Notes under the pieces: model-generated
What the model saw: the letters and a program-made list of their open reading frames with translations, nothing else
What the model was told of the DNA's origin: nothing
Database searches by the model: none
Translations under genes and position numbers: made by a program
Shown: in pieces, positions 1-64,000 of the stretch
How positions within the stretch are numbered: the first letter of the stretch is position 1
Layout of the letters: every line of letters starts with the position of its first letter
NCBI GenBank assembly: GCA_017744355.1
Contig: JAGIBK010000008.1
Coordinates: 17,461 to 81,460 of the forward strand
Direction of reading: 5' to 3'
DNA from: a bacterium
GTDB lineage: Bacteria; Cyanobacteriota; Sericytochromatia; S15B-MN24; UBA4093
Length of the DNA stretch: 64,000 bases

Positions 1-478
1 GGGTGGCGCGGGCGGTGGCAGCGAGCTTGAGGGCGCTGGTCGCGTTGGGATCGGCGAGCACCCGCTGCAACTCGGCGAGATCGCGGGCGGCGGCGGCCTG
101 CGAGCGCGAGAGGTCGGCGAAGGCGCCCGCGGTGTCGGTCACCGTCGTGATGCCGACGAAAGCCTTACCCGTAGCGGCCTGGTTGCTGCGGCCCAGGACG
201 ACGTTCATCTCCTTGCCCAGCTTGTCGACGGTCTTGAGGGTGTTGCCCAGATCCCGTGAGGCGTCCGCCAAGGAAACGGGTCGGGTGGCCGCGTTCGAGA
301 CGGCGCTGTCGAGGTTGGAGACGGCCGACGAGCTGCGCACGAAGGTATCGCGAAGCATGTTGCTCGAGTTGAGAAGCGCCTCGCCCTGCGAACCCGCCAG
401 CCAGTTGGCGGGCTGCGCGCCGCCGCCCGCCGCGACGCGGCGGGGCTGCTGGTTGATCGAGGAGAGCGAGACGGCCAT
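1..478 (-). CDS. hypothetical protein (N-terminal part; gene runs off the window start)
   Basis: ATG at 478 (minus) preceded by GGAGGA. The frame stays open to position 1 with strong G/C third-position bias (MAVSLSSINQQPRRV...). Not in the ORF track because there is no stop in the window. The overlapping + ORF 3..539 looks like an Ala/Arg-rich antisense artefact. Confidence 0.5.
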   Translation of the reverse strand, partial: MAVSLSSINQQPRRVAAGGGAQPANWLAGSQGEALLNSSNMLRDTFVRSSSAVSNLDSAVSNAATRPVSLADASRDLGNTLKTVDKLGKEMNVVLGRSNQAATGKAFVGITTVTDTAGAFADLSRSQAAAARDLAELQRVLADPNATSALKLAATARAT

Positions 479-570
479 GGGATCCTCCGCAAGAAGGGCG
501 CCATGGCCGTTATCGGTCAAATTGCCGTTAATTCGGTAAGGATCAGCCTAATGCCATCCTAAATTTAGGT

Positions 571-603
571 GAAAACCCAGAAGGCCGCTCGCGTTGCGGC
601 CCT
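571..603 (-). terminator. putative intrinsic terminator after the NYN gene
   Basis: Stem AAGGCCGC/GCGGCCCT (7 of 8 bp), followed on the minus strand by CTGGGTTTTC. Confidence 0.4.
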
Positions 604-611
604 CGGACACC

Positions 612-1142
612 TCAATCGCGCAGGCAGTCGCTCACGAACTCCCAGCTCAGGGGATGGAGCTCGTCGCAGGCGTCCAGCAGCTCGTCGTGGACCGAGCCGG
701 GCTCGAAGTAGAGGCCGACGCTGACGCCGGCGTCCTTGACGTGGTTGATGGCGGGCACCAGGTCGCTGTCGCCCGCCACCAGGTACGCCTCCTGGATCTG
801 CCCCAGGGAAGCAAGCCGCACCAGATCGACCGCGAGCATGATGTCCACGCGCTTCTGGACGAACTCGGTGCCCCGCTTGGCGAGGCGGCCCTGGCGCAGC
901 TCCAGGCGAGGCAGGCGCGAGAGGAAGCGGATGAAGGATTGCTTGCCCTGGAACATGGCCCGCTCGCTATCGGTCGGCACCTGGGACTGGTAGGGCATGC
1001 AGTAGTAGTAGTAAGCCCTGAGCAGGGGCAGATCACCCTTGATGGCCTGGATGAAGCGCCCGTAGTCCAGCTTGGGACGCCCCAGGTTATCGAGCGCCTT
1101 GTTGAGATATCCCTCGTCGATGAAGACCGCCACGCGATCCAT
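612..1142 (-). CDS. NYN-domain (LabA/DUF88-like, PIN-fold) protein
   Basis: 176 aa. VAVFIDEGYL...KRVDIMLAVDLV...AYLVAGDSDLVPAINHVK matches the NYN/LabA acidic-residue pattern. Confidence 0.8.
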   Translation of the reverse strand: MDRVAVFIDEGYLNKALDNLGRPKLDYGRFIQAIKGDLPLLRAYYYYCMPYQSQVPTDSERAMFQGKQSFIRFLSRLPRLELRQGRLAKRGTEFVQKRVDIMLAVDLVRLASLGQIQEAYLVAGDSDLVPAINHVKDAGVSVGLYFEPGSVHDELLDACDELHPLSWEFVSDCLRD

Positions 1143-1253
1143 TACGGAACCTCCAATACGGTGAAATACCCGTCAACAGGGCAACAGAGGCCTCATGGTG
1201 AGCCTTCGTGCGGGGGATTGTCAATCGGCGCCCGCTGCGGTATACCAAGGGGC

Positions 1254-1730
1254 ATGTCAAACCAGCTTCCCAAGCCGGTCCTTGCAATCGGCCTCGCCCT
1301 GGTCGTCCTGGCGGGCGCCTACGGCTTCACTCGCCTGCCCGAACCCGTGATCAAGACGGTGATGGGCCTCTTCTCGCCGCTCTCGCCCGAGGCGGACCCC
1401 GCGCTCGATGCGCCGCGGATCTCGGTCGAGGAGGCCCAAAAGCTCGAAGGGGCGCTGCTGGTGGACGTGCGAGGCGCGGGCCCCTACGAGCAGGAGCACA
1501 TCGCCGGCGCGATCAGCGCCCCCAACCACGAGCTTGAAAAGTACCTCGACAAGCTGCCCAAGGATCGCGCGATCATCTGCTATTGCAGCTGCCCCAACGA
1601 TCACCTGAGCCTGGTGGCGGCGGCCAAGCTGATCAAGCAGCACGGCTACCCCAAGGCCTACGCCCTGGCGGGTGGCCTGCCCCGGTGGAAGCAGCTGGGC
1701 TATCCGCTCATCGTGATCTCATCAAAATAA
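1254..1730 (+). CDS. membrane-anchored rhodanese-domain sulfurtransferase
   Basis: Internal ATG at 1254 of ORF 594..1730; the upstream part of that ORF is antisense to the NYN gene. N-terminal TM helix. LVDVRGAGPYEQEHIAGA ... CYCSCPNDHLS active-site Cys loop. Confidence 0.8.
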   Translation: MSNQLPKPVLAIGLALVVLAGAYGFTRLPEPVIKTVMGLFSPLSPEADPALDAPRISVEEAQKLEGALLVDVRGAGPYEQEHIAGAISAPNHELEKYLDKLPKDRAIICYCSCPNDHLSLVAAAKLIKQHGYPKAYALAGGLPRWKQLGYPLIVISSK

Positions 1731-1731
1731 C

Positions 1732-1756
1732 GTCCCCGCCCCAATGGGGCGGGGAC
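1732..1756. terminator. bidirectional hairpin between convergent rhodanese and purB
   Basis: Perfect 11-bp stem GTCCCCGCCCC / GGGGCGGGGAC with a 3-nt loop. Confidence 0.6.
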
Positions 1757-1765
1757 TAGCGTCTG

Positions 1766-3169
1766 TTAGCCGCGCAGCTCCAAGAGCAGCTTCTCGCTCG
1801 CGGCGATCCCGATCTCCGCGAGCCGCTCGGCATAGCCGGTGTAGCCCTCGGGGGTCATGGCCTTGAGGCGCGCGCGGGTCGCCTCATCCATCTCGAGCCG
1901 ATCGAGCAGTTCGTGCAGCACCGCCATGGTCACCGCCTCGCCACGGGTCGTCTCCTTGAGGGCCTCGTAGGGAGCCGGGTGACCCTGGGCGCGCAGGACG
2001 GTCTGGATGGCCTCGGCGAGTACCTCGGGGTGGTTCGAGAGCTCGTTCGCCACCTTCTCGGTATCCACCGCCAGGCGCTTGAGACCCTTGACGGTGCTCT
2101 GGTAGGCCAAGAGGGCGTACCCCCACGCCACGCCCATGTTCCGCAGCACCGTCGAATCGGAGAGGTCGCGCTGCAGGCGGCTCTTGGGCAGCTTCTCGGC
2201 CATGAAGACCAAGAGGGCATTGGCGAGGCCCAGGTTGCCCTCGCTGTTCTCGAAATCGATCGGGTTGACCTTGTGGGGCATGGTGCTCGAGCCGACCTCG
2301 GCGGCCACCGGCTTCTGGCGGAAGTAGCCGTCCGAGATGTAGCGCCACATGTCCTGGTCCAGGTCGAGCAGGATGTTGTGGATCCGGCGCAGCTGGTCGA
2401 AAAGCGCGGCGATCCGGTCGTGGGACTCGATCTGGGTGGTGATCAGGTTGGGCACCAGGTCCAGCTGCGAGACGAAGTGACCGGCGAAGGCGAGCCAGTC
2501 GAACTTCGGATAGGCCGCCACCAGCGCCCCGAAGGTCCCGGTGGCGCCGTTGAGCTTGCCGTACAGGCGGAAGTCCTTGAGAGCCGCGATCTCCCCTTCG
2601 AGGCGCGACAGGAAGACCGCGAGCTCCTTGCCCACGGTGGTGGGGCTCGCCGGCTGCCCGTGGGTGCGCGCGAGCATGGGGACGGACTTGGTTTTCTTCG
2701 CCAGGCCGATCAGGGCCGCGAGTACCTCGCCGAGCGCCGGGAGCATGACGTCCTGGAGGGCGTCGCGCAGCATGCAGGCATACGCCAGGTTGTTGGTGTC
2801 CTCCGAGGTCAGGCCGAAGTGGACCTTCTCGATCTCGTTCTCGAAGCCCGGGATCTCCCGGAGCCGGTCCTTGACGAAGTACTCGACCGCCTTGACGTCG
2901 TGGTTGATTTTGCGCTCGATGGCCTTGATGGCCTGGGCATCCGCCTCCGAGAAGCCGGCATAGATCCCGCGCAGGCGATCGAAGGCATCCACGGGGAAGA
3001 CCCGCCCCACGTCCGTGCCGTAGATGGCACCCAGCAGCGCGATCAGGTACTCGACCTCGACCATGACCCGGTAGCGGTTGAGGGCGAACTCCGAGAAGTA
3101 ATCCGAGAGGGCGCCGACCTTGGCGGCATAGCGCCCGTCAAGCGGCGAGAGAGCCTTTAGGGCATCCAT
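1766..3169 (-). CDS. purB: adenylosuccinate lyase
   Basis: MDALKALSPLDGRYAAKV... N-terminus and TTQIESHD, SSTMPHKVNPIDFENSEGN lyase signature. Start taken at the internal ATG 3169 of ORF 1766..3631. Confidence 0.95.
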   Translation of the reverse strand: MDALKALSPLDGRYAAKVGALSDYFSEFALNRYRVMVEVEYLIALLGAIYGTDVGRVFPVDAFDRLRGIYAGFSEADAQAIKAIERKINHDVKAVEYFVKDRLREIPGFENEIEKVHFGLTSEDTNNLAYACMLRDALQDVMLPALGEVLAALIGLAKKTKSVPMLARTHGQPASPTTVGKELAVFLSRLEGEIAALKDFRLYGKLNGATGTFGALVAAYPKFDWLAFAGHFVSQLDLVPNLITTQIESHDRIAALFDQLRRIHNILLDLDQDMWRYISDGYFRQKPVAAEVGSSTMPHKVNPIDFENSEGNLGLANALLVFMAEKLPKSRLQRDLSDSTVLRNMGVAWGYALLAYQSTVKGLKRLAVDTEKVANELSNHPEVLAEAIQTVLRAQGHPAPYEALKETTRGEAVTMAVLHELLDRLEMDEATRARLKAMTPEGYTGYAERLAEIGIAASEKLLLELRG

Positions 3170-3579
3170 CAAATTGGTTCCTTCTTTCCGCGGGCTGAGC
3201 GCGCGATCCGGCCCAGGCCATAGCCGACCAAGCCTACCATCTCTCCTAGCAGCCACAGGGCGGCCACCCCGCCGATCATCCGGCCGCGCTCCATCCCCGC
3301 CACCCAGGCGAAGTAGGTCCCCGCGATGAGGGCCACCGGCAGGGCCGAGAGGGCGATCGCCCGGAAACGTCCCGGCCGCTCGCTCAGCCCGATCACGAAG
3401 CCCCCGAGCATCCAGGGCACGCCGATCGCGCGGAAGCAGCCGTAAGCGTAGGCGACCAGCCACGCGACAAGCGGCTGGTGCGTCTTCTCGAGCGCCGCCG
3501 AGAAGTCCGAGATGCCGAAAGGGGCGCCCACGAGCAGTTGCACCAGCAAAGCGCGGGCAAAAAGCATAAGAGAAGCCAT
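3169..3579 (-). CDS. small integral membrane protein (about 4 TM), unknown function
   Basis: Hydrophobic 136 aa starting MASLMLFARALL. GGAG lies upstream. Its TGA overlaps the purB ATG (TGATG), suggesting translational coupling. Confidence 0.6.
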   Translation of the reverse strand: MASLMLFARALLVQLLVGAPFGISDFSAALEKTHQPLVAWLVAYAYGCFRAIGVPWMLGGFVIGLSERPGRFRAIALSALPVALIAGTYFAWVAGMERGRMIGGVAALWLLGEMVGLVGYGLGRIARSARGKKEPI

Positions 3580-3702
3580 CGCCTGATAAAACTCCAATTC
3601 CAATCGATGATCGCAAGGGACAAGAGACCATGTCAAGGCGAGGACTCGCCTTGTTTCCCTGGATCGGACCCGATAGAATCAGGCGGAAAGGGAGAAGCCC
3701 GC

Positions 3703-4998
3703 ATGGATCACCTGATATCCCCCCGCTCCGTCTCCTCGCCCGACGCCGCCCCCTCGGCTCTCGAACGCGAGGTCAAGCTGCGCCAGCGCGCCGAGATCCT
3801 GCTCAAGGTCGCCAAGGCCATGCGCTCGGATCTGGACCTGCCGACGGTCCTCCAGGACGCGGTGGACGTAACCTGGCAATTCTTGCAGCCCGACTTCGCG
3901 GGGCTCTTCCTGGTGGACGGGGCGCGGCACTTCACCCTCTCGGCGAGCGTCGAGCTCAAGCCCATCCATGCCGAGACCCGCTGGCCCATGGTCCAGGGCG
4001 AGAGCTTCCTAACGCGCACCCTCGTCCAAGGCAGCCCGGTCTCGCTGCTGCGCTTCGACCAGGAGGCCATGACCCCGCCCGAGGCCGCCTTCTTCCAGCC
4101 CGACGCCACCACTTACTGCTCGGCCATCCCGATCATGCACCAGGGCACCCCTAGCGGCGTGCTGGTGCTGCTCTGGCGCCACCCCCAGCACGAGCACCAG
4201 GAGGACGACCACGAGCTCCTGATCGGGATCGCGGAGCTCGTCGCGCTGGCCATCGAGAACCAGCGCCTCATCCAGCGCGAGGCCGCCATCTACTCCGAGA
4301 AGATCCTCGCCGAGCAGATCGCCAAGGAGCGCGAGGCCTTGATCCGGCAGATCGTCCATGATCTCCGGAACGCGACCCAGGCGATCAGCCTCGTCAACGA
4401 GGAGATCGCCCTGGCGGCCCCCGACAACCCCACCATCCTGCACGGGGTCTCGGCCATCGACCGCCAGATCACCTTCATCTCGAACTTCCTCAAGGAGAAG
4501 ATCCACCGCATCAAGAGCCCCCAGGGCGAAGCCCGCGGCGGCCTGACGGCGATCGCCCCCATGCTCGATGCCCTGGGCGAACGCTTCACCCCTCGCTTTG
4601 CCGCCCGAAACCAGCGCTTCGAGTGGGTGCAGGCCGAAGAGGGGGTCCAGGTCCCCATGGCCGAAGCGCTGTTCGAGCAAACGCTCGCGAACCTCTTGGA
4701 CAACGCCAACAAGTACGCCCCCGAGGGGGCGCACATCAAGCTATGGTGCGCCCTCTCGGACGGCTGGGCGACCCTCTACGTCTCGAACACCGGCCCGGGC
4801 ATCCCCATCGAGCACCAGGCCCGCATCGAGGAGCCCGGCTTCCGCGGGCAGCACGACGCGGCGGGCGCAGGGATGGGGCTCGCCGAGGTGAAGCAGCTCG
4901 TCACCTCCCACAGCGGCCTCTTCGGGCTCACCAGCCGCCCGGGAGCGGGCAGCACCTTCTACGTCACCCTGCCCACCACCCAGTGGGGACGGGCCTAG
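3703..4998 (+). CDS. GAF-domain sensor histidine kinase (no adjacent response regulator)
   Basis: ATG 3703 after AAGGGAGAA. GAF-like N-terminal half, H-box VHDLRNATQAI, N-box LLDNANKYAP, G-box GAGMGLAEVK. Confidence 0.85.
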   Translation: MDHLISPRSVSSPDAAPSALEREVKLRQRAEILLKVAKAMRSDLDLPTVLQDAVDVTWQFLQPDFAGLFLVDGARHFTLSASVELKPIHAETRWPMVQGESFLTRTLVQGSPVSLLRFDQEAMTPPEAAFFQPDATTYCSAIPIMHQGTPSGVLVLLWRHPQHEHQEDDHELLIGIAELVALAIENQRLIQREAAIYSEKILAEQIAKEREALIRQIVHDLRNATQAISLVNEEIALAAPDNPTILHGVSAIDRQITFISNFLKEKIHRIKSPQGEARGGLTAIAPMLDALGERFTPRFAARNQRFEWVQAEEGVQVPMAEALFEQTLANLLDNANKYAPEGAHIKLWCALSDGWATLYVSNTGPGIPIEHQARIEEPGFRGQHDAAGAGMGLAEVKQLVTSHSGLFGLTSRPGAGSTFYVTLPTTQWGRA

Positions 4999-5417
4999 CT
5001 CCCGCGATAGATCGCATACGAGAAAGGCGTCACCAGGATCGGCACGTGGTAATGCTCGTCGGTGCGATCGATCCCGAAGCGCACCGGCACCTCCTCCAAA
5101 AAGGGCACGCGCGACGCCGTGGCGGCCCCCGGCATGGCGCGGAAGTAGCGCCCGATGTCGAAGACCAGCTCATACCGACCGGGCTTCATTTCCTTCTCGG
5201 TGAGGACCTCGCGGATTCGCCCGGCCGCATCCGTCTCAAGGCGCTTGAGCAGCTTGCGTCCCCCGTCGAGGGAGTAGACCTCGACCCTCACCCCCGCTCC
5301 CGACTTGCCAACGGTCGTGTCCAGCACGTGGGTCGAGAGCCCCCCGGCCGCCAAAGCCGGCAAAGCGACCAGCATCGCCGACGCCGCCAGGCCCGACGCC
5401 GCAAACCATCCGCGCAT
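4995..5417 (-). CDS. hiuH: 5-hydroxyisourate hydrolase (transthyretin-like), with signal peptide
   Basis: LSTHVLDTTVGKSGAGVRVEVY... and C-terminal YRGS tetrapeptide typical of HIUases. N-terminal AMLVALPALAAGG signal. RBS GGAGAGGGAG. Its stop overlaps the stop of the convergent kinase gene. Confidence 0.8.
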   Translation of the reverse strand: MRGWFAASGLAASAMLVALPALAAGGLSTHVLDTTVGKSGAGVRVEVYSLDGGRKLLKRLETDAAGRIREVLTEKEMKPGRYELVFDIGRYFRAMPGAATASRVPFLEEVPVRFGIDRTDEHYHVPILVTPFSYAIYRGS

Positions 5418-5450
5418 CTCCCTCTCCTTTTCCGTGGGCGAAGCCGCCCC

Positions 5451-5494
5451 AAAAAGGCCAAGGGCCCCGCTTCCGGGGAAGCGGGGCCCTTGGC
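5451..5494 (-). terminator. strong hairpin plus T-run (terminator or 5' UTR structure)
   Basis: About 18-bp stem GCCAAGGGCCCCGCTTCC / GGAAGCGGGGCCCTTGGC, followed on the minus strand by CTTTTTGGGG. It lies only about 35 nt upstream of the hiuH start. Confidence 0.6.
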
Positions 5495-5652
5495 ATGGCA
5501 ATCGAGGAAAAACCCCTCTCGCCGTTCAGGACTTTCATGCTAACCCATCTTAAAGAGCGAAGTAAAGGTCATCGAACACATCCGAAAAAACTCGCGCTCG
5601 GGGTAGCCTTCGGCCAGCGACGCCAGCTCGAAGAAGGGGGCGGATAGGCGTG

Positions 5653-6222
5653 CTAATCGCCTCCCTGGTCGTACTGCGCGAAGCCGTAGGAGTCCAGCGA
5701 GTGCCGATCGATCTTGGTGAAGACCAGGGCCGTGACCGAGGTGACGCTGCCCTTGCGCAGGGCGCGAGAAGCAGCCTCGAGGGTGCTGCCCGAGCAGTAG
5801 ATCCCGTCGATCAGGAGGATTCGCTTCTCCTTGACCGCGTCGGGGCTGATCACGTTCATGCCCCCGCGCGAGCCGTCCACCGAGCGCTCCGAGTACTCGG
5901 AGATGAGGCCGTAGCGGTTGAGGATGCCGATGGCCCGCGGGATGTTGGTCAGCTGGCTGATCCAGTCCACCAGGAGCGACGAGGGATCGTAATCGGAGAG
6001 CACCCGGCTCGAAGGCACCGGCACCAGGAGGTCGATGTCCTTGATCTCGGGGGTCGCCAGGATGAAGGCCTGCGCCCAGCGCGCCAGGCTATCGACCAGG
6101 TACCACTGCTTACGGTACTGGTAGCGATAGATCGCCTCGCCTAGAAGGGTCCGGGCACCGTCGGGCTGGTTGTAGGTATGGATGGCGTAGCCCGCGTCCC
6201 AGTCACCCTGCAATGCGATCAT
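5653..6222 (-). CDS. ComF-family / phosphoribosyltransferase-fold protein (no zinc-finger N-terminus)
   Basis: 189 aa. DLLVPVPSSR ... KRILLIDGIYCSGSTLEAASRAL resembles the ComF C-terminal PRPP loop, but reads DG instead of the usual DD. Confidence 0.7.
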   Translation of the reverse strand: MIALQGDWDAGYAIHTYNQPDGARTLLGEAIYRYQYRKQWYLVDSLARWAQAFILATPEIKDIDLLVPVPSSRVLSDYDPSSLLVDWISQLTNIPRAIGILNRYGLISEYSERSVDGSRGGMNVISPDAVKEKRILLIDGIYCSGSTLEAASRALRKGSVTSVTALVFTKIDRHSLDSYGFAQYDQGGD

Positions 6223-6318
6223 GGCACACCCCCTCCTCGCTCCTGCAAGCCTATCGACTCTAGATCGGAAGCAAGCGAGCCAGTAGGAAGGGATCGCCGA
6301 AAAGTTTCGTCAGGGGCG

Positions 6319-7431
6319 CTAAAACGCCTTTACGAAAGGCTTCACCACCCCGCGATGGACCGAGAAGATGGCGGCCTCGTCGATCCAGGCGGCGGTGAAG
6401 TCGCTGAGGTGGGTGCTGGTGACGAAGGTCTGGACGTCGGGGCCGATCGCCGCCAAGAGCGCGTTCTGGCGCCGGATGTCGAGCTCGGCGAGCACGTCGT
6501 CGAGCAGCAAGAGGGGCGGCTCGTCCAGATCCTGCCGGAACACGTCCAGCTCCGAGAGCTTGAGCGCGAGCACCACCGTACGCTGCTGGCCCTGGGAGGC
6601 GTAGGCTCGCGCGTCGTACCCGTCGATGCTCAGCGCCAGATCGTCCCGGTGCGGGCCGCTCAGGGTCTGGCCGCGGGCAATCTCCTTGGCGCGGTTTTCT
6701 CGCAGCTCCGAGAGGAAGGCCGTCTCGTAGTCGCGGCCCTGCAAGTCCACCGAGGGGACCAGCCGAATGCCCAGCTCCTCGTTGCCCTTCGCGATCTCGC
6801 GGTGCCAGTGGACCGCGCGCGGCGTCAGCTTCTCGATGAGCTCCTCGCGCTTGTGCCACAAGAGGACGGCGTAGTGGGCGAGTTGCTCGTCCCAGATGGA
6901 GAGCTGATCGGCCGAGCCGCCTTCCGCGATCTGGCGCAGGACGTTGTTGCGCTGGGTCAGGACCCGGTTGTAGTGGTGCAGGGCCTGGTAGTAGGTGGGC
7001 GCCAGCTGCATGAGGATGCCGTCCAGGTAGCGACGGCGATCGGCGGGAGCACCCTTGACCAGTTGCAGGTCGTTGGCCGCGAACAATACGACCATGACCC
7101 GGCCCAGCAGGTCCGAGACCCGACGCTGGTAAGCGCCGTCCACCCGCACGGCGCGGCGGCCGTTGGCCTTGAAGAGAATGTCGATGGCGGTGGGGCCCAC
7201 CTCGCGCTCGGAAACCGAGCGGATGATCGCGGCGTCCTGGTGCCAGCGGATCAGCTCCTGATCCTTGCTGGTGAAAGGCGAGCTGCCCGTGGCCAGGATG
7301 GCGATCGCCTCGAGCAAGTTGGTCTTGCCCTGGGCGTTGTCCCCGAGAAAGATGGTCTTGTGCCGATCGAAGACCAGCTCCAGCTCGGAGTAGTTGCGGA
7401 AATTCTCTAGGCACAAGGATTTGAGGAACAT
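6319..7431 (-). CDS. recF: DNA replication/repair protein RecF
   Basis: MFLKSLCLENFRNY...FLGDNAQGKTNLLEAI Walker A and LLLLDDVLAELD Walker B / SMC-like signature. Confidence 0.95.
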   Translation of the reverse strand: MFLKSLCLENFRNYSELELVFDRHKTIFLGDNAQGKTNLLEAIAILATGSSPFTSKDQELIRWHQDAAIIRSVSEREVGPTAIDILFKANGRRAVRVDGAYQRRVSDLLGRVMVVLFAANDLQLVKGAPADRRRYLDGILMQLAPTYYQALHHYNRVLTQRNNVLRQIAEGGSADQLSIWDEQLAHYAVLLWHKREELIEKLTPRAVHWHREIAKGNEELGIRLVPSVDLQGRDYETAFLSELRENRAKEIARGQTLSGPHRDDLALSIDGYDARAYASQGQQRTVVLALKLSELDVFRQDLDEPPLLLLDDVLAELDIRRQNALLAAIGPDVQTFVTSTHLSDFTAAWIDEAAIFSVHRGVVKPFVKAF

Positions 7432-7462
7432 GGCTCCATTATAGCGCCCGCGGCTATTGCGT

Positions 7463-7498
7463 TAAGAAAGCGCGGGGCCCCTGTCGGGACCCCGCGCT
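7463..7498 (-). terminator. stem-loop between dnaN and recF (attenuator or partial terminator)
   Basis: AGCGCGGGG...CCCCGCGCT stem, followed on the minus strand by TTTCTTAAC. Confidence 0.4.
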
Positions 7499-7516
7499 GC
7501 GGTTGAAATCAGCGGC

Positions 7517-8620
7517 TTAGCTGCGGATGGGCATCAGGATGCACGAGTAGGTCGGATCCTCGGTGCTCTGGACCAGGGCCGGGGCCAGGGGACCGTTGAG
7601 CGAGAGCTTGACGGTCTCGCCTTCGAGGACCTTGAGCGAGTCGAGCATGTAAGTCGCGTTGAAGGCGATCTTCACGTCCTCGCCGTCGAACTCGACGGGC
7701 AGGTGCTCGTCGCCCTCGCCCAGATCCGCCGCGTTGGCCTGGAGGTGCAGATCCCCCGCCTTGAAGTTGAGGTTGACGACCTTGGCCTCGCGCTCCGAGG
7801 CCATGATGCTGACGCGCTCGACCGCGCTCTGGAGCAGGTGACGGTCGATCAGGATCTCGTAGGCGAAGGAAGTGGGGATGATCTGGCCGTAGGGGGGGAA
7901 CTGACCGTCGATCAGGCGCGAGGTCAGGTAGCGATCGCCCACCGAGAAGAGGATCTGGTTCTGGACGACGGCCACGTTCACCGCCTCGGCGTCGGCGCCG
8001 CTCAGAAGGCGCGCGAGCTCCGCCATGGCGCGGGCCGGCACGATGACCTTGAGCTCGCCCTGGGTCCCCACGTCCCACTTGCGCCAGGCCAGACGGTAGC
8101 CGTCGGTTGCGACCACCTCGAGCGCGCCGTTGGCGAGCTGCAGGTAGAGGCCGCTGATCACGCTCTTGTCGTCCTTGGCCGCGGCGAACGAGGTCTGACG
8201 GATGCCCTTGGCGAGCTGATCACCCGCCAGCTGGACCATGGTGGCCGCGGGGCTGATCTCGGGCAGCTTGGGGAACTCGTCGGCGGGCAGGCTGGGCAGG
8301 ACGAAGCGCGAGCGGGCGCACTGCACGGTGGCGCGGACGTCGTCGCTGCCGACCGAGAAGGCCACGTCGCTGTTGGGCAGCTTGTTGATGATCTCGGAGA
8401 GCTGGCGGGCCGCCAGCGTGATGGCGCCCGAGGTCTGGACCTGAGCGGGCACGCGGGCCTCGATCCCGACTTCCAGGTCGGTCGCGGTGATCTTGAGGCT
8501 GTCGCCCTCGGTCGCGATCAGGATGTTGCTCAGAATGGGGAGGGGCCCGCGGCTCGCCACGGCACGCTGCACCGCTTGAATGCCCTTGGAAAAGTCGTCA
8601 CGCGTACAAGTGAACTCCAT
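7517..8620 (-). CDS. dnaN: DNA polymerase III beta sliding clamp
   Basis: MEFTCTRDDFSKGIQAVQRAV...PILSNILI...; 367 aa. ATG 8620 preceded by AGGAGAGG. Confidence 0.95.
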   Translation of the reverse strand: MEFTCTRDDFSKGIQAVQRAVASRGPLPILSNILIATEGDSLKITATDLEVGIEARVPAQVQTSGAITLAARQLSEIINKLPNSDVAFSVGSDDVRATVQCARSRFVLPSLPADEFPKLPEISPAATMVQLAGDQLAKGIRQTSFAAAKDDKSVISGLYLQLANGALEVVATDGYRLAWRKWDVGTQGELKVIVPARAMAELARLLSGADAEAVNVAVVQNQILFSVGDRYLTSRLIDGQFPPYGQIIPTSFAYEILIDRHLLQSAVERVSIMASEREAKVVNLNFKAGDLHLQANAADLGEGDEHLPVEFDGEDVKIAFNATYMLDSLKVLEGETVKLSLNGPLAPALVQSTEDPTYSCILMPIRS

Positions 8621-8760
8621 TGCCTCTCCTGAATCTCCCGTCTTGCGATCGATCGTGCGAACCAAAATTCTACCCGATTTTTCCGTGCTTGGTAAGGGCG
8701 AATGCCCATCTCAAGGGGTTTTTCGGGCTTGCTTGATCGATCGTTTAAGGGATCCCTGAG

Positions 8761-8795
8761 AGATCAATAAATAGATCCCGTAATAGTAAGGGGAG
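8761..8795. other. most AT-rich stretch of the origin region (possible unwinding element)
   Basis: agatcaataaatagatcccgtaatagtaagg is the lowest-GC segment in the gap and lies beside the first perfect DnaA box. It is weak as a DUE. Confidence 0.25.
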
Positions 8796-9473
8796 TGGAA
8801 CATGTGGATAACTCCCGGATCCCGGGCAGGCACAGGGATCCGAGGAGTGGACGGAGGAGCGGAGAAGTCGCTGAGTTGTCCCCAGTGGATAACTCAGCGC
8901 AAGCAGGGGCCGATCATGTTCACTCCTTGTCCACAGGCATGAAGCGGCTTATCCCATGGCTTTCAACAGGGCGCAAACCCCCGTGACAACTCCGTTTCGG
9001 AGAGATATCAACATGTTCTCCACAGGCGAGTTATCCCCATGGCCCCGAAAACGAAGCGGTAGCGGCGGATCATGCCGGATCGGCCCCATGAGTTCTCCAC
9101 AGCCTCTGGGGATAAGATCGAACCTCTTCCCCTCCTCTTCCGCACTTTATCCCCAGGGTTCTACACAGGCGTCCCCAGGTTATCCACAATTCCCTCCCTC
9201 GCTTATCCACACCATGGGGACAAGTTGTCCACATAACACCCGAACGGAGCGGATAACCCCCGATCAATCTTCAAGAAAGATCACGATCGCCTCAAAGCCA
9301 GTTGTGACGCCCCTCACGCCGATTTTTCGAACAGTGGTTTCAATTTGCCCCAGACCCCAAAAACCCTTGACAGCTTGAAATTCCCCACCACATCCCCAAG
9401 TTTTCCACAAAGTTATCCACAGCCCGCCTGTTGAAAACTCCCACAGGACGGGGAGATCACGGCTCCAAACATG

Positions 9474-9502
9474 TTGATCGATCCTTAATCGCGTGATAAA
9501 CT
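9474..9502 (+). promoter_or_regulatory. possible rpmH promoter
   Basis: TTGATC (9474-9479), 17 nt spacer, TAAACT (9497-9502) with an upstream TG (extended -10). Confidence 0.3.
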
Positions 9503-9603
9503 CGCGGAGACTGACGAGGCCTCTGGCCCCGGTCATTGAGGAGTTTGAACGCCCCGCGAGACCCGCTCGTCCAGGGGTTGTCTGCAAAAGGGGATCACAA
9601 AAG

Positions 9604-9753
9604 ATGGCTCAACAAGCACTGACCTTCCGTCACGGTGGCAAGAAGCGCAAGCGCGCGAAGACTCACGGCTTCCTGGTGCGCATGAGCACCAAGAACGGCC
9701 GCCGCGTCATCAAGGCGCGCCGCGCCAAGGGCCGCGCTCGCCTCGCGGGCTAA
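9604..9753 (+). CDS. rpmH: 50S ribosomal protein L34
   Basis: [34 protein letters not shown]. Internal ATG 9604 of ORF 9493..9753. Confidence 0.9.
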
Positions 9754-9774
9754 ATCCCGACGCCGTATCGCCTC

Positions 9775-10152
9775 GTGCTTCCCTCGGGTGCCCGCCTCCG
9801 TCGTGCCGGTGAATTCCGTGCCACATACGAGGGAGGACGTGCTTATCCCGACGCCCTGGCGGTGCTACACGTCCAAGCGCTTTCGGACCGGCCTGACACT
9901 TGTCAGGTCGGTTTCTCGGTAGGGAAGAAAGTCGGCAACGCCGTCGTGCGCAACCGGGTCAAGCGCCGCTTGCGGGCGATCATCGCCACCCTCCTGCCCG
10001 AGATCGTACCGGGCCACCGTCTCATCCTCAGGGCTCGCAGCCGCGCGGCTGAGGCCGACTTCGAGACCCTCGAGAAGGCAGTCAAGCGCCTGCTCGATCG
10101 GGCTTCGCTGCGTCCTCGCTCGGTTGTGGACACGCCGGAGGCGACCCCCTAG
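9775..10152 (+). CDS. rnpA: ribonuclease P protein component
   Basis: GTG start. [23 protein letters not shown] RNase P protein motif. Located directly after rpmH. Confidence 0.85.
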
Positions 10153-10174
10153 ACTTTCTGAGGGTTGTGAGACG

Positions 10175-10435
10175 ATGGAGGCGGCAAAGGCGATGAGAGC
10201 CCTGTTGATTGGCACAATGACTGCGCTGATCCGGGTGTACCAGCTCTTCTCGCGGATGACGCCCCGGCGTTGCCGGTACCACCCCACCTGTTCGCAGTAC
10301 GCGCTGGAGGCCATCACCGGGCACGGCCCGCTCAAAGGTCTCTTGCTCGCAACCTGGCGCCTCTTGCGGTGCCACCCCTGGACCCCAGGGGGTTACGACC
10401 CGGTGCCTCCGGCACCGCTTAGGAGACCTGAGTGA
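10175..10435 (+). CDS. yidD: membrane protein insertion efficiency factor YidD
   Basis: [30 protein letters not shown]...[15 protein letters not shown]. Start chosen at ATG 10175, after the rnpA stop. Confidence 0.85.
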
Positions 10436-11214
10436 ACCCGATCGACTTTCTAAGCCACCAGATGATGATCCCCATCCTCAACGCCTTCTACGCGTTCACG
10501 CACTCGTACGGCCTGGCGATCATCCTTCTGACGGTGACCATCAAGGCGGCGCTCTTCCCCTTGACCGCCAAGCAGTTCAAGGCCAGCCGCCAGATGCAGG
10601 CCCTCCAGCCCAAGCTGGTGGAGCTCCAGGCCAAGTACAAGGACAAGCCCGAAGAGCTCCAGGCCAAGATGATGGAGTTCTACAAGGACCACAACGCGAA
10701 CCCCTTCAGCAGCTGCCTGCCCATGCTGATCCAGCTGCCCTTCCTGTTCGCGCTCTACTCCTCGCTCGGCAACAAGGAGTTCCAGGCCCAGATCGCCCAC
10801 AAGAGCTTCCTGTTCATCCAGAACCTCGCGGCGGTGGGCGTCCTGCCCGGCAAGGATCACGCCGGGGTGCCCCACGGTCTGCTCTGGGACAACCTGCTCC
10901 TGGTGCTCTTCTTCGGCCTCTCGACCTACGTGATGCAGAAGACCATGACCACCAACCCCGACGACCCCATGCAGAAGCAGATGCTCACCATGATGCCCAT
11001 CATGATGACCGTCATGTTCCTCTTCTTCCCCCTGCCGTCGGGCATCCTCCTCTACATCGCCGTCTCCAACATCATCACCTTGGGCCAGAACCTCGTCCTG
11101 ATGCGGGCGAATCCCCTCCCCGCGGGCGCTCCTTCGGTCCCGGCTTCCAAGGCCGTGATCGACACCACCCCGACGGTCATCAAGGACGATTCTTCCAAGT
11201 CCGATAAGAAGTAA
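10432..11214 (+). CDS. yidC: membrane protein insertase YidC (short form)
   Basis: GTG start overlaps the yidD stop (GTGA). [34 protein letters not shown]...[20 protein letters not shown]. Confidence 0.9.
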
Positions 11215-11239
11215 GCAGCAGGAAAGAGAGGCTCCACCG

Positions 11240-11851
11240 GTGGAACAGATCGAGCACGTCGGAAAGACTTATCAGCAGGCCCTCGATGAGGCCCTCGACA
11301 TCCTTCAGCGCGAACCCGAGGAGGTCGAGATCGAGGTCCTCGAAGAGGGCCCGAAGGGGACCAAGCTGCGCCTGGTGGTGCGGCCCGAGTTCGACGAGGC
11401 GCAGGACTGGCTGCTCGACATCCTCGATGAGATGGAGCTCGACTGCTCGGTGGGGCTGATCTTCGACGAGGAGTCGATCACCTTCCACATCGAGACCGAG
11501 GACGACGCGGGGATGCTGATCGGCCGCAAGGGCCAGACCCTGGATGCCCTCCAGTACCTTCTCAACGTTGCCTACGGCCCCAAGATCGGCAAGCGCCTGA
11601 TCGTGGACGTCCACGACTACCGCAAGCGCCACCACGAGAAGCTGGTGGAGCAGGCCCTCGACGCGGTCGATCGGGTCCGCGAGACGGGCCGCTCGCTGCG
11701 CCTGCCGCCCATGGGCGCCGCCGACCGCAAGGTCGTCCACAACGAGATCCTGGCCTTCCCCGACATGGAGACGGGCAGCCAGGGCGAGGAGCCCAACCGC
11801 TACGTGGTGGTCCACCTCAAGCGCGCGGGGGCCCCGCGACGCGCCTTCTAG
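11240..11851 (+). CDS. jag: Jag/KhpB RNA-binding protein (Jag_N, KH, R3H)
   Basis: GTG start. GKTYQQALDEALDIL N-terminal domain, GRKGQTLDALQYLLN KH motif, LPPMGAADRKVVHNEI R3H motif. Conserved position after yidC. Confidence 0.85.
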   Translation: MEQIEHVGKTYQQALDEALDILQREPEEVEIEVLEEGPKGTKLRLVVRPEFDEAQDWLLDILDEMELDCSVGLIFDEESITFHIETEDDAGMLIGRKGQTLDALQYLLNVAYGPKIGKRLIVDVHDYRKRHHEKLVEQALDAVDRVRETGRSLRLPPMGAADRKVVHNEILAFPDMETGSQGEEPNRYVVVHLKRAGAPRRAF

Positions 11852-11858
11852 GACCTCG

Positions 11859-13244
11859 ATGATCCTCTTCGACACCATCGCCGCCATCGCGACCCCGCCG
11901 GGCACCGGCGGGGTCGGCATCGTTCGGCTCAGCGGGCCCGAGAGCCTTTCGATCGCCCAGGCCCTCTTCCGCACTACGACGGACCGCCCGCTCGATCCTC
12001 CCCTGGAGGCACGCGAGGGCAAGTCCCTCCACGTGGGCCGGGTCGTGTCTCCCCAGACGGGCGAGACCCTCGACGAGATCGTCATGCTCGTCTTCCGGGC
12101 GCCGCGCTCCTACACCACCGAGGACGTGGTCGAGCTCCAGTGCCATGCGGGACCGGCCGTCATGCAGCGGATCCTGGCCGCGGTTCTCTCCCGGGGCGTG
12201 CGCCTCGCGGCGCCGGGCGAGTTCACCAAGAGGGCCTTCCTCGGCGGGCGGATCGATTTGACCCAGGCCGAGGCCATCGCGGACGTGTCGAGCGCGCGCA
12301 CCGAGCGCGCCCTGGCAACAGCCCTCGGCCAGCTCGAAGGACGCCTCGCCCAGGCCACCCGCTCCCTGAGGGATCCCATCAAGCTCCTGCTGGCCGAGCT
12401 GGAGGCCTCCATCGACTTCCCCGACGAGATCGATCCGCCGCCAGACGCCCGGATGCGCGAGACCCTCGGGGCCCTCATCGCCCAGGCCGAGCACCTGCTT
12501 GCGACCGCCGACGGCGGACGCCTCTTGCGCGAGGGGGCGTCGCTCGCCATCGTGGGGCGCCCCAACGTGGGCAAGTCGAGCCTGCTGAACGCGCTCCTGC
12601 AAGCCGAGCGGGCTATCGTGACCGACATCGCGGGCACCACCCGCGACGTGCTGGAGGCGGGGCTCGCCATCAAGGGGGTCCCCTTCCGCGTCCTGGACAC
12701 GGCGGGGATCCGGGACGAGGGGGCCGACGTGGTGGAGCGCCTCGGCATCGAACGCTCGAAGGAGGCCCTCGCGGAGGCCGACGTGCGGCTGGTGGTGCTG
12801 GATGCGGGCGCGGGGCTCACCCCCCACGACGAAGAGATCCTGGAGGCTTCCCGCTCGGCGGGGCCGACCGTGGTGACCTTGAACAAGATCGATCGTTACC
12901 CGGAGGTGGAGATCGCGCTTCCCGAGGGCGTTTTGGCCCTGCGGATCTCGGCGGCGACGGGGTCGGGGCTGGCGGATCTGGAACAGGCGATATATGATTT
13001 GACCTTGGGAGCGGCGTTATCGCCGATTGCCTCGGTCGCAATCAACGCGCGGCACCAGTCCGCGCTCGCGCGCGCCCGAGAGAGCCTGGAGAGGGCCCTC
13101 GAGAGCGTTTCGCGCCAGATGCCGGCCGACTTCGTCGCGATCGATCTGAGGGCTGCAATGGAAGCCCTGGGTGAGATCACCGGCGAGGACCTCAAAGAGG
13201 AGGTAATCGATCACATCTTCGCACGCTTTTGCGTGGGAAAATAA
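11859..13244 (+). CDS. mnmE: tRNA modification GTPase MnmE
   Basis: DTIAAIATPPGTGGVGIVRLSG, GRPNVGKSSLLNAL G1 motif, C-terminal FCVGK. Confidence 0.95.
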   Translation: MILFDTIAAIATPPGTGGVGIVRLSGPESLSIAQALFRTTTDRPLDPPLEAREGKSLHVGRVVSPQTGETLDEIVMLVFRAPRSYTTEDVVELQCHAGPAVMQRILAAVLSRGVRLAAPGEFTKRAFLGGRIDLTQAEAIADVSSARTERALATALGQLEGRLAQATRSLRDPIKLLLAELEASIDFPDEIDPPPDARMRETLGALIAQAEHLLATADGGRLLREGASLAIVGRPNVGKSSLLNALLQAERAIVTDIAGTTRDVLEAGLAIKGVPFRVLDTAGIRDEGADVVERLGIERSKEALAEADVRLVVLDAGAGLTPHDEEILEASRSAGPTVVTLNKIDRYPEVEIALPEGVLALRISAATGSGLADLEQAIYDLTLGAALSPIASVAINARHQSALARARESLERALESVSRQMPADFVAIDLRAAMEALGEITGEDLKEEVIDHIFARFCVGK

Positions 13245-13498
13245 ATAGCAAGCAGGGGTTATCCCTCGCTTACTTAATTGTGACGATAACGATAGGGTTT
13301 TACCCCGTTCATGGCGGAAGTTGCTGATAATTTCGGGTCTTTTACAAAACGTAAAAAGGCTCGCGGCATAAACTCGAAATCATTCTGTTATACTTTTTGA
13401 GGAATTCAGTCAAAAAACTCAAGGCTGATGCACCTTGTACCCAACTCAGCAACGTCGGCCCGATCTAGCAAGCGATCCGTCATCCGCTATCGGCATCC

Positions 13499-14263
13499 TT
13501 GAGCGACCGGAGGTTATGCGTGGAAAGTACTCGTAAGTGGTCGTTGACCCCGCAGGAACGTGAAAAGCTCGTCCACGAGTTTATCCCCCTGGTGAAGAAG
13601 ATTGCGCGCGGTCTCGCCCGCCGCAGCACGGATCCCGTCGAGGATCTGATCCAGGTCGGTTCCATCGGCCTCCTGGAGGCCATCGATCGCTACGAGCTGG
13701 GTCACAACACCGAGTTCAAGACCTACGCCGTCCACTACATCACCGGCCACATCCGCCACTACCTGCGCGATCGTCAGAACCTCCTGCGCGGCCCCCGCGC
13801 CCTCCAGGAGCTCTCGTACCGCCTGAGCGTCGTGACCGCGAACCTCTCGCACGAGCTCGGCCGCGAGCCGACCAACCAGGAGCTCGCCGACCAGCTCGAG
13901 ATCACCGTCCACCAGATCGACGAGGTCAAGCAGTACGACAACCGCGTCTCGGTCTACTGGCTCGATCAGGAAGGCCGCAGCGACGACGACGACACCCGTA
14001 CCCTGCTGGACACCCTGATGGATCCGCGCTCGCAGCGCGACGGTCAGGGGGATCTGGACGAGCGCCTGCTTCTCAAGGAGGCCATGGGCCGCCTTTCCAA
14101 GCAGCAGCAGGAGCTGCTCGAGATGCGCTACTTCCAGGACATGACCCAGGCCGAGGTCGCCCGCCGGCTCGGCGTCTCCCAGATGGAGATCTGCCGCCGC
14201 CTCAAGCGCGCCGTCAAGCAGCTGCAGAACATCCTCTGCCCCCCGACCGCCGCGCAGGCCTAG
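13499..14263 (+). CDS. group-3 (SigB/SigF/SigG-type) sigma-70 family factor
   Basis: DLIQVGSIGLLEAIDRYE (region 2), TYAVHYITGHIRHYLRD, and MTQAEVARRLGVSQMEICRRL (region 4 HTH). TTG start at 13499 is uncertain; GTG 13520 is an alternative. Confidence 0.85.
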   Translation: MSDRRLCVESTRKWSLTPQEREKLVHEFIPLVKKIARGLARRSTDPVEDLIQVGSIGLLEAIDRYELGHNTEFKTYAVHYITGHIRHYLRDRQNLLRGPRALQELSYRLSVVTANLSHELGREPTNQELADQLEITVHQIDEVKQYDNRVSVYWLDQEGRSDDDDTRTLLDTLMDPRSQRDGQGDLDERLLLKEAMGRLSKQQQELLEMRYFQDMTQAEVARRLGVSQMEICRRLKRAVKQLQNILCPPTAAQA

Positions 14264-14280
14264 CTGGTAACCAAAACGCC

Positions 14281-14312
14281 GAAGGCCCCCTCCGACGAGG
14301 GGGGCCTTTCCC
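14281..14312 (+). terminator. putative terminator after the sigma factor gene
   Basis: Imperfect stem GAAGGCCCCCTC / GAGGGGGGCCTTTC with a weak T tract. Confidence 0.4.
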
Positions 14313-14414
14313 ATGGGCTGGACTTCTTGGGTGAACGTTAGCGCAAGCTTAATGGTTGAATAACCGACTTCAGGCGGTGATCGGGCGATAACTCCGGTAG
14401 TAGGAGGAACGCCC

Positions 14415-15146
14415 ATGTCAGTTGCGAGGCTTGGATCTTACAACCAGATTCTCCAGTCGCTGCGCCAACTGCTGGCGGGTGCTCCGAGTCAGCAGCCTTC
14501 GAGCGCGCCGGCGGCTCCCAAGCCTCCTGTTTCGACCCTCGGGCGCGACGTCTTCATCTCCTCGCTCTCCGTGCCGGCCGCGCCCAAGGCGCCCCTCTCG
14601 GCCGATCCCAACACCTTCTTCTTCAGCCAGGTCCTCGATTCGCGCTGGAACCCCAACGCCACCGACGGCAACACCAACTGCGGTCCCGCGAGCCTCGCCA
14701 TGGCCCTCAAGGCCCTGGGCCTCAAGCCGCCCGGCCTGATCGACGCCAAGAACCCCGAGGCCTGGATCGACCGGACCCGCATGGCGATGGAAGGGGACAT
14801 GGACGACTTCAAGTTGACGTCGGACGACGACGTGCTGCGCGGGGCCGTCGCGAGCGGCGCCAAGGCCGAGAAGGTCTACGGCCTGGCAGGAGTCGAGGCA
14901 GCGATCGCCCAGGGCAAGCCCGTGGTGCTCGCCGGCAACCCGATCGCCTACGAAGGACGCTTCACCGATAGCCAGTACGCCAAGTTCGACGGCGGTCACT
15001 TCATCCTGGTGACGGGCATCCAGGGGGACAAGGTCAGCATCAACGATCCCCAGTCCCGCGTCGGCAGCCTCACCATCTCGCGCGCCGAGCTCGCCCAGTA
15101 CATGGGTTTCCAGGGCTGGAACGTGGGGGTTGCGGTCTCGAAGTAG
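14415..15146 (+). CDS. papain-like cysteine peptidase, C39-like family
   Basis: GNTNCGPASLAMALKALG catalytic Cys motif and DGGHFILVTG His motif. Long Pro/Ala/Ser-rich N-terminus with no obvious Sec signal. RBS GTAGGAGGA. Confidence 0.7.
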   Translation: MSVARLGSYNQILQSLRQLLAGAPSQQPSSAPAAPKPPVSTLGRDVFISSLSVPAAPKAPLSADPNTFFFSQVLDSRWNPNATDGNTNCGPASLAMALKALGLKPPGLIDAKNPEAWIDRTRMAMEGDMDDFKLTSDDDVLRGAVASGAKAEKVYGLAGVEAAIAQGKPVVLAGNPIAYEGRFTDSQYAKFDGGHFILVTGIQGDKVSINDPQSRVGSLTISRAELAQYMGFQGWNVGVAVSK

Positions 15147-15155
15147 GGGCTCGCT

Positions 15156-16019
15156 TTAGAGCCCGCTGCGGCTCTTGATGGCTTCGCGGTCGAAGGCGTA
15201 CTTGGTCCGGCGTCGCCACTCGCTTGCGATCGACCATTGCTGGAGGGGGGCGGTCTTCATCAGGACTCGCAAGCGGATGCTGTTCTCTTCGAACGCCTGA
15301 ATTCCCGCGATCTCCGGGAGCGCGAGCACGTCGTTCGGGCGTTCTTCCCAGAGCTTGCGCCCTTCCTCCATCATCAAGCTCAGCGCATGATCCACGTCGG
15401 CGTCGTAGGCGACCCCGAGTTCGAGGACGGCACGGGCCCACTCCTTGGAGCGGTTCGAGACGATCTTGATGCTGCCGTTGGGGATGGTGATGAGCTCGCC
15501 GGCGGTGTTGCGCAGCTGGGTGATGCGCAGGTTCATGCGCTCGACCAGGCCGCTCTTGCCGTCGATGTCCACCACGTCGCCCACCCCGTACTGGTCCTCG
15601 AACAGGATGAAGAAGCCCGAGATCACGTCCTTGACGAGGCTCTGGGCGCCGAAACCGACCGCGAGGCCGACGACCCCGGCGCTCGCCAGGATCGGTGTGA
15701 TGTTGATGCCGACGGCCGCGAGCACCGAGAGGGTGGTCGCGAAGAGGACCACGGCCCTGAGGGTGCTGCGCAGGATGGTGGTCAGCGTCAGGCTGCGCTG
15801 GGCGCGGCGCGGGCTCTGATCGGCGCGCGAGGAATCCTGGAGGGCGCCCTGAATTCGGTCGATCAGGGCGGTGCCGAGGCGTAGCGCCACGAAGGCGAGC
15901 CCGATGGTGACGAGGATGCCGATGCCGCGCGTGGTGGCCCAGGTGAGGGCGGCCTCGTCGAGGCGATCGATGGCTCGGGGCAGGGTAGCGAGGGTGGAGG
16001 GTGAGATCGTTCCTAGCAT
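15156..16019 (-). CDS. mechanosensitive ion channel, MscS family
   Basis: ASAGVVGLAVGFGAQSLVKDVISGFFILFEDQYGVGDVVDI. ATG 16019 chosen; GTG 16043 is the longest alternative. Confidence 0.85.
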   Translation of the reverse strand: MLGTISPSTLATLPRAIDRLDEAALTWATTRGIGILVTIGLAFVALRLGTALIDRIQGALQDSSRADQSPRRAQRSLTLTTILRSTLRAVVLFATTLSVLAAVGINITPILASAGVVGLAVGFGAQSLVKDVISGFFILFEDQYGVGDVVDIDGKSGLVERMNLRITQLRNTAGELITIPNGSIKIVSNRSKEWARAVLELGVAYDADVDHALSLMMEEGRKLWEERPNDVLALPEIAGIQAFEENSIRLRVLMKTAPLQQWSIASEWRRRTKYAFDREAIKSRSGL

Positions 16020-16072
16020 GACCTCTTTGTACCCGGAGTCCACTCGTTGGACGCGCCGGGTTCGCAGGAGGG

Positions 16073-16609
16073 CTAGAACGAGAGCGAGAGGCGGCCGCCG
16101 ATCTCGGTCAGGGTGCTCGCGTAGGGCGTGCCGGGAGGCTGGTTGAGGCCGTAGACGGGGCCTTGGGCCACGTGGAGGTCCAATTGGGCCAGCCCCAGGT
16201 CGAGGGCGACGCCCGCCTGCGGCATGTAGCCGTAGGGATTGCCCGTGACGTAGCTCGGCTGCTGGAAGGGGAAGGCGTAGTGGCCGACGATCCCCGCGTA
16301 GGGGGTGAGGGGGCCCAGGGGCAGCTCGAAGTTCGCGCTCGCTTGCCCGACGCCGTAAGTGTAGGTCTCGCCCCGGCCGTCCTTGAGGTAGGCGCCGCCC
16401 GCCTCGAAGTTCAGCCTCAAGAAGCGCGTGGGGCCTCCGAACCAGATGAGCGGTACGAAGGCGCCGCGCGCTTCGAGGGTGTCGTTTCCCGCCTTGAGGG
16501 CGAGCGTGCGGTAGCCGATGGGCAGGGTGTACTGCAGCTCGGCCTGGGCGGGCGCGGCAAGCGCGCTCACCAGGGCGATCGCTGCGGCTACCGCGGCGGG
16601 ACGCGACAT
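16073..16609 (-). CDS. small outer-membrane beta-barrel-like protein
   Basis: Signal peptide ending APAQA, alternating Gly/aromatic strands, C-terminal ...LSLSF. Confidence 0.6.
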   Translation of the reverse strand: MSRPAAVAAAIALVSALAAPAQAELQYTLPIGYRTLALKAGNDTLEARGAFVPLIWFGGPTRFLRLNFEAGGAYLKDGRGETYTYGVGQASANFELPLGPLTPYAGIVGHYAFPFQQPSYVTGNPYGYMPQAGVALDLGLAQLDLHVAQGPVYGLNQPPGTPYASTLTEIGGRLSLSF

Positions 16610-16614
16610 GGCTA

Positions 16615-16836
16615 TTAGAACCGCTCGAGGTGGTAGACGACGACGGTGGGCTCGTTGGGCGTCTCGGTGACGTCCTTCTTGATGATGCGGTACTTGCCGG
16701 CGGGCTTGGTCGTCATGTCCAGGTCTTCCAGGTTGACGAGGTTGCCGACCTTGCCGTCGAAGTCGAGCTCGAGCTCGTACTTGCCCTCATCCCCCTTGAA
16801 CATGATGATGGCGCGGGTGTCCTTGAGCTGAGGCAT
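16615..16836 (-). CDS. hypothetical 73-aa protein
   Basis: Good G/C3 codon bias, AGGA upstream, and a stop 5 nt before the downstream OMP gene start. No recognisable motif. Confidence 0.5.
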   Translation of the reverse strand: MPQLKDTRAIIMFKGDEGKYELELDFDGKVGNLVNLEDLDMTTKPAGKYRIIKKDVTETPNEPTVVVYHLERF

Positions 16837-16994
16837 GAAGTCCGTCCTGTATGAGTGGTAGGGCGCTAACGGCCTCTATCATAGCAAAGGGGCGCGATCC
16901 CGGCGAGATCGGGTGACTGGACTCACGGATCGGCTTGCTTCACCGGGCTAAGGTGGCCTCGACGCCCTTCTTCATGCACCTGCGAGGATCCTTC

Positions 16995-17507
16995 ATGTCT
17001 CGTCATCTGCTTTCGATGGTTCTCGTCGTCACCGCCCTCGCGGTCTCGCCGGCCGTGGCCGTCGCCGCCGAGCAACCGACCCTCTCGAACCCCAACGGCC
17101 TGGGCCTGAGCGTCTCGACCCTGGCGGGCTCGGGCATCACTTACCGGCGCTGGTTGGACAACGGCGTGGGCTTCCAGGTGGCGGGGGTCCCCTTCATGGG
17201 CCTGAAGGACGACGGATCTCTCGGTGGCTTCTACAACATCGGGGCCCAGGTCATGTACGCGCCGCTTCGCTTTGACAGCGTGGCCTTCTACGGCTTGCTG
17301 GGGGCCGGGGTGGGCAACAACCTCTACGCCGGGCGCAGCGACGCAGGGATCGCGCCGGGCGTCGGCATGGACTGGTCCCTTTCGCCGAACTTTGCCCTGG
17401 TCGCAGCCCTCGGCTATACGGTCTCCATGACCCAGACCCTGAGCCCGCGCCGGACGACCTACGGCCTCTCGCCCGGCTTCACGGTCGGCGGCCTGGTCTG
17501 CTTCTAA
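16995..17507 (+). CDS. small outer-membrane beta-barrel-like protein
   Basis: ATG 16995 after GAGGA. Signal peptide ...VAVAAE, Gly/aromatic-rich strands, C-terminal GGLVCF. Confidence 0.6.
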   Translation: MSRHLLSMVLVVTALAVSPAVAVAAEQPTLSNPNGLGLSVSTLAGSGITYRRWLDNGVGFQVAGVPFMGLKDDGSLGGFYNIGAQVMYAPLRFDSVAFYGLLGAGVGNNLYAGRSDAGIAPGVGMDWSLSPNFALVAALGYTVSMTQTLSPRRTTYGLSPGFTVGGLVCF

Positions 17508-17555
17508 TCGGACGGGCCTTCTCGAACATCGGCTGAAGAATCACGTTTCGCGCAT

Positions 17556-17594
17556 CAGACCGCCTCGCCCTGCCGAGGCGGTCTGGCTTTTGTG
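17556..17594 (+). terminator. intrinsic terminator
   Basis: 12-bp perfect stem CAGACCGCCTCG / CGAGGCGGTCTG, followed by GCTTTTGTG. Confidence 0.7.
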
Positions 17595-17690
17595 AGGATG
17601 TCGTGTGTTTCTTGGTGGGTTTGTTTTTATTGTATAGTTATAAGACACTAAAAAAATCATACTTCGTTTCATTGCACGCTTGGAGGCCCC

Positions 17691-18788
17691 ATGAAAGCCG
17701 TCTTTACTCGATCCTCCTTGCTCTTGGCGTTGGCCATGGTTGGCTGTGTCACCCCCACCCCTCTCTGGGATACACCGGCCGGCCATGTCGCCGAGCAGGA
17801 AACCGGGGCTCTCAAGGTCGAGCTCGGGGCGTTTCGCCCCAAGATCACGGTCAGCTCCTTCCAGGCCCAGGCGCTTCCCGTCGCGACGATCACCCAGGCG
17901 CGTCTTACGGTGCGCGGGCATGGGATCGCGACGCCCCTGGTCATGACCGTGCCGGTGAGCAACGGCATCGCGAGCGCCGAGATCCAGAACATTCCCGTTG
18001 GCCCCAACCGTCTCATCACGGCCGAAGGGCTCGATACGAACGGTAGTGTGGTGCCCGGGGCGCTGATCCGGGCGATCGCCACCGTGCAGCGAGGGGCGGG
18101 CATCGTTTCGCTCACCTGGCATTCGACCCCGGCCGGGAGCGTCGTGGAGCGCCTCCTGGAAAGCGATCTCGCAGCGGGCACGACGCTCGCAAGCTCGGTT
18201 TCCGCCAACGACTTGCAAGCGCTGGTCTTGCAGTTGTTGAGTTTGCAGCCGCCCCAGGTGGCGGGTGAGTGGCATCCGAGCTTGATCAAGGCGGAGGCGA
18301 TCGCCGCCCGGATCCGCGCGAGCAACGGGGCCATCCCTGCCGCCGAGCAGGCATTCATCGCGCAACCGGCCACCCTGCACCTCCAGATCAAGGGCCTCGC
18401 CGTGGGCCGCACCCTCAAGGCGCGGGTCAACGACCCGGCCTCGCGGATCCTGGTCGATCTCGGAAACGGCTCCTACCAGTTGCCGTCCATCACGCCGGGG
18501 ACCTGGACGATGGTCTTCGAGTCCCCCGACTTCGGGGTGGAGAGCGCCGAGGCGATCTTCGGCGAGGGGGCCTCGCGCAGCGTGGTCGTGGACTACTCGG
18601 GTAGCGAGCTGGCGACGGTGGACTTCGGTCCGGAGGCGACCGCCTCGGGTGGCGTTTCTTGGCCCACCCCCGCTCCTTCGCCTTGGCCTACCTCCACGCC
18701 CAGCCCCACACCTGCACCAACTTCGACCCCCGCCCCCACGCCTCTTGGCGACGCCTTCTACAACCTCCTCATCCGGTTTGATCAGTAG
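17691..18788 (+). CDS. lipoprotein with beta-sandwich regions and a Pro/Thr/Ser-rich tail
   Basis: Lipobox LALAMVGC. PT-rich WPTPAPSPWPTSTPSPTPAPTSTPAPTP near the C-terminus. GNGSYQLPSITPGTWTMVFES resembles a CarboxypepD_reg-like segment. Confidence 0.7.
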   Translation: MKAVFTRSSLLLALAMVGCVTPTPLWDTPAGHVAEQETGALKVELGAFRPKITVSSFQAQALPVATITQARLTVRGHGIATPLVMTVPVSNGIASAEIQNIPVGPNRLITAEGLDTNGSVVPGALIRAIATVQRGAGIVSLTWHSTPAGSVVERLLESDLAAGTTLASSVSANDLQALVLQLLSLQPPQVAGEWHPSLIKAEAIAARIRASNGAIPAAEQAFIAQPATLHLQIKGLAVGRTLKARVNDPASRILVDLGNGSYQLPSITPGTWTMVFESPDFGVESAEAIFGEGASRSVVVDYSGSELATVDFGPEATASGGVSWPTPAPSPWPTSTPSPTPAPTSTPAPTPLGDAFYNLLIRFDQ

Positions 18789-18807
18789 TCTTTAAGGAGC
18801 ACGAGAA

Positions 18808-20316
18808 ATGACCATGATGCGATACAAGTCCTGGGCGGGGATTGCCCTGAGCATGGCCCTGCTGACCGGATGCGTGGCGGCTCCGGCGCTGATCAAGACC
18901 CAGATGCCCACGGTCGTGGGCGAGACCTACGCCTACAACCCGAACCAGCCGGAATACCAGGAGATCATCCCGGTCGGCAAGGACGTGAGCATTCCCCAGG
19001 GCAAGGCGGCCATGACCCTGTTCGTCGTGATCCCGCAGAAGCAGCCCCCCAAGGACGAGCGCAACTCGCAGTACATCGAGTTCAGCAACATCCGCCGGGT
19101 GGACGTGACCATCACGGGTGAGAACATCGTCCATCCGGTGACGACCTCGATCAACGTCTCGAGTGGCGTCTCGGCGGCGGGCACCGTGGTGCTCCCGGCG
19201 GGCCGCAACCAGATCATCACGGCGGTGGGCAGGGATGGCAACGGCAATGTCATCTCGACGGTCAAGGGCGTGGCGACGAGCATAGCCGGTCAGGTCGTGA
19301 ACGCTGAGGCCAAGTTTGGTACCACTCCGTTGGCTGAGGTGATGGGGGCCCTGAGTCCCTCGGTAGCACCCACCGTCAACATGGCGGCCATCAGCGGGGT
19401 GATCAACCCCATCCTGAACCCCACCACCAACAACGGGGTGGTGACCTACGCGACCCACCCGACCTTCGTGAACCCGACGCCCATCGTGAACGCGATCAAC
19501 GCCCTCATCACGAACGGGGTCCAGCCGGGCGCCATCACGACGGGCACCATCCTGGACCAACTCGGTGGTGCGCAGCCCATCTACACGCCGAGCATGGTGA
19601 CGGTGCGCTTGCTGGATCCGCAGGGGCAGGTCTACCCCCTGCCCAGCACGAATGCCATTAATGCGAATGCGGAAGATCGGGACGGGGATGGGCTCGCGGA
19701 CGGCTCGAATTTTTCGTCGGGCCGTTACTATGGCTACATCGGTAGCATCACGCTCTCAGATCCCCTCTCTTCGGAGAATCGATATTTTGACAGCGGCCAG
19801 TCCCAGACCAGCATCGGCAACATCGCTCCAGGAACCTATCAGTTGACCTATTATAGTGACAGGGTGTCGTCGAAGCCGTGGATCGTCCTGCCTTACCAGA
19901 AAACGGCCACCGTGAGCGTGGCGGCGGGCAGTAACCAGACGGTCGATATCCGCCTGGTGGACGTCTCGAAGCCGGTCTCGGTCGAGGCGACAGGGAGCTT
20001 CAGCAGCCGAGCTGATTATGGGGCCTATGAGTGGCATCGCTTCTCGACAGCGCCAAACCTGGTCTACCGCATCAGCTACGACGCCACACAGTCGGGATGG
20101 TATGGCAGCCCGAAGACCATGATGATCTTCGATCAGAGCGGGGCTCAGCTGTTCCAGAGCCCCGGTGACGCGACGGGCTCCTATACCTTCGCCTCGGCTG
20201 CGAGCAACAGCCTCTACGTCTACACTTTCTTCGGTGACACCCGGGTGGATGTGACGACCGAAACCCTGGGGGCCAGCCAGTCCCTTTACAACACGACTAT
20301 CCAATACGGTCAGTAA
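18808..20316 (+). CDS. lipoprotein, paralogous N-terminal module, PPC-like C-terminal domain
   Basis: Lipobox MALLTGC. RBS TAAGGAG. LPAGRNQIITAVGRDGNGNV parallels IPVGPNRLITAEGLDTNGSV in the upstream gene. The C-terminal segment resembles a pre-peptidase C-terminal domain. Confidence 0.7.
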   Translation: MTMMRYKSWAGIALSMALLTGCVAAPALIKTQMPTVVGETYAYNPNQPEYQEIIPVGKDVSIPQGKAAMTLFVVIPQKQPPKDERNSQYIEFSNIRRVDVTITGENIVHPVTTSINVSSGVSAAGTVVLPAGRNQIITAVGRDGNGNVISTVKGVATSIAGQVVNAEAKFGTTPLAEVMGALSPSVAPTVNMAAISGVINPILNPTTNNGVVTYATHPTFVNPTPIVNAINALITNGVQPGAITTGTILDQLGGAQPIYTPSMVTVRLLDPQGQVYPLPSTNAINANAEDRDGDGLADGSNFSSGRYYGYIGSITLSDPLSSENRYFDSGQSQTSIGNIAPGTYQLTYYSDRVSSKPWIVLPYQKTATVSVAAGSNQTVDIRLVDVSKPVSVEATGSFSSRADYGAYEWHRFSTAPNLVYRISYDATQSGWYGSPKTMMIFDQSGAQLFQSPGDATGSYTFASAASNSLYVYTFFGDTRVDVTTETLGASQSLYNTTIQYGQ

Positions 20317-20324
20317 TCACTTTA

Positions 20325-20372
20325 AGCAAGGCAAGGGCGGATCCTCAAACGGGGATCCGCCCTTGCCTTGCT
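20325..20372 (+). terminator. long hairpin after the lipoprotein pair
   Basis: 20-bp perfect stem AGCAAGGCAAGGGCGGATCC / GGATCCGCCCTTGCCTTGCT. No clear T run. Confidence 0.5.
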
Positions 20373-20385
20373 CCTTATCACCCCA

Positions 20386-20427
20386 TGAAAAACGAGCGGG
20401 CGGTCCGATTCGGACCGCCCGCTCGTT
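20386..20427 (-). terminator. intrinsic terminator of the S8 protease gene
   Basis: 17-bp perfect stem AACGAGCGGGCGGTCCG / CGGACCGCCCGCTCGTT, followed on the minus strand by TTTTTC. Confidence 0.75.
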
Positions 20428-20439
20428 AGACGTTGATGC

Positions 20440-21681
20440 TTACTTCGAGACGGCCTGGAAGGCGTCGATGCGGCCGTTGCCGAAGTACTTGTCGTAGCCC
20501 TTGTCGCCGAGATCGGCGGTGCTGGCTTCGACGATCTTCTTGACCTCGGCGGGCGCCATGCCGGGGTGCTGGCTGCGGATCAGGCCGCAGAGACCGGCGA
20601 CCAGGGGAGCCGCCATCGAGGTGCCCGAGAGGCTCGCGTAGCCGTCCTTGCCGCCGCCGATGGTGACGGGGTAGCTGGGGAAGGTCGAGAGGATGTCGCT
20701 GCCGGGGGCCGAGACGCTCATCCAGTTGCCGAAGTTCGAGAAGTTGGAACGGGCATCGCCCTTGGCGGTCGAGCCCACGGCGATGACGCCGGGGAAAGCA
20801 GCGGGGAAGCGCTTGCGCTCGATGTTGTTGTTGCCCATGGTGGCCACGACGACGACCTTCTTCTCGAGGGCATAGGCGACGGCCTTGCCGAGGGTCTCGT
20901 TCTCGTCGTAGAAGCCGAGGCTCATGTTGATGACGTCGGCGCCGTGGTCGACGGCCCAGATGATGCCGTCAGCGACCGAGCCGGCCGAGCCGGTGCCGTC
21001 ACCCAGCACCTTGACGGGCATGATCTTGCTGTTGGCAGCGAGGCCCGCGATGCCGAGGCCGTTGTTGGTCGAGGCGGCGGCGATGCCCGCCACGTGGGTG
21101 CCGTGGCCCACGTCATCCTTGGGAGCCTGGCCGGGGGTCACCGAGTTGTAGCCGGGGACCAGCTTGCCCTTGAGGTCGGGGTGATCGAGGTCGAGACCCG
21201 AGTCGACGATGGCGATGGTGACCTTCTCGCTGCCCATGGTCTTATCCCAGGCGGCGTTCGCGTTCACGGTGTCGAGGGCGTACTGCTGGCCGCGCGAGGG
21301 GTCGTTGACCTTGACCTCGTCCATCATCAGAGCGCGGTCGAGCTCGGCGTGAGCGACCGATGCGTCACGGCGAAGCTTCGCGACGAAGGCCTCGGGATCC
21401 CCCGAGATGGTGACGACGGCCGAGCCGATCGACGAGAGCGAGCGCTTGACCTTGACGCCGTTGCGGCGCTCGAAAGCCGAGAAGTCGGCCGTGCGGGTCT
21501 TGAAGGAGACGAGGACCTGCTTCTTGGAGACGCCGTCGGCCCGGAATTCCTCGGGGTTGAGGCGCATGGGGTTCTGGACGGTCGAGGTCTTGGTGATCGC
21601 GTCACCGCCGAAGCCGCAGCCCGTCAGGCCCATGGTGACCGAGGTGATGCCGAGCAGGGCGATGAGAAGCTTCTTTTGCAC
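20440..21681 (-). CDS. subtilisin-family (S8) serine protease, lipoprotein-type signal
   Basis: Catalytic triad motifs IAIVDSGLD, HGTHVAGIAA, GTSMAAPLVAG. GTG 21681 lies 6 nt after GAAGGAG. Signal reads LLGITSVTMGLTGC. Confidence 0.9.
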   Translation of the reverse strand: MQKKLLIALLGITSVTMGLTGCGFGGDAITKTSTVQNPMRLNPEEFRADGVSKKQVLVSFKTRTADFSAFERRNGVKVKRSLSSIGSAVVTISGDPEAFVAKLRRDASVAHAELDRALMMDEVKVNDPSRGQQYALDTVNANAAWDKTMGSEKVTIAIVDSGLDLDHPDLKGKLVPGYNSVTPGQAPKDDVGHGTHVAGIAAASTNNGLGIAGLAANSKIMPVKVLGDGTGSAGSVADGIIWAVDHGADVINMSLGFYDENETLGKAVAYALEKKVVVVATMGNNNIERKRFPAAFPGVIAVGSTAKGDARSNFSNFGNWMSVSAPGSDILSTFPSYPVTIGGGKDGYASLSGTSMAAPLVAGLCGLIRSQHPGMAPAEVKKIVEASTADLGDKGYDKYFGNGRIDAFQAVSK

Positions 21682-21830
21682 GTCGACTCCTTCACGAGAT
21701 AACAAGCGAGAGCGGGTGGGGCGGGCTACGCCCTGGTTGGTTAAGTTATAGGGTTAAGGTGATTTAATCTTGCGTTAAATTTCAAATAATTTCCAGCGAT
21801 CGCGCCAGGGGCCGCACGGCAGCTCTCGCC

Positions 21831-21859
21831 TTGCTGTGAATGCCGTGCGATCGTACAAT
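21831..21859 (+). promoter_or_regulatory. candidate sigma-70 promoter of the hut array
   Basis: TTGCTG (21831-21836), 17 nt spacer, TACAAT (21854-21859), about 35 nt upstream of the hutU ATG. Confidence 0.5.
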
Positions 21860-21893
21860 GGCCCTGCTTTCCTAACATGTGAGGTGCCCTTTC

Positions 21894-23603
21894 ATGTCGA
21901 CCGCCACGCCGACCCAGTCCCCCGAGCTCGCCGATCTGCTCGCGGGCAAGACGCGCATCCCCCTCCGCGCCCCGCGCGGCACCCAGCTCAACTGCAAGGG
22001 CTGGGTCCAGGAGGCCGCCCTGCGGATGATGCTCAACAACCTCGATCCCGAGGTGGCCGAGCATCCCGATGAGCTGGTGGTCTACGGCGGATCCGGCAAG
22101 GCGGCCCGCAACTGGGAGAGCCTGCGTGCCATCGCCCGCACCCTCATGACCCTCGAGAACGACGAGACCCTCTTGGTCCAGTCCGGCAAGCCGGTCGGCG
22201 TCTTCCGCTCCCACGCGGACGCTCCCCGGGTGCTGCTCGCCAACTCCAACCTGGTGCCCGCCTGGGGCAACTGGGAGCACTTCCGCAAGCTCGAGGCCGA
22301 GGGCCTCATGATGTTCGGGCAGATGACCGCGGGCAGCTGGATCTACATCGGCACCCAGGGCATCCTCCAGGGCACCTACGAGACCTTCGCGGCCTTGGCG
22401 CGCAAGCACTTCGGCGGCACCCTCAAGGGCAAGCTGACCGTCACTGCGGGCCTCGGCGGCATGGGCGGCGCCCAGCCTCTTTCGGTCACCATGAACGAAG
22501 GCGTGGTCATCGCCGTCGAGATCGATCCCACCCGCATCCAGCGCCGCATCGAGAAGGGCTACTGCGAGATGGTCGCCGAGTCCGTCGAGGAGGCGCTCGA
22601 CCAGGCCCGCGGCGCCATGGAGGCGGGCATCCCCCGCTCCATCGCCCTCCTCGGCAACATCGCCGAGGTCCTTCCCAAGCTCCTCAAGCTGGGCGTCGTC
22701 CCCGACGTGGTGACCGACCAGACCTCGGCCCACGACCCGCTCACCGGCTACATCCCCGTCGGCCACACGTTGGAGACCGCAGCCGCCCTGCGCGCCAAGG
22801 ACCCCGAGGCCTACATGGAGCAGGCCCGCGAGTCCATGGCGATCCACGTGCGCGCGATCCTCGAACTCCAGAAGAAGGGCGCCATCGCCTTCGACTACGG
22901 CAACAACCTGCGTCAGGTAGCCAAGGACCGCGGCGTCTCGAACGCCTTCGACTACCCCGGCTTCGTGCCCGCCTACATCCGTCCCCTGTTCTGCGAGGGC
23001 AAGGGCCCCTTCCGCTGGGCGGCGCTTTCGGGCGATCCCGCGGACATCGCGCGGATCGACGCGCTCATCCTCGAGGAGTTCGCCGACAACGAGGCGCTCT
23101 GCCGCTGGATCAAGCTCGCCGGCGAACAGGTGCAGTTCCAGGGCCTGCCCGCCCGCATCTGCTGGCTGGGCTACGGCGATCGCGCCCGCCTCGGCCGTCG
23201 CATCAACGACCTGGTCGCCGCGGGCGAGGTCTCGGCCCCCATCGTCATCGGCCGTGACCACCTGGACTGCGGCTCGGTGGCGAGCCCCAACCGCGAGACC
23301 GAGGCCATGCTGGACGGCACCGACGCCGTGTCGGACTGGGTCTTCCTCAACGCCATGATCAACTCGGTGGGCGGCGCCAGCTGGGTCAGCCTGCACCACG
23401 GCGGCGGGGTCGGCATCGGCTACTCGCAGCACGCGGGCATGGTCATCGTCGCCGACGGCACCCCCGAGGCCGACGCGCGTCTCAGCCGCGTTCTGACCTC
23501 GGATCCCGGCATGGGCGTCATCCGCCATGCGGATGCGGGCTATCCTGAAGCGATCGCCTGCGCCGAAGCCAAGGGCGTGCGCCTGCCCATGCGGGAGGCC
23601 TAA
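21894..23603 (+). CDS. hutU: urocanate hydratase
   Basis: [31 protein letters not shown]...[14 protein letters not shown] 21894 after GAGGTG. Confidence 0.95.
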
Positions 23604-23604
23604 G

Positions 23605-24912
23605 GTGAGAGACGCTTCCACCTTCCACGCGGACCTGGTCGTCCGCAACGCGGCTCAGCTGGTCACCATCTCGGGCAGCGGCCGTCCCCGCAGCGGCCAT
23701 CAGCAGGGCCACCTCGCGATCATCCCCGACGGGGCGGTTGCGATCGCTGACGGTGAGATCATCGCCGTCGGCACCACCGACGAGGTCATGACCAGCGGCG
23801 CGGTCGACGCGGACACCGCCGAGATGGACGCCCGCGGCTGCGTCGTCACCCCCGGTTTGATCGACTCGCATACCCACCTGGTCTTCGGCGGCAGCCGCGA
23901 GCGCGAGTTCGAGCTGCGCGCCCGGGGCGCCACCTACGCCGAGATCATGGCGGCGGGCGGCGGCATCTACTCGACGGTGAAGAAGACCCGCGAGGCCTCC
24001 GCCGATACCCTCTACCGCAAGGCCGAGCGTCACCTCGCGACCATGCTCGCTTACGGCACGACCACCGTCGAGGCCAAGAGCGGCTACGGCCTCGACTTCG
24101 ACACCGAGCTCAAGCAGCTCGAGGTGCTCGAGAAGCTCAACCGCCACCAGCCCATCGACGTGGTGCCGACCTTCATGGGGGCCCACGCGGTGCCCGAGGG
24201 CGAGGACGCCGACGCCTACGTCGACTGGCTCTGCACCGAGGCCATCCCCCGCATCGCCATCCGCGGCCTGGCGCGCTTCTGCGACGTGTTCTGCGAGAAG
24301 GGGGTCTTCACCCCCGAGCAGACCGCCAAGATCCTGCGCGCCGCCCAGCGCCAGAACCTCGGGGCCAAGCTGCACGCCGACGAGCTGTGCGACACCGGCG
24401 GGGCCATGCTCGCCGCCGAGCTGGGCGCCGTCTCGGCCGACCACCTCCACTGCGCCAACGAGGAAGGCCTCGCCGCCATGGCCAAGAAGGGGGTCGTTGC
24501 GACCCTCCTGCCCGGCACGGCGGTCTTCCTCGGCATGCGCGAGCACGCCAAGGCCCGCCGCATGGTCGAGCTGGGCGTGCCCGTGGCGCTCGCGACCGAC
24601 TTCAACCCCGGCTCGTGCTACAGCGAGTCCATGAGCCTGATGATGTCGTTCGCTTGCACCCAGCTCAAGCTGACCCCCGCCGAGGCCCTGGTCGCTGCGA
24701 CCATCAACGCGGCCCACGCCGTTTCGCGCGGCCACCACGTCGGCAGCCTGGAAGTCGGCAAGCTGGGCGACCTGGTCCTCTGGGACGCCGACGACTACCG
24801 GATGATCCCCTACCACATGGGCGTGAACCTCGTGAAGACGGTCGTCAAGCGCGGCAAGGTCGTCCACCGCGCCGGCGGCATGCCCTCCAAGACTGTTGCG
24901 CAGGAAGTCTAG
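23605..24912 (+). CDS. hutI: imidazolonepropionase
   Basis: GTG 23605, 1 nt after the hutU stop, with GGGAGG upstream. GLIDSHTHLVFGGSR, KLHADEL, ATDFNPGS. Confidence 0.95.
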   Translation: MRDASTFHADLVVRNAAQLVTISGSGRPRSGHQQGHLAIIPDGAVAIADGEIIAVGTTDEVMTSGAVDADTAEMDARGCVVTPGLIDSHTHLVFGGSREREFELRARGATYAEIMAAGGGIYSTVKKTREASADTLYRKAERHLATMLAYGTTTVEAKSGYGLDFDTELKQLEVLEKLNRHQPIDVVPTFMGAHAVPEGEDADAYVDWLCTEAIPRIAIRGLARFCDVFCEKGVFTPEQTAKILRAAQRQNLGAKLHADELCDTGGAMLAAELGAVSADHLHCANEEGLAAMAKKGVVATLLPGTAVFLGMREHAKARRMVELGVPVALATDFNPGSCYSESMSLMMSFACTQLKLTPAEALVAATINAAHAVSRGHHVGSLEVGKLGDLVLWDADDYRMIPYHMGVNLVKTVVKRGKVVHRAGGMPSKTVAQEV

Positions 24913-24933
24913 AAAGAAAGGTTGCCAGTTTCA

Positions 24934-25869
24934 ATGTCGAAGCTGATCGAATGCGTCCCCAACTTCAGCGAAGGCCGTCGCCCCGAGGTGATCGAGGCCG
25001 TCTGCCAGTCGGTCTCGAACGTGCCCGGCGTGATCCTGCTCGACAAGTCGAGCGACTACGACCACAACCGCACGGTGCTGACCCTGGTCGGCTCCCCTGA
25101 CGGCCTCAAGACCGCTGTCCTCGCCCTCTACGAAGCGGCGCTCAAGCACATCGACCTGCGCGAGCACCAGGGCGAGCACCCCCGCATGGGCGCGGTGGAC
25201 GTGGTGCCCTTCATTCCCATCCGCAACGCCTCGATGGAGGACTGCGTGGCCCTCTCCAAGGAGGTCGCCGCCCTGGTCGCCGAGCGCTTCGACGTGCCCG
25301 TCTTCCTCTACGCCGAGGCCGCCTCGGATCCCGGTCGCAAGGTGCTCGCCGCCATCCGCAAGGGTGAGTTCGAGGGCATGGCCGAGAAGATGCAGGATCC
25401 GGCCTGGAAGCCCGACTTCGGTCCCCACGCGCCCCACGCCAGCGCCGGCGTTTCGGCCATCGGGGCTCGCTTCTTCCTGGTCGCCTACAACCTCCAGCTC
25501 GACACGCCCGACCTCAAGGTCGCCCAGGCGATCGCCAAGGCCGTGCGCGCCAGCTCCGGCGGCCTGATGAACGTCCAGGGCATGGGCGTCTTCCTCGCGG
25601 ACCGCAACCAGGCCCAGGTCTCCATGAACCTCCTCAACTACGAGAAGACCCCGATCCACCGCGTGCAGGAGCTGGTCAAGGCCGAGGCCGCCCGCTACGG
25701 CGCCCGGGTCATGAGCGCCGAGATCGTCGGTCTCATCCCCCAGGCCGCCCTCCTGGAAGCCGCCGCCTACTACTTGCAGGTGGAGAACTGGAACCCCAAC
25801 CTCGTGCTGGAGAATGCCATGCTCGACAAGGCCAGCCAGCAGTCGAACGGAGCGATCGCCCATGTCTAA
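24934..25869 (+). CDS. ftcD: glutamate formimidoyltransferase (FTCD transferase domain as a separate gene)
   Basis: MSKLIECVPNFSEGRRPEVIEAV...DYDHNRTV...HPRMGAVDVVPFIP. Confidence 0.9.
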   Translation: MSKLIECVPNFSEGRRPEVIEAVCQSVSNVPGVILLDKSSDYDHNRTVLTLVGSPDGLKTAVLALYEAALKHIDLREHQGEHPRMGAVDVVPFIPIRNASMEDCVALSKEVAALVAERFDVPVFLYAEAASDPGRKVLAAIRKGEFEGMAEKMQDPAWKPDFGPHAPHASAGVSAIGARFFLVAYNLQLDTPDLKVAQAIAKAVRASSGGLMNVQGMGVFLADRNQAQVSMNLLNYEKTPIHRVQELVKAEAARYGARVMSAEIVGLIPQAALLEAAAYYLQVENWNPNLVLENAMLDKASQQSNGAIAHV

Positions 25870-26521
25870 CGCCCTCAGCGCCAAGCCCCTCGTCGAGCTT
25901 CCCGTCAACGACTTCCTGCGCCGCCTCGCCGGCTCGGATCCCACCCCCGGCGGCGGCAGCGCCTCGGCCCTGGCGGGTGCGGTCGCGGCCTCGCTGGTCA
26001 CCATGGTCGGCGGCCTGACCACCGGCCGCGCGGGCTTCGAAGAAGTCGCCGAGACCATCGAGATCATGGTCGAGCAGGGTCACCAGATCGCCACGGTCCT
26101 GACCGCGGCGGTGGACCGCGACGCGGCCGCCTACGACCAGGTGACGGCGGCCTTCAAGCTCCCCAAGGCCACCGACGAGGAAAAGGCCGCTCGCTCGGCC
26201 GCCATTCAGGCGGCCATGACCCATGCGGCCGACGTGCCCTTCGAAGTGGCCGAGGAGTGCCTGGCCGCTGCGGAGCTCGCCATGATCGCCCTCGAGAAGG
26301 GCAACCCCAACGCCACCTCCGACGCGTCGGTGGCCCTCCTGCAGGCCCTGACCGGCCTCGAGGGCGCGGTCCTCAACGTCGCCATCAACCTGGACTCGAT
26401 CAAGGACGCGACCTACGTGACCGAGAAGAAGGCCGAGCTCAAGCGCCTCATGACGCGCGCCGACGAGCTTCGCGCCGCCAACTGGCAGATCGTCCGCGGC
26501 CGTTTCCAGGCCCTGTCCTAA
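25862..26521 (+). CDS. formimidoyltetrahydrofolate cyclodeaminase / cyclohydrolase-family protein
   Basis: ATG overlaps the end of the previous gene by 8 nt. FLRRLAGSDPTPGGGSASALAGAVAASLVTMV is the typical cyclodeaminase N-terminus. Confidence 0.8.
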   Translation: MSNALSAKPLVELPVNDFLRRLAGSDPTPGGGSASALAGAVAASLVTMVGGLTTGRAGFEEVAETIEIMVEQGHQIATVLTAAVDRDAAAYDQVTAAFKLPKATDEEKAARSAAIQAAMTHAADVPFEVAEECLAAAELAMIALEKGNPNATSDASVALLQALTGLEGAVLNVAINLDSIKDATYVTEKKAELKRLMTRADELRAANWQIVRGRFQALS

Positions 26522-26536
26522 GAATCAGAGGATCCC

Positions 26537-28084
26537 ATGGCGACCATCACCGACCAGCTGCCCCTGACCCTCGACGGTGAGAGCCTCTCCGTCGAGGACG
26601 TCGTCCGTGTTGCCCGTGAGCGGGCCACCGTCTCCTTGGACGAGGCCTCCATGGCCCGGGTCGAGGCGTCCCGTGCCTACGTGGACACCTTGATCGCCGA
26701 GGACCGCGTGGTCTACGGCATCACGACGGGCTTCGGCTACTTCAAGGAGCGCAAGATCAGCCCTGAGGCGGTCGAGCAGCTCCAGCACAACCTGATCGTG
26801 AGCCACTCGGCCGGCGTGGGCGAGCCCCTGAGCGTCGAGACCGTGCGCGCCATGCTCCTCTTGCGCGCGAACGCCCTCGCCAAGGGCTACTCGGGGATTC
26901 GCCCCGAGACCCTGCGGCTTCTTGTCGAGATGCTCAACCGCGGCGTCCACCCCCGGATCCCCTCGCAGGGTTCGGTGGGGGCGAGCGGCGACCTGTCGCC
27001 CCTGAGCCACCTCGCGCTCGTCATGATTGGCGAGGGCGAGGCCGAGGTCGGTGGTAAGGTGCTGCCCGGGGCCGAGGCGCTCGCCTCGGTGGGCCTCAGC
27101 CCCATCAAGCTCGGCGCCAAGGAGGGCCTCGCCCTCATCAACGGCACCCAGGCCATGACGGCCCTGGGGGCCTTGACCCTCTCGCGCGCCCAGCGGCTCG
27201 CCAAGCTCGCCGACGTGGCCTGCGGCATGACCCTCGAAGCGACCCTCGGTTCGCCTCGCGCCTATCTGCCCCACTTCCACGCCCTGCGGCCCCACCCGGG
27301 CCAGCAGGCGAGCGCTCGGAACATGACCCGCCTGACGGCTGATAGCGAGCTGGTCGCCTCTCATGAGGGCTGCGACCAGGTCCAGGATGCCTACTCACTG
27401 CGCTGCGCGCCCCAGGTCCACGGCGCGAGCCGCGACGCCATCGACTACGGCGCCAAGGTCGTCGGCATCGAGCTCAACTCGGCCACCGACAACCCGCTGA
27501 TCTTCGCCGACCGCGACGAAGTGCTGACGGGCGGTCACTTCCACGGTCAGCCGGTGGCGCTCGCCATGGACTTCCTGGCGATCGCCCTGTCCGAGCTCGC
27601 CAACATCTCGGAGCGCCGCGTCGAGCGCCTGGTCAACGCCACCTACTCGAACGGCCTGCCCATGTTCCTCTCGGAGGAAGGCGGCCTCAACTCGGGTTAC
27701 ATGGTTGCCCAGTACACCGCGGCGTCGCTGGTGAGCGAGAACAAGGTCCTCGCCCACCCCTCTTCGGTCGACTCCATCCCGACCTCGGCCGGTCAGGAGG
27801 ACCACGTCAGCATGGGCACCACCGCGGCGCGCAAGGCGGTCAACGTCTGCGACAACGTCGAGCGGGTGCTCGCGATCGAGTTCCTGTGCGCCGCTCAGGC
27901 CCACGACTTCCGCAAGATCCCGGCGGGCACCGGCAGCGCCGCCGCTTTCGCTGCGATCCGCAAGGTGGTCCCCTACCTCGCCGCCGATCGGGTCGTCGCC
28001 AAGGACATCGAGGCGATGGTGTCGATCATGCGGGACGGCTCGCTGCTCGCGGCGGTCGAGGCCGCCTGCGGGGAGCTGGAGTAG
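26537..28084 (+). CDS. hutH: histidine ammonia-lyase
   Basis: GSVGASGDLSPLSHLAL (the Ala-Ser-Gly MIO precursor), YGITTGFG, QEDHVSMG. Confidence 0.95.
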   Translation: MATITDQLPLTLDGESLSVEDVVRVARERATVSLDEASMARVEASRAYVDTLIAEDRVVYGITTGFGYFKERKISPEAVEQLQHNLIVSHSAGVGEPLSVETVRAMLLLRANALAKGYSGIRPETLRLLVEMLNRGVHPRIPSQGSVGASGDLSPLSHLALVMIGEGEAEVGGKVLPGAEALASVGLSPIKLGAKEGLALINGTQAMTALGALTLSRAQRLAKLADVACGMTLEATLGSPRAYLPHFHALRPHPGQQASARNMTRLTADSELVASHEGCDQVQDAYSLRCAPQVHGASRDAIDYGAKVVGIELNSATDNPLIFADRDEVLTGGHFHGQPVALAMDFLAIALSELANISERRVERLVNATYSNGLPMFLSEEGGLNSGYMVAQYTAASLVSENKVLAHPSSVDSIPTSAGQEDHVSMGTTAARKAVNVCDNVERVLAIEFLCAAQAHDFRKIPAGTGSAAAFAAIRKVVPYLAADRVVAKDIEAMVSIMRDGSLLAAVEAACGELE

Positions 28085-28087
28085 GCG

Positions 28088-28783
28088 GTGGAGCTGCGCG
28101 ATCGCCTCAAGGGAGGCCTGATCGTCTCGTGCCAGGCCGGTCATGACGAGCCGCTACACGGCTCGGCCATCATGGCCGCCATGGCGCGGGCCGCTGCTCA
28201 GAGCGGGGCCGTGGCCATCCGGGCTGAGGGCCCCTCGGACATCCGCGCCATCCGCGCGGCGGTGGATCTTCCCATCGTGGGCCTCTACAAGATCCGCAAG
28301 CCCGAGTGGGAGATCTACATCACCCCGACCCTCGAGTCGGCCCGCGAGGTCGCCGAGGCGGGCGCCGATTTCATCGCGATCGACGCCACCACCGAGCGGC
28401 GTCCCGACGGCCTCACCCTCGAAGAGACCATCCGGCGCATCAAGGAAGAGCTGGGGCGTCCCGTCTTCGCCGACGTCTCGACCCTCGAAGAGGGCCTGCG
28501 CGCCGAAGCCCTGGGGGCATCGCTCGTAGGCACCACCCTTTCCGGGTACACTCCCCAGAGCCCCAAGCAGGAAGGGCCTGATTGGCGCCTTCTTGAGGAC
28601 CTCACGCGTCGTCTTACGATCCCCGTGATCATGGAAGGCCGCATCTGGGAGCCCGCCGAGGCCCGCCAGGCCCTCGAACGGGGTGCCTGGGCCGTGGTGG
28701 TGGGATCCGCCATCACCCGCCCGCAACTGATCACCGAACGCTTCTTGAAGGAGATGCGCCGCCATGGCCACGAACCTCGCTGA
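28088..28783 (+). CDS. nanE: N-acetylmannosamine-6-phosphate 2-epimerase-like protein
   Basis: GTG 3 nt after the hutH stop. GGLIVSCQA...PLHG...AIRAEG...IVGLYK...FIAIDAT...TTLSGYT...IMEGRI...[10 protein letters not shown]. Confidence 0.8.
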
Positions 28784-29732
28784 CGCCTACGCCCTCGGCC
28801 TCGACCTGGGGGGGACCAAGATCCTCGCCGGCCTGGTGGATGGTGAAGGCCGCGTGCACGCCGAGTGGCGCCTGCCGACTCCGACCGAGGGCGGCGGCCC
28901 TGCCATCCTGGCGGCCCTGGTCGAAGGGGTGGGCACCCTCAAGGCCGAGCTGAGCGCCGAGCAGCGCGCGCGGCTCGTCGGCGTGGGCGTGAGCAGCGCC
29001 GGTCACGTCAACCATGCGACCGGCGTGGTCGAGTACTGCACCCCCAACCTGCCCGGCTGGTCGGGCACCCACGTGACCGAGGCCTTGGAGCGGGCGCACG
29101 GCATTCCGGCGTGCGCGGACAACGACGCCAACTGTGCCGCCTTCGGCGAGTACTGGGTGGGTGCTGGCAAGGGGGTTCGGAACCTCGTGGCCCTCACCAT
29201 CGGCACGGGCCTGGGCGGCGGGATCATCGCCAACGGCGAGATGGTGCGCGGGGCGCGTGGCGGCGGGGCCGAGATCGGTCACTTCATCCTGGTCCCGGAC
29301 GGCCTGCCCTGCAATTGCGGCCAGAACGGCTGCATCGAGTCCTACGTCTCCGGCACGGCGCTCACCAAGGCCGCGGCGCGCGCGGGGCACTGGAGCCCCT
29401 CGCCTTCGAGCCACCAGGTCTTTGAGATGGCCCGCGCGGGCGACGAGAAGGCGCTCGGCCTGGTGCGCGACATGGTCCGAAACTTCGCCCTCGGGCTCGT
29501 GACCGTCATCGCCTTCCTCGACCCCGAGCGGATCGTGGTGGGCGGCGGCGTCAGCGAGCAGGCCGATCTCTTCCTGCCCCTGGTGCGCGAGCAGCTCCCC
29601 GCCCTGTACGGTGAGCGCGGCTGGGACGCATCGGCCCTGGTGCCGGCGACCCTCGGCGCGCGCGCGGGCATGATCGGGGCGGCTGGCCAAGCTTTCGCCC
29701 GCTTCGGCGCCCAAGCGACGGTGGTGCGCTAA
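28764..29732 (+). CDS. ROK-family sugar kinase
   Basis: Overlaps nanE by 20 nt. [54 protein letters not shown] zinc motif. Confidence 0.8.
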
Positions 29733-29733
29733 C

Positions 29734-31086
29734 TTGAAGCGCCTCCTGCTGGCGCTGGCGCTCGCCATCGCCACGCCCCTTCCCGTCTACGCCGCGGCCT
29801 CCTACGTGGGGGCCGTGCGCTACGACGATGCCAAGCGCACCTTCACCATCGAGACCACCGGCACGCCCCTGGTCCAGACCAAGCGCCTGATCAACCCCGA
29901 TCGGCTGGTCATCGACGTGCGCGACGCGGCCCTCGCCGTGAACGCCCAGCAGGGCCAGGCGGTTACCAGCCGCCGGATCCGGGGTTTCTCGGTCTCGCAG
30001 GTGGCGGGCAATCCCGAGATCGTGCGCGTAGTCGTCGAGTTGCAGCCCAAGGTGGAGCCCCTGATCGCGGTGCGGCAGTCGCCGGGCCGTATCACCATCA
30101 CCCTGGAGCAGCCGCCGGTCCCCAAGGGCGAGCGCGAGCTCGAAACCCTTCCCCCCATGGCGGACAACCTGCGCCTGCCGGAGCCCGAATCGATCGTGCT
30201 ACCGAGTGCGACGCCCGCTCCCGGTAAGCAAGCTGGGGGTGCCCAGGCGAGCGATCTTCCGGCCCCTTCGGCGCCGACGGGCGAGGTCATCAAGGTGGCG
30301 GCCCCGCCCCCTGTGGAGCGGCCGATCGTTCCTGTCGTCCGGACCGAAAAGCCCGCCCCGTCGCCATCTCCGAGCTGGCAGCGCCCCACCCTGGAGCCCA
30401 TCACGGTGGAGCCGCCCGAGGAGGAAGAGGCGCCGGCCGAAAAGGTGGAGTGGGGTTTCGGTTCGACCGTCATGCTGCGCTGGCAGCAGCTCGAAGCCCT
30501 GGACGACTACGGCGCTTCGACGGGGCCCGTCTTCGCCTACCCTGCGGGGATCAACGGCGTCGAGCTGCGCCACTGGGTCACGCCCTGGGTCGGCTTCGGC
30601 CTCGACTCGCGCCTCTTGACCTACGACATGGCCGCCGAGGGCGTGAGCCTCAACCGCACCGACCTGATGCTCCTGCCGGCTCTGGTCGCGCGCTATCCAC
30701 TGCTCGACGGCCGCATCGAGCCCACCCTGCACCTGGGCTACATGGCGCGTCAGATCACCGCCTACTCCCACACGCTGGGCGCGACCCTGCCCTTTTCACC
30801 CACCCAGTTCCACCACGGCTACGCCTTGGGCCTGGGGGGGCGTTTCCGCCTGCTCCCCGCCCTCTCCCTGCAACTGGACTACCTGCTTCTGCCCAGCGTC
30901 AACGGGAACCTCTTCCAGGGCTTCGGGAACGTCTTCCCGCTCTCTCAGAGCCGCTACACCGCCGAGCTCATGCTCGACGTGGGGCCCGGCTACCTCTCGA
31001 TGGGCTACACGGGAGACGCCGCCAGGGGGAGCGCCTATTCCCAGTTCCTCAACGGGATTCTCATCGGAGCGGGTTGGAATTACTGA
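29734..31086 (+). CDS. AMIN-domain protein with Pro-rich linker and beta-barrel-like C-terminus
   Basis: TTG 29734, 1 nt after the ROK gene stop. Signal peptide ...VYAAAS. FTIETTGTP...NPDRLVIDVRDA...VRVVVEL is AMIN-like. C-terminal aromatic end ...GAGWNY. Confidence 0.65.
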   Translation: MKRLLLALALAIATPLPVYAAASYVGAVRYDDAKRTFTIETTGTPLVQTKRLINPDRLVIDVRDAALAVNAQQGQAVTSRRIRGFSVSQVAGNPEIVRVVVELQPKVEPLIAVRQSPGRITITLEQPPVPKGERELETLPPMADNLRLPEPESIVLPSATPAPGKQAGGAQASDLPAPSAPTGEVIKVAAPPPVERPIVPVVRTEKPAPSPSPSWQRPTLEPITVEPPEEEEAPAEKVEWGFGSTVMLRWQQLEALDDYGASTGPVFAYPAGINGVELRHWVTPWVGFGLDSRLLTYDMAAEGVSLNRTDLMLLPALVARYPLLDGRIEPTLHLGYMARQITAYSHTLGATLPFSPTQFHHGYALGLGGRFRLLPALSLQLDYLLLPSVNGNLFQGFGNVFPLSQSRYTAELMLDVGPGYLSMGYTGDAARGSAYSQFLNGILIGAGWNY

Positions 31087-31114
31087 CCCGACGCGTGCCC
31101 CTACTTCTATTTAC

Positions 31115-31151
31115 GCGATGCGGGCCGCCCTACACGGGCGGCCCGCATCGC
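31115..31151. terminator. bidirectional terminator hairpin
   Basis: 16-bp perfect stem GCGATGCGGGCCGCCC / GGGCGGCCCGCATCGC, followed by TTTGAGG. It sits between convergent genes. Confidence 0.75.
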
Positions 31152-31162
31152 TTTGAGGCTGC

Positions 31163-31663
31163 TCAAGAAGATTTGCTGCGGGCCTCGACCGGGGCTTCGG
31201 GGGCCATGGTGACGCGGAGCTGCTGGACCTTCTCCTGGGCGCCCGCCTTGGCCTTGTCGAGCTGCTCGCCGAGCCGGTTGAGCTCGCCTGCCGCCAGGTG
31301 CTCGCGCGCCTCGGGGAACATCTCGCCCTCCTCCTCGCGCACGTGGTGCTGCACCAGCTCCTTGAGCTTGGTCACCCTGTTGGCGAGACCCTGATCGCTC
31401 GCCTGCATCTGGATCAGGTCGCTCAGGAGCTGCTTCACCTGGCGGTGCTCCTCGAGGGCCTCGTCGACCTTCTCTTGGTCCTTGGTCGCTTTGCCGAAGG
31501 CCGGGTAGAAGATCGTCTCCTCGATCTGCGCGTGGACGTTGAGCTCGTCGTACAGCTGCTGCACGATCGCTTTCTTGGCGATCTGCTCCTTGAGGGTTTC
31601 GAACTTCTCGAACAGCGCGTCGACGCGTCGGTGATCGTCGGTCAGCAGACGGATGGCATCCAT
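31163..31663 (-). CDS. hemerythrin-domain protein
   Basis: MDAIRLLTDDHRRVDALFEKFE...HAQIEETIFYP...EHRQVKQLL...HHVREEEGEMFP; His/Glu ligand spacing is typical of the hemerythrin HHE domain. Confidence 0.75.
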   Translation of the reverse strand: MDAIRLLTDDHRRVDALFEKFETLKEQIAKKAIVQQLYDELNVHAQIEETIFYPAFGKATKDQEKVDEALEEHRQVKQLLSDLIQMQASDQGLANRVTKLKELVQHHVREEEGEMFPEAREHLAAGELNRLGEQLDKAKAGAQEKVQQLRVTMAPEAPVEARSKSS

Positions 31664-31778
31664 GGCTTCCCCCTCGTCATGTCGGCGGCGCAAGCGCTCG
31701 CCGGGATGGGCTCCGATGGCCGCAACCCTATCATGGGGGCCGTCGGAGCGCGTACAGGAGAGCGAACCGTTTGGGGGG

Positions 31779-33962
31779 TTAGACCGCAGGCAGGTAGTGG
31801 CGCTGCTTGACCAGCTCCTGCAGGGCCGAGAGGACCTGCGGATGCTTGCTGCCGATGCTGCGGATGTCCTGGGGCGAGAGCTTGAGCAGGGTGCAGGGCT
31901 CGAGGGTGCGCACCGTGGCCGAGCGCTTGGGGGTGAAGCCGCCCGCGACCCCTTCGCCGAAGAGGTCGTTCTCGCGCAGCACCGGCGCCTCGGCCAGATC
32001 CGGGGCCTCGACCCGCAGGCTTCCGCTCACGACCAGGTAGCACGCGTCGTCGGCGGCCCCTTCGGTGATGACCACCTGCTCGGGCCCCATCTGCACCTGC
32101 TGGAGGCGCAGGGAGAAGGCGTTGAGGGTGTAGGCGTCCAGCCCGGAGAAGACCGTGCTACGCGCCATGGCCGCGCGGTTCTCCCACAGGCGGCGCAGGC
32201 GATCGCTCAAGAGCTCGCGGCCCTCGCGAAGGGCGATGGCGTCCTCGCTGGCGAGCATGGCCTTGAAGGAGGTCCCCGGGATCGCGAGCAACCGTCCCGG
32301 CGTGGTGGCGAGCACCGTGGCGGCACGCTTGCCGGCCGCATCGAGCAGGGCCTGCTCGCCGAAGAAGTCACCGGCGCGCAGCTGCGCGACGATCGAACCG
32401 TTCATGTGGACGTCGAAGAAGCCGTGGGTGACCAGGTAGAAGCAGCCGTCCTCGGCTACGCTCCCCTGCTGGATGACCACCTCGCCGGCGGCGGGCTCGC
32501 GCACGAGGGCCTCGCGGGCGAAGCGCTCTGCCCACTCACCGGGGGCGCTCAGGTGCCAGGCTTCGAGGGTGCGACCGATCTTTCCGGCGTTACGAGCGGC
32601 CGCGCCGAGGTTTCCCAGTTCGAACAGCTGTAGCGGCTGCGCCAGGGCGAAGCGCTCTTCGTACTGCGGCGGCAGGGTGTGGCGGTGCGCCAGCACCAGG
32701 TTGTCGTGGTCTTCCAGGTGCAGGAAGTCCTCGATGTAGCCGTGGATGGTGGCCTCGCCCGCGTCCACGATGACCTTTTGGCCCTTGAGGAGGGCTTCGA
32801 GGGAATCGAAGCGCGCCTGGTCGATGATCCCCTTGTCGCGCATGTCGATGAGCTGGCGGTGACCGGCGGTGTCGCTCGTGATCACGAGCTCCTCGTCGCC
32901 GACCGTGATGGTGACCCCGACGCAGGGCACCGAGTGGCAGGCGTCATGGAAGTCGAGGCGGGCGCCGTCGAGCAAAAGCGGGGTGCCGGGGACGATCTCG
33001 CGGAAGCGGAAGTAGCCCTCGACCGCCTTCTCGTCGATGTTCAGGATGGCCGCGAGCTTGATCGAGAGACAGGCCCAGACCTCGCGGGTGGTGTAGAGGT
33101 CGATGGGCTCGCCCTCCCGGGCGAAGGTCATCAGGTCGCCGGTGTGGTCGTCGTGGATGTGGGAGATGAAGAGGGCTCGGATCTGGTCGACTCCCACCCC
33201 GAAGTGCGCGAGGGTGCGGTGGACGTAAGGCGAGCAGTCGATCAGGTAGTGGGCGCCGTCGAGGGTCATCAGGTAGCTGGTGCTGGGGGCCACGTGCTGA
33301 AAAGCACCCGCCGCTCCCAGGATCCGCACCGAGAAGGGCTCGGACGAAGCGAGCTCCGAAACCTCGGGGATGCTCCAGGCCGGTCCTTGCAGGCCGGTGT
33401 CGGCCGACAGGTCGAGGATGACTTCCTCGCCGCCCTCGCGGACCACGTAGCGCAGGCCGTCCAGGCGCTCGATCTCCGTCTCGCCGAACGTTACCTTGCC
33501 CGCAGCATCCCAGGTGCGCTGGTCGAGGAAGCGGTCGGTCGGGATGATCTCGCCTTGCTTGTCCCGCAGGGCGAAGTAGTCGCATTCGCGCTTGAGCATG
33601 GCCGCGCGCGCCGGGTCCAGGTCGCGTGCGAGGACCTCGGGGGTCATGCCCAAGAGGGAGATGTCCATCAGGCGCGAAGCGCGCGAGACTTGGCTCTCGG
33701 TGCCCACGAAGGCCAGGGGCTCCTTGACCGAGAGGGTGGCGAAGTCGAAGTTACGGTTGAAGAAGACATGCCCGAAGAACAGGAACTCGGGCACCATCTG
33801 GGGGAGGCGATCGCGCAGCACCGCGTCGGTGAAGATCACGACGTTCGGCCATGCGAGCCCGCGCTGCATGAGGTGCTGGTGGATCTCGGGAAACGTGCCC
33901 AGGAGAATCCGATGCGTTTGGGTCGCGACGTAGGCGGCGCCAGGGAATCGAACGACATGCAT
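31779..33962 (-). CDS. multidomain protein: unknown N-terminal region, metallo-beta-lactamase fold, two cyclic-nucleotide-binding domains
   Basis: HxHxDH motif SHIHDDHTGD (nt 33144-33161). Two CAP_ED-like segments: FFGEQALLD..KRAATVLA and LFGEGVAGGFTPKRSATVRT. RBS AAAGGAG. Confidence 0.8.
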   Translation of the reverse strand: MHVVRFPGAAYVATQTHRILLGTFPEIHQHLMQRGLAWPNVVIFTDAVLRDRLPQMVPEFLFFGHVFFNRNFDFATLSVKEPLAFVGTESQVSRASRLMDISLLGMTPEVLARDLDPARAAMLKRECDYFALRDKQGEIIPTDRFLDQRTWDAAGKVTFGETEIERLDGLRYVVREGGEEVILDLSADTGLQGPAWSIPEVSELASSEPFSVRILGAAGAFQHVAPSTSYLMTLDGAHYLIDCSPYVHRTLAHFGVGVDQIRALFISHIHDDHTGDLMTFAREGEPIDLYTTREVWACLSIKLAAILNIDEKAVEGYFRFREIVPGTPLLLDGARLDFHDACHSVPCVGVTITVGDEELVITSDTAGHRQLIDMRDKGIIDQARFDSLEALLKGQKVIVDAGEATIHGYIEDFLHLEDHDNLVLAHRHTLPPQYEERFALAQPLQLFELGNLGAAARNAGKIGRTLEAWHLSAPGEWAERFAREALVREPAAGEVVIQQGSVAEDGCFYLVTHGFFDVHMNGSIVAQLRAGDFFGEQALLDAAGKRAATVLATTPGRLLAIPGTSFKAMLASEDAIALREGRELLSDRLRRLWENRAAMARSTVFSGLDAYTLNAFSLRLQQVQMGPEQVVITEGAADDACYLVVSGSLRVEAPDLAEAPVLRENDLFGEGVAGGFTPKRSATVRTLEPCTLLKLSPQDIRSIGSKHPQVLSALQELVKQRHYLPAV

Positions 33963-34050
33963 GGGGCGCGGGCTCCTTTCCCGAGACTATTCTACCCAGC
34001 TTGGTTGAAAGAATGCTGAGAGTCGTTCACATGTCGATGAACGCCGCGCA

Positions 34051-36345
34051 TCAAGCATCCGCCAGGTGCAGGCAGAGCACGTCGCCGCCCTTCATGTGCC
34101 CCGAGAGGTGCCCGTCCCAGGTCGCCTTCGAGCCCAGGTACGAGAACTGCTGGGTGATGCGGTCCGCTTGCCAGCCCTCGGGCAGGCTCATGGTGAAGTC
34201 CCGGCTCTCGCCGCGGTTGATGAGTGCCAGGAGGGTGCCCCCGGGCGTCTTGCGGATGACGGGCTCCAGGCCGAGCAAGGGCCGGGTCAGGGGCTTCACG
34301 CCGAGCTGCACCAAGAGGCTCGAGACGAAGCTCACCACCGACTGCTTGCGCGCCGGGTCGTCCAGGTAGTAGCCGGGGCTGTCCATGATGGGGCCGAGCA
34401 GGGTCCCGATGAAGGACGAGGTGCCGGCGCCCACCGGGGCCATGTAGCCGATGGGGGCCTTCATGTAGTTGAGGAGCTCGGTACCGCCGGGCGGCACCGT
34501 CACGTAGCTCACCATGCGGGTGCACCAGACCTTGCCGCCGTAGAGGCTGTCGGTGAGCCACACCCCCGCGCGGGTCGCGTGCTTGATCATGCCCATGACC
34601 GGCTGCAGCTTCTCGAGGGTGAAGCGCACGATCGGGTGCGCGATCTTGTGGCGCTCGCGCAGGTGGAACCAGGTCAAGTCGGTCACGGTGCCGGTGACGA
34701 CCGCGAGCGCCCGGGGCCGCCAGGTGCGCTTGAGGCGGCCGGGGAAGAGCCGGTGGTCGCCCTCCACGAAGGGGGTGCCCATGGTCACGAGCGAGCCGCC
34801 CGCTTCCACGTAGGCTTCGAGCTTCTCGACCAGCTCGGGGGAAAGGTGGCCCGTGCAGTTGAAGAAGAGCACCTTGCAGGCCGAGAGCTCCTCGAGGCTC
34901 GCCGTGGAGAGCTCAAGCACCTGGGGCTGGTAGCCGCCCTCGACCAGGGCCCCGTACAGCCCGGCGTTCGCGGGGAAGTGGGTGACCCCCCGGTCGATGG
35001 CGTCGTCCAGGTTCTCCTTGGCGATCTTGGCCGGGTCGCAGGTGAAGGCGAGGATGTCGTGGGTGGCGTCCTGGTAGTAGAGGATCCCCACCGGCGAGGA
35101 GACCTCCTCGCTGTCGGCGAGCAGGCGGCCCCAGTCCTTACGGAACTGGCCCAGGGCCTCGACCACCGCCATGCGCTCCGAGCGTTCGCCCTTGTGGTTG
35201 AAGGGCGAGCGGTAGAGGTACTTGGAGCCGTCGGGGTCCTGGCCTTCGTGCAGGGGGTAGAGGATGTTGCCCTGGCTGCCGCGCAGGTACGAGGCCATCA
35301 TCTTCTGGAGGGTGGCGATGACGGGCACCTTGACGCCCACATCCATCCAGCCGGCGCCGATCTCGGGGGCCATCAGGGGGCCGCCCTGCAGCATGGAGCG
35401 GTACATCTTCGGCACGAAGCTGATGGCGTACGGCTGGTCCAGCGGGGTCGAGACCCGGATGAACTTGGGGTAGAGGTCGTAGCCCACCGGGGCGACCCGG
35501 TTCTTCTTGGCGAAGTGGTTGGGCCAGCTCGGGAACCACACGTCGTTGAGGTAGAAGTGGGTGTCGATCCCGAGGTCCTTCCAGTAGCCCTTGAGGGTAT
35601 CCAGGTAAGAAACCACCGTGTCCTCGACGTAGTTCGCGAGGTCCACGAGCTGGGTGCGGGTCGAGGGGGCCTCGGTGGGGGGGGCGACGGCCTCGAAGTC
35701 GACGTAGCGCGTGCCCCAGGCGTCGTTGAGGGCCTGGACGTCGTCGTAGCGCGTGCGCAGGTACTGCCGCAGCTGGCGCTGGGACTCGGGGTTGAGATCC
35801 GTCAGGTAGGGGCCCGAGCCGTACTGGGGCATGCCCGTCTCGTTGTCGAGCTGGAGGGCCACGATCTCGCCGGCGGCGATCATGGGCGAGAGGAGGGGAG
35901 CCAGGGCCTCGAACCAGCGCCTGGTCAGATTCAGGAACTGGGGATGGTTGAGGAAGATCTCCTGGTAATCGGGAGCGGCGGGCGGCCGCATGCGGGTCTC
36001 GGGGTAGCGATCGCGCAGCCAGAAGGGGATGCCGAAGCCCTGGTACTCGGCGTAGATGTAAGGGCCGGGCTTGATGATGACCGGCAGCTCCAGCCGGCGG
36101 CACAGGTACAAGAAGCCGCGCAGGTCGCGCTCGGGGGCGGTGCGGCCGTCGAAGTCGAACTCTCCCTCGCTCACCTCGTGCCAGATCCAGGGCACGTAGG
36201 CGGAGATCAGGTTGACGCCCGCTTCCTTGAAGGAGGTGAGCACGCCTTCCCACTGATCCCGCTGGATGCGAAAATACTGGAACTCGCCGCCGAACACGAG
36301 ATCGGGCCGGTCGTCGATGAGGATCCGGCGGGAGCTGATGCGCAT
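34051..36345 (-). CDS. GH35-like beta-galactosidase
   Basis: FGGEFQYFRI...AGVNLISAYVPWIWHE...GEFDFDG..DLRGFL...VIIKPGPYIYAEYQGFGIPFWL matches the GH35 N-terminal catalytic pattern. Start at ATG 36345 is uncertain; the ORF extends to 36462. Confidence 0.75.
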   Translation of the reverse strand: MRISSRRILIDDRPDLVFGGEFQYFRIQRDQWEGVLTSFKEAGVNLISAYVPWIWHEVSEGEFDFDGRTAPERDLRGFLYLCRRLELPVIIKPGPYIYAEYQGFGIPFWLRDRYPETRMRPPAAPDYQEIFLNHPQFLNLTRRWFEALAPLLSPMIAAGEIVALQLDNETGMPQYGSGPYLTDLNPESQRQLRQYLRTRYDDVQALNDAWGTRYVDFEAVAPPTEAPSTRTQLVDLANYVEDTVVSYLDTLKGYWKDLGIDTHFYLNDVWFPSWPNHFAKKNRVAPVGYDLYPKFIRVSTPLDQPYAISFVPKMYRSMLQGGPLMAPEIGAGWMDVGVKVPVIATLQKMMASYLRGSQGNILYPLHEGQDPDGSKYLYRSPFNHKGERSERMAVVEALGQFRKDWGRLLADSEEVSSPVGILYYQDATHDILAFTCDPAKIAKENLDDAIDRGVTHFPANAGLYGALVEGGYQPQVLELSTASLEELSACKVLFFNCTGHLSPELVEKLEAYVEAGGSLVTMGTPFVEGDHRLFPGRLKRTWRPRALAVVTGTVTDLTWFHLRERHKIAHPIVRFTLEKLQPVMGMIKHATRAGVWLTDSLYGGKVWCTRMVSYVTVPPGGTELLNYMKAPIGYMAPVGAGTSSFIGTLLGPIMDSPGYYLDDPARKQSVVSFVSSLLVQLGVKPLTRPLLGLEPVIRKTPGGTLLALINRGESRDFTMSLPEGWQADRITQQFSYLGSKATWDGHLSGHMKGGDVLCLHLADA

Positions 36346-36455
36346 GGTCAAAGGGAAAACCTCCTCGTAATCGCTCGCCTTATTATAGTTGGCGCGCGGG
36401 AACCCCGCCATGATGCCCCAGGCGCGAGCCCCTGGCGGTGATCCGGATCCGCTTT

Positions 36456-36485
36456 TTGACAAACCGCTACGCCGGGTGATACAAA
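36456..36485 (+). promoter_or_regulatory. candidate hrcA operon promoter
   Basis: TTGACA (36456-36461), 18 nt spacer, TACAAA (36480-36485) with an upstream TG. The CIRCE element begins 6 nt downstream. Confidence 0.5.
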
Positions 36486-36490
36486 AGGTG

Positions 36491-36517
36491 TTAGCACTCT
36501 GCTGCGGTGAGTGCTAA
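36491..36517 (+). promoter_or_regulatory. CIRCE operator (HrcA binding site)
   Basis: Perfect match to the consensus TTAGCACTC-N9-GAGTGCTAA, directly upstream of hrcA. Confidence 0.95.
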
Positions 36518-36596
36518 CGGACCCACGAGAACCGACGAGTAAGCGAGCAGCGAAGCGCAAGCGGCCCCTCGAGTCTGATCTCAGGAATCTTAGGGC

Positions 36597-37670
36597 GTGA
36601 TGTTTGGAAACGACTTTCGGCTGACGCCGAGAAAGCAGCACATCCTGCGCGCGGTAATCCGCGACTACATCCAGACCGCCGAGCCGGTCGGGTCCCGCAC
36701 GCTCTCCAAGAAGTACGATCTGGGCCTGTCCCCTGCGACCATCCGCAACGAGCTCTCCGATCTCGAAGAGGAGGGCCTGCTCAAGCAGCCCCACACTTCT
36801 TCCGGCCGCGTGCCCTCGGATCACGGCTACCGCGTCTTCGTCGACAACCTGATGGAGCCGGGGGCGCTCAGTCCCGAGCAGCGCGAGCAGCTGGCGCGCA
36901 ACCCCTTGGCCGCCCAGGAGCTCCCCGAGCTCATGGTACAGACGGCCAAGCTCACGGCGGTGCTCGCGGGCTGCACGGCGATCGTGCGCGCTCCGCGGCA
37001 GGCCGACAGCAAGATCAAGTTCATCCAGCTGATGCCCGTGGCCGAGCAGGAGGTCCTGCTCATCCTGCTCACCGACCGGGGGCAGGTCTCAAACCAGCTC
37101 ATCCGCTTGCCTGAGCCCCTCTCGACCGAGGAGCTCATGATCGTCGCCAACTTCCTCAACGAGCAGTTGCGCGATCGCCCCCTGGATCAGCTCACCCAGG
37201 ACGCGCTCACCTCGGTGAGTGCCAAGCTCTCGGCCTATCACGAGGTGCTCTCGGCTCTGTGGGATCGCATCCCCCGCACCAAGCCCAGCGAGCGCCTCTA
37301 CCTGGGCCACCAGTCGTACCTGGCCCAGCAGCCCGAGTTCAACGAGATGGGCAAGGTGGGCCAGCTCTTGAGCCTGCTCGAGCACGACCGGGTCATGATC
37401 GATCTCATGGACACGCTCGCCTCGGGGGCCAAGGAAGGTGCTCGGATCGCCATCGGCTCCGAGAATCCACTCTCGGACTTCAGGGAGTGCTCGGTGATCG
37501 CCGCGCCCTACCGCCTCGGCGAGCAGGTCCTCGGCGAGATCGCCGTGATCGGCCCGACCCGGATGCACTACGCGATGGCGATCGCCGCCGTCGAGGCCAT
37601 GGCCGAGCGCCTCAGCTCGGCGCTTACCGACCTCTATGGGCTGGAGCCGCCGCCCGGCCCTCGTCCCTAG
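36597..37670 (+). CDS. hrcA: heat-inducible transcription repressor HrcA
   Basis: LTPRKQHILRAVIRDYIQTAEPVGSRTLSKKY...SPATIRNELSDLEEEGLL.QPHTSSGRVPS. GTG 36597 or ATG 36600. Confidence 0.95.
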   Translation: MMFGNDFRLTPRKQHILRAVIRDYIQTAEPVGSRTLSKKYDLGLSPATIRNELSDLEEEGLLKQPHTSSGRVPSDHGYRVFVDNLMEPGALSPEQREQLARNPLAAQELPELMVQTAKLTAVLAGCTAIVRAPRQADSKIKFIQLMPVAEQEVLLILLTDRGQVSNQLIRLPEPLSTEELMIVANFLNEQLRDRPLDQLTQDALTSVSAKLSAYHEVLSALWDRIPRTKPSERLYLGHQSYLAQQPEFNEMGKVGQLLSLLEHDRVMIDLMDTLASGAKEGARIAIGSENPLSDFRECSVIAAPYRLGEQVLGEIAVIGPTRMHYAMAIAAVEAMAERLSSALTDLYGLEPPPGPRP

Positions 37671-37706
37671 TTTCGGCGCCCGCATCACACCCACAGGAGG
37701 GATATT

Positions 37707-38268
37707 TTGGCAGAAGAAGAACTCAAGGAGGCGACTGTTCCCGAGTCCGCCGCCGACGAGAAGGACCAGCGCCTCGCGGAGCTGGAAGGCCAGTACAAGC
37801 GCCTGGCGGCGGATTTCGAGAACTACCGCCGGCGCCAGACCCAGGAGCGCGAAGAGCTGGTCAAGTTCGCCGCCTCCCGCGTCTTCGAGAACCTGCTGCC
37901 GGTCGTCGACAACCTCGAGCGCGCGATCGCAAGCTCCCGGAAGGCTACCGACGTCCAGCAGGTGCTCACGGGAGTCGAGCTGATTCAGCGCCAGATGATG
38001 GACTTCCTCACCAAGTCGGGGGTCGTGCCCATGGAAGCCCAGGGCACGCCCTTCGACCCCAACCTGCACGAGGCGATCGCCCAGATCGAGACGAGCGAGG
38101 CTCCGGACCAGTCGGTGCTCGCCGAGGTCCTGCGGGGCTACTACCTCAACGGGAAGGTCCTGCGCCACGCGATGGTGCAGGTCGCCAACAACCCCAACGC
38201 CACACTCAACACCGAACCAAAGACCGAGATGGCGGCCAACGCCGCCGACTCGCATAAGGAGGACAACC

Positions 38269-38276
<8 letters not shown>
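37707..38276 (+). CDS. grpE: nucleotide exchange factor GrpE
   Basis: TTG start. [13 protein letters not shown]...[11 protein letters not shown]...FDPNLHEA. Confidence 0.95.
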
Positions 38277-40167
<1,891 letters not shown>

Positions 40168-40180
40168 TCCATCCATCCCC

Positions 40181-40209
40181 ACGAGGGGCCAGATCGTCTG
40201 GCCCCTCGT
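40181..40209 (+). terminator. intercistronic stem-loop between dnaK and dnaJ (attenuator or mRNA stabiliser)
   Basis: 13-bp perfect stem ACGAGGGGCCAGA / TCTGGCCCCTCGT. No T run. Confidence 0.45.
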
Positions 40210-40227
40210 TAGTCCCAAGTTGAGGCC

Positions 40228-41382
40228 ATGAGCACCAAACGCGATTACTACGAGGTCCTGGGCGTCGCCAAGAACGCCACGGACGACGAGCTCAAGAAGA
40301 GCTACCGCAAGCTAGCGCGCCAGTACCACCCGGACATCAACAAAGAGCCCGGGGCCGAGGAGAGCTTCAAGGAGGTCACCGAGGCCTACGAGGTCCTCTC
40401 GGACGCCCAGAAGCGCCAGCGCTACGACCAGTTCGGCCACGCCGCCTCGCAAGGGGGCTTCGGCGCGGGCGGGCCTGGTTTCGAGGGCTTCGAGGGGTTC
40501 GGCGGCTTCAGCGACATCTTCGAGGCCTTCTTCGGCGGCGGAGCGGCCGGCGGGCCCGGCGCGCGCCGCCGGCGGGGTCCCGAGCGGGGCGCCGACCTGC
40601 GCTTCGACCTGGAGCTGGCCTTCCGCGACGCGGTCTTCGGCAGCGAGCAGACCATCGACCTCTTCCACCTGGAAAAGTGCGACGACTGCTCGGGCTCGGG
40701 CGCCAAGGAAGGCAGCGCCGTCTCGACTTGCGGCCTCTGCCAGGGCACCGGTCAGATCACCCAGACCCAGCGCACCATCTTCGGCCAGTTCTCCCAGGTG
40801 GCGACCTGTCCCAAGTGCTCGGGCGAGGGCAAGGTCATCGAGACCCCCTGCGGCACCTGCAAGGGGGCCGGTCGCAACAAGAAGGCCAAGAAGCTCTCGG
40901 TCAAGGTGCCGGCGGGCGTCGACACCGGCGCGCGCCTGCGCGTGACCGGCGAGGGCGACGTGGGCCCCAAGGGTGGCCCTGCGGGCGACCTCTACATCGT
41001 CCTGCACGTCAAGGACGACGAGCACTTCGAGCGCCAGGACACCGAGCTCTTCTACACCGAGGCCATCACCTTCCCGCAGGCGGCCTTGGGCGACGAGGTC
41101 CAGGTGCCGACCCTCGAGGGCACCGAGAACATCAAGATCCCGGCGGGCACCCAGCACGGCACCACCTTCGTCCTCAAGGGCCAGGGCGTGCCTTTGCTCG
41201 GGGATCCCAAGGGCCGTCGTGGTGACCTGCACGTGGAGGTCAAGATCGCAGTGCCGACCAAGCTCTCCGACGAGGAGGCCGACCTGCTCCGTCGCTACGA
41301 CGAGGTCGCCAAGAAGAAGGCCGAGCACCACGGCGTCAACTGGATGGACATGCTCAAGAGCGCCCTGGGCGGCAAGCACTAG
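40228..41382 (+). CDS. dnaJ: molecular chaperone DnaJ
   Basis: J domain DYYEVLGV...YHPD, Gly/Phe-rich region, and four CxxCxGxG zinc repeats. Confidence 0.97.
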
Positions 41383-41390
41383 CCCAAAGC

Positions 41391-41422
41391 GAAAGCCCCC
41401 CGACTCGGGGGGCTTTCTTCGT
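41391..41422. terminator. terminator hairpin after dnaJ
   Basis: GAAAGCCCCCCGA / TCGGGGGGCTTTC stem, followed by TTCGTT. Shared with the convergent small ORF. Confidence 0.65.
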
Positions 41423-41610
41423 TAAATACCCTTGTCCAGGCGCTTGAGGCGCTGCTCCTCGACCATCTTGAGGGCCTGGTAGGTGAGGAAGTCGTTGTAG
41501 TCGGGATCGCCCGGGTTGGGGGTGTGATCCCGGAACCGGTCTTCCAGTGCATTCTTCTGCAGGATCTGGGTGGCCTTGACCGGGTTATTCGAACGCTGTT
41601 CGTCTGACAT
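41422..41610 (-). CDS. hypothetical 62-aa protein
   Basis: Native-like codon bias, GGAGAT upstream of the ATG. No recognisable motif. Confidence 0.45.
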   Translation of the reverse strand: MSDEQRSNNPVKATQILQKNALEDRFRDHTPNPGDPDYNDFLTYQALKMVEEQRLKRLDKGI

Positions 41611-41703
41611 GACATATCTCCAGAGAGACGGGGGAGCTAGCTAGGGTTTTTGTACCCAGCCAGACCCCACCTCTCACGATTTCCTCATACCGAACCTCTT
41701 CGC

Positions 41704-41732
41704 TTGCTGTGCCCCTCGGTGGGCGGTAAAAT
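41704..41732 (+). promoter_or_regulatory. candidate cysS promoter
   Basis: TTGCTG (41704-41709), 17 nt spacer, TAAAAT (41727-41732). Confidence 0.45.
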
Positions 41733-41768
41733 AAGTGTTTACGCCCCCTCGCAAGAAAGAGCAGGTCC

Positions 41769-43238
41769 ATGCTACGCGTACACAACGATCGGACCCACCA
41801 GCTGGAGGCCTTCGCGCCGCAGCACGCCCCGGACGTGACCATGTACGTCTGCGGCCCGACGGTGTACAACTTCATCCACCTGGGCAACCTGCGCTGCTTC
41901 ATCGCCTGGGACGTGGTGCGCCGCTACCTCGAGCATGCGGGCTACCGGGTCAAGCACGCCCAGAACTTCACCGACGTGGACGACAAGATCATCCGCGACG
42001 CGGCGATCGCGGGCGAGCCCTGGGATGCCTTTGCCGAGCGCTTCATCCGCGAGTTCTTCCTCGACGCGGACGCCTTCAACATCCGCCGGGCCCACGTCTA
42101 CCCCAAGGCCACCGAGCACATCCACGACATGGTCGCCCACATCGAGGGGCTGATCGCCAAGGGCAACGCCTACGCGGTGGATGGCGACGTGTACTTCGCC
42201 GTCGAAACCTTCGAGACCTACGGCTGCCTCTCGGGTCGGTCCCTGGAGCAGATGCAGGCGGGCGCGCGGGTCGAGGTGGACGAGCGCAAGCGCAACCCCA
42301 TGGACTTCGCCCTCTGGAAGGCCGCGAAGCCCGGTGAGCCCGCCTGGGACAGCCCCTGGGGCCCCGGCCGCCCCGGCTGGCACATCGAGTGCTCGGCCAT
42401 GGTCCGCAAGCACCTGGGCGACACCATCGACCTGCACACGGGCGGGCTGGACCTCACCTTCCCCCACCACGAGAACGAGATCGCCCAGAGCGAGGCTCTC
42501 ACGGGCCACACGTTCGCTCGCTACTGGCTCCACAACGGCTTCTTGACCATCGACGCCGAGAAGATGTCCAAGAGCCTGGGCAACTTCGCCACCGCCCGTG
42601 ACGTGCGGAACCTCTACGATCCGCAGGACGTGCGCTTCTTCATGCTGGGCACCCACTACCGCCAGGAGCTCGATTTCTCGGACGAGGCCATCCGGGCGGC
42701 GGGCACGGGCCTTGCGCGCCTGCGCAAGAGCCTCGCGCGCCACAAGGACCACCTGGTCGTGCCCACCGAGGCGGTGAAGGCCCTCCAGGACCACCTGACG
42801 GAGGCCTTCCGGGCGGCCATGGACGAGGACTTCAACACCTCCAAGGCCCTGGCGGTCCTGTTCGAGGGGGCCAAGGCCATCGGCGAGCTCAAGGGCACCG
42901 ACGAGGCGGCCGCGGGCCACGTGGTCAAGACCCTCTTCGACCTGGCTGACGATGTGCTCGGCATCGACCTTGCGACCCTGCCGGCCGAGAACCGGGACCT
43001 GTCGGATCTCGCCGACGCCCTTTCGGCGCTCGCGACCGAGTTCGGCGTCGACGGCGAGACCTCCGAGGCGCGCCTGGAGGCCCTCATCGCCCGCCGGGCC
43101 TCGGCCAAGGCCGCCAAGGAGTGGGCCGTGGCCGACGGCATCCGCAATCGCCTCAAGGACCTGGGCGTCACCCTGATGGATCGCCCCGGCGGCGAGACCG
43201 CCTGGGAGCGCGCCGAGGCCCTGGGCATCGGGAGGTAG
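41769..43238 (+). CDS. cysS: cysteine--tRNA ligase
   Basis: MYVCGPTVYNFIHLGN (HIGH-type motif), WDSPWGPGRPGWHIECS, KMSKSLGN. Confidence 0.95.
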   Translation: MLRVHNDRTHQLEAFAPQHAPDVTMYVCGPTVYNFIHLGNLRCFIAWDVVRRYLEHAGYRVKHAQNFTDVDDKIIRDAAIAGEPWDAFAERFIREFFLDADAFNIRRAHVYPKATEHIHDMVAHIEGLIAKGNAYAVDGDVYFAVETFETYGCLSGRSLEQMQAGARVEVDERKRNPMDFALWKAAKPGEPAWDSPWGPGRPGWHIECSAMVRKHLGDTIDLHTGGLDLTFPHHENEIAQSEALTGHTFARYWLHNGFLTIDAEKMSKSLGNFATARDVRNLYDPQDVRFFMLGTHYRQELDFSDEAIRAAGTGLARLRKSLARHKDHLVVPTEAVKALQDHLTEAFRAAMDEDFNTSKALAVLFEGAKAIGELKGTDEAAAGHVVKTLFDLADDVLGIDLATLPAENRDLSDLADALSALATEFGVDGETSEARLEALIARRASAKAAKEWAVADGIRNRLKDLGVTLMDRPGGETAWERAEALGIGR

Positions 43239-43305
43239 GCCGATTTTTCCGCCCCTTCCGAAAGAGGTCGACTGGCGCCTGCTCAGCCCCCGGCTTCTCG
43301 CCTAC

Positions 43306-43656
43306 ATGGGTGATGCGGTCTACGAGCTGCACGTGCGCAGCCGGCTGATGACCGCCGATGTGCCGGTCGAGCGCCTGCATGCCGCCAAGGTTTCCCGCGT
43401 GCGCGCCTCGGCCCAGGCCGAGGCCCTGCGCTCGTTGATGCCCTCCCTCTCCGAGGCTGAGGCCGACGTGGTGCGCCGGGCGCGTAATCTGAAAAGCAAC
43501 GTGCCCAAGAACGCCTCGGTCGCCGATTATCGCCACAGCACCGCCTTCGAGGCGCTCTTGGGGATGCTCTACCTGCGAGGAGAGGGTGAGCGCCTCTCCG
43601 AGATCCTGCTTGCCACTGACTCGATTCTGGAGGCCCCTCGCCATGACCAAGCCTAA
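43306..43656 (+). CDS. mrnC: mini-ribonuclease III (start probably further upstream at a non-canonical codon)
   Basis: (LLAY)MGDAVYELHVRSRL...RARN.K...YR.STAFEALLG. The conserved leader of the motif is encoded in frame upstream of the first ATG. Confidence 0.75.
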   Translation: MGDAVYELHVRSRLMTADVPVERLHAAKVSRVRASAQAEALRSLMPSLSEAEADVVRRARNLKSNVPKNASVADYRHSTAFEALLGMLYLRGEGERLSEILLATDSILEAPRHDQA

Positions 43657-44545
43657 GCCCCATCACGCCTCCAAGCGTCCTTCGCGCGACGCCCGCCCTG
43701 TGCGCGAGGAGCGCCCCGTCCGTGAAGAGCGCCCCATCCGTGAGGAGCGGCCCGCGCCGCAGGCCGAAGCGCCCGCCGAGGCCGTCCAGGGCGACATGAT
43801 CTACGGGCGGCATGCGGTCCTCTCGATGCTGGAGGGCGATCGCCCCGTCAACAAGATCTGGATGCTGCGATCGCTCGAGAAGGAAGCCCTCTTCCCGAAG
43901 GTGCGCCAGCTCGCCAAGGCCAAGGGCGCGAGCGTCCAGCTCACCGAGCGCGGCAAGCTGGACCAGCTGACCTCGGGTGCTGCTCACCAGGGGATCGTCG
44001 CCTCGGTGGCGACCCAGGCCTACGCCGACCTGGACGAGGTGATCGAGAAGGCCAAGGCTCATCCTCAGCCCTTGGTGGTCCTCTTGGACGGGGTGGAGGA
44101 TCCGCACAACCTCGGCGCCATCATCCGCAGCGCCGAGTGCGCCGGCGCCCACGGGGTGGTCATCCCCCAGCGCCGCTCGGCTTCGCTCACCGGGGTGGTC
44201 GAGAAGACGGCCGCCGGTGCCCTTGCCCACATGCCGGTGGCGCGGGTGGTGAACCTGCCCCGGGCCATCGAGGAACTCAAAGAAGCGGGCTTCTGGGTCG
44301 TAGGGGCCGAGGCCTCGGGCGATCGCTGGCTCTACGACGTGGACCTCACCGGCCCGATCGCGCTGGTGATCGGCAGCGAGGGCGAGGGGATGCACCGTCT
44401 GGTCACCGAGAAGTGCGACTTCGTCGCCAAGCTCCCCTTGCTGGGCAAGACGACCTCGCTCAACGCCTCGGTGGCTGCTGGGGTCATGCTCTACGAAGCG
44501 GTACGCCAGCGGATTGCCAAGGATCCGGGCTTGCTGAAGGCCTGA
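43643..44545 (+). CDS. rlmB: 23S rRNA (guanosine-2'-O-)-methyltransferase RlmB (SpoU/TrmH family) with repeat-bearing N-terminal extension
   Basis: IYGRHAVLSMLE..., LDGVEDPHNLGAIIRSAE, IGSEGEGM, LNASVAAGVMLYE. Overlaps mrnC by 14 nt. Confidence 0.9.
   Translation: MTKPKPHHASKRPSRDARPVREERPVREERPIREERPAPQAEAPAEAVQGDMIYGRHAVLSMLEGDRPVNKIWMLRSLEKEALFPKVRQLAKAKGASVQLTERGKLDQLTSGAAHQGIVASVATQAYADLDEVIEKAKAHPQPLVVLLDGVEDPHNLGAIIRSAECAGAHGVVIPQRRSASLTGVVEKTAAGALAHMPVARVVNLPRAIEELKEAGFWVVGAEASGDRWLYDVDLTGPIALVIGSEGEGMHRLVTEKCDFVAKLPLLGKTTSLNASVAAGVMLYEAVRQRIAKDPGLLKA
43694..43753 (+). repeat. in-frame 18-nt tandem repeat (about 3.3 copies) encoding RPVREE units
   Basis: CGCCCTGTGCGCGAGGAG / CGCCCCGTCCGTGAAGAG / CGCCCCATCCGTGAGGAG / CGGCCC..., inside the rlmB 5' region. 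Confidence 0.85.
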
Positions 44546-44631
44546 GTGGCCGGCGCTTGAAGCAGATGGATGCTTGTCGGGTATAACGGAAGAGGCGATC
44601 GCCCGATCCAGACGAAAGGCTTCCCTCTCTC

Positions 44632-45105
44632 ATGCGCACTCTCCCGGCAACCTTGGCCGTCGTAGCGCTCCTTGCGGGGCTCATCGGCTGCACCAGCTAC
44701 CCGCCGCTTCCCGTGGATGATCAGAAGGGCACATCGGGAAGCGATACTTCGGGTCGCAAGATCGAGGCCGTCACCATCACGCCCGAAGAGGCGACCCTCA
44801 GCGTCCCGCCGCAGAACCCCAATCTGGCCTCGGCAGGCTTCGCGACCTCGCTCCAGCTCGATGCCCGCGTGGTGCTCGAGGGTGGCGATCTCCTCGACGG
44901 GGATCTGGTCTGGACCTCCTCCAATCCCGAGCTGGTCCAGGTCGACGCCCGCGGCTACGTCAGCACCGTGCGCACCACGGGCGGCGCCAAGCCCTCGCTC
45001 GAGCCCGTGATCCTCAAGGCCACCTCCCGCCGCGCCCCTGAGAAGTCGGCCACGGTCACCATCACGGTGGTGGACGAGGGCACGACCGTCGTCCAGCTCC
45101 AGTAG
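44632..45105 (+). CDS. lipoprotein with a bacterial Ig-like (Big_2) domain
   Basis: Lipobox LLAGLIGC. VTITPEEATL...LVWTSSNPELVQVDARGYVS...ATVTITV. Confidence 0.7.
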   Translation: MRTLPATLAVVALLAGLIGCTSYPPLPVDDQKGTSGSDTSGRKIEAVTITPEEATLSVPPQNPNLASAGFATSLQLDARVVLEGGDLLDGDLVWTSSNPELVQVDARGYVSTVRTTGGAKPSLEPVILKATSRRAPEKSATVTITVVDEGTTVVQLQ

Positions 45106-45112
45106 GTCCGCG

Positions 45113-46183
45113 ATGAAGAAGCAAACGACCTTCGCGGCCCTCCTCACCTTCGCGCTGCTCGCCGGCTGCACCGCCTCCCTCGCGCCGATCTCGGATCGCG
45201 CCGCCGCCCCGCAGGCGCCTGCCTCTCAGCGACCCGCGACGAGCAACGAAGGCGAGCTGCGCATCGGCATCCGCTGGCCTGATCGCAACGTGCAGGCGAT
45301 CCCCCTGAGCGCCAACTCTGCCACCGTCTGGCTCTACGACTCGGCCGGGCGCCTCATGACTCAAGCCAGCGTCCAGCGTCCCACCGAGGGGAATCTCTCC
45401 TCCCAGGTCTTCTTCCGGGTCAAGGCGACCATGGGGGTGCGCGTCGTCGCCAAGCTGTACGAGCAGACGACGCCCAGCGCCAACGACGTCCCAGTCGCCA
45501 TGGGCACGGGCAACGTGGACATCTACGCCAATAACGTCAACTTCGTCGCCATCACCATGGACCCGCTCATCGAGCCCACCCTCGCGGTGCTCACCCCCTC
45601 TTACGGCGGGGTGGGCAAGGAGATCGTCATCTCGGGAGCCTTCCTCGGCGAGAGCCAGGATTGGCCCGTCACCGTCAAGTTCACCGGGATCCCCGCGACC
45701 TCGGTGACCCGCGTCAGCGACGAGGAGATCCGGGCCACCGTGCCTGCGGGCGCCGTCTCGGGCGACGTGGAGGTGGCGGTGGACGGCATCCGCAAGACCC
45801 TCCCCTTCGAGGTGCTCGTTGATCTGGCCTTCGAGAATCTGAATGGCCAGCAGCAGGCCTACCGGATCGTGCCGCTCACCTGCATCGGGACCTTCACCAA
45901 CGGCAGCAGGCGCCAGGTGGATGCCCTGACCTGGAGCTCCTCGAATCATGGGGTCGCCACGGTGGATCAGAACGGCCTCTTGCGCCCCGTCGCGCCGGGG
46001 ACGGCGAAAATCACCGCCGCCTCGGGCGGTGTGAACAAAGAGGGCACGGTCACGGTGAGCACCACCGGTGCCGTCGTGTTCGTGGCCGTCAAGGTGCCCC
46101 AATCCGGCATGGGCACAGTGGGTGTCCCCATCAACCTTCCTTCGGCCGCACCCGGTAACCTGCCCGTCATCTCGGACCCCTAA
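45113..46183 (+). CDS. lipoprotein with IPT/TIG-like and Big_2 domains
   Basis: Lipobox ALLAGC. LTPSYGGVGKEIVISGAFLG...VTRVSDEEIRATVPAGAVSGDVEV is IPT-like. LTWSSSNHGVATVDQNGLLRPVAPGTAKITAAS is Big_2. Confidence 0.7.
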   Translation: MKKQTTFAALLTFALLAGCTASLAPISDRAAAPQAPASQRPATSNEGELRIGIRWPDRNVQAIPLSANSATVWLYDSAGRLMTQASVQRPTEGNLSSQVFFRVKATMGVRVVAKLYEQTTPSANDVPVAMGTGNVDIYANNVNFVAITMDPLIEPTLAVLTPSYGGVGKEIVISGAFLGESQDWPVTVKFTGIPATSVTRVSDEEIRATVPAGAVSGDVEVAVDGIRKTLPFEVLVDLAFENLNGQQQAYRIVPLTCIGTFTNGSRRQVDALTWSSSNHGVATVDQNGLLRPVAPGTAKITAASGGVNKEGTVTVSTTGAVVFVAVKVPQSGMGTVGVPINLPSAAPGNLPVISDP

Positions 46184-46268
46184 CTCTTCGTCTCCCTGCC
46201 CCCTGGCGGGGCGGGGTCGGGGGTGGGGGGATCTCATCAAGTTCCTTATTTCAGGGAGAACGTTCGGA

Positions 46269-48137
46269 ATGAATCGGAAGCAATCGGTACGCCTGGCAGC
46301 GGGCACGCTCTTGGCCCTCACCCTCACCGGCACGCTCGCCTGCGCGCCGCGCGCGGGCCTCGCGCCGAACACTCCGGACGCGCCCGGCGTGACGGCTGCC
46401 GGCAGCCTCGCGGTGCCCGTGACCCTTCCGAAGCTTCAGGACCGGGGCGTCCAGTACCAGTACAGCAGCGGGTACATCAACGCCCTCGAGGTCCTGCTGG
46501 TCGATAGCCTCGGCCGTCACCAGGCCTACGTGGTCTGCCGGAACCCCGAGAAGGGGGCCGCGGGCGGCTCGACCAACGTCCTCTTCCAGAACGTCGCCCC
46601 CGGCACCGCCTGGATCACCGTGCGCACCACCTACCGCCAGCTCATCGGCGAGAACGAGCGCCTCGTGCCCGTCGAGGGCAAGCCCAGTACCTTCGATCTG
46701 GACGGCGGCCCCACCCGGGTGACGGCTGTCAGCGGCACGCTCAGTGGGCCTGATGCGACCAGCGTCCTGGTCTTCAAAAGCACGGATCTTGGCGGCACCG
46801 CGAACGCCCCCGCGGTCCTCTCCTTCTACGAGAACAACGACGGAGGATCCGAGCTCAACGACGCCTCTGACGTTCACGCGGGGTACGGAGTCGGAGCGGC
46901 GAGCGGCAGCGTCGTTGCCGGCAACGTGACGAGCCTGCCGGTGCAGGTCTCCCAACCTCCGACCTTCGATTCGGCCCTGCTCAACACCACGCGTCACACG
47001 GATGCGGGAACGAACATCACCCTCCCAGTGAAGGATGTTCAAGCTGGCGACCGCGTCGTGGTGGTCCGGACCTCCAACCCCTCGGCGACCAGCGACTTCC
47101 TCGACCTGACCAAGGTCGCAAACTATGACTTCTATCCTCTGACCATCAATAGCAGCACGAGCGTGACCTTCACCCCCACTCGCTCAACGGGCGGGATGGT
47201 CAACTACTACCTCTCGCGCGGCGAGATGGTGAGCAAGATTGGCGCCAGCAACGGGAGCGTCTCGCTGGCCAAGGTCCATGTTCATCCGAAGGTCGTGAGC
47301 TCTGCGACGGTGCGCATCGGGTCTGATGATGGGACCTCGCGCCTGCCGCGCCGAACGGGCGAGACCGATACCGTCTACATTACCTTGCGTGATCAGTACG
47401 GCAACCTCGTCACGGGTGCCGATTTCGGCACCCGCCTGATGGACGGCTTCGTGTGGAGGCCCCTGATGGAGCCTGTCCAGACCCAACTGCTTCCGAATCC
47501 TGATGCCTCGACGCATACTCCTGTGGCCTTCATTCCTGGTTCGACCATCGGGCGTCTCACGACGCCCACAGACGCCAACAACGACGGTATTTGGGAATCT
47601 ACCTTTACCCAGGGGGCGGTCACGCCTACGGCTGGCGGGACTGCGGCTTCATTCACGCTCTTCAACAACACCCGGATCCGAGCGCTCTCGTATCTCCATG
47701 ACACCTCAAACTTGGCGGCGACAACGGCATTTGCCCTTGGAGTGACGGCTGATCCTGTGACTGTCGGGGCTCTCTGGCTCACGCTGTACCGGGGGGCCAA
47801 TGTGGCGGGTGGCACCTTCGTCGCGTCTCGTAGCTACCAGCCGGATCTCAGCGCGCCGGACGATGCTGCGACCTTCAGCATCTCACCCACTAGCAATACG
47901 ACTTACCCTGGATCCATCGCCCCTGAGGGATTGCCCTTGATCATGCGGATGGGACGGAACCTGGGAGCCAACATCACGACAGCGGACAATGACACGCGGA
48001 TCGCGGTCACGGTTGGTGCTCGGGCAGAGCTCGATATCGATCGCCCTGTCTTCCGCATCTATCATCAGAATGCGGACGGCTTCTTGACCCTGAAGAACAC
48101 GATTAACGGTAGTGTGAGCTACTCCTGGAAGCGATAG
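46269..48137 (+). CDS. large lipoprotein, Ig-like repeats, unknown function
   Basis: ATG 46269 after AGGGAG. Lipobox-like LTGTLAC. TVYITLRDQYGNLVTG resembles a Big_1 strand. The part of ORF 46068.. upstream of this ATG is ignored. Confidence 0.65.
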   Translation: MNRKQSVRLAAGTLLALTLTGTLACAPRAGLAPNTPDAPGVTAAGSLAVPVTLPKLQDRGVQYQYSSGYINALEVLLVDSLGRHQAYVVCRNPEKGAAGGSTNVLFQNVAPGTAWITVRTTYRQLIGENERLVPVEGKPSTFDLDGGPTRVTAVSGTLSGPDATSVLVFKSTDLGGTANAPAVLSFYENNDGGSELNDASDVHAGYGVGAASGSVVAGNVTSLPVQVSQPPTFDSALLNTTRHTDAGTNITLPVKDVQAGDRVVVVRTSNPSATSDFLDLTKVANYDFYPLTINSSTSVTFTPTRSTGGMVNYYLSRGEMVSKIGASNGSVSLAKVHVHPKVVSSATVRIGSDDGTSRLPRRTGETDTVYITLRDQYGNLVTGADFGTRLMDGFVWRPLMEPVQTQLLPNPDASTHTPVAFIPGSTIGRLTTPTDANNDGIWESTFTQGAVTPTAGGTAASFTLFNNTRIRALSYLHDTSNLAATTAFALGVTADPVTVGALWLTLYRGANVAGGTFVASRSYQPDLSAPDDAATFSISPTSNTTYPGSIAPEGLPLIMRMGRNLGANITTADNDTRIAVTVGARAELDIDRPVFRIYHQNADGFLTLKNTINGSVSYSWKR

Positions 48138-48228
48138 GCGATCGCACGGATCGATGGCGAGTTGATGTGATCTGCCTCCAACCATAGGCTGCTCGTTTTG
48201 TGAGTCCAGCGGGCGGGGGTAGCGTATT

Positions 48229-49076
48229 TCAGGCGATGGGCCGGTCCTCCAAACCGACCTGAGCAGCGAAGCGTTCGGGTGTTTCGCCGCCGAGTGAACT
48301 GTGGGGTCGAACCCGGTTGTAGTCGAGCCGCCAAAGCTCGATGCGATGCCGGGCCTCGAAGAGGCTGGTGAACAGGTTTTCGTTGAGACACTCGTCCCGG
48401 AACTTCCCGTTGAAGCTCTCGATGTAAGCATTCTCCACGGGCTTACCAGGCCGGATAAAGTGGAGCGTCACTCCTCGAGCGTCTGCCCAGGCGTCCAGTG
48501 TCCGTCCTGCGAACTCCGGGCCGTTGTCCACGGTGATGACCTTGGGCAGTCCGCGCATCTCGGCCAAGCACTCTAGAACGCGTACGACGCGAAGCCCGGG
48601 CAACGAAGTGTCGACTTCGATGGCCAAGCATTCGCGGGTGTAGTCGTCTACGATGTTCAACGTGCGGAAACGCTGCCCGGACCAGAGCGCGTCGAGCGTG
48701 AAGTCCATGCTCCAGCGTTCATTGGCCCGCTGCGGGGCGTCCGGGATGACCCGCGCGCCAGCCACTAGCTTCTTCCTGCGCTTTCGCCTGACGGCAAGCC
48801 CTTCCTCTCGGTAGATCCTGAGCACGCGCTTGTGGTTGAGGATGAAGCCCTCGCGCTTGAGCAGAGTGTGAAGGCGCCGATAGCCGAAGCGTGGGCGTTG
48901 CGCCACAAACTCCTTGAGCTTTTCACGCACGGCGCCATCGTCGCGCTTTTTTGCGCGCTGATAGAACACCGAGCGGGCCAACCCAACCAGGCCGCAAGCC
49001 TTGCTTTTGCTGAGACGGTGGGCGCGTGCTATATGCTTGACCATCTCTCGCTTGGTTTGCGCCCTACCACTTTTTT
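48229..49076 (-). CDS. IS3 transposase OrfB (rve/DDE integrase core), expressed as an OrfAB fusion by a -1 frameshift
   Basis: [30 protein letters not shown] (D, D, E), and C-terminal [11 protein letters not shown]. Confidence 0.85.
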
Positions 49077-49330
49077 CCAAGCACGTCCTTAAGGGCCACA
49101 ATATCCAGGGCTTGGTCCGCAACGATCCGCTTGAGATGGCGGTTTTCCTCTTCGAGGGCTCGCAACCGCTGTGCCTCACCGATTTCCATACCGCCGTATT
49201 TCGCCTTCCAACGGTAGAAGGTCTGCTCGGTAATGCCCTGCTGGCGGCAGATGTCGGCTGTCTTGATGCCACGTTCGACCTCTTTGAGGAGGCCAATGAT
49301 TTGCTCTTCTGTGAAACGACTTTTCCGCAT
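49064..49330 (-). CDS. IS3 transposase OrfA (HTH)
   Basis: [45 protein letters not shown]. Leucine-zipper region. Ends ...GKKW. Confidence 0.85.
49070..49076 (-). other. programmed -1 ribosomal frameshift heptamer A AAA AAG
   Basis: GGAAAAAAGTGGTAG at the end of orfA. The orfB frame is open across this site. Confidence 0.7.
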
Positions 49331-49561
49331 GGGGTGTCCTCCTCGGATCACGTACCCGTGCAGACTCACTTTTCAAGTTGTCCATTCTCGTGGGAGCAGG
49401 TCAAGGCGACAACAAGCTGAACATGGCCCCTTGCTGAAGATCGTACCCTTTCATCCCACCCTCACGAGCAGATCCGCTGCCGTTTCTGCTTCATGCCACC
49501 GCGTAGCAAGCGTCCAGGCCATGGTCTGAGTTTTTCAGCACCTGTTAAGGAGACACGCATG

Positions 49562-49620
49562 GGGGGCGGGCTGGTTATTAGTAAAATCAGCCTGCCCCCT
49601 TATTCATTTATTTTTTCGAG
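49562..49620 (+). terminator. hairpin plus T-rich tract at the high-GC to low-GC boundary (terminator-like on the plus strand)
   Basis: 12-bp stem GGGGGCGGGCTG / CAGCCTGCCCCC (one G-T pair), 14-nt loop, then TTATTCATTTATTTTTTCG. No plus-strand gene lies upstream. Confidence 0.4.
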
Positions 49621-51744
49621 CTATCTGGGAACTATTTTGAATAAATGGTTCTTTGTAGTGAAATATGGGGTATCTGTTTTATCAACTGCAACTGCTAATG
49701 TGCTATGTAGAGTAACGGGACTACTTCCCCAATTCTGGTCATAAATGCCATTTCCTCTTCCTGCTATCGTGCTTACGAATCCATCCGGATAAATCTTTCT
49801 AATAGTTGCATCCCAATCCGTAGTTATTGCATTGTCTGCCACATACAGGTTTCCAATGCTGTCAGCTGCTATTGAAACCGGCTTAGTAAAACTTGCCTGG
49901 AAACCATTAGCTTTTCCTACTAGCCCAGTCCCAGCTACAGTTGATACTTCACCAGAAGGTGTGATGACTCGAATGTATAATCCTTCTTCTGCAATGAATA
50001 TATTTCCATTCTTGTCAATAGTAAGTGATGTGGGTCTGTCAAATTTAGCAATTTCTTTTTTGCCGTCTAGATGGCCCCTGGTTCCGTCTCCTGCAAATGT
50101 TGAAACGGCTAAATTAGGCGCGATTTTTCTGATTCTGTTGTTATCTGTATCGGCAACATAGATGTTTCCACTATTGTCAATTGCAATTCCTTTTGGGTTA
50201 TTGAATCTCGCACTTGTTCCATTTCCATCTAAGAATCCACCTTGATACGACGAAGGTCCATAGTTGCCCCAGGTCAATGGATTGCCTCCGCCAGCAATTG
50301 TGGTAACTGTCCCATCAGGGAATACTTTCCGAATTCGCTGGTTGTTTGAATCAGCAACATATATATTTTCGGAATTATCAAGTGCGATAGCATATGGCAT
50401 GCTGTAAAGCGCAGAAGATCCAACGCCATCCTTGTATCCCCAATATGAAGAACCAGTAGTATAGATATTTTGAGATAGATTTTGACTCCATCTTTTAACA
50501 TACTGATGGAAGTCCATATCTGCAGAAGAATGGTTAACCTCTGATGTATATATTTCGCCACTTTCGGAAATTGTTAATCCAGTTGGACTCCAGAAAATTG
50601 ACGTTGCATTATTTGGGGTTTTTATGTCATTTAAGTATTTTCCAACGTATTCAACGGTTGGTTGGCTTGCCGTATTGTGACTATAGTCGACATTTATTTT
50701 GCTAATGCTGTTACTAAGATAGTTTGCAATCAAGATGTTTCCATCTCTGCCGCAAGTTATGCTTACTGGCTCTGAACCCGTCGGGTAGGTTCCTATGATC
50801 AATCCATTTCGGGATAGTCTTGTGACATTGGCATTGTATTTGTTCAACACCCATGCACAGCCACTGCGGTCAATAGTGATTCCAAATGACGAATTTCCTG
50901 CTTTATATGTGTATATTTTTCCGTCAGGTGATATTTTTGTAACTGATGAATACCTCTCGGCTCCAATTTTGCTATATGCTGAAACCCATGCGTTTCCATA
51001 ATCATCGACGATAATAGCATTTGCTATTGGCGTTGAGTAGCTGTCTCTACTTTGAGACAGGATTGATTCGAGAGGGTATTTGGTTACGGTTTGTTCATTA
51101 TTTGTTAGTTTATATATCCCTGAATTTGATGTGCTGCTATATAGCCAAACATTGTTACTTTTATCGATATATACCCTGTTCAGGCTTGGGTTTGGTTTTG
51201 TTATTGTGCTTAATAGCTGCTTTAAATTTGAATATTTATATAGATAATTGTTCCCAGATTCGCTAATAAAATAAATCATGCCATTTGATTGTCGAATGTC
51301 GAAGCTAGAGCCGACGGCTGGTAGCGTAATACCTGAGCCGTTCGCAAGACCTGGGGCGCCTAAATTTCTAAGTACGTTGGAGTCTTGCTCTAGCGCCCAA
51401 ATATTTCCGCTGGGATCAAACTTGAAGTAACCATTAGTAACGCCTCGTGCAACCTTAGTTAAATACGGATAACGTCCATCAGGGTTTAGCCTTATAATGG
51501 ACATTCCTATATCAGTTTTGCATGAGATATATATATAGCCATTATCGCTTCTTTGTGTAATATATTGCGGATATTCGCTAGTATTATAAGTCTCTGTATT
51601 GTCTCCTGTAGTGTCTCCTATGGCTAAGGTTGCATATTGCTTGTTATTTTCTGGCTTGCTAGTTTGAATAGTTTCAATGGTATTTGCTTGATAACAAGAT
51701 GTTGTAATAATGGTAATAATTGACATTAATAATAATTTATTCAT
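49621..51744 (-). CDS. low-GC NHL-repeat / double beta-propeller lipoprotein (foreign composition)
   Basis: Lipobox IITTSC. C-terminal NHL repeats (PYAIALDNSENIYVADSNNQRIRKV, PKGIAIDNSGNIYVADTDNNRIRKI, PTSLTIDKNGNIFIAEE, PVSIAADSIGNLYVADN). The N-terminal half has D..GN.W-type propeller repeats. A/T-rich codons, unlike all neighbouring genes. Confidence 0.8.
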   Translation of the reverse strand: MNKLLLMSIITIITTSCYQANTIETIQTSKPENNKQYATLAIGDTTGDNTETYNTSEYPQYITQRSDNGYIYISCKTDIGMSIIRLNPDGRYPYLTKVARGVTNGYFKFDPSGNIWALEQDSNVLRNLGAPGLANGSGITLPAVGSSFDIRQSNGMIYFISESGNNYLYKYSNLKQLLSTITKPNPSLNRVYIDKSNNVWLYSSTSNSGIYKLTNNEQTVTKYPLESILSQSRDSYSTPIANAIIVDDYGNAWVSAYSKIGAERYSSVTKISPDGKIYTYKAGNSSFGITIDRSGCAWVLNKYNANVTRLSRNGLIIGTYPTGSEPVSITCGRDGNILIANYLSNSISKINVDYSHNTASQPTVEYVGKYLNDIKTPNNATSIFWSPTGLTISESGEIYTSEVNHSSADMDFHQYVKRWSQNLSQNIYTTGSSYWGYKDGVGSSALYSMPYAIALDNSENIYVADSNNQRIRKVFPDGTVTTIAGGGNPLTWGNYGPSSYQGGFLDGNGTSARFNNPKGIAIDNSGNIYVADTDNNRIRKIAPNLAVSTFAGDGTRGHLDGKKEIAKFDRPTSLTIDKNGNIFIAEEGLYIRVITPSGEVSTVAGTGLVGKANGFQASFTKPVSIAADSIGNLYVADNAITTDWDATIRKIYPDGFVSTIAGRGNGIYDQNWGSSPVTLHSTLAVAVDKTDTPYFTTKNHLFKIVPR

Positions 51745-52224
51745 TTTTTCCTCTCTGTTGATTTAGTTGCAATTTCCAATACAATTATATTGTACTATGC
51801 CATCCTAAAAAACAAAAACCATAATCATAATATTTCAAGAGTTACGCAGGGTAGGTTGAACGCAGCCACCTTAGCGAGGTCAGGTGGCGGGGAGCATGAA
51901 AGTGACTTGCCGGCGAGAGAGCGGACGCCCCTCTGCAGGATGATCTTGCGCTTCCTGCCCACCCCTGCCGCGATCTGGGAGTAGTCACTTTGGCGCCGAA
52001 GGCACCATGCGATCGCCCCGAAGGCTCGATGAACCAAGGATGGCCGGCCCATTGCCTTGCGATCGCCTGGATCGAAGGCGCCTTGGTGGATGACCACCTC
52101 TATCAGCGCGTTCGCTCCCCGCATAAGTCGCTTTCCGCAATAATGGACTGATCGTCCGCTTGTCCTGTGGGTATAACCTCTCATGACGCTGGCTTGACCG
52201 TTTAGCCCGCCCAGGGAGGTTCCC

Positions 52225-53994
52225 ATGAAGCTCATGCGCGAAGGAATGGAGCGGCTGCAGTCGCTCGTGCGCCAAAAGGCCGAGAACCTGACCACCAAGG
52301 TCGCCCGTGAGGGGGCCGAGAAGGTGGGCAAGGAAGGCGCCGAGAAAGTAGCCAAGGGCTTCGCCGACGAGGTCCTCTCGGTCTCGAACACCGCGCGCAA
52401 GCTCGCCCAGGTCAAGGCCGATCCCGAGATCGCCAACCTGGCCTTCAAGGTCGCCGCCGAGCAGGGTGGCCTCAAGGGCGGACACCTTTCCAAGCAGGTC
52501 ATGGAGGATGCGGCCGGCCAGCGCTGGATGTTCAAGGCCGTGCCCAAGGGCGAAGAGTACCGGGCGCTCGGGGATAAGGCCGGTGGCGACATCCTGCGTG
52601 CGGTCGGCATCTCCACTCCGCAGGTCCACCTGACGACCCAGGTGATGGATGGTCGTCCCCAGTTCGGAACCATCCAGAAGCTGGTCGACCACTCGGGCCA
52701 GAAGCTGCCGAGTGATGCCACCAAGCTCTCGCGCCAGCAGCTCGACGAGCTGACCGAGTCGCACGTGGGCCGCTGGCTCATCTCGGACCACGACGGCAAG
52801 GTCGAGAACTTCCTGGTCCGCAAGGGCGGCGGGGTCGAGACCATCGATCTCGGCCAGATGTACCGCTTCTTCCCCGAGGACTCCCTCGATCGCCTTTACC
52901 AGCCGAACGCCAAGAAGCCCATCTTCAACGAGATGTGGGACGGCTACGTCTCGGGCAAGATCGACCTGAACTTCCAGAAGGGCCTGGACCAGGTCGCCAA
53001 GGTCGAGGCCCTGGCGGATGACGAGTTCGTGAAGCTGCTTCGCCCCTACGCCGAGACGCGCTACGCTCAGGCGGGGCCGATCCCCACCATGAAGACCGTC
53101 GACGAGTTCATGCAGTCGGCCCTGAATCGCAAGCAGAACCTCCGCGACGACATGCTCGGCTTCTACGATTCGCTCGCCAAGGAGCGCGGCCTCTCGGGCG
53201 TGGAAGAAGCCCTCGGCTCCTACGCCTCCCAGCACGCCGACGACATCCGTCGCGTAGGCCTCCAGCCTGTCCAGAAGCTCCATCCTCGGGTCGCGGAAGC
53301 CTTCGCCACGAGCCGTGCCAACGCCGCCCGCTACAAGGAGGAGACCATCCAGGTCCTCACCGAGAAGTTCGGGAACCGCACGGTGGCCGAGCAGAAGTAC
53401 AAGGCGATCTACGAGAAGGTCCGCAAGGACATGTTCATCGCCGCTAACTACCCCAACAGCGCCCTGACGACCGCCATCAAGGAAGGCCGCATTCGCTCGC
53501 TCTACGACTTCCCGATCAAGGAGCAGATCGAGAGCAAGGGCGTCGGCTACGTCGCCGGGCGCCACTTCGCGGACCTGCGTCTCGGCCTTCACGGCGACAA
53601 CCCCCTCTACGTCACGGTGGGCGGCAACAAGAAGTACGCCAAGGACATCGCCAAGTACGGCGACACCATGGTCCGCTACAAGGAGGCCGAGCTCGCGGGC
53701 AAGGTCCTCTATTCGGATGGCAACCACAACTTCTATGCCAAGAACATGCTGAACGCCAAGTCGAAGTTCGAGAGCCAGCGCTTCACCTACTTCGACGTGC
53801 CGCACCTGACGGTCAACCGCATCGTGAAGGAGGGCCTGGATCCCAAGGAGGCCAGCCACCTGATCGAGGGCATCGTCTACGGAGGGATCGATCCACGCAC
53901 CGCGGCGGAGGCCATCAAGCCCCTGCGCGCGGAGGCCTCGAAGGAGGCGCTCCTCGAAATGGCGAAGGACGCCAACATCTCCATCTTGCCGTGA
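52225..53994 (+). CDS. PI3/PI4-kinase-like (atypical kinase fold) protein with an unknown ~300-aa C-terminal region
   Basis: RBS GGGAGG. QRWMFKAVPKGEE (Lys, nt 52534), WLISDHDGKVENFLV (D-x-H...N catalytic-loop-like, nt 52786-52809), VETIDLGQ (IDxG, nt 52843-52854). Function is inferred from motifs only. Confidence 0.6.
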   Translation: MKLMREGMERLQSLVRQKAENLTTKVAREGAEKVGKEGAEKVAKGFADEVLSVSNTARKLAQVKADPEIANLAFKVAAEQGGLKGGHLSKQVMEDAAGQRWMFKAVPKGEEYRALGDKAGGDILRAVGISTPQVHLTTQVMDGRPQFGTIQKLVDHSGQKLPSDATKLSRQQLDELTESHVGRWLISDHDGKVENFLVRKGGGVETIDLGQMYRFFPEDSLDRLYQPNAKKPIFNEMWDGYVSGKIDLNFQKGLDQVAKVEALADDEFVKLLRPYAETRYAQAGPIPTMKTVDEFMQSALNRKQNLRDDMLGFYDSLAKERGLSGVEEALGSYASQHADDIRRVGLQPVQKLHPRVAEAFATSRANAARYKEETIQVLTEKFGNRTVAEQKYKAIYEKVRKDMFIAANYPNSALTTAIKEGRIRSLYDFPIKEQIESKGVGYVAGRHFADLRLGLHGDNPLYVTVGGNKKYAKDIAKYGDTMVRYKEAELAGKVLYSDGNHNFYAKNMLNAKSKFESQRFTYFDVPHLTVNRIVKEGLDPKEASHLIEGIVYGGIDPRTAAEAIKPLRAEASKEALLEMAKDANISILP

Positions 53995-54004
53995 GGTTCC
54001 ATGC

Positions 54005-54037
54005 GAAAGGCCGCACCCCCAAGGGGTGCGGCCTTTC
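54005..54037. terminator. bidirectional terminator between the kinase-like gene and ftsH
   Basis: 15-bp perfect stem GAAAGGCCGCACCCC / GGGGTGCGGCCTTTC. Confidence 0.8.
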
Positions 54038-54052
54038 TGCTGGGTGGATGGC

Positions 54053-55901
<1,849 letters not shown>

Positions 55902-55918
<17 letters not shown>

Positions 55919-57311
55919 GGTATGGGTCGCCCCAGGCATTGTCAAACCACGCTTGCCTCTCGCGAATCGCCTTCACGACCTGCTGCGTCGCCGGACCGAT
56001 CGGAGCCTGGGCCCCTCGCCTCACTCCCACGATCCAGAGCACGTCGTTACCGGTGGCGAGTACGAGTTGGCGCTCCATGAGCGGACGTGCCACCCGCTGC
56101 TTGGAGAGAAACTGAGCGAGGGGACGCGAGGTCCCACGGCCCCAGGGGGTGAAGCGATCGGTGTCGGGTCGTGCGAGGCGCCATACCAGGTCGGTGGGCA
56201 GGCGATCAGCATCGAAGGCCTCTTCCGGGCCGAGGGACTGGGGGCTCTCGGCGGCCAGCTTCAAGCTGAGCAGGGCGCCCGCAAGCTCGATCGTTTCACC
56301 CGGGCGCGCCGGCACCGGGGCGGGCGCTTCGATCGCCCGGTACAGGAGCAGTAGCCCGTGTCGCGCCTCGGCGCGCAGCCCGTCGCCCACGTCTACCCCT
56401 TCGCCCGCCTCGCGGATCCGCTCCAGGCGCAGGGCGCTCAGGCCGCGGTGGGTGCCCTGCACGTGGGCGTAGGCCTGGGCCAGGATGCGGCGCTGGAGCG
56501 CCGGGTGCAGGGCCGTAAGGCCGGCTTCCTCCAGGCCGATCAGGCCGGGGGCCTGGTGCCGCAAGAGCGGCCGGATCGCTTCGCGGGCCTGATGTCGTAA
56601 ATAGTCGTCCTCGTCGGCGAGCACGGCGAGGTTCGCCCCCAGGGTGCGGTGAATGGAGGGGTTGAGCGTCCGCAGCGCCGGGGTTACCTCGTGACGCAGC
56701 CGGTTGCGAGGGATGGCGGCGTCACGGTTGCTCTCGTCCTCGAACCACGCGAGCCCGTGGCTTTCGAGATAGGCCTCGATGGTGGCGCGCGCGACGCCCA
56801 GCAAGGGGCGTACGATCCGGGGCCCCTCGTGCTGTGGGCGTGTCGCCGGAATGCCCAGCAAGCCCGGCAGGGCAGAGCCCTTGGTCAGGCGCATGAGGAC
56901 GGTTTCGAGCTGGTCGTCGGCGTGATGCCCCAGCGCCAAGTGGGTCGCGTTGCTCGTCTCGGCCAGCGCATTGAGCGCGGCGTAGCGGGCGTCGCGGGCG
57001 GCCTCTTCGGGGCTCTGACCCGGGCTTGGACGGGCTTCGACTCGCGCGATCCGGAATTGGAGGCCCCAGCGGGCCATGAGGTGGGTCAGCTGCTCGGCCT
57101 CGGCGTCCGCCGCCGCGCGCAGGCCGTGGTGGATGTAGGCGGCCTCGATGTGCCAGCCTCGCTCCGGCGCCAGGCTCCACAGGGCGTGGGTGAGGGCGAG
57201 CGAGTCGGCTCCGCCCGAGCAGCCGACGAGGATGCGCGCGGCGGGCGGGAAGAAGCCGTGGCGGGCGCTCATGGAGAGGATACTGGAAAGAAGCGACTCG
57301 GGGGGCGTCAT
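55902..57311 (-). CDS. tilS: tRNA(Ile)-lysidine synthase
   Basis: PP-loop ILVGCSGGADSLAL. AHHADDQLETVLMRL. Its 3' end overlaps the ftsH start by 17 nt. Confidence 0.9.
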
Positions 57312-57514
57312 GGGCTTTCTCGAACCATCGGAAGGGCGAATCCACCGGGAAGGCGAGCGCCGTGCGGCTTTAGTTCGGTTTCAGGTCGGCTTTATTCTCG
57401 CACTAAATCGCCAGCGGTGCCTCCCCTGGATTGTTTCAAGGCAATAAACCGTTTGTTTTCCTTGCGAGGGGCGACCAGGAGCCAAATAGCATCCGATTGA
57501 TTGACGAAAATAAG

Positions 57515-57566
57515 TCCATGAAGCAATTTTATTCATGAATTAATATGTAGTTCTTCATGAATTAAT
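57515..57566. repeat. direct repeats of a 13-mer (TTCATGAATTAAT) in the tilS/MCP divergent intergenic region
   Basis: Exact copies at 57532-57544 and 57554-57566 (22-bp period). A degenerate copy TCCATGAAGCAAT at 57515-57527. Each copy contains the palindrome TTCATGAA. Confidence 0.7.
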
Positions 57567-57708
57567 GTAAAAAACTCGGTTGTTTCGGGAACTTTTGAGA
57601 TAGCATCCAGACATCGCGATGTTTTTATCTCAATCACCAACAGATGAATTTAGTTGCATGTGCTGGGTGGCGTCATAGCCAACCGTTACAGCTACTTTAG
57701 GAGGTGTC

Positions 57709-59754
57709 ATGAAACTACGAATCGGGGCGAAGCTGCTGCTTGGCTTCGGGGCGGTCCTCTTGCTCATGGGGATCGTCGGCCTCTTCTCGCTCGCGAAGCT
57801 GGGGGCGGTCAACGGCCTCTTAGAGGACATGTACGAGAAAGAGGTGCATGGCATCTCCGTTATCAAGGAGGCGAACCTCAACCTCATCTACCGTGGTCGC
57901 GCCGAGAAGAACGCCATTCTGTACACCGATCCGGCCGAGGTCGAGCATCATCTCGCCAACATGCAGAAGTACTACACCAAGGTGCAGGATTACCTGACGC
58001 AGTACGAGGGCCTCGTTCGGCTGGAGGATTCCAAGCGGCGCATCGCGGGCATTCGTGACGACCTCCGCGAGCTTGCACCTTACCAGGATCAGATCGCGAC
58101 CTTCGCGCGCCAAAACGAGAAGACCAAGGCCCTCGAGGTCGGTCGCAAGGCGCGGGCGATCGCCGATCGGATCGATCATGCGATGACCGAGCTGGCGCAT
58201 CAGAAGGAAGGGATCGCCAAGGGCGCCAGCGAGACGGGCCGGCAGAGCTACGAGCAAGCCCGCGTCATGGTCCTCGCGCTGCTGCTCGTCGCCATCGCCC
58301 TCGGGGTGGCGATCGCCCTCTACCTCTCCCGGGGCATCTCCCAGGGCCTCCAGACGGTCGCGACGGCCGCCGAGGGGATCGCCAAGGGCGAGCTGGATCA
58401 GGTCGTCGAGGTCAAGAGCCAGGACGAGCTCGGCGACATGGCCCGGAGCTTCCGCCAGATGCTCGTCTACCTCAAGGAGGTGGCGGGGGTGGCCGAGGCC
58501 ATGAGCCGGGGGGATCTGGCCCGGGCCGTGACGCCCAAGAGCGAGCGCGACCAGTTCGGCAACGCGATCGCCCACATGATCGCGAGCCTCCGCCAGGTGG
58601 TGGGCCAGGTGCGCGCCGCGGCCGACTCGGTCGGGGCGGGGGCCGAGCAGGTCGGCAGCTCGAGTGCCGAGCTCTCGAAGACGACGGCGATCCAGGCGTC
58701 GAGCGCCGAGGAGACCTCGGCGGCCATGGAAGAGATGGCCGCGAACCTCCAGTCCGTGGATGCGAGCGTCCAGACCCTCGGCAACAAGGTGGGCCTCATC
58801 CGGGGCCAATCGGACGAGCTGGCGGCCGCGGTCACCCAGACCTCGAGCTCGGTCGCCGAGATGGCGGCGAGCATCCAGCAGGTGGCGGGCAACGTGGCGC
58901 ACGCCAGCCAGGTCTCCGAGCAGGCGGCCCAGGCCGCAAACGCCGGCGAAGCGGCGGTCGTCAAGACGATTGCGGGGATGCAGGCCATCTCGGAGACCAT
59001 GGGGGGGATCCTCTCGACGATCCAGGTGCTCGATCAGCGCTCGGGCGAGATCGGGGCGATCATCGAGGTGATCGACGACATCGCCGAGCAGACCAACCTC
59101 CTCGCGCTCAACGCCGCCATCGAGGCCGCCCGCGCGGGCGAGGCCGGTCGAGGCTTCGCGGTGGTCGCCGACGAGGTCCGCAAGCTCGCCGAGCGCTCGG
59201 CCAAGGCGACCGGCGAGATCGGGGCCTTGATCAAGGGCATCCAGCAGGAGACCGCCCAGGCCGTCGGGGTCACCCAGCAGGGCTCGGCCAAGGTGGCGGA
59301 AGGGGCCCAGCTCGCCAACCACACCGGCGAGGCCCTTTCCCGGATCAAGGAGGCCTCCGAGCAGGTCACGGTCCTCTTGAGCGAGGTCTCGGCCGCAACC
59401 AGCGAGCAGGCGCGCGCCAGCCAGCAGATCGTGGCCGCTGCCGAGCAGATGGCAGGCATCAACCACCAGGTGACCGGGGCGGTCGGCGAGATGGATCAGC
59501 TGACCAAGACCGTCACCTACGCGACCAGCGAGCAGCGCCAGGGGGCGGGTCAGGTGGTCATCGCCGTGGACAGCCTGAGCAAGAGCTCGCAGGAGGCGGC
59601 GATCGCCACCGAGCAGGTGGCGCGGGCCGCGGATGATCTCAATAGCCAAGCACAAAGCCTGCAGGAGGCCGTGGCCTTTTTCAAGCTGGGCGAGCAGGAG
59701 CAGCGCCTCGAACGCCGCATCGGGGCCCTCTCGCTACCCAGCGCAGGGCGATGA
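57709..59754 (+). CDS. methyl-accepting chemotaxis protein (4HB-type sensor, HAMP, MA domain)
   Basis: RBS TAGGAGG. TM helix, then TM2 plus HAMP ([25 protein letters not shown]). Highly conserved [43 protein letters not shown]. Confidence 0.9.
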
Positions 59755-59758
59755 ATCG

Positions 59759-59792
59759 AAAGGGGCTGCCCCACTGGGGCAGCCCCTTTTTT
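59759..59792 (+). terminator. intrinsic terminator of the MCP gene
   Basis: AAAGGGGCTGCCCCA / TGGGGCAGCCCCTTT stem, followed by TTTTTG. Confidence 0.85.
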
Positions 59793-59814
59793 GAATTGGG
59801 GCGACCCCGCCAAC

Positions 59815-59843
59815 GAAAAACCGCCCGGATTGCTCCGGGCGGT
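59815..59843 (-). terminator. intrinsic terminator after tRNA-Met
   Basis: ACCGCCCGGA / TCCGGGCGGT stem, followed on the minus strand by TTTTTCG. Confidence 0.75.
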
Positions 59844-59849
59844 GAAGAG

Positions 59850-59922
59850 TGGCACTGGCTGGATTTGAACCAGCGGATGAGCGGGTATGAACCGCTTGCC
59901 TTAACCACTTGGCGACAGTGCC
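59850..59922 (-). tRNA. tRNA with anticodon CAT (elongator Met-type; Ile2/lysidine identity cannot be excluded)
   Basis: Hand-folded 73-nt cloverleaf. Acceptor GGCACTG/CAGTGCC, anticodon stem AGCGG/CCGCT with loop TTCATAC, T arm GCTGG-TTCAAAT-CCAGC, discriminator A. CCA is not encoded. Confidence 0.85.
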
Positions 59923-59938
59923 GCTGTCGATGATCCTT

Positions 59939-59967
59939 ACTTTATCGTATCTGGCGGGCGACGTCAA
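59939..59967 (-). promoter_or_regulatory. candidate promoter of tRNA-Met
   Basis: Minus strand reads TTGACG, 17 nt spacer, TAAAGT, ending 16 nt before the mature tRNA 5' end. Confidence 0.55.
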
Positions 59968-60057
59968 GATAGGTTGGTGGCAGGGTTAAGAGCTTTTTCG
60001 CTAGGCGTGGGCCCTCGCCTCTGCTACCCTGAGGGCGGATGGTTGAAGGAGAGCTCC

Positions 60058-61137
60058 ATGCGCCTGTTGATGATCGACCAGCTCGTGGCCGGATCGCGGC
60101 TCGGCAAGACCCTTTACGCCGAGGACGGGCGGGTCCTGCTGCACCGCGGCACCGAGTTGACCGGCGCTTACCTGGAGGCCCTCTCGAAGATGGGCTATCG
60201 AGCCCTCTACGTGCTCGATCCCCACTCGGATGATCTGCAGGCCCGCGATCCCATCAGCGAGCGCACCCGCCAGGAGGCCATCACGGCCGTCCGTGACGTC
60301 TTCCGGCAAGTCCGCGAGCCCAATCGCAGCCTCGACCAGGAGTGGACCAGCCGTCGCATCCTCTACAACACGGCCGTCGGCATCCTCCACGACCTGCAGG
60401 CCAACCGGGACCTCAACCTCCAGGTGGCCGAGCTGCGGACGCTGAGCTCCTACACCTTCGACCACTCAGTCAACGTCTGCGTGCTGGGCCTCGCGCTCGG
60501 CGAGCGCATCGGCCTGCCCTACGGCAAGCTCGCCGATCTGGCCATGGGCCTCTTGCTGCATGACATCGGCAAGACCGCCATGCCGGGCGAGTGCGCCGAG
60601 CTGCACGAAGGGGCCGAACAACTCGTCGACGAGACCTATCGCCAGCATCCCCGCATCGGCTTCGACATCGTGCAGCAGTTGGGCAAGACCCTCTCAAGCC
60701 CGTCGCGGATCGTCGTCCTGCAGCATCACGAGCGCTGGGACGGCTCGGGCTTTCCCAAGGCCCTCAAGGGCGATGAGATCCACCTCTTCGGCCAGATCGC
60801 GGCGATCGCCAACACCTACGACAACCTGATCCACGACCTGAGCGCGGGTCGCCCCACCCCGCCGCACCAGGCGATGGAGTACCTGATGGCCGCGGGGGGC
60901 TCCCACTTCAACCACGCCCTGGTCGTCGAGTTCCTCAAGCTGCTCGTTCCCTTCCCCCTCGAGGCTGCGGTCAAACTCAGTACCGCCGAGGAGGGCCTCG
61001 TGGTCTCCATCGACCGGGGGCTGCCCATGCGCCCGACCATCCGCGTCACCATGGACCCCGATGGCAAGGAGCGGCGCCGGCCCTACGAGCTGGATCTCAA
61101 GAAGCACCCAGACATCACCATCGTCCAGACCTTCTAG
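60058..61137 (+). CDS. HD-GYP domain protein (likely c-di-GMP phosphodiesterase)
   Basis: RBS GAAGGAG. LLHDIGK and HHERWDGSGFPKALKGDEI (HD-GYP signature). Confidence 0.85.
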   Translation: MRLLMIDQLVAGSRLGKTLYAEDGRVLLHRGTELTGAYLEALSKMGYRALYVLDPHSDDLQARDPISERTRQEAITAVRDVFRQVREPNRSLDQEWTSRRILYNTAVGILHDLQANRDLNLQVAELRTLSSYTFDHSVNVCVLGLALGERIGLPYGKLADLAMGLLLHDIGKTAMPGECAELHEGAEQLVDETYRQHPRIGFDIVQQLGKTLSSPSRIVVLQHHERWDGSGFPKALKGDEIHLFGQIAAIANTYDNLIHDLSAGRPTPPHQAMEYLMAAGGSHFNHALVVEFLKLLVPFPLEAAVKLSTAEEGLVVSIDRGLPMRPTIRVTMDPDGKERRRPYELDLKKHPDITIVQTF

Positions 61138-61224
61138 GCCTTCTAAGCCTTTCCCGCTTCTCGGATCGTCTTGCGGCCTGTGCTACGATGCCCGCGCACT
61201 GATCCTTTACAGGGGAGGCACCAT

Positions 61225-61812
61225 ATGAAGGGACCGACCAAGGCCTCGGGCATCGGCGGGACGCTGAGCACCCACGGGGGGCGCGACGCGCGGCGCAAGG
61301 TCGTCGGGCGCGCGATCGACCAGTTCCGCCCCGACGTGCCCCACCAGGCCAACGCCGCCCCGGACATCAAGGGGGACGTGGCCTACTGCGTCAGTTGCCA
61401 TGCGATCTACCGGCCCAAGCAGTGGCACCTGGACGAGGCGGAGTACCATCGCCTCTCGATCAACCCGGAGGTCGAGGGCATCACCTGTCCGAGCTGCCGC
61501 GCCATCGAGCGCGGGGACTTCTACGGCGAGTTGCGCATGCGCATGGCGGGCCTCGAGCGCTACCGGGAGCAGATCCTCAACACCGTTTACAACGAGGAAG
61601 CCCGGGCCCGGGTCAAGAACCCCCACGAGCGCATCGGGCGCCTGATCGATCGCGGCGCCGAGATCCAGGTGGACACGGTCAACCCGTTCCTGGCGCACCG
61701 CATCGCGGGCAGCCTCAAGAAGGCCTTCCACGGCACCGAAGTGGAGACCGACTACACCCCCGGCCAGGTCTTCGCGCGGATCGCCTGGGGCAAGCCTCAA
61801 GCCAAGCACTGA
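61225..61812 (+). CDS. zinc-ribbon protein (CxxC...CxxC), NMD3-like/BCAM0308-like; function unknown
   Basis: RBS GGGGAGG. YCVSCHAIY...ITCPSCRAIERGDFYGELRMR. The family name is a recollection, not verified. Confidence 0.5.
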   Translation: MKGPTKASGIGGTLSTHGGRDARRKVVGRAIDQFRPDVPHQANAAPDIKGDVAYCVSCHAIYRPKQWHLDEAEYHRLSINPEVEGITCPSCRAIERGDFYGELRMRMAGLERYREQILNTVYNEEARARVKNPHERIGRLIDRGAEIQVDTVNPFLAHRIAGSLKKAFHGTEVETDYTPGQVFARIAWGKPQAKH

Positions 61813-61817
61813 AAACA

Positions 61818-61852
61818 CGAAGCGGGCGGCCCGATGAGGGCCGCCCGCTTCG
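61818..61852. terminator. bidirectional terminator between the zinc-ribbon gene and punA
   Basis: 15-bp perfect stem CGAAGCGGGCGGCCC / GGGCCGCCCGCTTCG. Confidence 0.8.
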
Positions 61853-61863
61853 AAGTTGGAGTG

Positions 61864-62715
61864 TTAGAGCTTGGCGACGAGGTCGCGGACCAGCGCCTTG
61901 GCCTTGCCGGCGCTCTTGGCGACGACGTCGAGGACTTCCTGCTCGGTGGCGTGGTGGTCGCCGTCGGGCAGGGCCATGTCCGAGATCATGCCGAGGCCCA
62001 GGACCTTGAGGCCGCAGTGGACGGCGACGATCGTCTCGAAGACGGTCGACATGCCGATCGAATCGGCGCCGATTGTCACCAGGTGGCCGAGCTCGGCCGG
62101 GGTGAAGAAGGCGGGGCCCGTGATGCCCGCGTAGACGCCCTCGTGCAGGGTGATGCCCTGCTGCTTGGCGATATCGTGGGCGATCGCGCGCAGGTCGGGG
62201 CGGTAGGCGTCGAACATGACCGGGAAGCGGGGGCCGACCTCGGGGTCGTTGGGACCGATCAAGGGGTTGTTGCCCGTCAGGTTGAGGTGGTCCTTGATGA
62301 GCATCAGATCGCCGGCCTGGAACTGTTTGTTGAGGCCGCCGGTGGCGCAGGTGACGACCAGGGTCTCGACGCCCATGGCCTGCATGACCCGCACGGGGAA
62401 GGTCACCTGCTGGGGGGTGTAGCCCTCGTAGGTGTGGAAGCGACCCTGCATGGCCACCACGCTCTGGCCGCCCAGCATGCCGAAGACCAGGTTGCCGGCG
62501 TGGCCGGGCGCGGTCGAGGTCGGGAAGTGGGGGATCTCGGCGTAGGGGATGACCTCGGCGCCTTCGATCTCAGAGACCAGGGTGCCGAGCCCCGAGCCGA
62601 GGATCAGGCCGACCTTGGGCTGGATAGGCGTGCGAGAGCGCAGGTAGGCAGCCGCTTCCGCGATCTGGGCGCGGACTTCCAGGACCTGCGGGGGGAGGGT
62701 GGCCGTCTTGCTCAT
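61864..62715 (-). CDS. punA: purine nucleoside phosphorylase (trimeric PNP/PunA type)
   Basis: LILGSGLG...IPHFP.STAPGHAG.LVFG...V.AMQGRFH.YEGY...GMSTV.E. RBS GGAGG. Confidence 0.9.
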   Translation of the reverse strand: MSKTATLPPQVLEVRAQIAEAAAYLRSRTPIQPKVGLILGSGLGTLVSEIEGAEVIPYAEIPHFPTSTAPGHAGNLVFGMLGGQSVVAMQGRFHTYEGYTPQQVTFPVRVMQAMGVETLVVTCATGGLNKQFQAGDLMLIKDHLNLTGNNPLIGPNDPEVGPRFPVMFDAYRPDLRAIAHDIAKQQGITLHEGVYAGITGPAFFTPAELGHLVTIGADSIGMSTVFETIVAVHCGLKVLGLGMISDMALPDGDHHATEQEVLDVVAKSAGKAKALVRDLVAKL

Positions 62716-62752
62716 GAAGCCTCCGTGGATTCAGTTGGGTTGGATTATGGAG

Positions 62753-62842
62753 CGGGGAGAGGGGGATTCGAACCCCCGAGACCGCTTGACGCAGCCTACA
62801 TTCTTTCCAGGAATGCCCTTTCAACCACTCAGGCATCTCCCC
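62753..62842 (-). tRNA. tRNA-Ser (anticodon GGA)
   Basis: Hand-folded type II tRNA, 90 nt. Acceptor GGGGAGA/TCTCCCC, anticodon stem CATTC/GAATG with loop CTGGAAA, long variable arm, T arm GGGGG-TTCGAAT-CCCCC, discriminator G. Confidence 0.9.
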
Positions 62843-62889
62843 TCGGACAGGCCTTCCCGTTGTCGATCGGGAGCCTGTAAAAAAAAGAG

Positions 62890-62962
<73 letters not shown>

Positions 62963-63015
62963 CAGTTTGAGACGGGGCGCGGTGCCGAAAGCGGCGCGCC
63001 GTCGCAACGTCTTTC

Positions 63016-63066
63016 ACTATAGACGAAGCCTTGTGAGTTTGCAAGCGGTTATGGCGAAAATTTTAA
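63016..63066 (-). promoter_or_regulatory. candidate strong promoter with AT-rich UP-like element for tRNA-Lys/tRNA-Ser (and possibly punA)
   Basis: Minus strand reads TTGCAA (63039-63044), 17 nt spacer, TATAGT (63016-63021). GATTAAAATTTTCG lies immediately upstream of the -35. Confidence 0.6.
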
Positions 63067-63292
63067 TCCCGATTTAAGACGGGAGCGCCCGATCGGGGCG
63101 AGGGCGAGATGTCGCGGTGTCTTGGATCACCGCCGTTTCGCCCCTCGCTTCGTAGGATGGCAAGTGAGCGGACCTTAACGAAGCTTAAACGTAGCGCATC
63201 CCGCAGGGCCGCTATAATGTCCGTATCGTCGCTATGTTGATAGTCGAACGACCGCAAGTCGTCCCCCCTCATCGCACGGGAGGCTCGTTGCC

Positions 63293-64000
63293 TTGGTTCG
63301 AAAGATCCATCTTGCCACCTTGCTGATCCCCTTGATCGCGACGATCGCAGCCGTTCCCGCCCAGGCGGCCGGCGTGCCCTCGGTCTCGGCCAAGGCGGCG
63401 ATCGTCATCGACGGGGTCACGGGCCAGGTCCTCTACGCCAAGAACATCCACGATCGCTTGCCCCAGGCGAGCACCACCAAGATGATGGCCGGGATCGTGG
63501 CGCTCGAGCGCGGTACCCTCAGCGACGAGGTCCAGGTCAGCAAGCGCGCCGCCGACACCGAGGGCTCCAGCATGTACCTGGAGGCGGGCGAACGCCTGAC
63601 CTTCGAGCAGCTCCTCTACGGCATGATGCTCAACTCGGGCAACGACGCGACCGAGGCGGTGGCCGAGTACATCTCGGGGGACGCCACCCACTTCGTCGGC
63701 CTCATGAACCAGAAGGCCTCGACCCTCGGCCTGAAGAACACCCACTTCGTCACCCCGCACGGCCTCCCGGACAGCAATCACTATTCCAGCGCCTACGACT
63801 TGGCCCAGATCGCCCGTTACGCCCTCTCCAACCCGGCCTTCGCCGAGATCGCGGCCACCAAGGCCTTCCCGGTGCCCGGCAACAAGCGCGCCCCCCACCG
63901 GACGCTCATCAACCACAACAAGCTGTTGCGCTACTTCCCCGGCGCCTGGGGCGGCAAGACCGGCTACACCATTGTGGCGGGCAAGTGCTTCGTCGGCTCG
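63293..64000 (+). CDS. D-alanyl-D-alanine carboxypeptidase (S11, PBP5/DacB-like); runs off the window end
   Basis: TTG 63293, 9 nt after GGGAGG. Signal peptide ...AAVPAQAAG. SxxK motif ASTTKMM, SGN motif LNSGNDA, then KTGYT near the end. Not in the ORF track because there is no stop in the window. Confidence 0.85.
   Translation, partial: MVRKIHLATLLIPLIATIAAVPAQAAGVPSVSAKAAIVIDGVTGQVLYAKNIHDRLPQASTTKMMAGIVALERGTLSDEVQVSKRAADTEGSSMYLEAGERLTFEQLLYGMMLNSGNDATEAVAEYISGDATHFVGLMNQKASTLGLKNTHFVTPHGLPDSNHYSSAYDLAQIARYALSNPAFAEIAATKAFPVPGNKRAPHRTLINHNKLLRYFPGAWGGKTGYTIVAGKCFVGS

Follow-up and report, generated by a model that had tools for sequence, protein, structure and literature searches.

The window analyzed here is a stretch of 64,000 nucleotides of DNA. 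At the locus described below, it carries an insertion sequence (IS) followed by an island of low-GC DNA, both lying between a 689-aa lipoprotein gene and a 589-aa gene (Table 1). As the first-pass annotation had stated, the island holds a single gene; its one long open reading frame (ORF) lies on the minus strand and encodes a predicted lipoprotein with two beta-propellers. The host is a soil bacterium related to non-photosynthetic cyanobacteria, its closest sampled relatives being Candidatus Sericytochromatia, and its genome is ~65% GC and rich in the octamer GCGATCGC.

Table 1. Features of the low-GC island and its surroundings, in window coordinates
Feature	Position	Strand	Basis or remark
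Variable slot between lipoprotein gene (end 48137) and 589-aa gene (start 52225)	48146-52149		L082 homology break
IS of the IS3 family (IS407 group), 1236 bp, apparently intact	48168-49403	minus	Pfam, termini
IS orfB	48229-49296	minus	Pfam rve/rve_3
IS orfA	49064-49369	minus	Pfam HTH_Tnp_1
Spacer, 157 bp, GC 0.55 (intermediate)	49404-49560		composition
Hairpin (49561-49600) and A/T-rich (T-rich) tail (49601-49620)	49561-49620	plus	folding
Foreign gene, predicted lipoprotein with two beta-propellers, 707 aa	49621-51744	minus	ORF, composition, domains
C-terminal six-bladed NHL propeller, residues ~440-705	49630-50427	minus	Pfam, AlphaFold, Foldseek
N-terminal propeller, virginiamycin-B-lyase/SGL type, residues ~59-430	50455-51570	minus	Pfam, phmmer, Foldseek
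Signal peptide with lipobox, MNKLLLMSIITIITTS followed by Cys17	51694-51744	minus	lipoprotein pattern match
A/T-rich upstream region of island	51745-51848	minus	GC 0.28
Host-like GC-rich segment, 301 bp, GC 0.62, two GCGATCGC sites	51849-52149		inside slot; not in L082

A sharp drop in GC content had been noticed by eye and put in the mid-30s in percent. Windowed analysis reproduced the drop and placed the level at ~39%, with 38.6% GC for positions 49561 to 51848 and 38.7% for positions 49540 to 51860, compared to a mean of 66.3% (standard deviation, 2.1; minimum, 59.9) in 112 equally long host windows (z = -13.3). The tetranucleotide composition was also foreign: the L1 distance to the host was 0.98 for the island, whereas host DNA averaged 0.21 and did not exceed 0.36 (z = +23), and the TETRA correlation was 0.13 for the island and averaged 0.66 for the host. 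GC content stepped within ~25 bp at either edge, near 49575-49600 and near 51840-51850, and the gap of 27 points to the host is unameliorated. All three codon positions of the gene are shifted toward AT (GC of 0.40, 0.44, and 0.32, respectively). The predominance of A/T-ending codons that had been described is reflected in a GC3 of 0.32, compared to 0.75 to 0.95 in host genes (mostly 0.85 to 0.95, ~0.9). The ORF is intact, extending over 707 sense codons where a composition of 39% GC would make ~6.5% of random codons stop codons.

The absence of GCGATCGC from the island had also been taken as a sign of import. The octamer is indeed missing between 48138 and 52009 and returns right of the island at 52009 and 52059, as described. 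However, only ~1.5 copies are expected by chance per 2.3 kb, and native DNA of the window contains three larger gaps free of it (6970, 4101, and 3930 bp), so that its absence is not significant and was discarded as evidence. A literature search returned no paper pairing Sericytochromatia with HIP1 and nothing specific on the transfer of NHL lipoproteins.

Comparison with relatives, which had been suggested as a check, was based on a word-indexed protein search with the 589-aa gene followed by contig look-up. This identified the closest sampled relative (L082), in which the neighboring gene is 92% identical at the amino acid level and 90% at the nucleotide level; scans of genome contigs and metagenome contigs with the 589-aa gene returned nothing. 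Homology to L082 stops at 48145, just past the stop codon of the lipoprotein gene and a GCGATCGC site, and resumes at 52150. The gene order in L082 is lipoprotein 3' end, MerR, alpha/beta hydrolase, and 589-aa gene, without the IS and the 707-aa gene. Its slot therefore holds different cargo and is not a clean empty site; the island junctions were placed within ~60 bp. In three metagenomes (X5, X9, and X11), the flanks were recovered at 88 to 95% identity with essentially no cover of 49.7 to 51.9 kb, where two short stray matches were not seen again on closer look. X5, a compost run, contains a strain ~95% identical to the one analyzed. It should be noted that the relatives compared are 5 to 12% diverged, none closer than ~90% nucleotide identity being available as long contigs, and that metagenome coverage was fragmentary (~5 to 15x, short contigs). 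Because the slot of L082 differs and the gene is undetectable in X5, X9, and X11, the import appears to be recent and strain specific. The same distribution argues against the 707-aa gene being an old resident of the lineage that was kept GC poor by selection or local mutational bias. The AT shift of all codon positions with no sign of amelioration and a tetranucleotide signature unrelated to that of the host point in the same direction, and we regard such residence as highly improbable.

TilS-anchored synteny was tried as a means of dating and set aside. In the nearest genomes that it offered, L001 and L002, TilS is only 42 to 43% identical, and the order pnp, HD, tilS, and ftsH is maintained and broken directly after ftsH. 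These genomes are too distant for the insertion to be dated from them. Both the spacer and the GC-rich segment right of the island lacked a match in any locus compared, and for the spacer the rest of the window also yielded no similarity.

The left part of the slot is occupied by the IS, which had been correctly described as adjoining the island. It shares with the IS407 group its length, an orfA with a helix-turn-helix, an orfB with a DDE rve domain, an A6G slippery site at 49076 for -1 frameshifting, and TGACCTGC inverted termini. Its ends, TGACCTGCTCCC and TGATCTGCCTCC, match copies in Bordetella holmesii and in the Sericytochromatia metagenome-assembled genome (MAG) LC031. Comparison with IS407-group copies ruled out alternative ends reading GTGAGTC...GACTCAC (48200-49369) with a TTTT duplication. 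With the bounds fixed in this way, the distance to the hairpin is 157 bp rather than ~140 bp. It departs from the IS407 group in lacking a detectable 4-bp target-site duplication (GATG versus AGGC) and in that its closest relatives, found in LC031, are only 62 to 63% identical at the amino acid level.

Since the IS ends so close to the island and in the same variable slot, it could be asked whether it delivered or captured the gene, be it as the remnant of a composite transposon, by recombination between IS copies, or in an adjacent rearrangement. A missing duplication would be expected if the DNA on the two sides of the IS was originally noncontiguous, and the B. holmesii relative does have one (GCTC). 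However, the copies in LC031 are likewise without obvious duplications, which makes this weak evidence. The window contains a single IS copy and the right side of the island has none, so that the two bracketing copies of a composite transposon are not present. GC-rich DNA that is not part of the island separates the two elements. Furthermore, the IS has a GC content of 60% versus 39% for the island, which points to different origins, and the location of its closest relatives in LC031 marks it as an element of the host lineage. We therefore consider involvement of the IS rather improbable.

Other signatures of mobility were sought as well. No tRNA was found within 8 kb of the island (the nearest is at 59849), the genes scanned between 40 and 63 kb included no integrase or recombinase, and flanking direct or inverted repeats did not exceed chance level (e.g., ACGCA). 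The hairpin at the left edge is not bounded by the GTTRRRY core sites that an integron cassette would require; a single GTTGAAC, located at 51855, does not exceed chance, and no tyrosine recombinase was present among the neighbors scanned. Searches for Rfam families, tRNAs, attC-like sites, and flanking repeats gave nothing above chance. An origin from a phage, a plasmid, or a defense system was rejected, with no matches in PHROG, one chance-level match in PADLOC, and just 25 to 38% identical repeat matches by tblastn against plasmids and phages. The locus shares atypical composition and absence from relatives with classical genomic islands but differs from them in having no integrase, no tRNA or tmRNA target, and no flanking direct repeats, and its GC contrast is unusually large. 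It resembles genomic islets, strain-specific insertions of single genes without mobility genes, with which it has in common atypical GC and oligonucleotide content, absence from relatives, and a position in a variable slot by an IS. Compositionally atypical islets are common.

The hairpin at the left edge, 20 nt past the stop codon of the 707-aa gene, has the form of an intrinsic terminator on the plus strand. It comprises 16 pairs, 10 of them G-C, and the plus-strand RNA, with G.U pairs used, folds at -34.3 kcal/mol (z = -4.7). The minus-strand RNA reaches -25.2 kcal/mol (z = -2.4) and lacks a U tail. Elsewhere in the window, the stems of terminator-like sites comprise 5 to 8 pairs, mostly 5 to 6. 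These results agree with the first-pass annotation, except that the latter saw no plus-strand gene that the hairpin could serve. The 689-aa lipoprotein gene is a candidate: it lay 187 bp upstream of the hairpin before the IS was inserted, and the hairpin may belong to it. Alternatively, the terminator was perhaps part of the imported fragment.

An assembly or binning artefact, in which a low-GC fragment was misjoined into a high-GC contig, would also give an abrupt change in composition. The sequence is metagenome assembled, the repeat represented by the IS is nearby, and contig depth inside the island is lower in places in some runs (3 to 5 versus 6 to 11). However, in two read sets that were assembled separately, contigs cross both junctions without a mismatch (47500-50546 and 50798-53500 in X1; 49122-49710 and 51800-52043 in X2), which argues that the island is not chimeric. 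All four runs in which the junctions were confirmed derive from one soil sample. Moreover, a 2.3-kb insert would take two independent chimeric joins, and the 170-kb contig extends on either side of it as high-GC DNA. A misjoin is thus very hard to reconcile with the data. The lower depth could result from AT bias or from the presence of the island in just part of the population.

Taken together, the stretch from ~49561 or 49620 to 51848 is very probably a foreign single-gene islet that was recently inserted, presumably by illegitimate recombination, and encodes a putative lipoprotein with two propellers, likely ligand binding. The original proposal that a single gene was recently acquired by horizontal transfer from a low-GC donor is supported by the extreme composition and by the absence of the gene from L082, X5, X9, and X11. 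The fragment would have entered a plastic intergenic slot in a non-site-specific manner, bringing its own A/T-rich 5' region with it. The best non-self matches among 5.8 billion protein clusters were 26 to 44% identical over 32 to 91% of the 707-aa protein, so that no sampled organism qualifies as the donor. By exact-sequence look-up, the protein is absent from records as a called gene, and a 48-nt native stretch did not occur exactly in any GTDB representative genome.

The protein begins with a signal peptide in which MNKLLLMSIITIITTSC, proposed earlier as a lipobox, fits a PROSITE-like pattern for lipoproteins modelled on PS51257, including the invariant cysteine at the end of the lipobox. 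AlphaFold modelled residues 2 to 18 as a helix and residues 19 to 58 (~40 residues) as a disordered linker. The sequence is therefore that of a putative Sec/Lsp-type lipoprotein, in which Cys17 would be lipidated and the flexible linker would tether to a membrane two stacked propellers, the first similar to Vgb lyases and SGL proteins and the second a canonical six-bladed NHL propeller.

The NHL propeller is the better defined of the two. Pfam NHL (PF01436) scored 93.1 bits (cutoff, 20) in 3 independent stretches, and TEN_NHL scored 61.5 bits (cutoff, 27.1). Its AlphaFold pLDDT is mostly 88 to 98 and lower near residues 490 to 500 and 640 to 680, and the six-bladed fold characteristic of the family was recovered by Foldseek, with TM scores (target) of 0.81 for Pizza6, 0.80 for TRIM71, 0.76 for Thin, 0.74 for SOQ1, and 0.72 for NHLRC2. 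At least four NHL repeats had been described. A regular expression matched three cores, at residues 461, 528, and 582; the fourth, near residue 633, is visible by eye and was not matched.

For the N-terminal propeller, the D..GN.W repeats previously noted were found as D..G[NC].W at residues 110, 247, and 292. Pfam SGL (PF08450) scored 41.2 bits (cutoff, 26.3) over residues 155 to 331, which indicates the type of propeller only, and Vgb_lyase (PF24684) reached 46.8 bits, below its cutoff of 50. A phmmer search of the PDB with this domain returned Vgb at 1e-6, and the best Foldseek match was the streptogramin B lyase 2QC5, with a TM score (target) of 0.72 for a low-confidence model (pLDDT, 57). 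No full-length relative of the N-terminal half was found among 1.8 billion representatives; residues ~240 to 355 are its sole part with relatives there, and the first ~200 to 220 residues matched nothing. The protein and fold searches recommended in the first-pass annotation thus bear out its description of a double-propeller lipoprotein.

These matches raise the question of whether the product is an enzyme, i.e., a streptogramin-B-type lyase or an SGL/SMP-30-type lactonase, rather than a binding protein. A lyase was among the functions suggested originally, besides an adhesin or a receptor. Vgb (2Z2N and 2QC5) and SGL/SMP-30 lactonases share D-x-x-G-N-x-W blades with the N-terminal domain, and Vgb is its best PDB match by both sequence and fold. 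However, the Vgb_lyase score falls short of the family threshold, and phmmer aligned 2Z2P and 2QC5 with generic repeat blades, in two registers. The catalytic site of Vgb, with its conserved metal-binding His and Glu, is essentially unaligned, the C-terminal catalytic blades contributing only 3 bits. Known Vgb lyases are cytoplasmic, single-domain proteins and are not known to be lipoproteins fused to an NHL propeller. An enzymatic role is thus unlikely. Judging from other ectodomains with NHL or tandem propellers, the 707-aa protein is most likely a platform that binds an extracellular or periplasmic protein or glycan.

The C-terminal 270 residues are canonical for NHL propellers such as those of the Mycobacterium tuberculosis PknD sensor domain, SOQ1, NHLRC2, TRIM71/Brat, and teneurin, and a noncytoplasmic location, as in PknD and teneurins, is predicted. 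In contrast to these proteins, the propeller is placed behind a second propeller and a lipobox anchor, with no kinase, Trx, RING, or transmembrane module. Two consecutive beta-propellers at the envelope are also found in the Bacteroides hybrid two-component sensors BT4673 and BT3049 and in the type IX component PorZ (Foldseek, 1e-14 to 1e-15). Whole-chain TM scores are only 0.25 to 0.38, and the query has neither a transmembrane kinase part nor a T9SS C-terminal domain, so that the modelled resemblance is one of architecture only. NHL propeller lipoproteins are common.

Upstream of the gene, GAGAGG (51755-51750) can be read as a Shine-Dalgarno sequence and 51789-51784 as a perfect TATAAT box, and these may have been imported with it. 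In a consensus scan, no complete -35/-10 promoter was called on the minus strand in this region. None of the RNA runs searched contained the gene, and matches of the metatranscriptome X6 to the flank were essentially limited to the conserved ftsH. Expression in the present host is conceivable; with a GC3 of 0.32 in a host of ~0.9, the gene may be poorly translated or a neutral passenger. That the protein founds a new family of tandem-propeller lipoproteins from an unsampled low-GC lineage, expressed and useful in the host, e.g., as an adhesin at the surface that mediates contact between cells or with prey, is a long shot. If it held, the locus would be a natural test case for expression or silencing of AT-rich foreign genes in such hosts.

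The case is one of clean but ordinary horizontal gene transfer. It opens no new mechanism, and the function assigned to the protein stays generic. It does provide a well-delimited, very recent import of a single gene in a poorly sampled lineage, among relatives of Sericytochromatia, together with a comparison locus of different cargo. For annotation, the 707-aa gene should be flagged as accessory and foreign, and the stretch is unsuited to binning or compositional statistics. The slot flanked by the lipoprotein and 589-aa genes represents a hotspot of gene turnover.

The first-pass annotation had described an abrupt drop in base composition to roughly the mid-30s % GC between 49540 and 51860. 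The sharp drop was real, but its value was about 39% (38.7%, compared with 65.0% for the whole window), which is the GC minimum among stretches of equal length across the 64 kb. Relative to 112 island-length host windows drawn from outside the variable slot (mean, 66.3%; standard deviation, 2.1; minimum, 59.9), island GC corresponded to a z score of -13.3. The strand-symmetrised tetranucleotide L1 distance between island and host was 0.98, compared with a mean of 0.21 and a maximum of 0.36 for host windows (z = 23), and the TETRA-type correlation with the host was 0.13 versus a host mean of 0.66. Both edges were sharp: GC shifted within approximately 25 bp, around 49575-49600 on the left and around 51840-51850 on the right. 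Two further GC dips (about 46%; 250 to 400 bp), at 13245-13498 and 57312-57708, are ordinary intergenic DNA, and a foreign origin was rejected for them.

As annotated, the island contains a single gene. Given its base composition, stops are expected at about 6.5% of random codons; the 707-codon open frame is therefore a real, intact gene. GC contents at its three codon positions were 0.40, 0.44, and 0.32, whereas host genes display a typical high-GC pattern with GC3 of 0.75 to 0.95. The gene is not ameliorated at all. GAGAGG precedes its ATG by 5 nt, and a perfect TATAAT is located in the 5' region at 51789-51784.

The island stretch was present in four runs, all from a single soil metagenome sample. 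Independently assembled contigs spanned 47500-50546 and 50798-53500 in run X1 and 49122-49710 and 51800-52043 in run X2, with zero mismatch. Since both junctions are thus physically supported in two read sets of that sample, an assembly artefact was rejected. Depth was 3 to 5 in some short contigs inside the island, compared with 6 to 11, which may reflect AT bias or population heterogeneity.

Features of the slot and its surroundings (window positions unless stated)
Feature	Position	Strand	Description
Big_2 Ig-domain protein gene	45113-46183	+	
Leftmost slot part	48146-48167		22 bp
IS3-family element, IS407 group	48168-49403		1236 bp, 60% GC, apparently intact
Spacer	49404-49560		157 bp, 55% GC
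Hairpin and tail	49561-49620		16-pair stem, tail 90% A/T
Foreign gene	49621-51744	-	One long ORF of the interval, 707 aa
A/T-rich 5' region of island	51745-51848		104 bp, 28% GC
Right slot segment	51849-52149		301 bp, 62% GC, two GCGATCGC sites
Orphan 589-aa gene	52225-53994	+	
Slot cargo of relative L082	699-2597 (L082)		MerR regulator and alpha/beta hydrolase, at the position of the window's IS and foreign gene

The cyanobacterial HIP1 octamer GCGATCGC was 17-fold enriched in the window (39 observed, 2.3 expected); the supporting argument that had been drawn from its absence in the island is in need of correction. The best matches of TilS were two Candidatus Sericytochromatia MAGs, L001 and L002 (42 to 43%), to which FtsH showed 74 to 80% identity. 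GC is 65 to 66% in both MAGs, and the octamer occurs in them as well, with 2 copies in 6.8 kb and 7 copies in 15.5 kb. From these matches, GC, and octamers, we infer that the host is a distant, unsampled relative of this non-photosynthetic cyanobacterial lineage. A literature search found no article naming both HIP1 and Sericytochromatia.

The gene order is dnaJ, cysS, SpoU methylase gene, small ORF, Big_2 protein gene, 689-aa lipoprotein gene, IS element, foreign gene, 589-aa gene of unknown function, ftsH, tilS, MCP gene, and HD-domain protein gene. The order of pnp, HD, tilS, and ftsH (54053-57311, minus strand) is syntenic with the Sericytochromatia MAGs, where the MCP gene between tilS and HD had no match at the syntenic locus. 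Synteny ends directly after ftsH, at which point an accessory segment (44.6-54.0 kb) starts. It includes two adjoining surface-type genes at 45113-48137 on the plus strand, for the Big_2 protein and a protein with a lipobox-like LTGTLAC. The latter comprises 622 to 689 aa; its translation probably begins at an ATG near 46270 (MNRKQ) rather than at the GTG at 46068.

The closest relative of the 589-aa protein, P0276 (92% amino acid identity), is encoded on L082, a 4.5-kb Logan contig with 66% GC and three GCGATCGC sites. Genes on L082 are ordered lipoprotein gene 3' end, MerR, alpha/beta hydrolase, and 589-aa gene; no counterparts of the MerR and hydrolase genes were found in the window. Nucleotide homology covers the lipoprotein stop codon and adjoining GCGATCGC site up to 48145 and restarts at 52150, 75 bp ahead of the 589-aa start codon, which defines 48146-52149 as a replaceable slot. 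It holds 4.0 kb in the window (IS and foreign gene) and 1.9 kb in L082 (two unrelated genes of host-like GC). The lipoprotein gene 3' end was only 69% identical to its L082 orthologue at the nucleotide level, compared with 90% for the gene across the slot. In metagenomes from compost (X5), groundwater (X9), and rice paddy (X11), contigs were 88 to 95% identical to both flanks, and 49.7-51.9 kb was left essentially uncovered at ≥80% identity; X9 and X11 gave two short stray matches, which were not repeated on closer look. Presence of the gene at this locus across the lineage had been named in the first-pass annotation as a ground for refutation; given the other cargo in L082 and the near-absence of cover in X5, X9, and X11, the gene is strain- or species-specific and recently acquired. 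Composition and relatives together support the main interpretation of the first-pass annotation, a recent horizontal acquisition from a low-GC donor.

Besides HTH_Tnp_1 and rve domains, the IS element has an A6G frameshift site, located at 49076. Its ends, TGACCTGCTCCC and TGATCTGCCTCC, agree with those of copies in Bordetella holmesii and Sericytochromatia LC031, and its nearest relatives are two copies in the LC031 MAG (62 to 63% amino acid identity). Adjacency of the IS had been taken as support for acquisition. However, it differs from the island in GC, belongs to a host-lineage family, is present as a single copy, and is separated from the island by a GC-rich spacer, so that nothing ties it to delivery. 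The same points make an IS-associated rearrangement of the slot quite unlikely, although some room is left for it by the missing target duplication (no 4-bp duplication was detectable at the IS ends; GATG versus AGGC). The spacer matched nothing compared, and the right slot segment is host-type DNA yet not common to L082. No tRNA, integrase, attC-like site, or significant flanking repeat was found around the island, and searches of the region returned no Rfam family and no similarity to phages or plasmids.

The terminator-like hairpin at the left edge proved genuine. With the help of G.U pairs, plus-strand RNA reaches -34.3 kcal/mol (z = -4.7) and runs on into a U-rich tail; minus-strand RNA folds at -25.2 (z = -2.4), contains A-C mismatches, and lacks a U tail. 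Owing to this asymmetry, the hairpin is shaped like a terminator of the plus strand. It had been said to lack a plus-strand gene to terminate, but once the IS is subtracted, 187 bp separate it from the end of the 689-aa lipoprotein gene, which lies upstream on that strand. The hairpin may thus be the host terminator of that gene, in which case foreign DNA starts only at about 49601-49620; in L082, the orthologue is followed by a terminator of its own, about 50 nt past the stop. About equally probable is arrival with the foreign fragment, placing the junction exactly at the stem foot (49560/49561): the stem is long, the loop all A/T, and the A/T tail long, whereas other host sites are short-stemmed (5 to 8 pairs, mostly 5 to 6).

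Residues 1-17 of the 707-aa protein are a predicted signal peptide with terminal lipobox, and residues 19-58 are disordered in the structure model. Residues ~440-705 form a canonical six-bladed NHL propeller (Pfam NHL, 93 bits; pLDDT mostly 88 to 98), with Foldseek TM scores of 0.72 to 0.81 to NHL domains of Pizza6, TRIM71, Thin, SOQ1, and NHLRC2; the best PDB sequence matches were teneurin NHL domains. Residues ~59-430 are modelled as a second propeller, at low confidence (pLDDT 57, domain modelled alone). The central blades of this propeller (~240-355) are similar to D-x-S-G-N-x-W repeats found in virginiamycin B lyase and in many uncharacterised repeat lipoproteins. The N-terminal part scored 41 bits with Pfam SGL and 46.8 bits with Vgb_lyase, under the cutoff of 50; PDB phmmer retrieved Vgb at 1e-6, and the first Foldseek match of the pLDDT 57 model was 2QC5 (TM, 0.72). 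An enzyme, either lyase or lactonase, is an unlikely product; most plausibly it is a ligand-binding module. No relatives of the first ~200 residues were found when 1.8 billion representatives were scanned exhaustively with HMMER. Full-length non-self matches were 26 to 44% identical over 32 to 91% of the protein, with repeat-inflated scores, and scattered over Opitutaceae, Flavobacterium, Sericytochromatia, Acidobacteriota, and others; the donor is therefore not nameable from them.

We propose that a short fragment, comprising one gene and its 5' region, came from an unsampled low-GC organism. Illegitimate recombination would have placed it in a non-essential slot whose content changes from strain to strain. 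We predict a product that is exported and lipidated on Cys17; held by a flexible tether, it would then present two propellers. Compositionally atypical single-gene islets and NHL-repeat propeller lipoproteins are already known kinds, and the present case is an additional member of both.

The neighboring 589-aa protein had no match in Pfam, PDB, PHROG, or PADLOC and only 8 relatives among 5.8 billion clusters. Gene contexts differ for each relative, distant homologues occur in entirely different settings, and three contigs with relatives (L083-L085) contain a partial tandem paralogue. The gene resembles an orphan that is mobile or fast-moving.

Follow-up and report, generated by a model that had tools for sequence, protein, structure and literature searches.

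The question raised by this locus is what kind of protein is encoded by a 589-codon gene of a Sericytochromatia bacterium, and from where its parts were drawn. The open reading frame (52225..53994, forward strand, ATG start) lies within a contiguous stretch of 64,000 nucleotides, hereafter the window. Sequence searches of Pfam (down to E<=10), NCBIfam, PADLOC and the PDB returned no match to the 589-aa protein, and toxin-antitoxin or defence annotation through PADLOC, PHROGs and NCBIfam yielded no significant match. The open reading frame is a real gene. A Shine-Dalgarno sequence read directly from the DNA (GGGAGG, 52214..52219, forward strand) stands 5 nt 5' of the ATG, the start residue agrees with that of homologues in the alignment, and the motifs are kept in 12 homologues of 43-92% identity. 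A first-pass annotation, made from the sequence alone, had given the same reading-frame coordinates, catalytic-type motifs and N-terminal duplication, all of which are present as it described them. Its claim of native composition holds as well: third-position GC (GC3) is 0.908, near that of ftsH (0.927), the MCP gene (0.909) and dnaK (0.953), and such a native GC3 implies long residence of the gene in the lineage. The adjoining NHL-repeat gene has a GC3 of 0.321.

The setting is likewise as first described. The gene sits between a low-GC island on the reverse strand (49621..51744) and ftsH (54053..55945, reverse strand), which converges on it at a distance of 58 nt from the stop codon (53992..53994), so that no same-strand gene follows; no same-strand partner lies beside the gene in the window, the 589-aa protein has no hydrophobic signal peptide, and a terminator scan of the gap between the gene and ftsH found none. 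Adjacent elements include an IS-type integrase (48229..49296) and a low-GC gene of foreign origin. The adjacency of these two elements, the lack of an operon partner and the patchy distribution of the family could be taken to mean that the protein is what survives, decaying or without function, of a polyvalent phage or plasmid protein whose mobile element has since been lost from the chromosome. This is very improbable, given that all 589 codons are intact behind a strong Shine-Dalgarno sequence, that codon composition is fully native, that several intact paralogues exist, and that the catalytic residues remain invariant across homologues of 43-92% identity, and that 59 residues of the C-terminal module are likewise invariant.

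The central part of the protein, residues ~66-334 (52420..53226), forms a protein-kinase-like (PKL) fold in the structural model, where its pLDDT is 80-97. PDB Foldseek matches of this region are all protein-kinase-like folds, with the best TM-scores obtained for the HipA-like kinase CtkA (3akk; 0.46, rmsd 8.0), HipT (8ezr; 0.43) and PI4KIIalpha (4hne; 0.42). The domain begins with a Gly-rich loop (GGLKGGHLSK90), followed by the beta3 lysine K104 (WMFK104AV; 52534-52536), a catalytic loop H189-D190-G-K192-V-E-N195 within WLISD188HD190GKVEN195FLV (D190 at 52792-52794, N195 at 52807-52809), and D208 in ID208LG (52846-52848), whose predicted role is Mg binding. The helical C-lobe carries P227-N228, D265 and R302-K303. 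The catalytic residues are conserved: among 193 domain copies, K104 is retained in 186, D190 in 192, D208 in all 193 and N195 (as N or Q) in 183, and these four are invariant in nine close homologues. The lysine, loop asparagine and IDLG motif proposed in the first-pass annotation thus hold up. However, the catalytic aspartate is D190 and not, as proposed there, D188, a position occupied by Asp in only 22 of 193 copies and by Asn in most. The asparagine falls at +5 of the catalytic Asp and the metal-binding Asp 13 residues beyond N195. From these sequence and model features, the module is predicted to catalyse phosphotransfer; it would be an active HipA/PI-kinase-like enzyme in which ATP is held by K104 and Mg by N195 and D208, with D190 as the catalytic base. 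The annotation had named three ways of challenging its kinase proposal, namely a search for kinase-fold matches, for membership of a non-kinase family and for residue conservation; all were run and the proposal survived each of them.

The original assignment was more specifically to PI3/PI4-type kinases, and this part of it is not borne out: the nearest relatives are probably HipA-like. Searching Pfam for PI3_PI4_kinase (PF00454) and HipA_C (PF07804), as had been suggested, gave no match for the window protein even at E<=10. Among relatives, however, HipA_C gave sub-threshold matches in 8 of the 25 scanned (12-25 bits, where the cut-off is 30.5), and PI3_PI4_kinase in one, P0020 (21.5 bits, where the cut-off is 27.1; E 2.5e-4), where the match spans the catalytic and activation loops. 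An hhalign comparison of the family profile with Escherichia coli HipA aligned HipA D309/N314 with D190/N195 (probability 58.6, E 9.5e-5, over 27 columns centred on the loop), while five control proteins gave probabilities of 0.1-0.3. It is this loop alignment, together with the predominance of HipA_C among the sub-threshold matches, that suggests a place for the module nearer to HipA than to PI3/PI4 kinases proper. The HipA family (HipA, HipT and Helicobacter pylori CtkA) shares with it the fold (TM 0.43-0.46), and a G-x-x-x-K loop at the start of the domain; the catalytic loop of the window family, W-L-I-x-x-x-D-G-[HK]-x-x-N-F, aligns in the hhalign comparison with the D309/N314 loop of HipA. 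In contrast to that family, the window protein lies below the Pfam threshold and is fused to a leader and an ADP-ribosyltransferase (ART)-like module; it has no HipA N-terminal domain, and neither HipB nor HipS is encoded adjacent to the window gene. Its modelled bilobal fold resembles that of PI4KIIalpha (4hne) and its motifs follow the order Lys, D-x-x-x-x-N, D-x-G known from there, but its loop reads DHDGKxxN where the PI3/PI4 kinase has GDRHxxN, and the helical and C2 accessory domains are missing.

The wider distribution of the module points to mobile elements. A profile search with the kinase module identified no fewer than 1,467 proteins, counted as representatives after clustering at 50%, mostly of 1,000-6,354 aa, and 45 of the 148 proteins examined contain two copies. 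The kinase module is not rare but represents a large family unannotated by Pfam, a point on which the first-pass picture needs correction. The family is associated with phages and plasmids. One member, P0139, is a fusion of Phage_Mu_F with the kinase-like module. In mycobacteriophage McProf, gp54 consists of a VG15 minor capsid domain, the kinase-like module and ADPrib_exo_Tox, in that order, and its gene lies between the portal and scaffold genes; in mycobacteriophage Onyinye, gp16 comprises the kinase-like module followed by ADPrib_exo_Tox. The module also occurs on 29 actinobacterial plasmids, including Streptomyces plasmids, in transfer or establishment-type neighbourhoods, and a further member (P0126) is named an ADP-ribosyltransferase by NCBI. 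The earlier guess that the protein is an effector or toxin fits this company, which comprises fusions to MuF and proteins of phage virions and of plasmids.

Iyer et al. (2017, PMC5512222) described kinase and ART domains in polyvalent proteins of phages and conjugative elements, and noted that the final N-lobe strand of the kinases has a conserved Gln; MuF domains occur in polymorphic toxins (Jamet et al. 2017, PMC5576092). The polyvalent kinase clade is described as lacking the C-terminal subdomain and as found mainly in the Verrucomicrobia-Chlamydia group and Bacteroidetes (Iyer et al. 2017, PMC5512222). By comparison with the published description of that clade, the conserved Gln corresponds to Q151 of the window protein, which is kept in 167 of 193 copies and sits in model strand 144-152; the window protein has a conserved helical region beyond D208 (aa 230-320), and its H189 and D190 are adjacent. 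The kinase-like module is homologous to those of McProf gp54 and Onyinye gp16 (27-32% identity, E down to 2e-24), and the order of domains, kinase-like then C-terminal ART, is shared, as is the logic of joining unrelated enzymes in one polypeptide. However, the window protein carries no MuF or VG15 capsid domain and has a 65-aa leader in its place. It is small (589 aa), chromosomal and of native composition, and lies outside any prophage or transfer locus. Its ART-like module is also of a different kind, being, as modelled, SopF-like (a candidate x-Y-E) where those of McProf and Onyinye are ADPrib_exo_Tox (R-S-E).

That C-terminal module (aa 335-589, 53227..53991) had been left without a family in the first-pass annotation. 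At the sequence level this remains correct for Pfam, NCBIfam, PADLOC and the PDB: the module matched neither DUF3626 nor any ART family in Pfam even at E<=10, a profile search of the PDB gave nothing relevant, and when phage and plasmid sequences were searched, nothing matched at E<=0.01 and E<=10 brought up noise only. Its structural model, however, matches ART folds. The best of five models (pLDDT 68.8, pTM 0.61; the other four 42-56) comprises a helical N-terminal part (aa ~354-402) followed by a six-stranded ART-like core. In the PDB, the best Foldseek matches are SopF with NAD+ and ARF1, DarT, CteC and pertussis toxin, and the better-scoring matches are all ARTs; that to SopF (7dn9) has a probability of 1.0 and TM-scores of 0.53/0.47 over 288 columns, with the helical N-terminal part included. 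Matches in BFVD (E 4e-7 to 2.5e-4) include a cyanophage protein of DUF3626, the family of SopF, as well as MuF- or ParB-fused phage proteins. We therefore assign an ADP-ribosyltransferase-like fold with moderate confidence, on the basis of one model.

The conservation pattern is consistent with this fold. Of the 59 residues invariant in 11 of 11 known sequences, N408, Y462 and E548 fall on predicted strands 1, 2 and 5, as placed by the model rather than by residue-level superposition on SopF. The candidate active site would comprise N408/Y409 in beta1, Y462 in beta2 (NPLYVTVGG; 53608-53610), S497 in beta4 and E548 in beta5 (EGIVYGG; 53866-53868). SopF has a non-His triad, I-Y-E, at the corresponding strands. 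The module may thus be a SopF/DUF3626-like, NAD+-using enzyme whose x-Y-E site would contain Y462 and E548, ADP-ribosyltransferase activity and NAD+ use being suggested by the modelled fold; it differs from SopF/DUF3626, DarT and CteC in that sequence similarity to them is undetectable. Aspartate carbamoyltransferase was also considered for this region, the module profile giving PDB matches of E 0.26-0.6 in which NPLYVTVGGNKKY aligned to NLHVAMVGDLKYG; this reading was rejected because the match is not significant and is missing from the PDB and viral fold-search matches of the model.

The resemblance to SopF, and that of the kinase-like module to PI4KIIalpha, raise the alternative that the protein is a true PI3/PI4-type lipid or small-molecule kinase effector, acting on a phosphoinositide or other non-protein substrate of a eukaryotic cell while its SopF-like ART modifies a membrane target. 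SopF is a Salmonella type III secretion effector whose target is a membrane V-ATPase and whose activator is host ARF. In favour of this alternative, PI4KIIalpha gave the highest query-normalised TM-score of any kinase match (4hne_B, E 9.2e-4; 0.27, or 0.42 target-normalised), though this match is no better than the HipA-like ones, and P0020 has its single PI3_PI4_kinase match. Against the alternative, HipA_C outnumbers PI3_PI4_kinase by eight to one among the sub-threshold matches, the wider family resides in phages and plasmids of Actinobacteria, with bacterial targets, and nothing ties Sericytochromatia to eukaryotic hosts. A lipid-directed activity is thus distinctly unlikely.

The N-terminal 65 residues (52225..52419) had been read as a charged, coiled-coil-like region. 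They are rather a family-wide leader found on proteins with different cargo. AlphaFold predicts the region as helical with low confidence (pLDDT <50). Conservation within it centres on G-M/L-x-x-L close to the N-terminus, a VSDDAA-like segment and D-x-L-x-[LV]-S-x-x-A-R. A tandem 8-aa duplication, EGAEKV(G/A)K (aa 29-36 and 37-44; 52309-52356), is lineage-specific; its units are identical at 19 of 24 nt, and it is visible in the protein but undetected at the DNA level by a tandem-repeat finder. The leader is common to four architectures (kinase-only, ART-only, kinase+ART and kinase+HEAT), all members of which are recovered by a leader HMM that scores the window leader at 66.0 bits (E 3e-19) and has no second match within the window. 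The leader is thus modular across the family. It has no Pfam match and contains no known signal or trafficking domain (PAAR, LXG, MuF, RHS and so on); a search of 5.8 billion proteins with the leader only returned zero matches, missing the known members too, and is therefore uninformative. It may act as a targeting signal, a family-specific element of ~65 aa for targeting or trafficking.

Two further ideas about the leader were discarded. A more general signal was suspected on two neighbouring proteins at one related locus (L003), of 368 aa and of 224 aa (ParB-N-like), from a D-x-L-K-L-S likeness seen by eye only; the leader HMM gave a partial match at E 0.02 for one of them and nothing for the other. 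The likeness to an encapsulin-type cargo peptide is loose, and a shell gene is absent from the gene list of every locus.

At another related locus (L015), a kinase+ART gene and an ART-only gene stand in tandem; comparison with L005 and L014, which have 89% identical flanks, shows the kinase+ART gene to be an indel. The family therefore shows presence/absence polymorphism between close genomes, together with tandem paralogues. Synteny between loci, sought as conserved neighbours on the suggestion of the first-pass annotation, was absent, including with the locus of the 66%-identical orthologue. These features are reminiscent of polymorphic toxin systems, in which, as here, enzymatic domains are exchanged behind a conserved N-terminal element, and which share the tandem paralogues, the cassette-like pair of L015 and the polymorphism in gene content. 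They differ in that the window protein has no recognised trafficking domain and its gene no immunity gene downstream. A CMD-family gene, which is not known to confer immunity, occurs downstream of ART-only copies. Neither in the window nor at any related locus is the family linked to a secretion system, to particle genes or to a known trafficking domain, with the exception of one fliGHI adjacency (L008). There, a kinase-only homologue directly follows fliG-fliH-fliI; a link to flagellar type III export was considered and dropped, this arrangement being seen at no other locus. No immunity or antitoxin gene adjoins the window gene, which would be unusual for an antibacterial toxin.

Taken together, the 589-aa protein is probably a modular effector- or toxin-like protein, with a leader, a kinase and an ART, derived from the polyvalent repertoire of phages and plasmids. 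Both enzymatic domains would have been drawn from polyvalent effectors that are packaged in phage heads or carried by conjugative plasmids, in which the kinase-then-ART order would act on proteins of the cell under attack. In a Sericytochromatia-type lineage, the capsid-targeting MuF/VG15 domain would have been swapped for the short leader, and the genes would have settled in the chromosome, taken on native composition and been shuffled into four architectures and tandem arrays. The leader might export the protein from the cytoplasm or load it into a delivery particle, and the two enzymes might phosphorylate and ADP-ribosylate targets in another cell, be it that of a competitor, of a predator or host, or an invading element. 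Extracellular or intercellular action, and the substrates with it, are what we infer from the architecture.

The closest structural relatives of the two enzymatic modules, HipA/HipT and DarT, are intracellular toxin-antitoxin toxins and are not secreted, an observation that counts against an effector role, as do the missing immunity gene, the lack of linked secretion or particle genes and of a known signal in the leader, and the dependence of the ART assignment on one moderate-confidence model. A related alternative is that the protein is an intracellular toxin for growth arrest or anti-phage defence of the abortive-infection type, held inactive by the leader or an unlinked factor until infection or stress, when it would modify the cell's own translation or DNA machinery in the manner of HipA/HipT and DarT. 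The best-fitting structures include HipT, the HipA-like kinase CtkA and DarT; the catalytic loop of HipA is alignable with that of the window protein; the gene lies in a variable region, where an IS integrase and an island of foreign DNA are its neighbours, a placement common for defence genes; and it belongs to a family polymorphic in presence between close genomes. However, no HipB, HipS or DarG-macrodomain antitoxin and no conserved neighbour is encoded in the window or at the related loci, PADLOC gave no match, and the kinase module occurs elsewhere in phage virion and plasmid proteins, on the side of the attacker. One leader on differing cargo is also more typical of trafficking than of sensing. 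An intracellular toxin is on balance unlikely. Within the effector-like reading, a bolder version can be tentatively entertained, in which the leader is a previously unrecognised signal for secretion or for loading into phage-derived particles, the polyvalent domains have been domesticated into a chromosomal shuffling arsenal, and the C-module founds a new N-Y-E family of SopF-like ARTs cooperating with the HipA-like kinase on the same target; this combination is possible but doubtful.

The Sericytochromatia, a sister lineage of Cyanobacteria, are uncultured, and to our knowledge essentially nothing is known of their interactions with other organisms. Through this analysis, a kinase-like family without a Pfam annotation, many of whose members are giant proteins of phages, plasmids and Actinobacteria, acquires a fold, an active site and a biological context. 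The kinase-then-ART arrangement recurs in injected effectors with at least two unrelated ART families, a recurrence which suggests that both chemistries cooperate on a common target, and the 589-aa protein offers a compact and tractable model for such cooperation. Its C-module is, as modelled, a candidate SopF-like ART with undetectable sequence similarity to known ARTs. The leader, carried on swappable cargo, would, if its proposed function is true, provide a route to a new delivery or targeting signal.

The window gene lies at 52225..53994 on the forward strand, exactly where the first-pass annotation had placed it, and encodes a protein of 589 aa. A Shine-Dalgarno sequence (GGGAGG; 52214-52219, +) is located 5 nt ahead of its ATG, and alignment indicates that the protein starts with the same residues as its homologues. 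The gene has the native composition claimed for it (GC3 0.908, versus 0.927 for ftsH, 0.909 for an MCP gene and 0.953 for dnaK), and the protein contains every motif previously quoted together with the EGAEKV(G/A)K duplication. Housekeeping genes surround the gene: dnaK, dnaJ, cysS and a SpoU methylase gene lie upstream of it, and downstream come ftsH, tilS, the MCP gene and a gene with an HD domain. It has no partner on the same strand, as reported earlier: ftsH converges on it at a distance of 58 nt past its stop codon, and the gene is therefore monocistronic. The housekeeping block is broken by four genes. The adjoining gene for a 707-aa NHL-repeat beta-propeller protein (49621..51744, −) is clearly foreign (GC 0.39 and GC3 0.32; genome GC 0.65-0.70) and is itself adjoined by an IS-type integrase gene (rve/rve_3/HTH_21; 48229..49296, −); 48229-51744, immediately upstream of the window gene, appears to be foreign DNA inserted very recently. 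Two genes separate the IS element from the housekeeping genes, one for a protein with a Big_2 Ig-like domain (45113..46183, +) and one an ORF of 689 aa with lower GC3 (0.78) and without a Pfam match (46068..48137, +), and both may form part of this variable region. An antisense ORF of dnaK (38206-40218, −) matches Pfam NAD-GH (E 1.6e-176), a known spurious family made from dnaK antisense frames. The high GC content also gives rise to many further long artefactual ORFs in the window, for example 51985..53859 (−) opposite the window gene.

The window protein has no sequence match in Pfam, NCBIfam, PADLOC or PDB, and its close family is small, with just eight relatives in a word-indexed search of 5.8 billion proteins and 12 with a profile. 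K104, D188, D190, K192, N195 and D208 are invariant in these relatives. The alignments are shallow (9-11 sequences). The AlphaFold model from the close-family alignment has a pLDDT of 80-97 across the kinase-like module (aa ~66-334). Foldseek against PDB returned protein-kinase-like folds exclusively, at modest E-values (7e-5 to 1e-3), upholding the kinase fold first proposed; the best TM-scores were to PI4KIIalpha (4hne), CtkA (3akk; TMt 0.46, rmsd 8.0) and HipT (8ezr, 7ab3), with RIO and eukaryotic-type kinases also among the matches. The wider family is much larger: an exhaustive HMMER run over 1.84 billion cluster representatives yielded 1,467 matches at E<=1e-3 (1,056 at E<=1e-10), nearly all confined to profile positions ~65-320. 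Conservation was assessed in 193 domain copies from 148 proteins, taken from the best 150 of the 1,467 matches; 45 of these 148 large relatives (P0013-P0158) carry two kinase-like copies in tandem. Conserved positions comprise K104 (186 of 193 copies), Q151 (167), H189 (173), D208 (all 193), P227 and N228 (177 and 175), and R302 and K303 (182 and 180), while N195 is Asn in 142 copies and Gln in 41. Thus, two of the three active-site residues originally named, K104 and N195, are retained, but D188 is Asp in only 22 copies (Asn in 119), whereas D190 is present in 192, pointing to D190 as the predicted catalytic Asp. HRDxKxxN and DFG are the classical kinase motifs, and the spacing around the D190 loop and D208 follows this arrangement (D190, K/H at +2, N at +5, and D208 13 residues past the Asn). 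An hhalign comparison of the family profile with Escherichia coli HipA aligned RWLISDHDGKVENF to QWLIGATDGHAKNF (probability 58.6, E 9.5e-5; 0.1-0.3 for five unrelated control proteins), which would equate D190 with HipA D309 and N195 with HipA N314. Sub-threshold matches to HipA_C, at the N-terminal G-x-x-x-K region or the catalytic loop, occur in eight of 25 scanned relatives, and to PI3_PI4_kinase in one. By Pfam thresholds, the module falls outside both PI3_PI4_kinase and HipA_C. The conserved Lys/Asp/Asn/Asp set, the HipA alignment and the sub-threshold matches together identify a putative atypical HipA/PI-kinase-like kinase, with a catalytic apparatus predicted to be complete.

The C-terminal half (aa 335-589; C-module) had been considered unassignable. 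Sequence methods indeed provide no support for an ADP-ribosyltransferase (ART) assignment, but a fold search points to this class. The best AlphaFold model (pLDDT 68.8, pTM 0.61; four others scored lower) is helical in its N-terminal part and has a core of six strands. Foldseek against PDB gave 20 matches at E<=10, the better-scoring ones being ARTs without exception: SopF with NAD and ARF1 (7dn9; E 0.014, probability 1.0, TM 0.53/0.47), DarT (TM 0.39-0.47), CteC and pertussis toxin. Predicted viral structures matched at E 4e-7 to 2.5e-4, including a MuF-type minor capsid protein, a 932-aa ParB-N protein of Bacillus phage CP-51 (TMq 0.61), large multi-domain proteins of Caudovirales and a DUF3626 protein of a Nodularia cyanophage; DUF3626 is also the Pfam family of SopF (PMC6682159). 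The module also occurs without the kinase, in leader-bearing proteins of ~310 aa (P0009-P0012; 63-67% identity). P0019 is a more divergent copy. Among 11 sequences, 59 residues are invariant, of which N408/Y409, Y462 (NPLYVTVGG), S497 and E548 (EGIVYGG) map to predicted strands 1, 2, 4 and 5 respectively. SopF uses an I-Y-E triad, a variant of H-Y-E (PMC10333799), and the positions of N408/Y409, Y462 and E548 are compatible with a candidate N-Y-E active site. On the strength of the modelled fold, the C-module is probably an ART.

The first ~60 residues form a leader conserved among four architectures: kinase-only (P0006, P0007, P0014, P0015, P0017, P0020), kinase+ART (window protein, P0001-P0005), ART-only (P0009-P0012) and kinase joined to a C-terminus of another, HEAT-like kind (P0008). 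Its conserved elements are G-M/L-x-x-L, a VSDDAA-like motif and D-x-L-x-[LV]-S-x-x-A-R. An HMM of the leader retrieves all members of these architectures; it has no other match within the window, and the giant relatives are not matched at all. Family genes occur in unrelated surroundings, namely ftsH in the window, dnaE2/imuB in locus L001, a run of hypothetical proteins in L003 and pyruvate dehydrogenase E1 in L005, L014 and L015; even L007, where a MAG of Candidatus Sericytochromatia encodes an orthologue with 66% identity, has no neighbour in common with the window. L015 has a kinase+ART gene and, after it, an ART-only paralogue with 87% identity to P0011 and 67% to the ART half of the adjacent gene; when L015 is compared with L005 and L014, which have 89% identical flanks, the kinase+ART gene appears as an indel of ~1.9 kb. 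The leader-cargo genes thus behave as a shuffling cassette family. At this locus type (L015 3275-6630; L005 10001-11471; L014 3887-5351), found in genomes ~89% identical, the kinase+ART gene just upstream is present or absent, and a 175-aa CMD (carboxymuconolactone decarboxylase/AhpD-like) gene lies ~10 nt after the ART-only gene in all four contigs. In L008 (62-5566), from a MAG labelled Oscillatoriaceae cyanobacterium, a Cys-rich ORF (166 aa) and a kinase-only member (340 aa) come immediately after fliG-, fliH- and fliI-like genes and share their strand. An oxygenic cyanobacterium would not be expected to have flagellar genes, and this MAG may be mislabelled; the adjacency to flagellar export ATPase genes, a single case, was not counted as a clue to delivery.

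Most wide-family relatives are proteins of 1,000-6,354 aa with few or no Pfam domains, mostly none, and so make up an extensive part of sequence space that lacks annotation; one (Mycolicibacterium, 6,354 aa) is named ADP-ribosyltransferase by NCBI, and P0139 fuses Phage_Mu_F to the kinase-like module. By tblastn, the module is found in 12 mycobacteriophage records. McProf gp54 (1,185 aa), encoded between portal and scaffold genes, combines a VG15 minor-capsid domain, the kinase-like module and ADPrib_exo_Tox in that order, and Onyinye gp16 (1,340 aa) has the kinase-like module followed by ADPrib_exo_Tox. The module also terminates ~800-870-aa proteins of 29 large actinobacterial plasmids (26 from Streptomyces), encoded near replication-relaxation, ParB-N and DUF4417 proteins, peptidoglycan endopeptidase, ADP-ribosylglycohydrolase, ImmA/IrrE and helicases. 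This setting is that of polyvalent proteins, multi-enzyme proteins delivered along with phage or plasmid DNA, in which ARTs are the commonest protein-modifying domain and a distinctive kinase clade is marked by, among others, a conserved Gln on the last N-lobe strand (Iyer et al. 2017, PMC5512222). Compared by this published description, Q151 fits the Gln mark. Separately, P0013 (1,567 aa) contains a segment with a PARP-like FYHG...G-x-G-[IV]-Y motif and ends in the kinase-like module. The unannotated genes around kinase-only P0006 (L003 8708-16861) include one for a ParB-N-like protein (224 aa) in which a leader-like motif is marginally recognizable, and one for a HEAT-repeat protein (1,219 aa) with an N-terminal part that looks, by eye, similar to the P0013 segment; this segment may represent another kind of ART combined with the kinase.

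The best-supported reading is that the window protein is a leader-targeted two-enzyme effector derived from phage/plasmid polyvalent-protein domains. The leader would target the protein, and the substrates of kinase and ART would be macromolecules belonging to another cell or to an invader. Kinase-then-ART order recurs with two unrelated ART families, SopF-like in the window protein and exoenzyme-type in phages, suggesting that the two chemistries may cooperate. The main rival, an intracellular toxin or abortive-infection factor, draws on HipA-like and DarT-like folds both being those of toxin-antitoxin toxins, but is weakened in that no antitoxin, defence-system match or conserved neighbour was found. 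For the effector reading, the absence of an immunity gene next to the window gene suggests that the target is absent from the producer, or that activity is gated by a cofactor or the leader. The kinase fold and polyvalent-protein context are of kinds already known. New are the SopF-like candidate ART module as a sequence family, the compact kinase+ART design, and a leader-cargo family that is chromosomal and native in a Sericytochromatia-type lineage.
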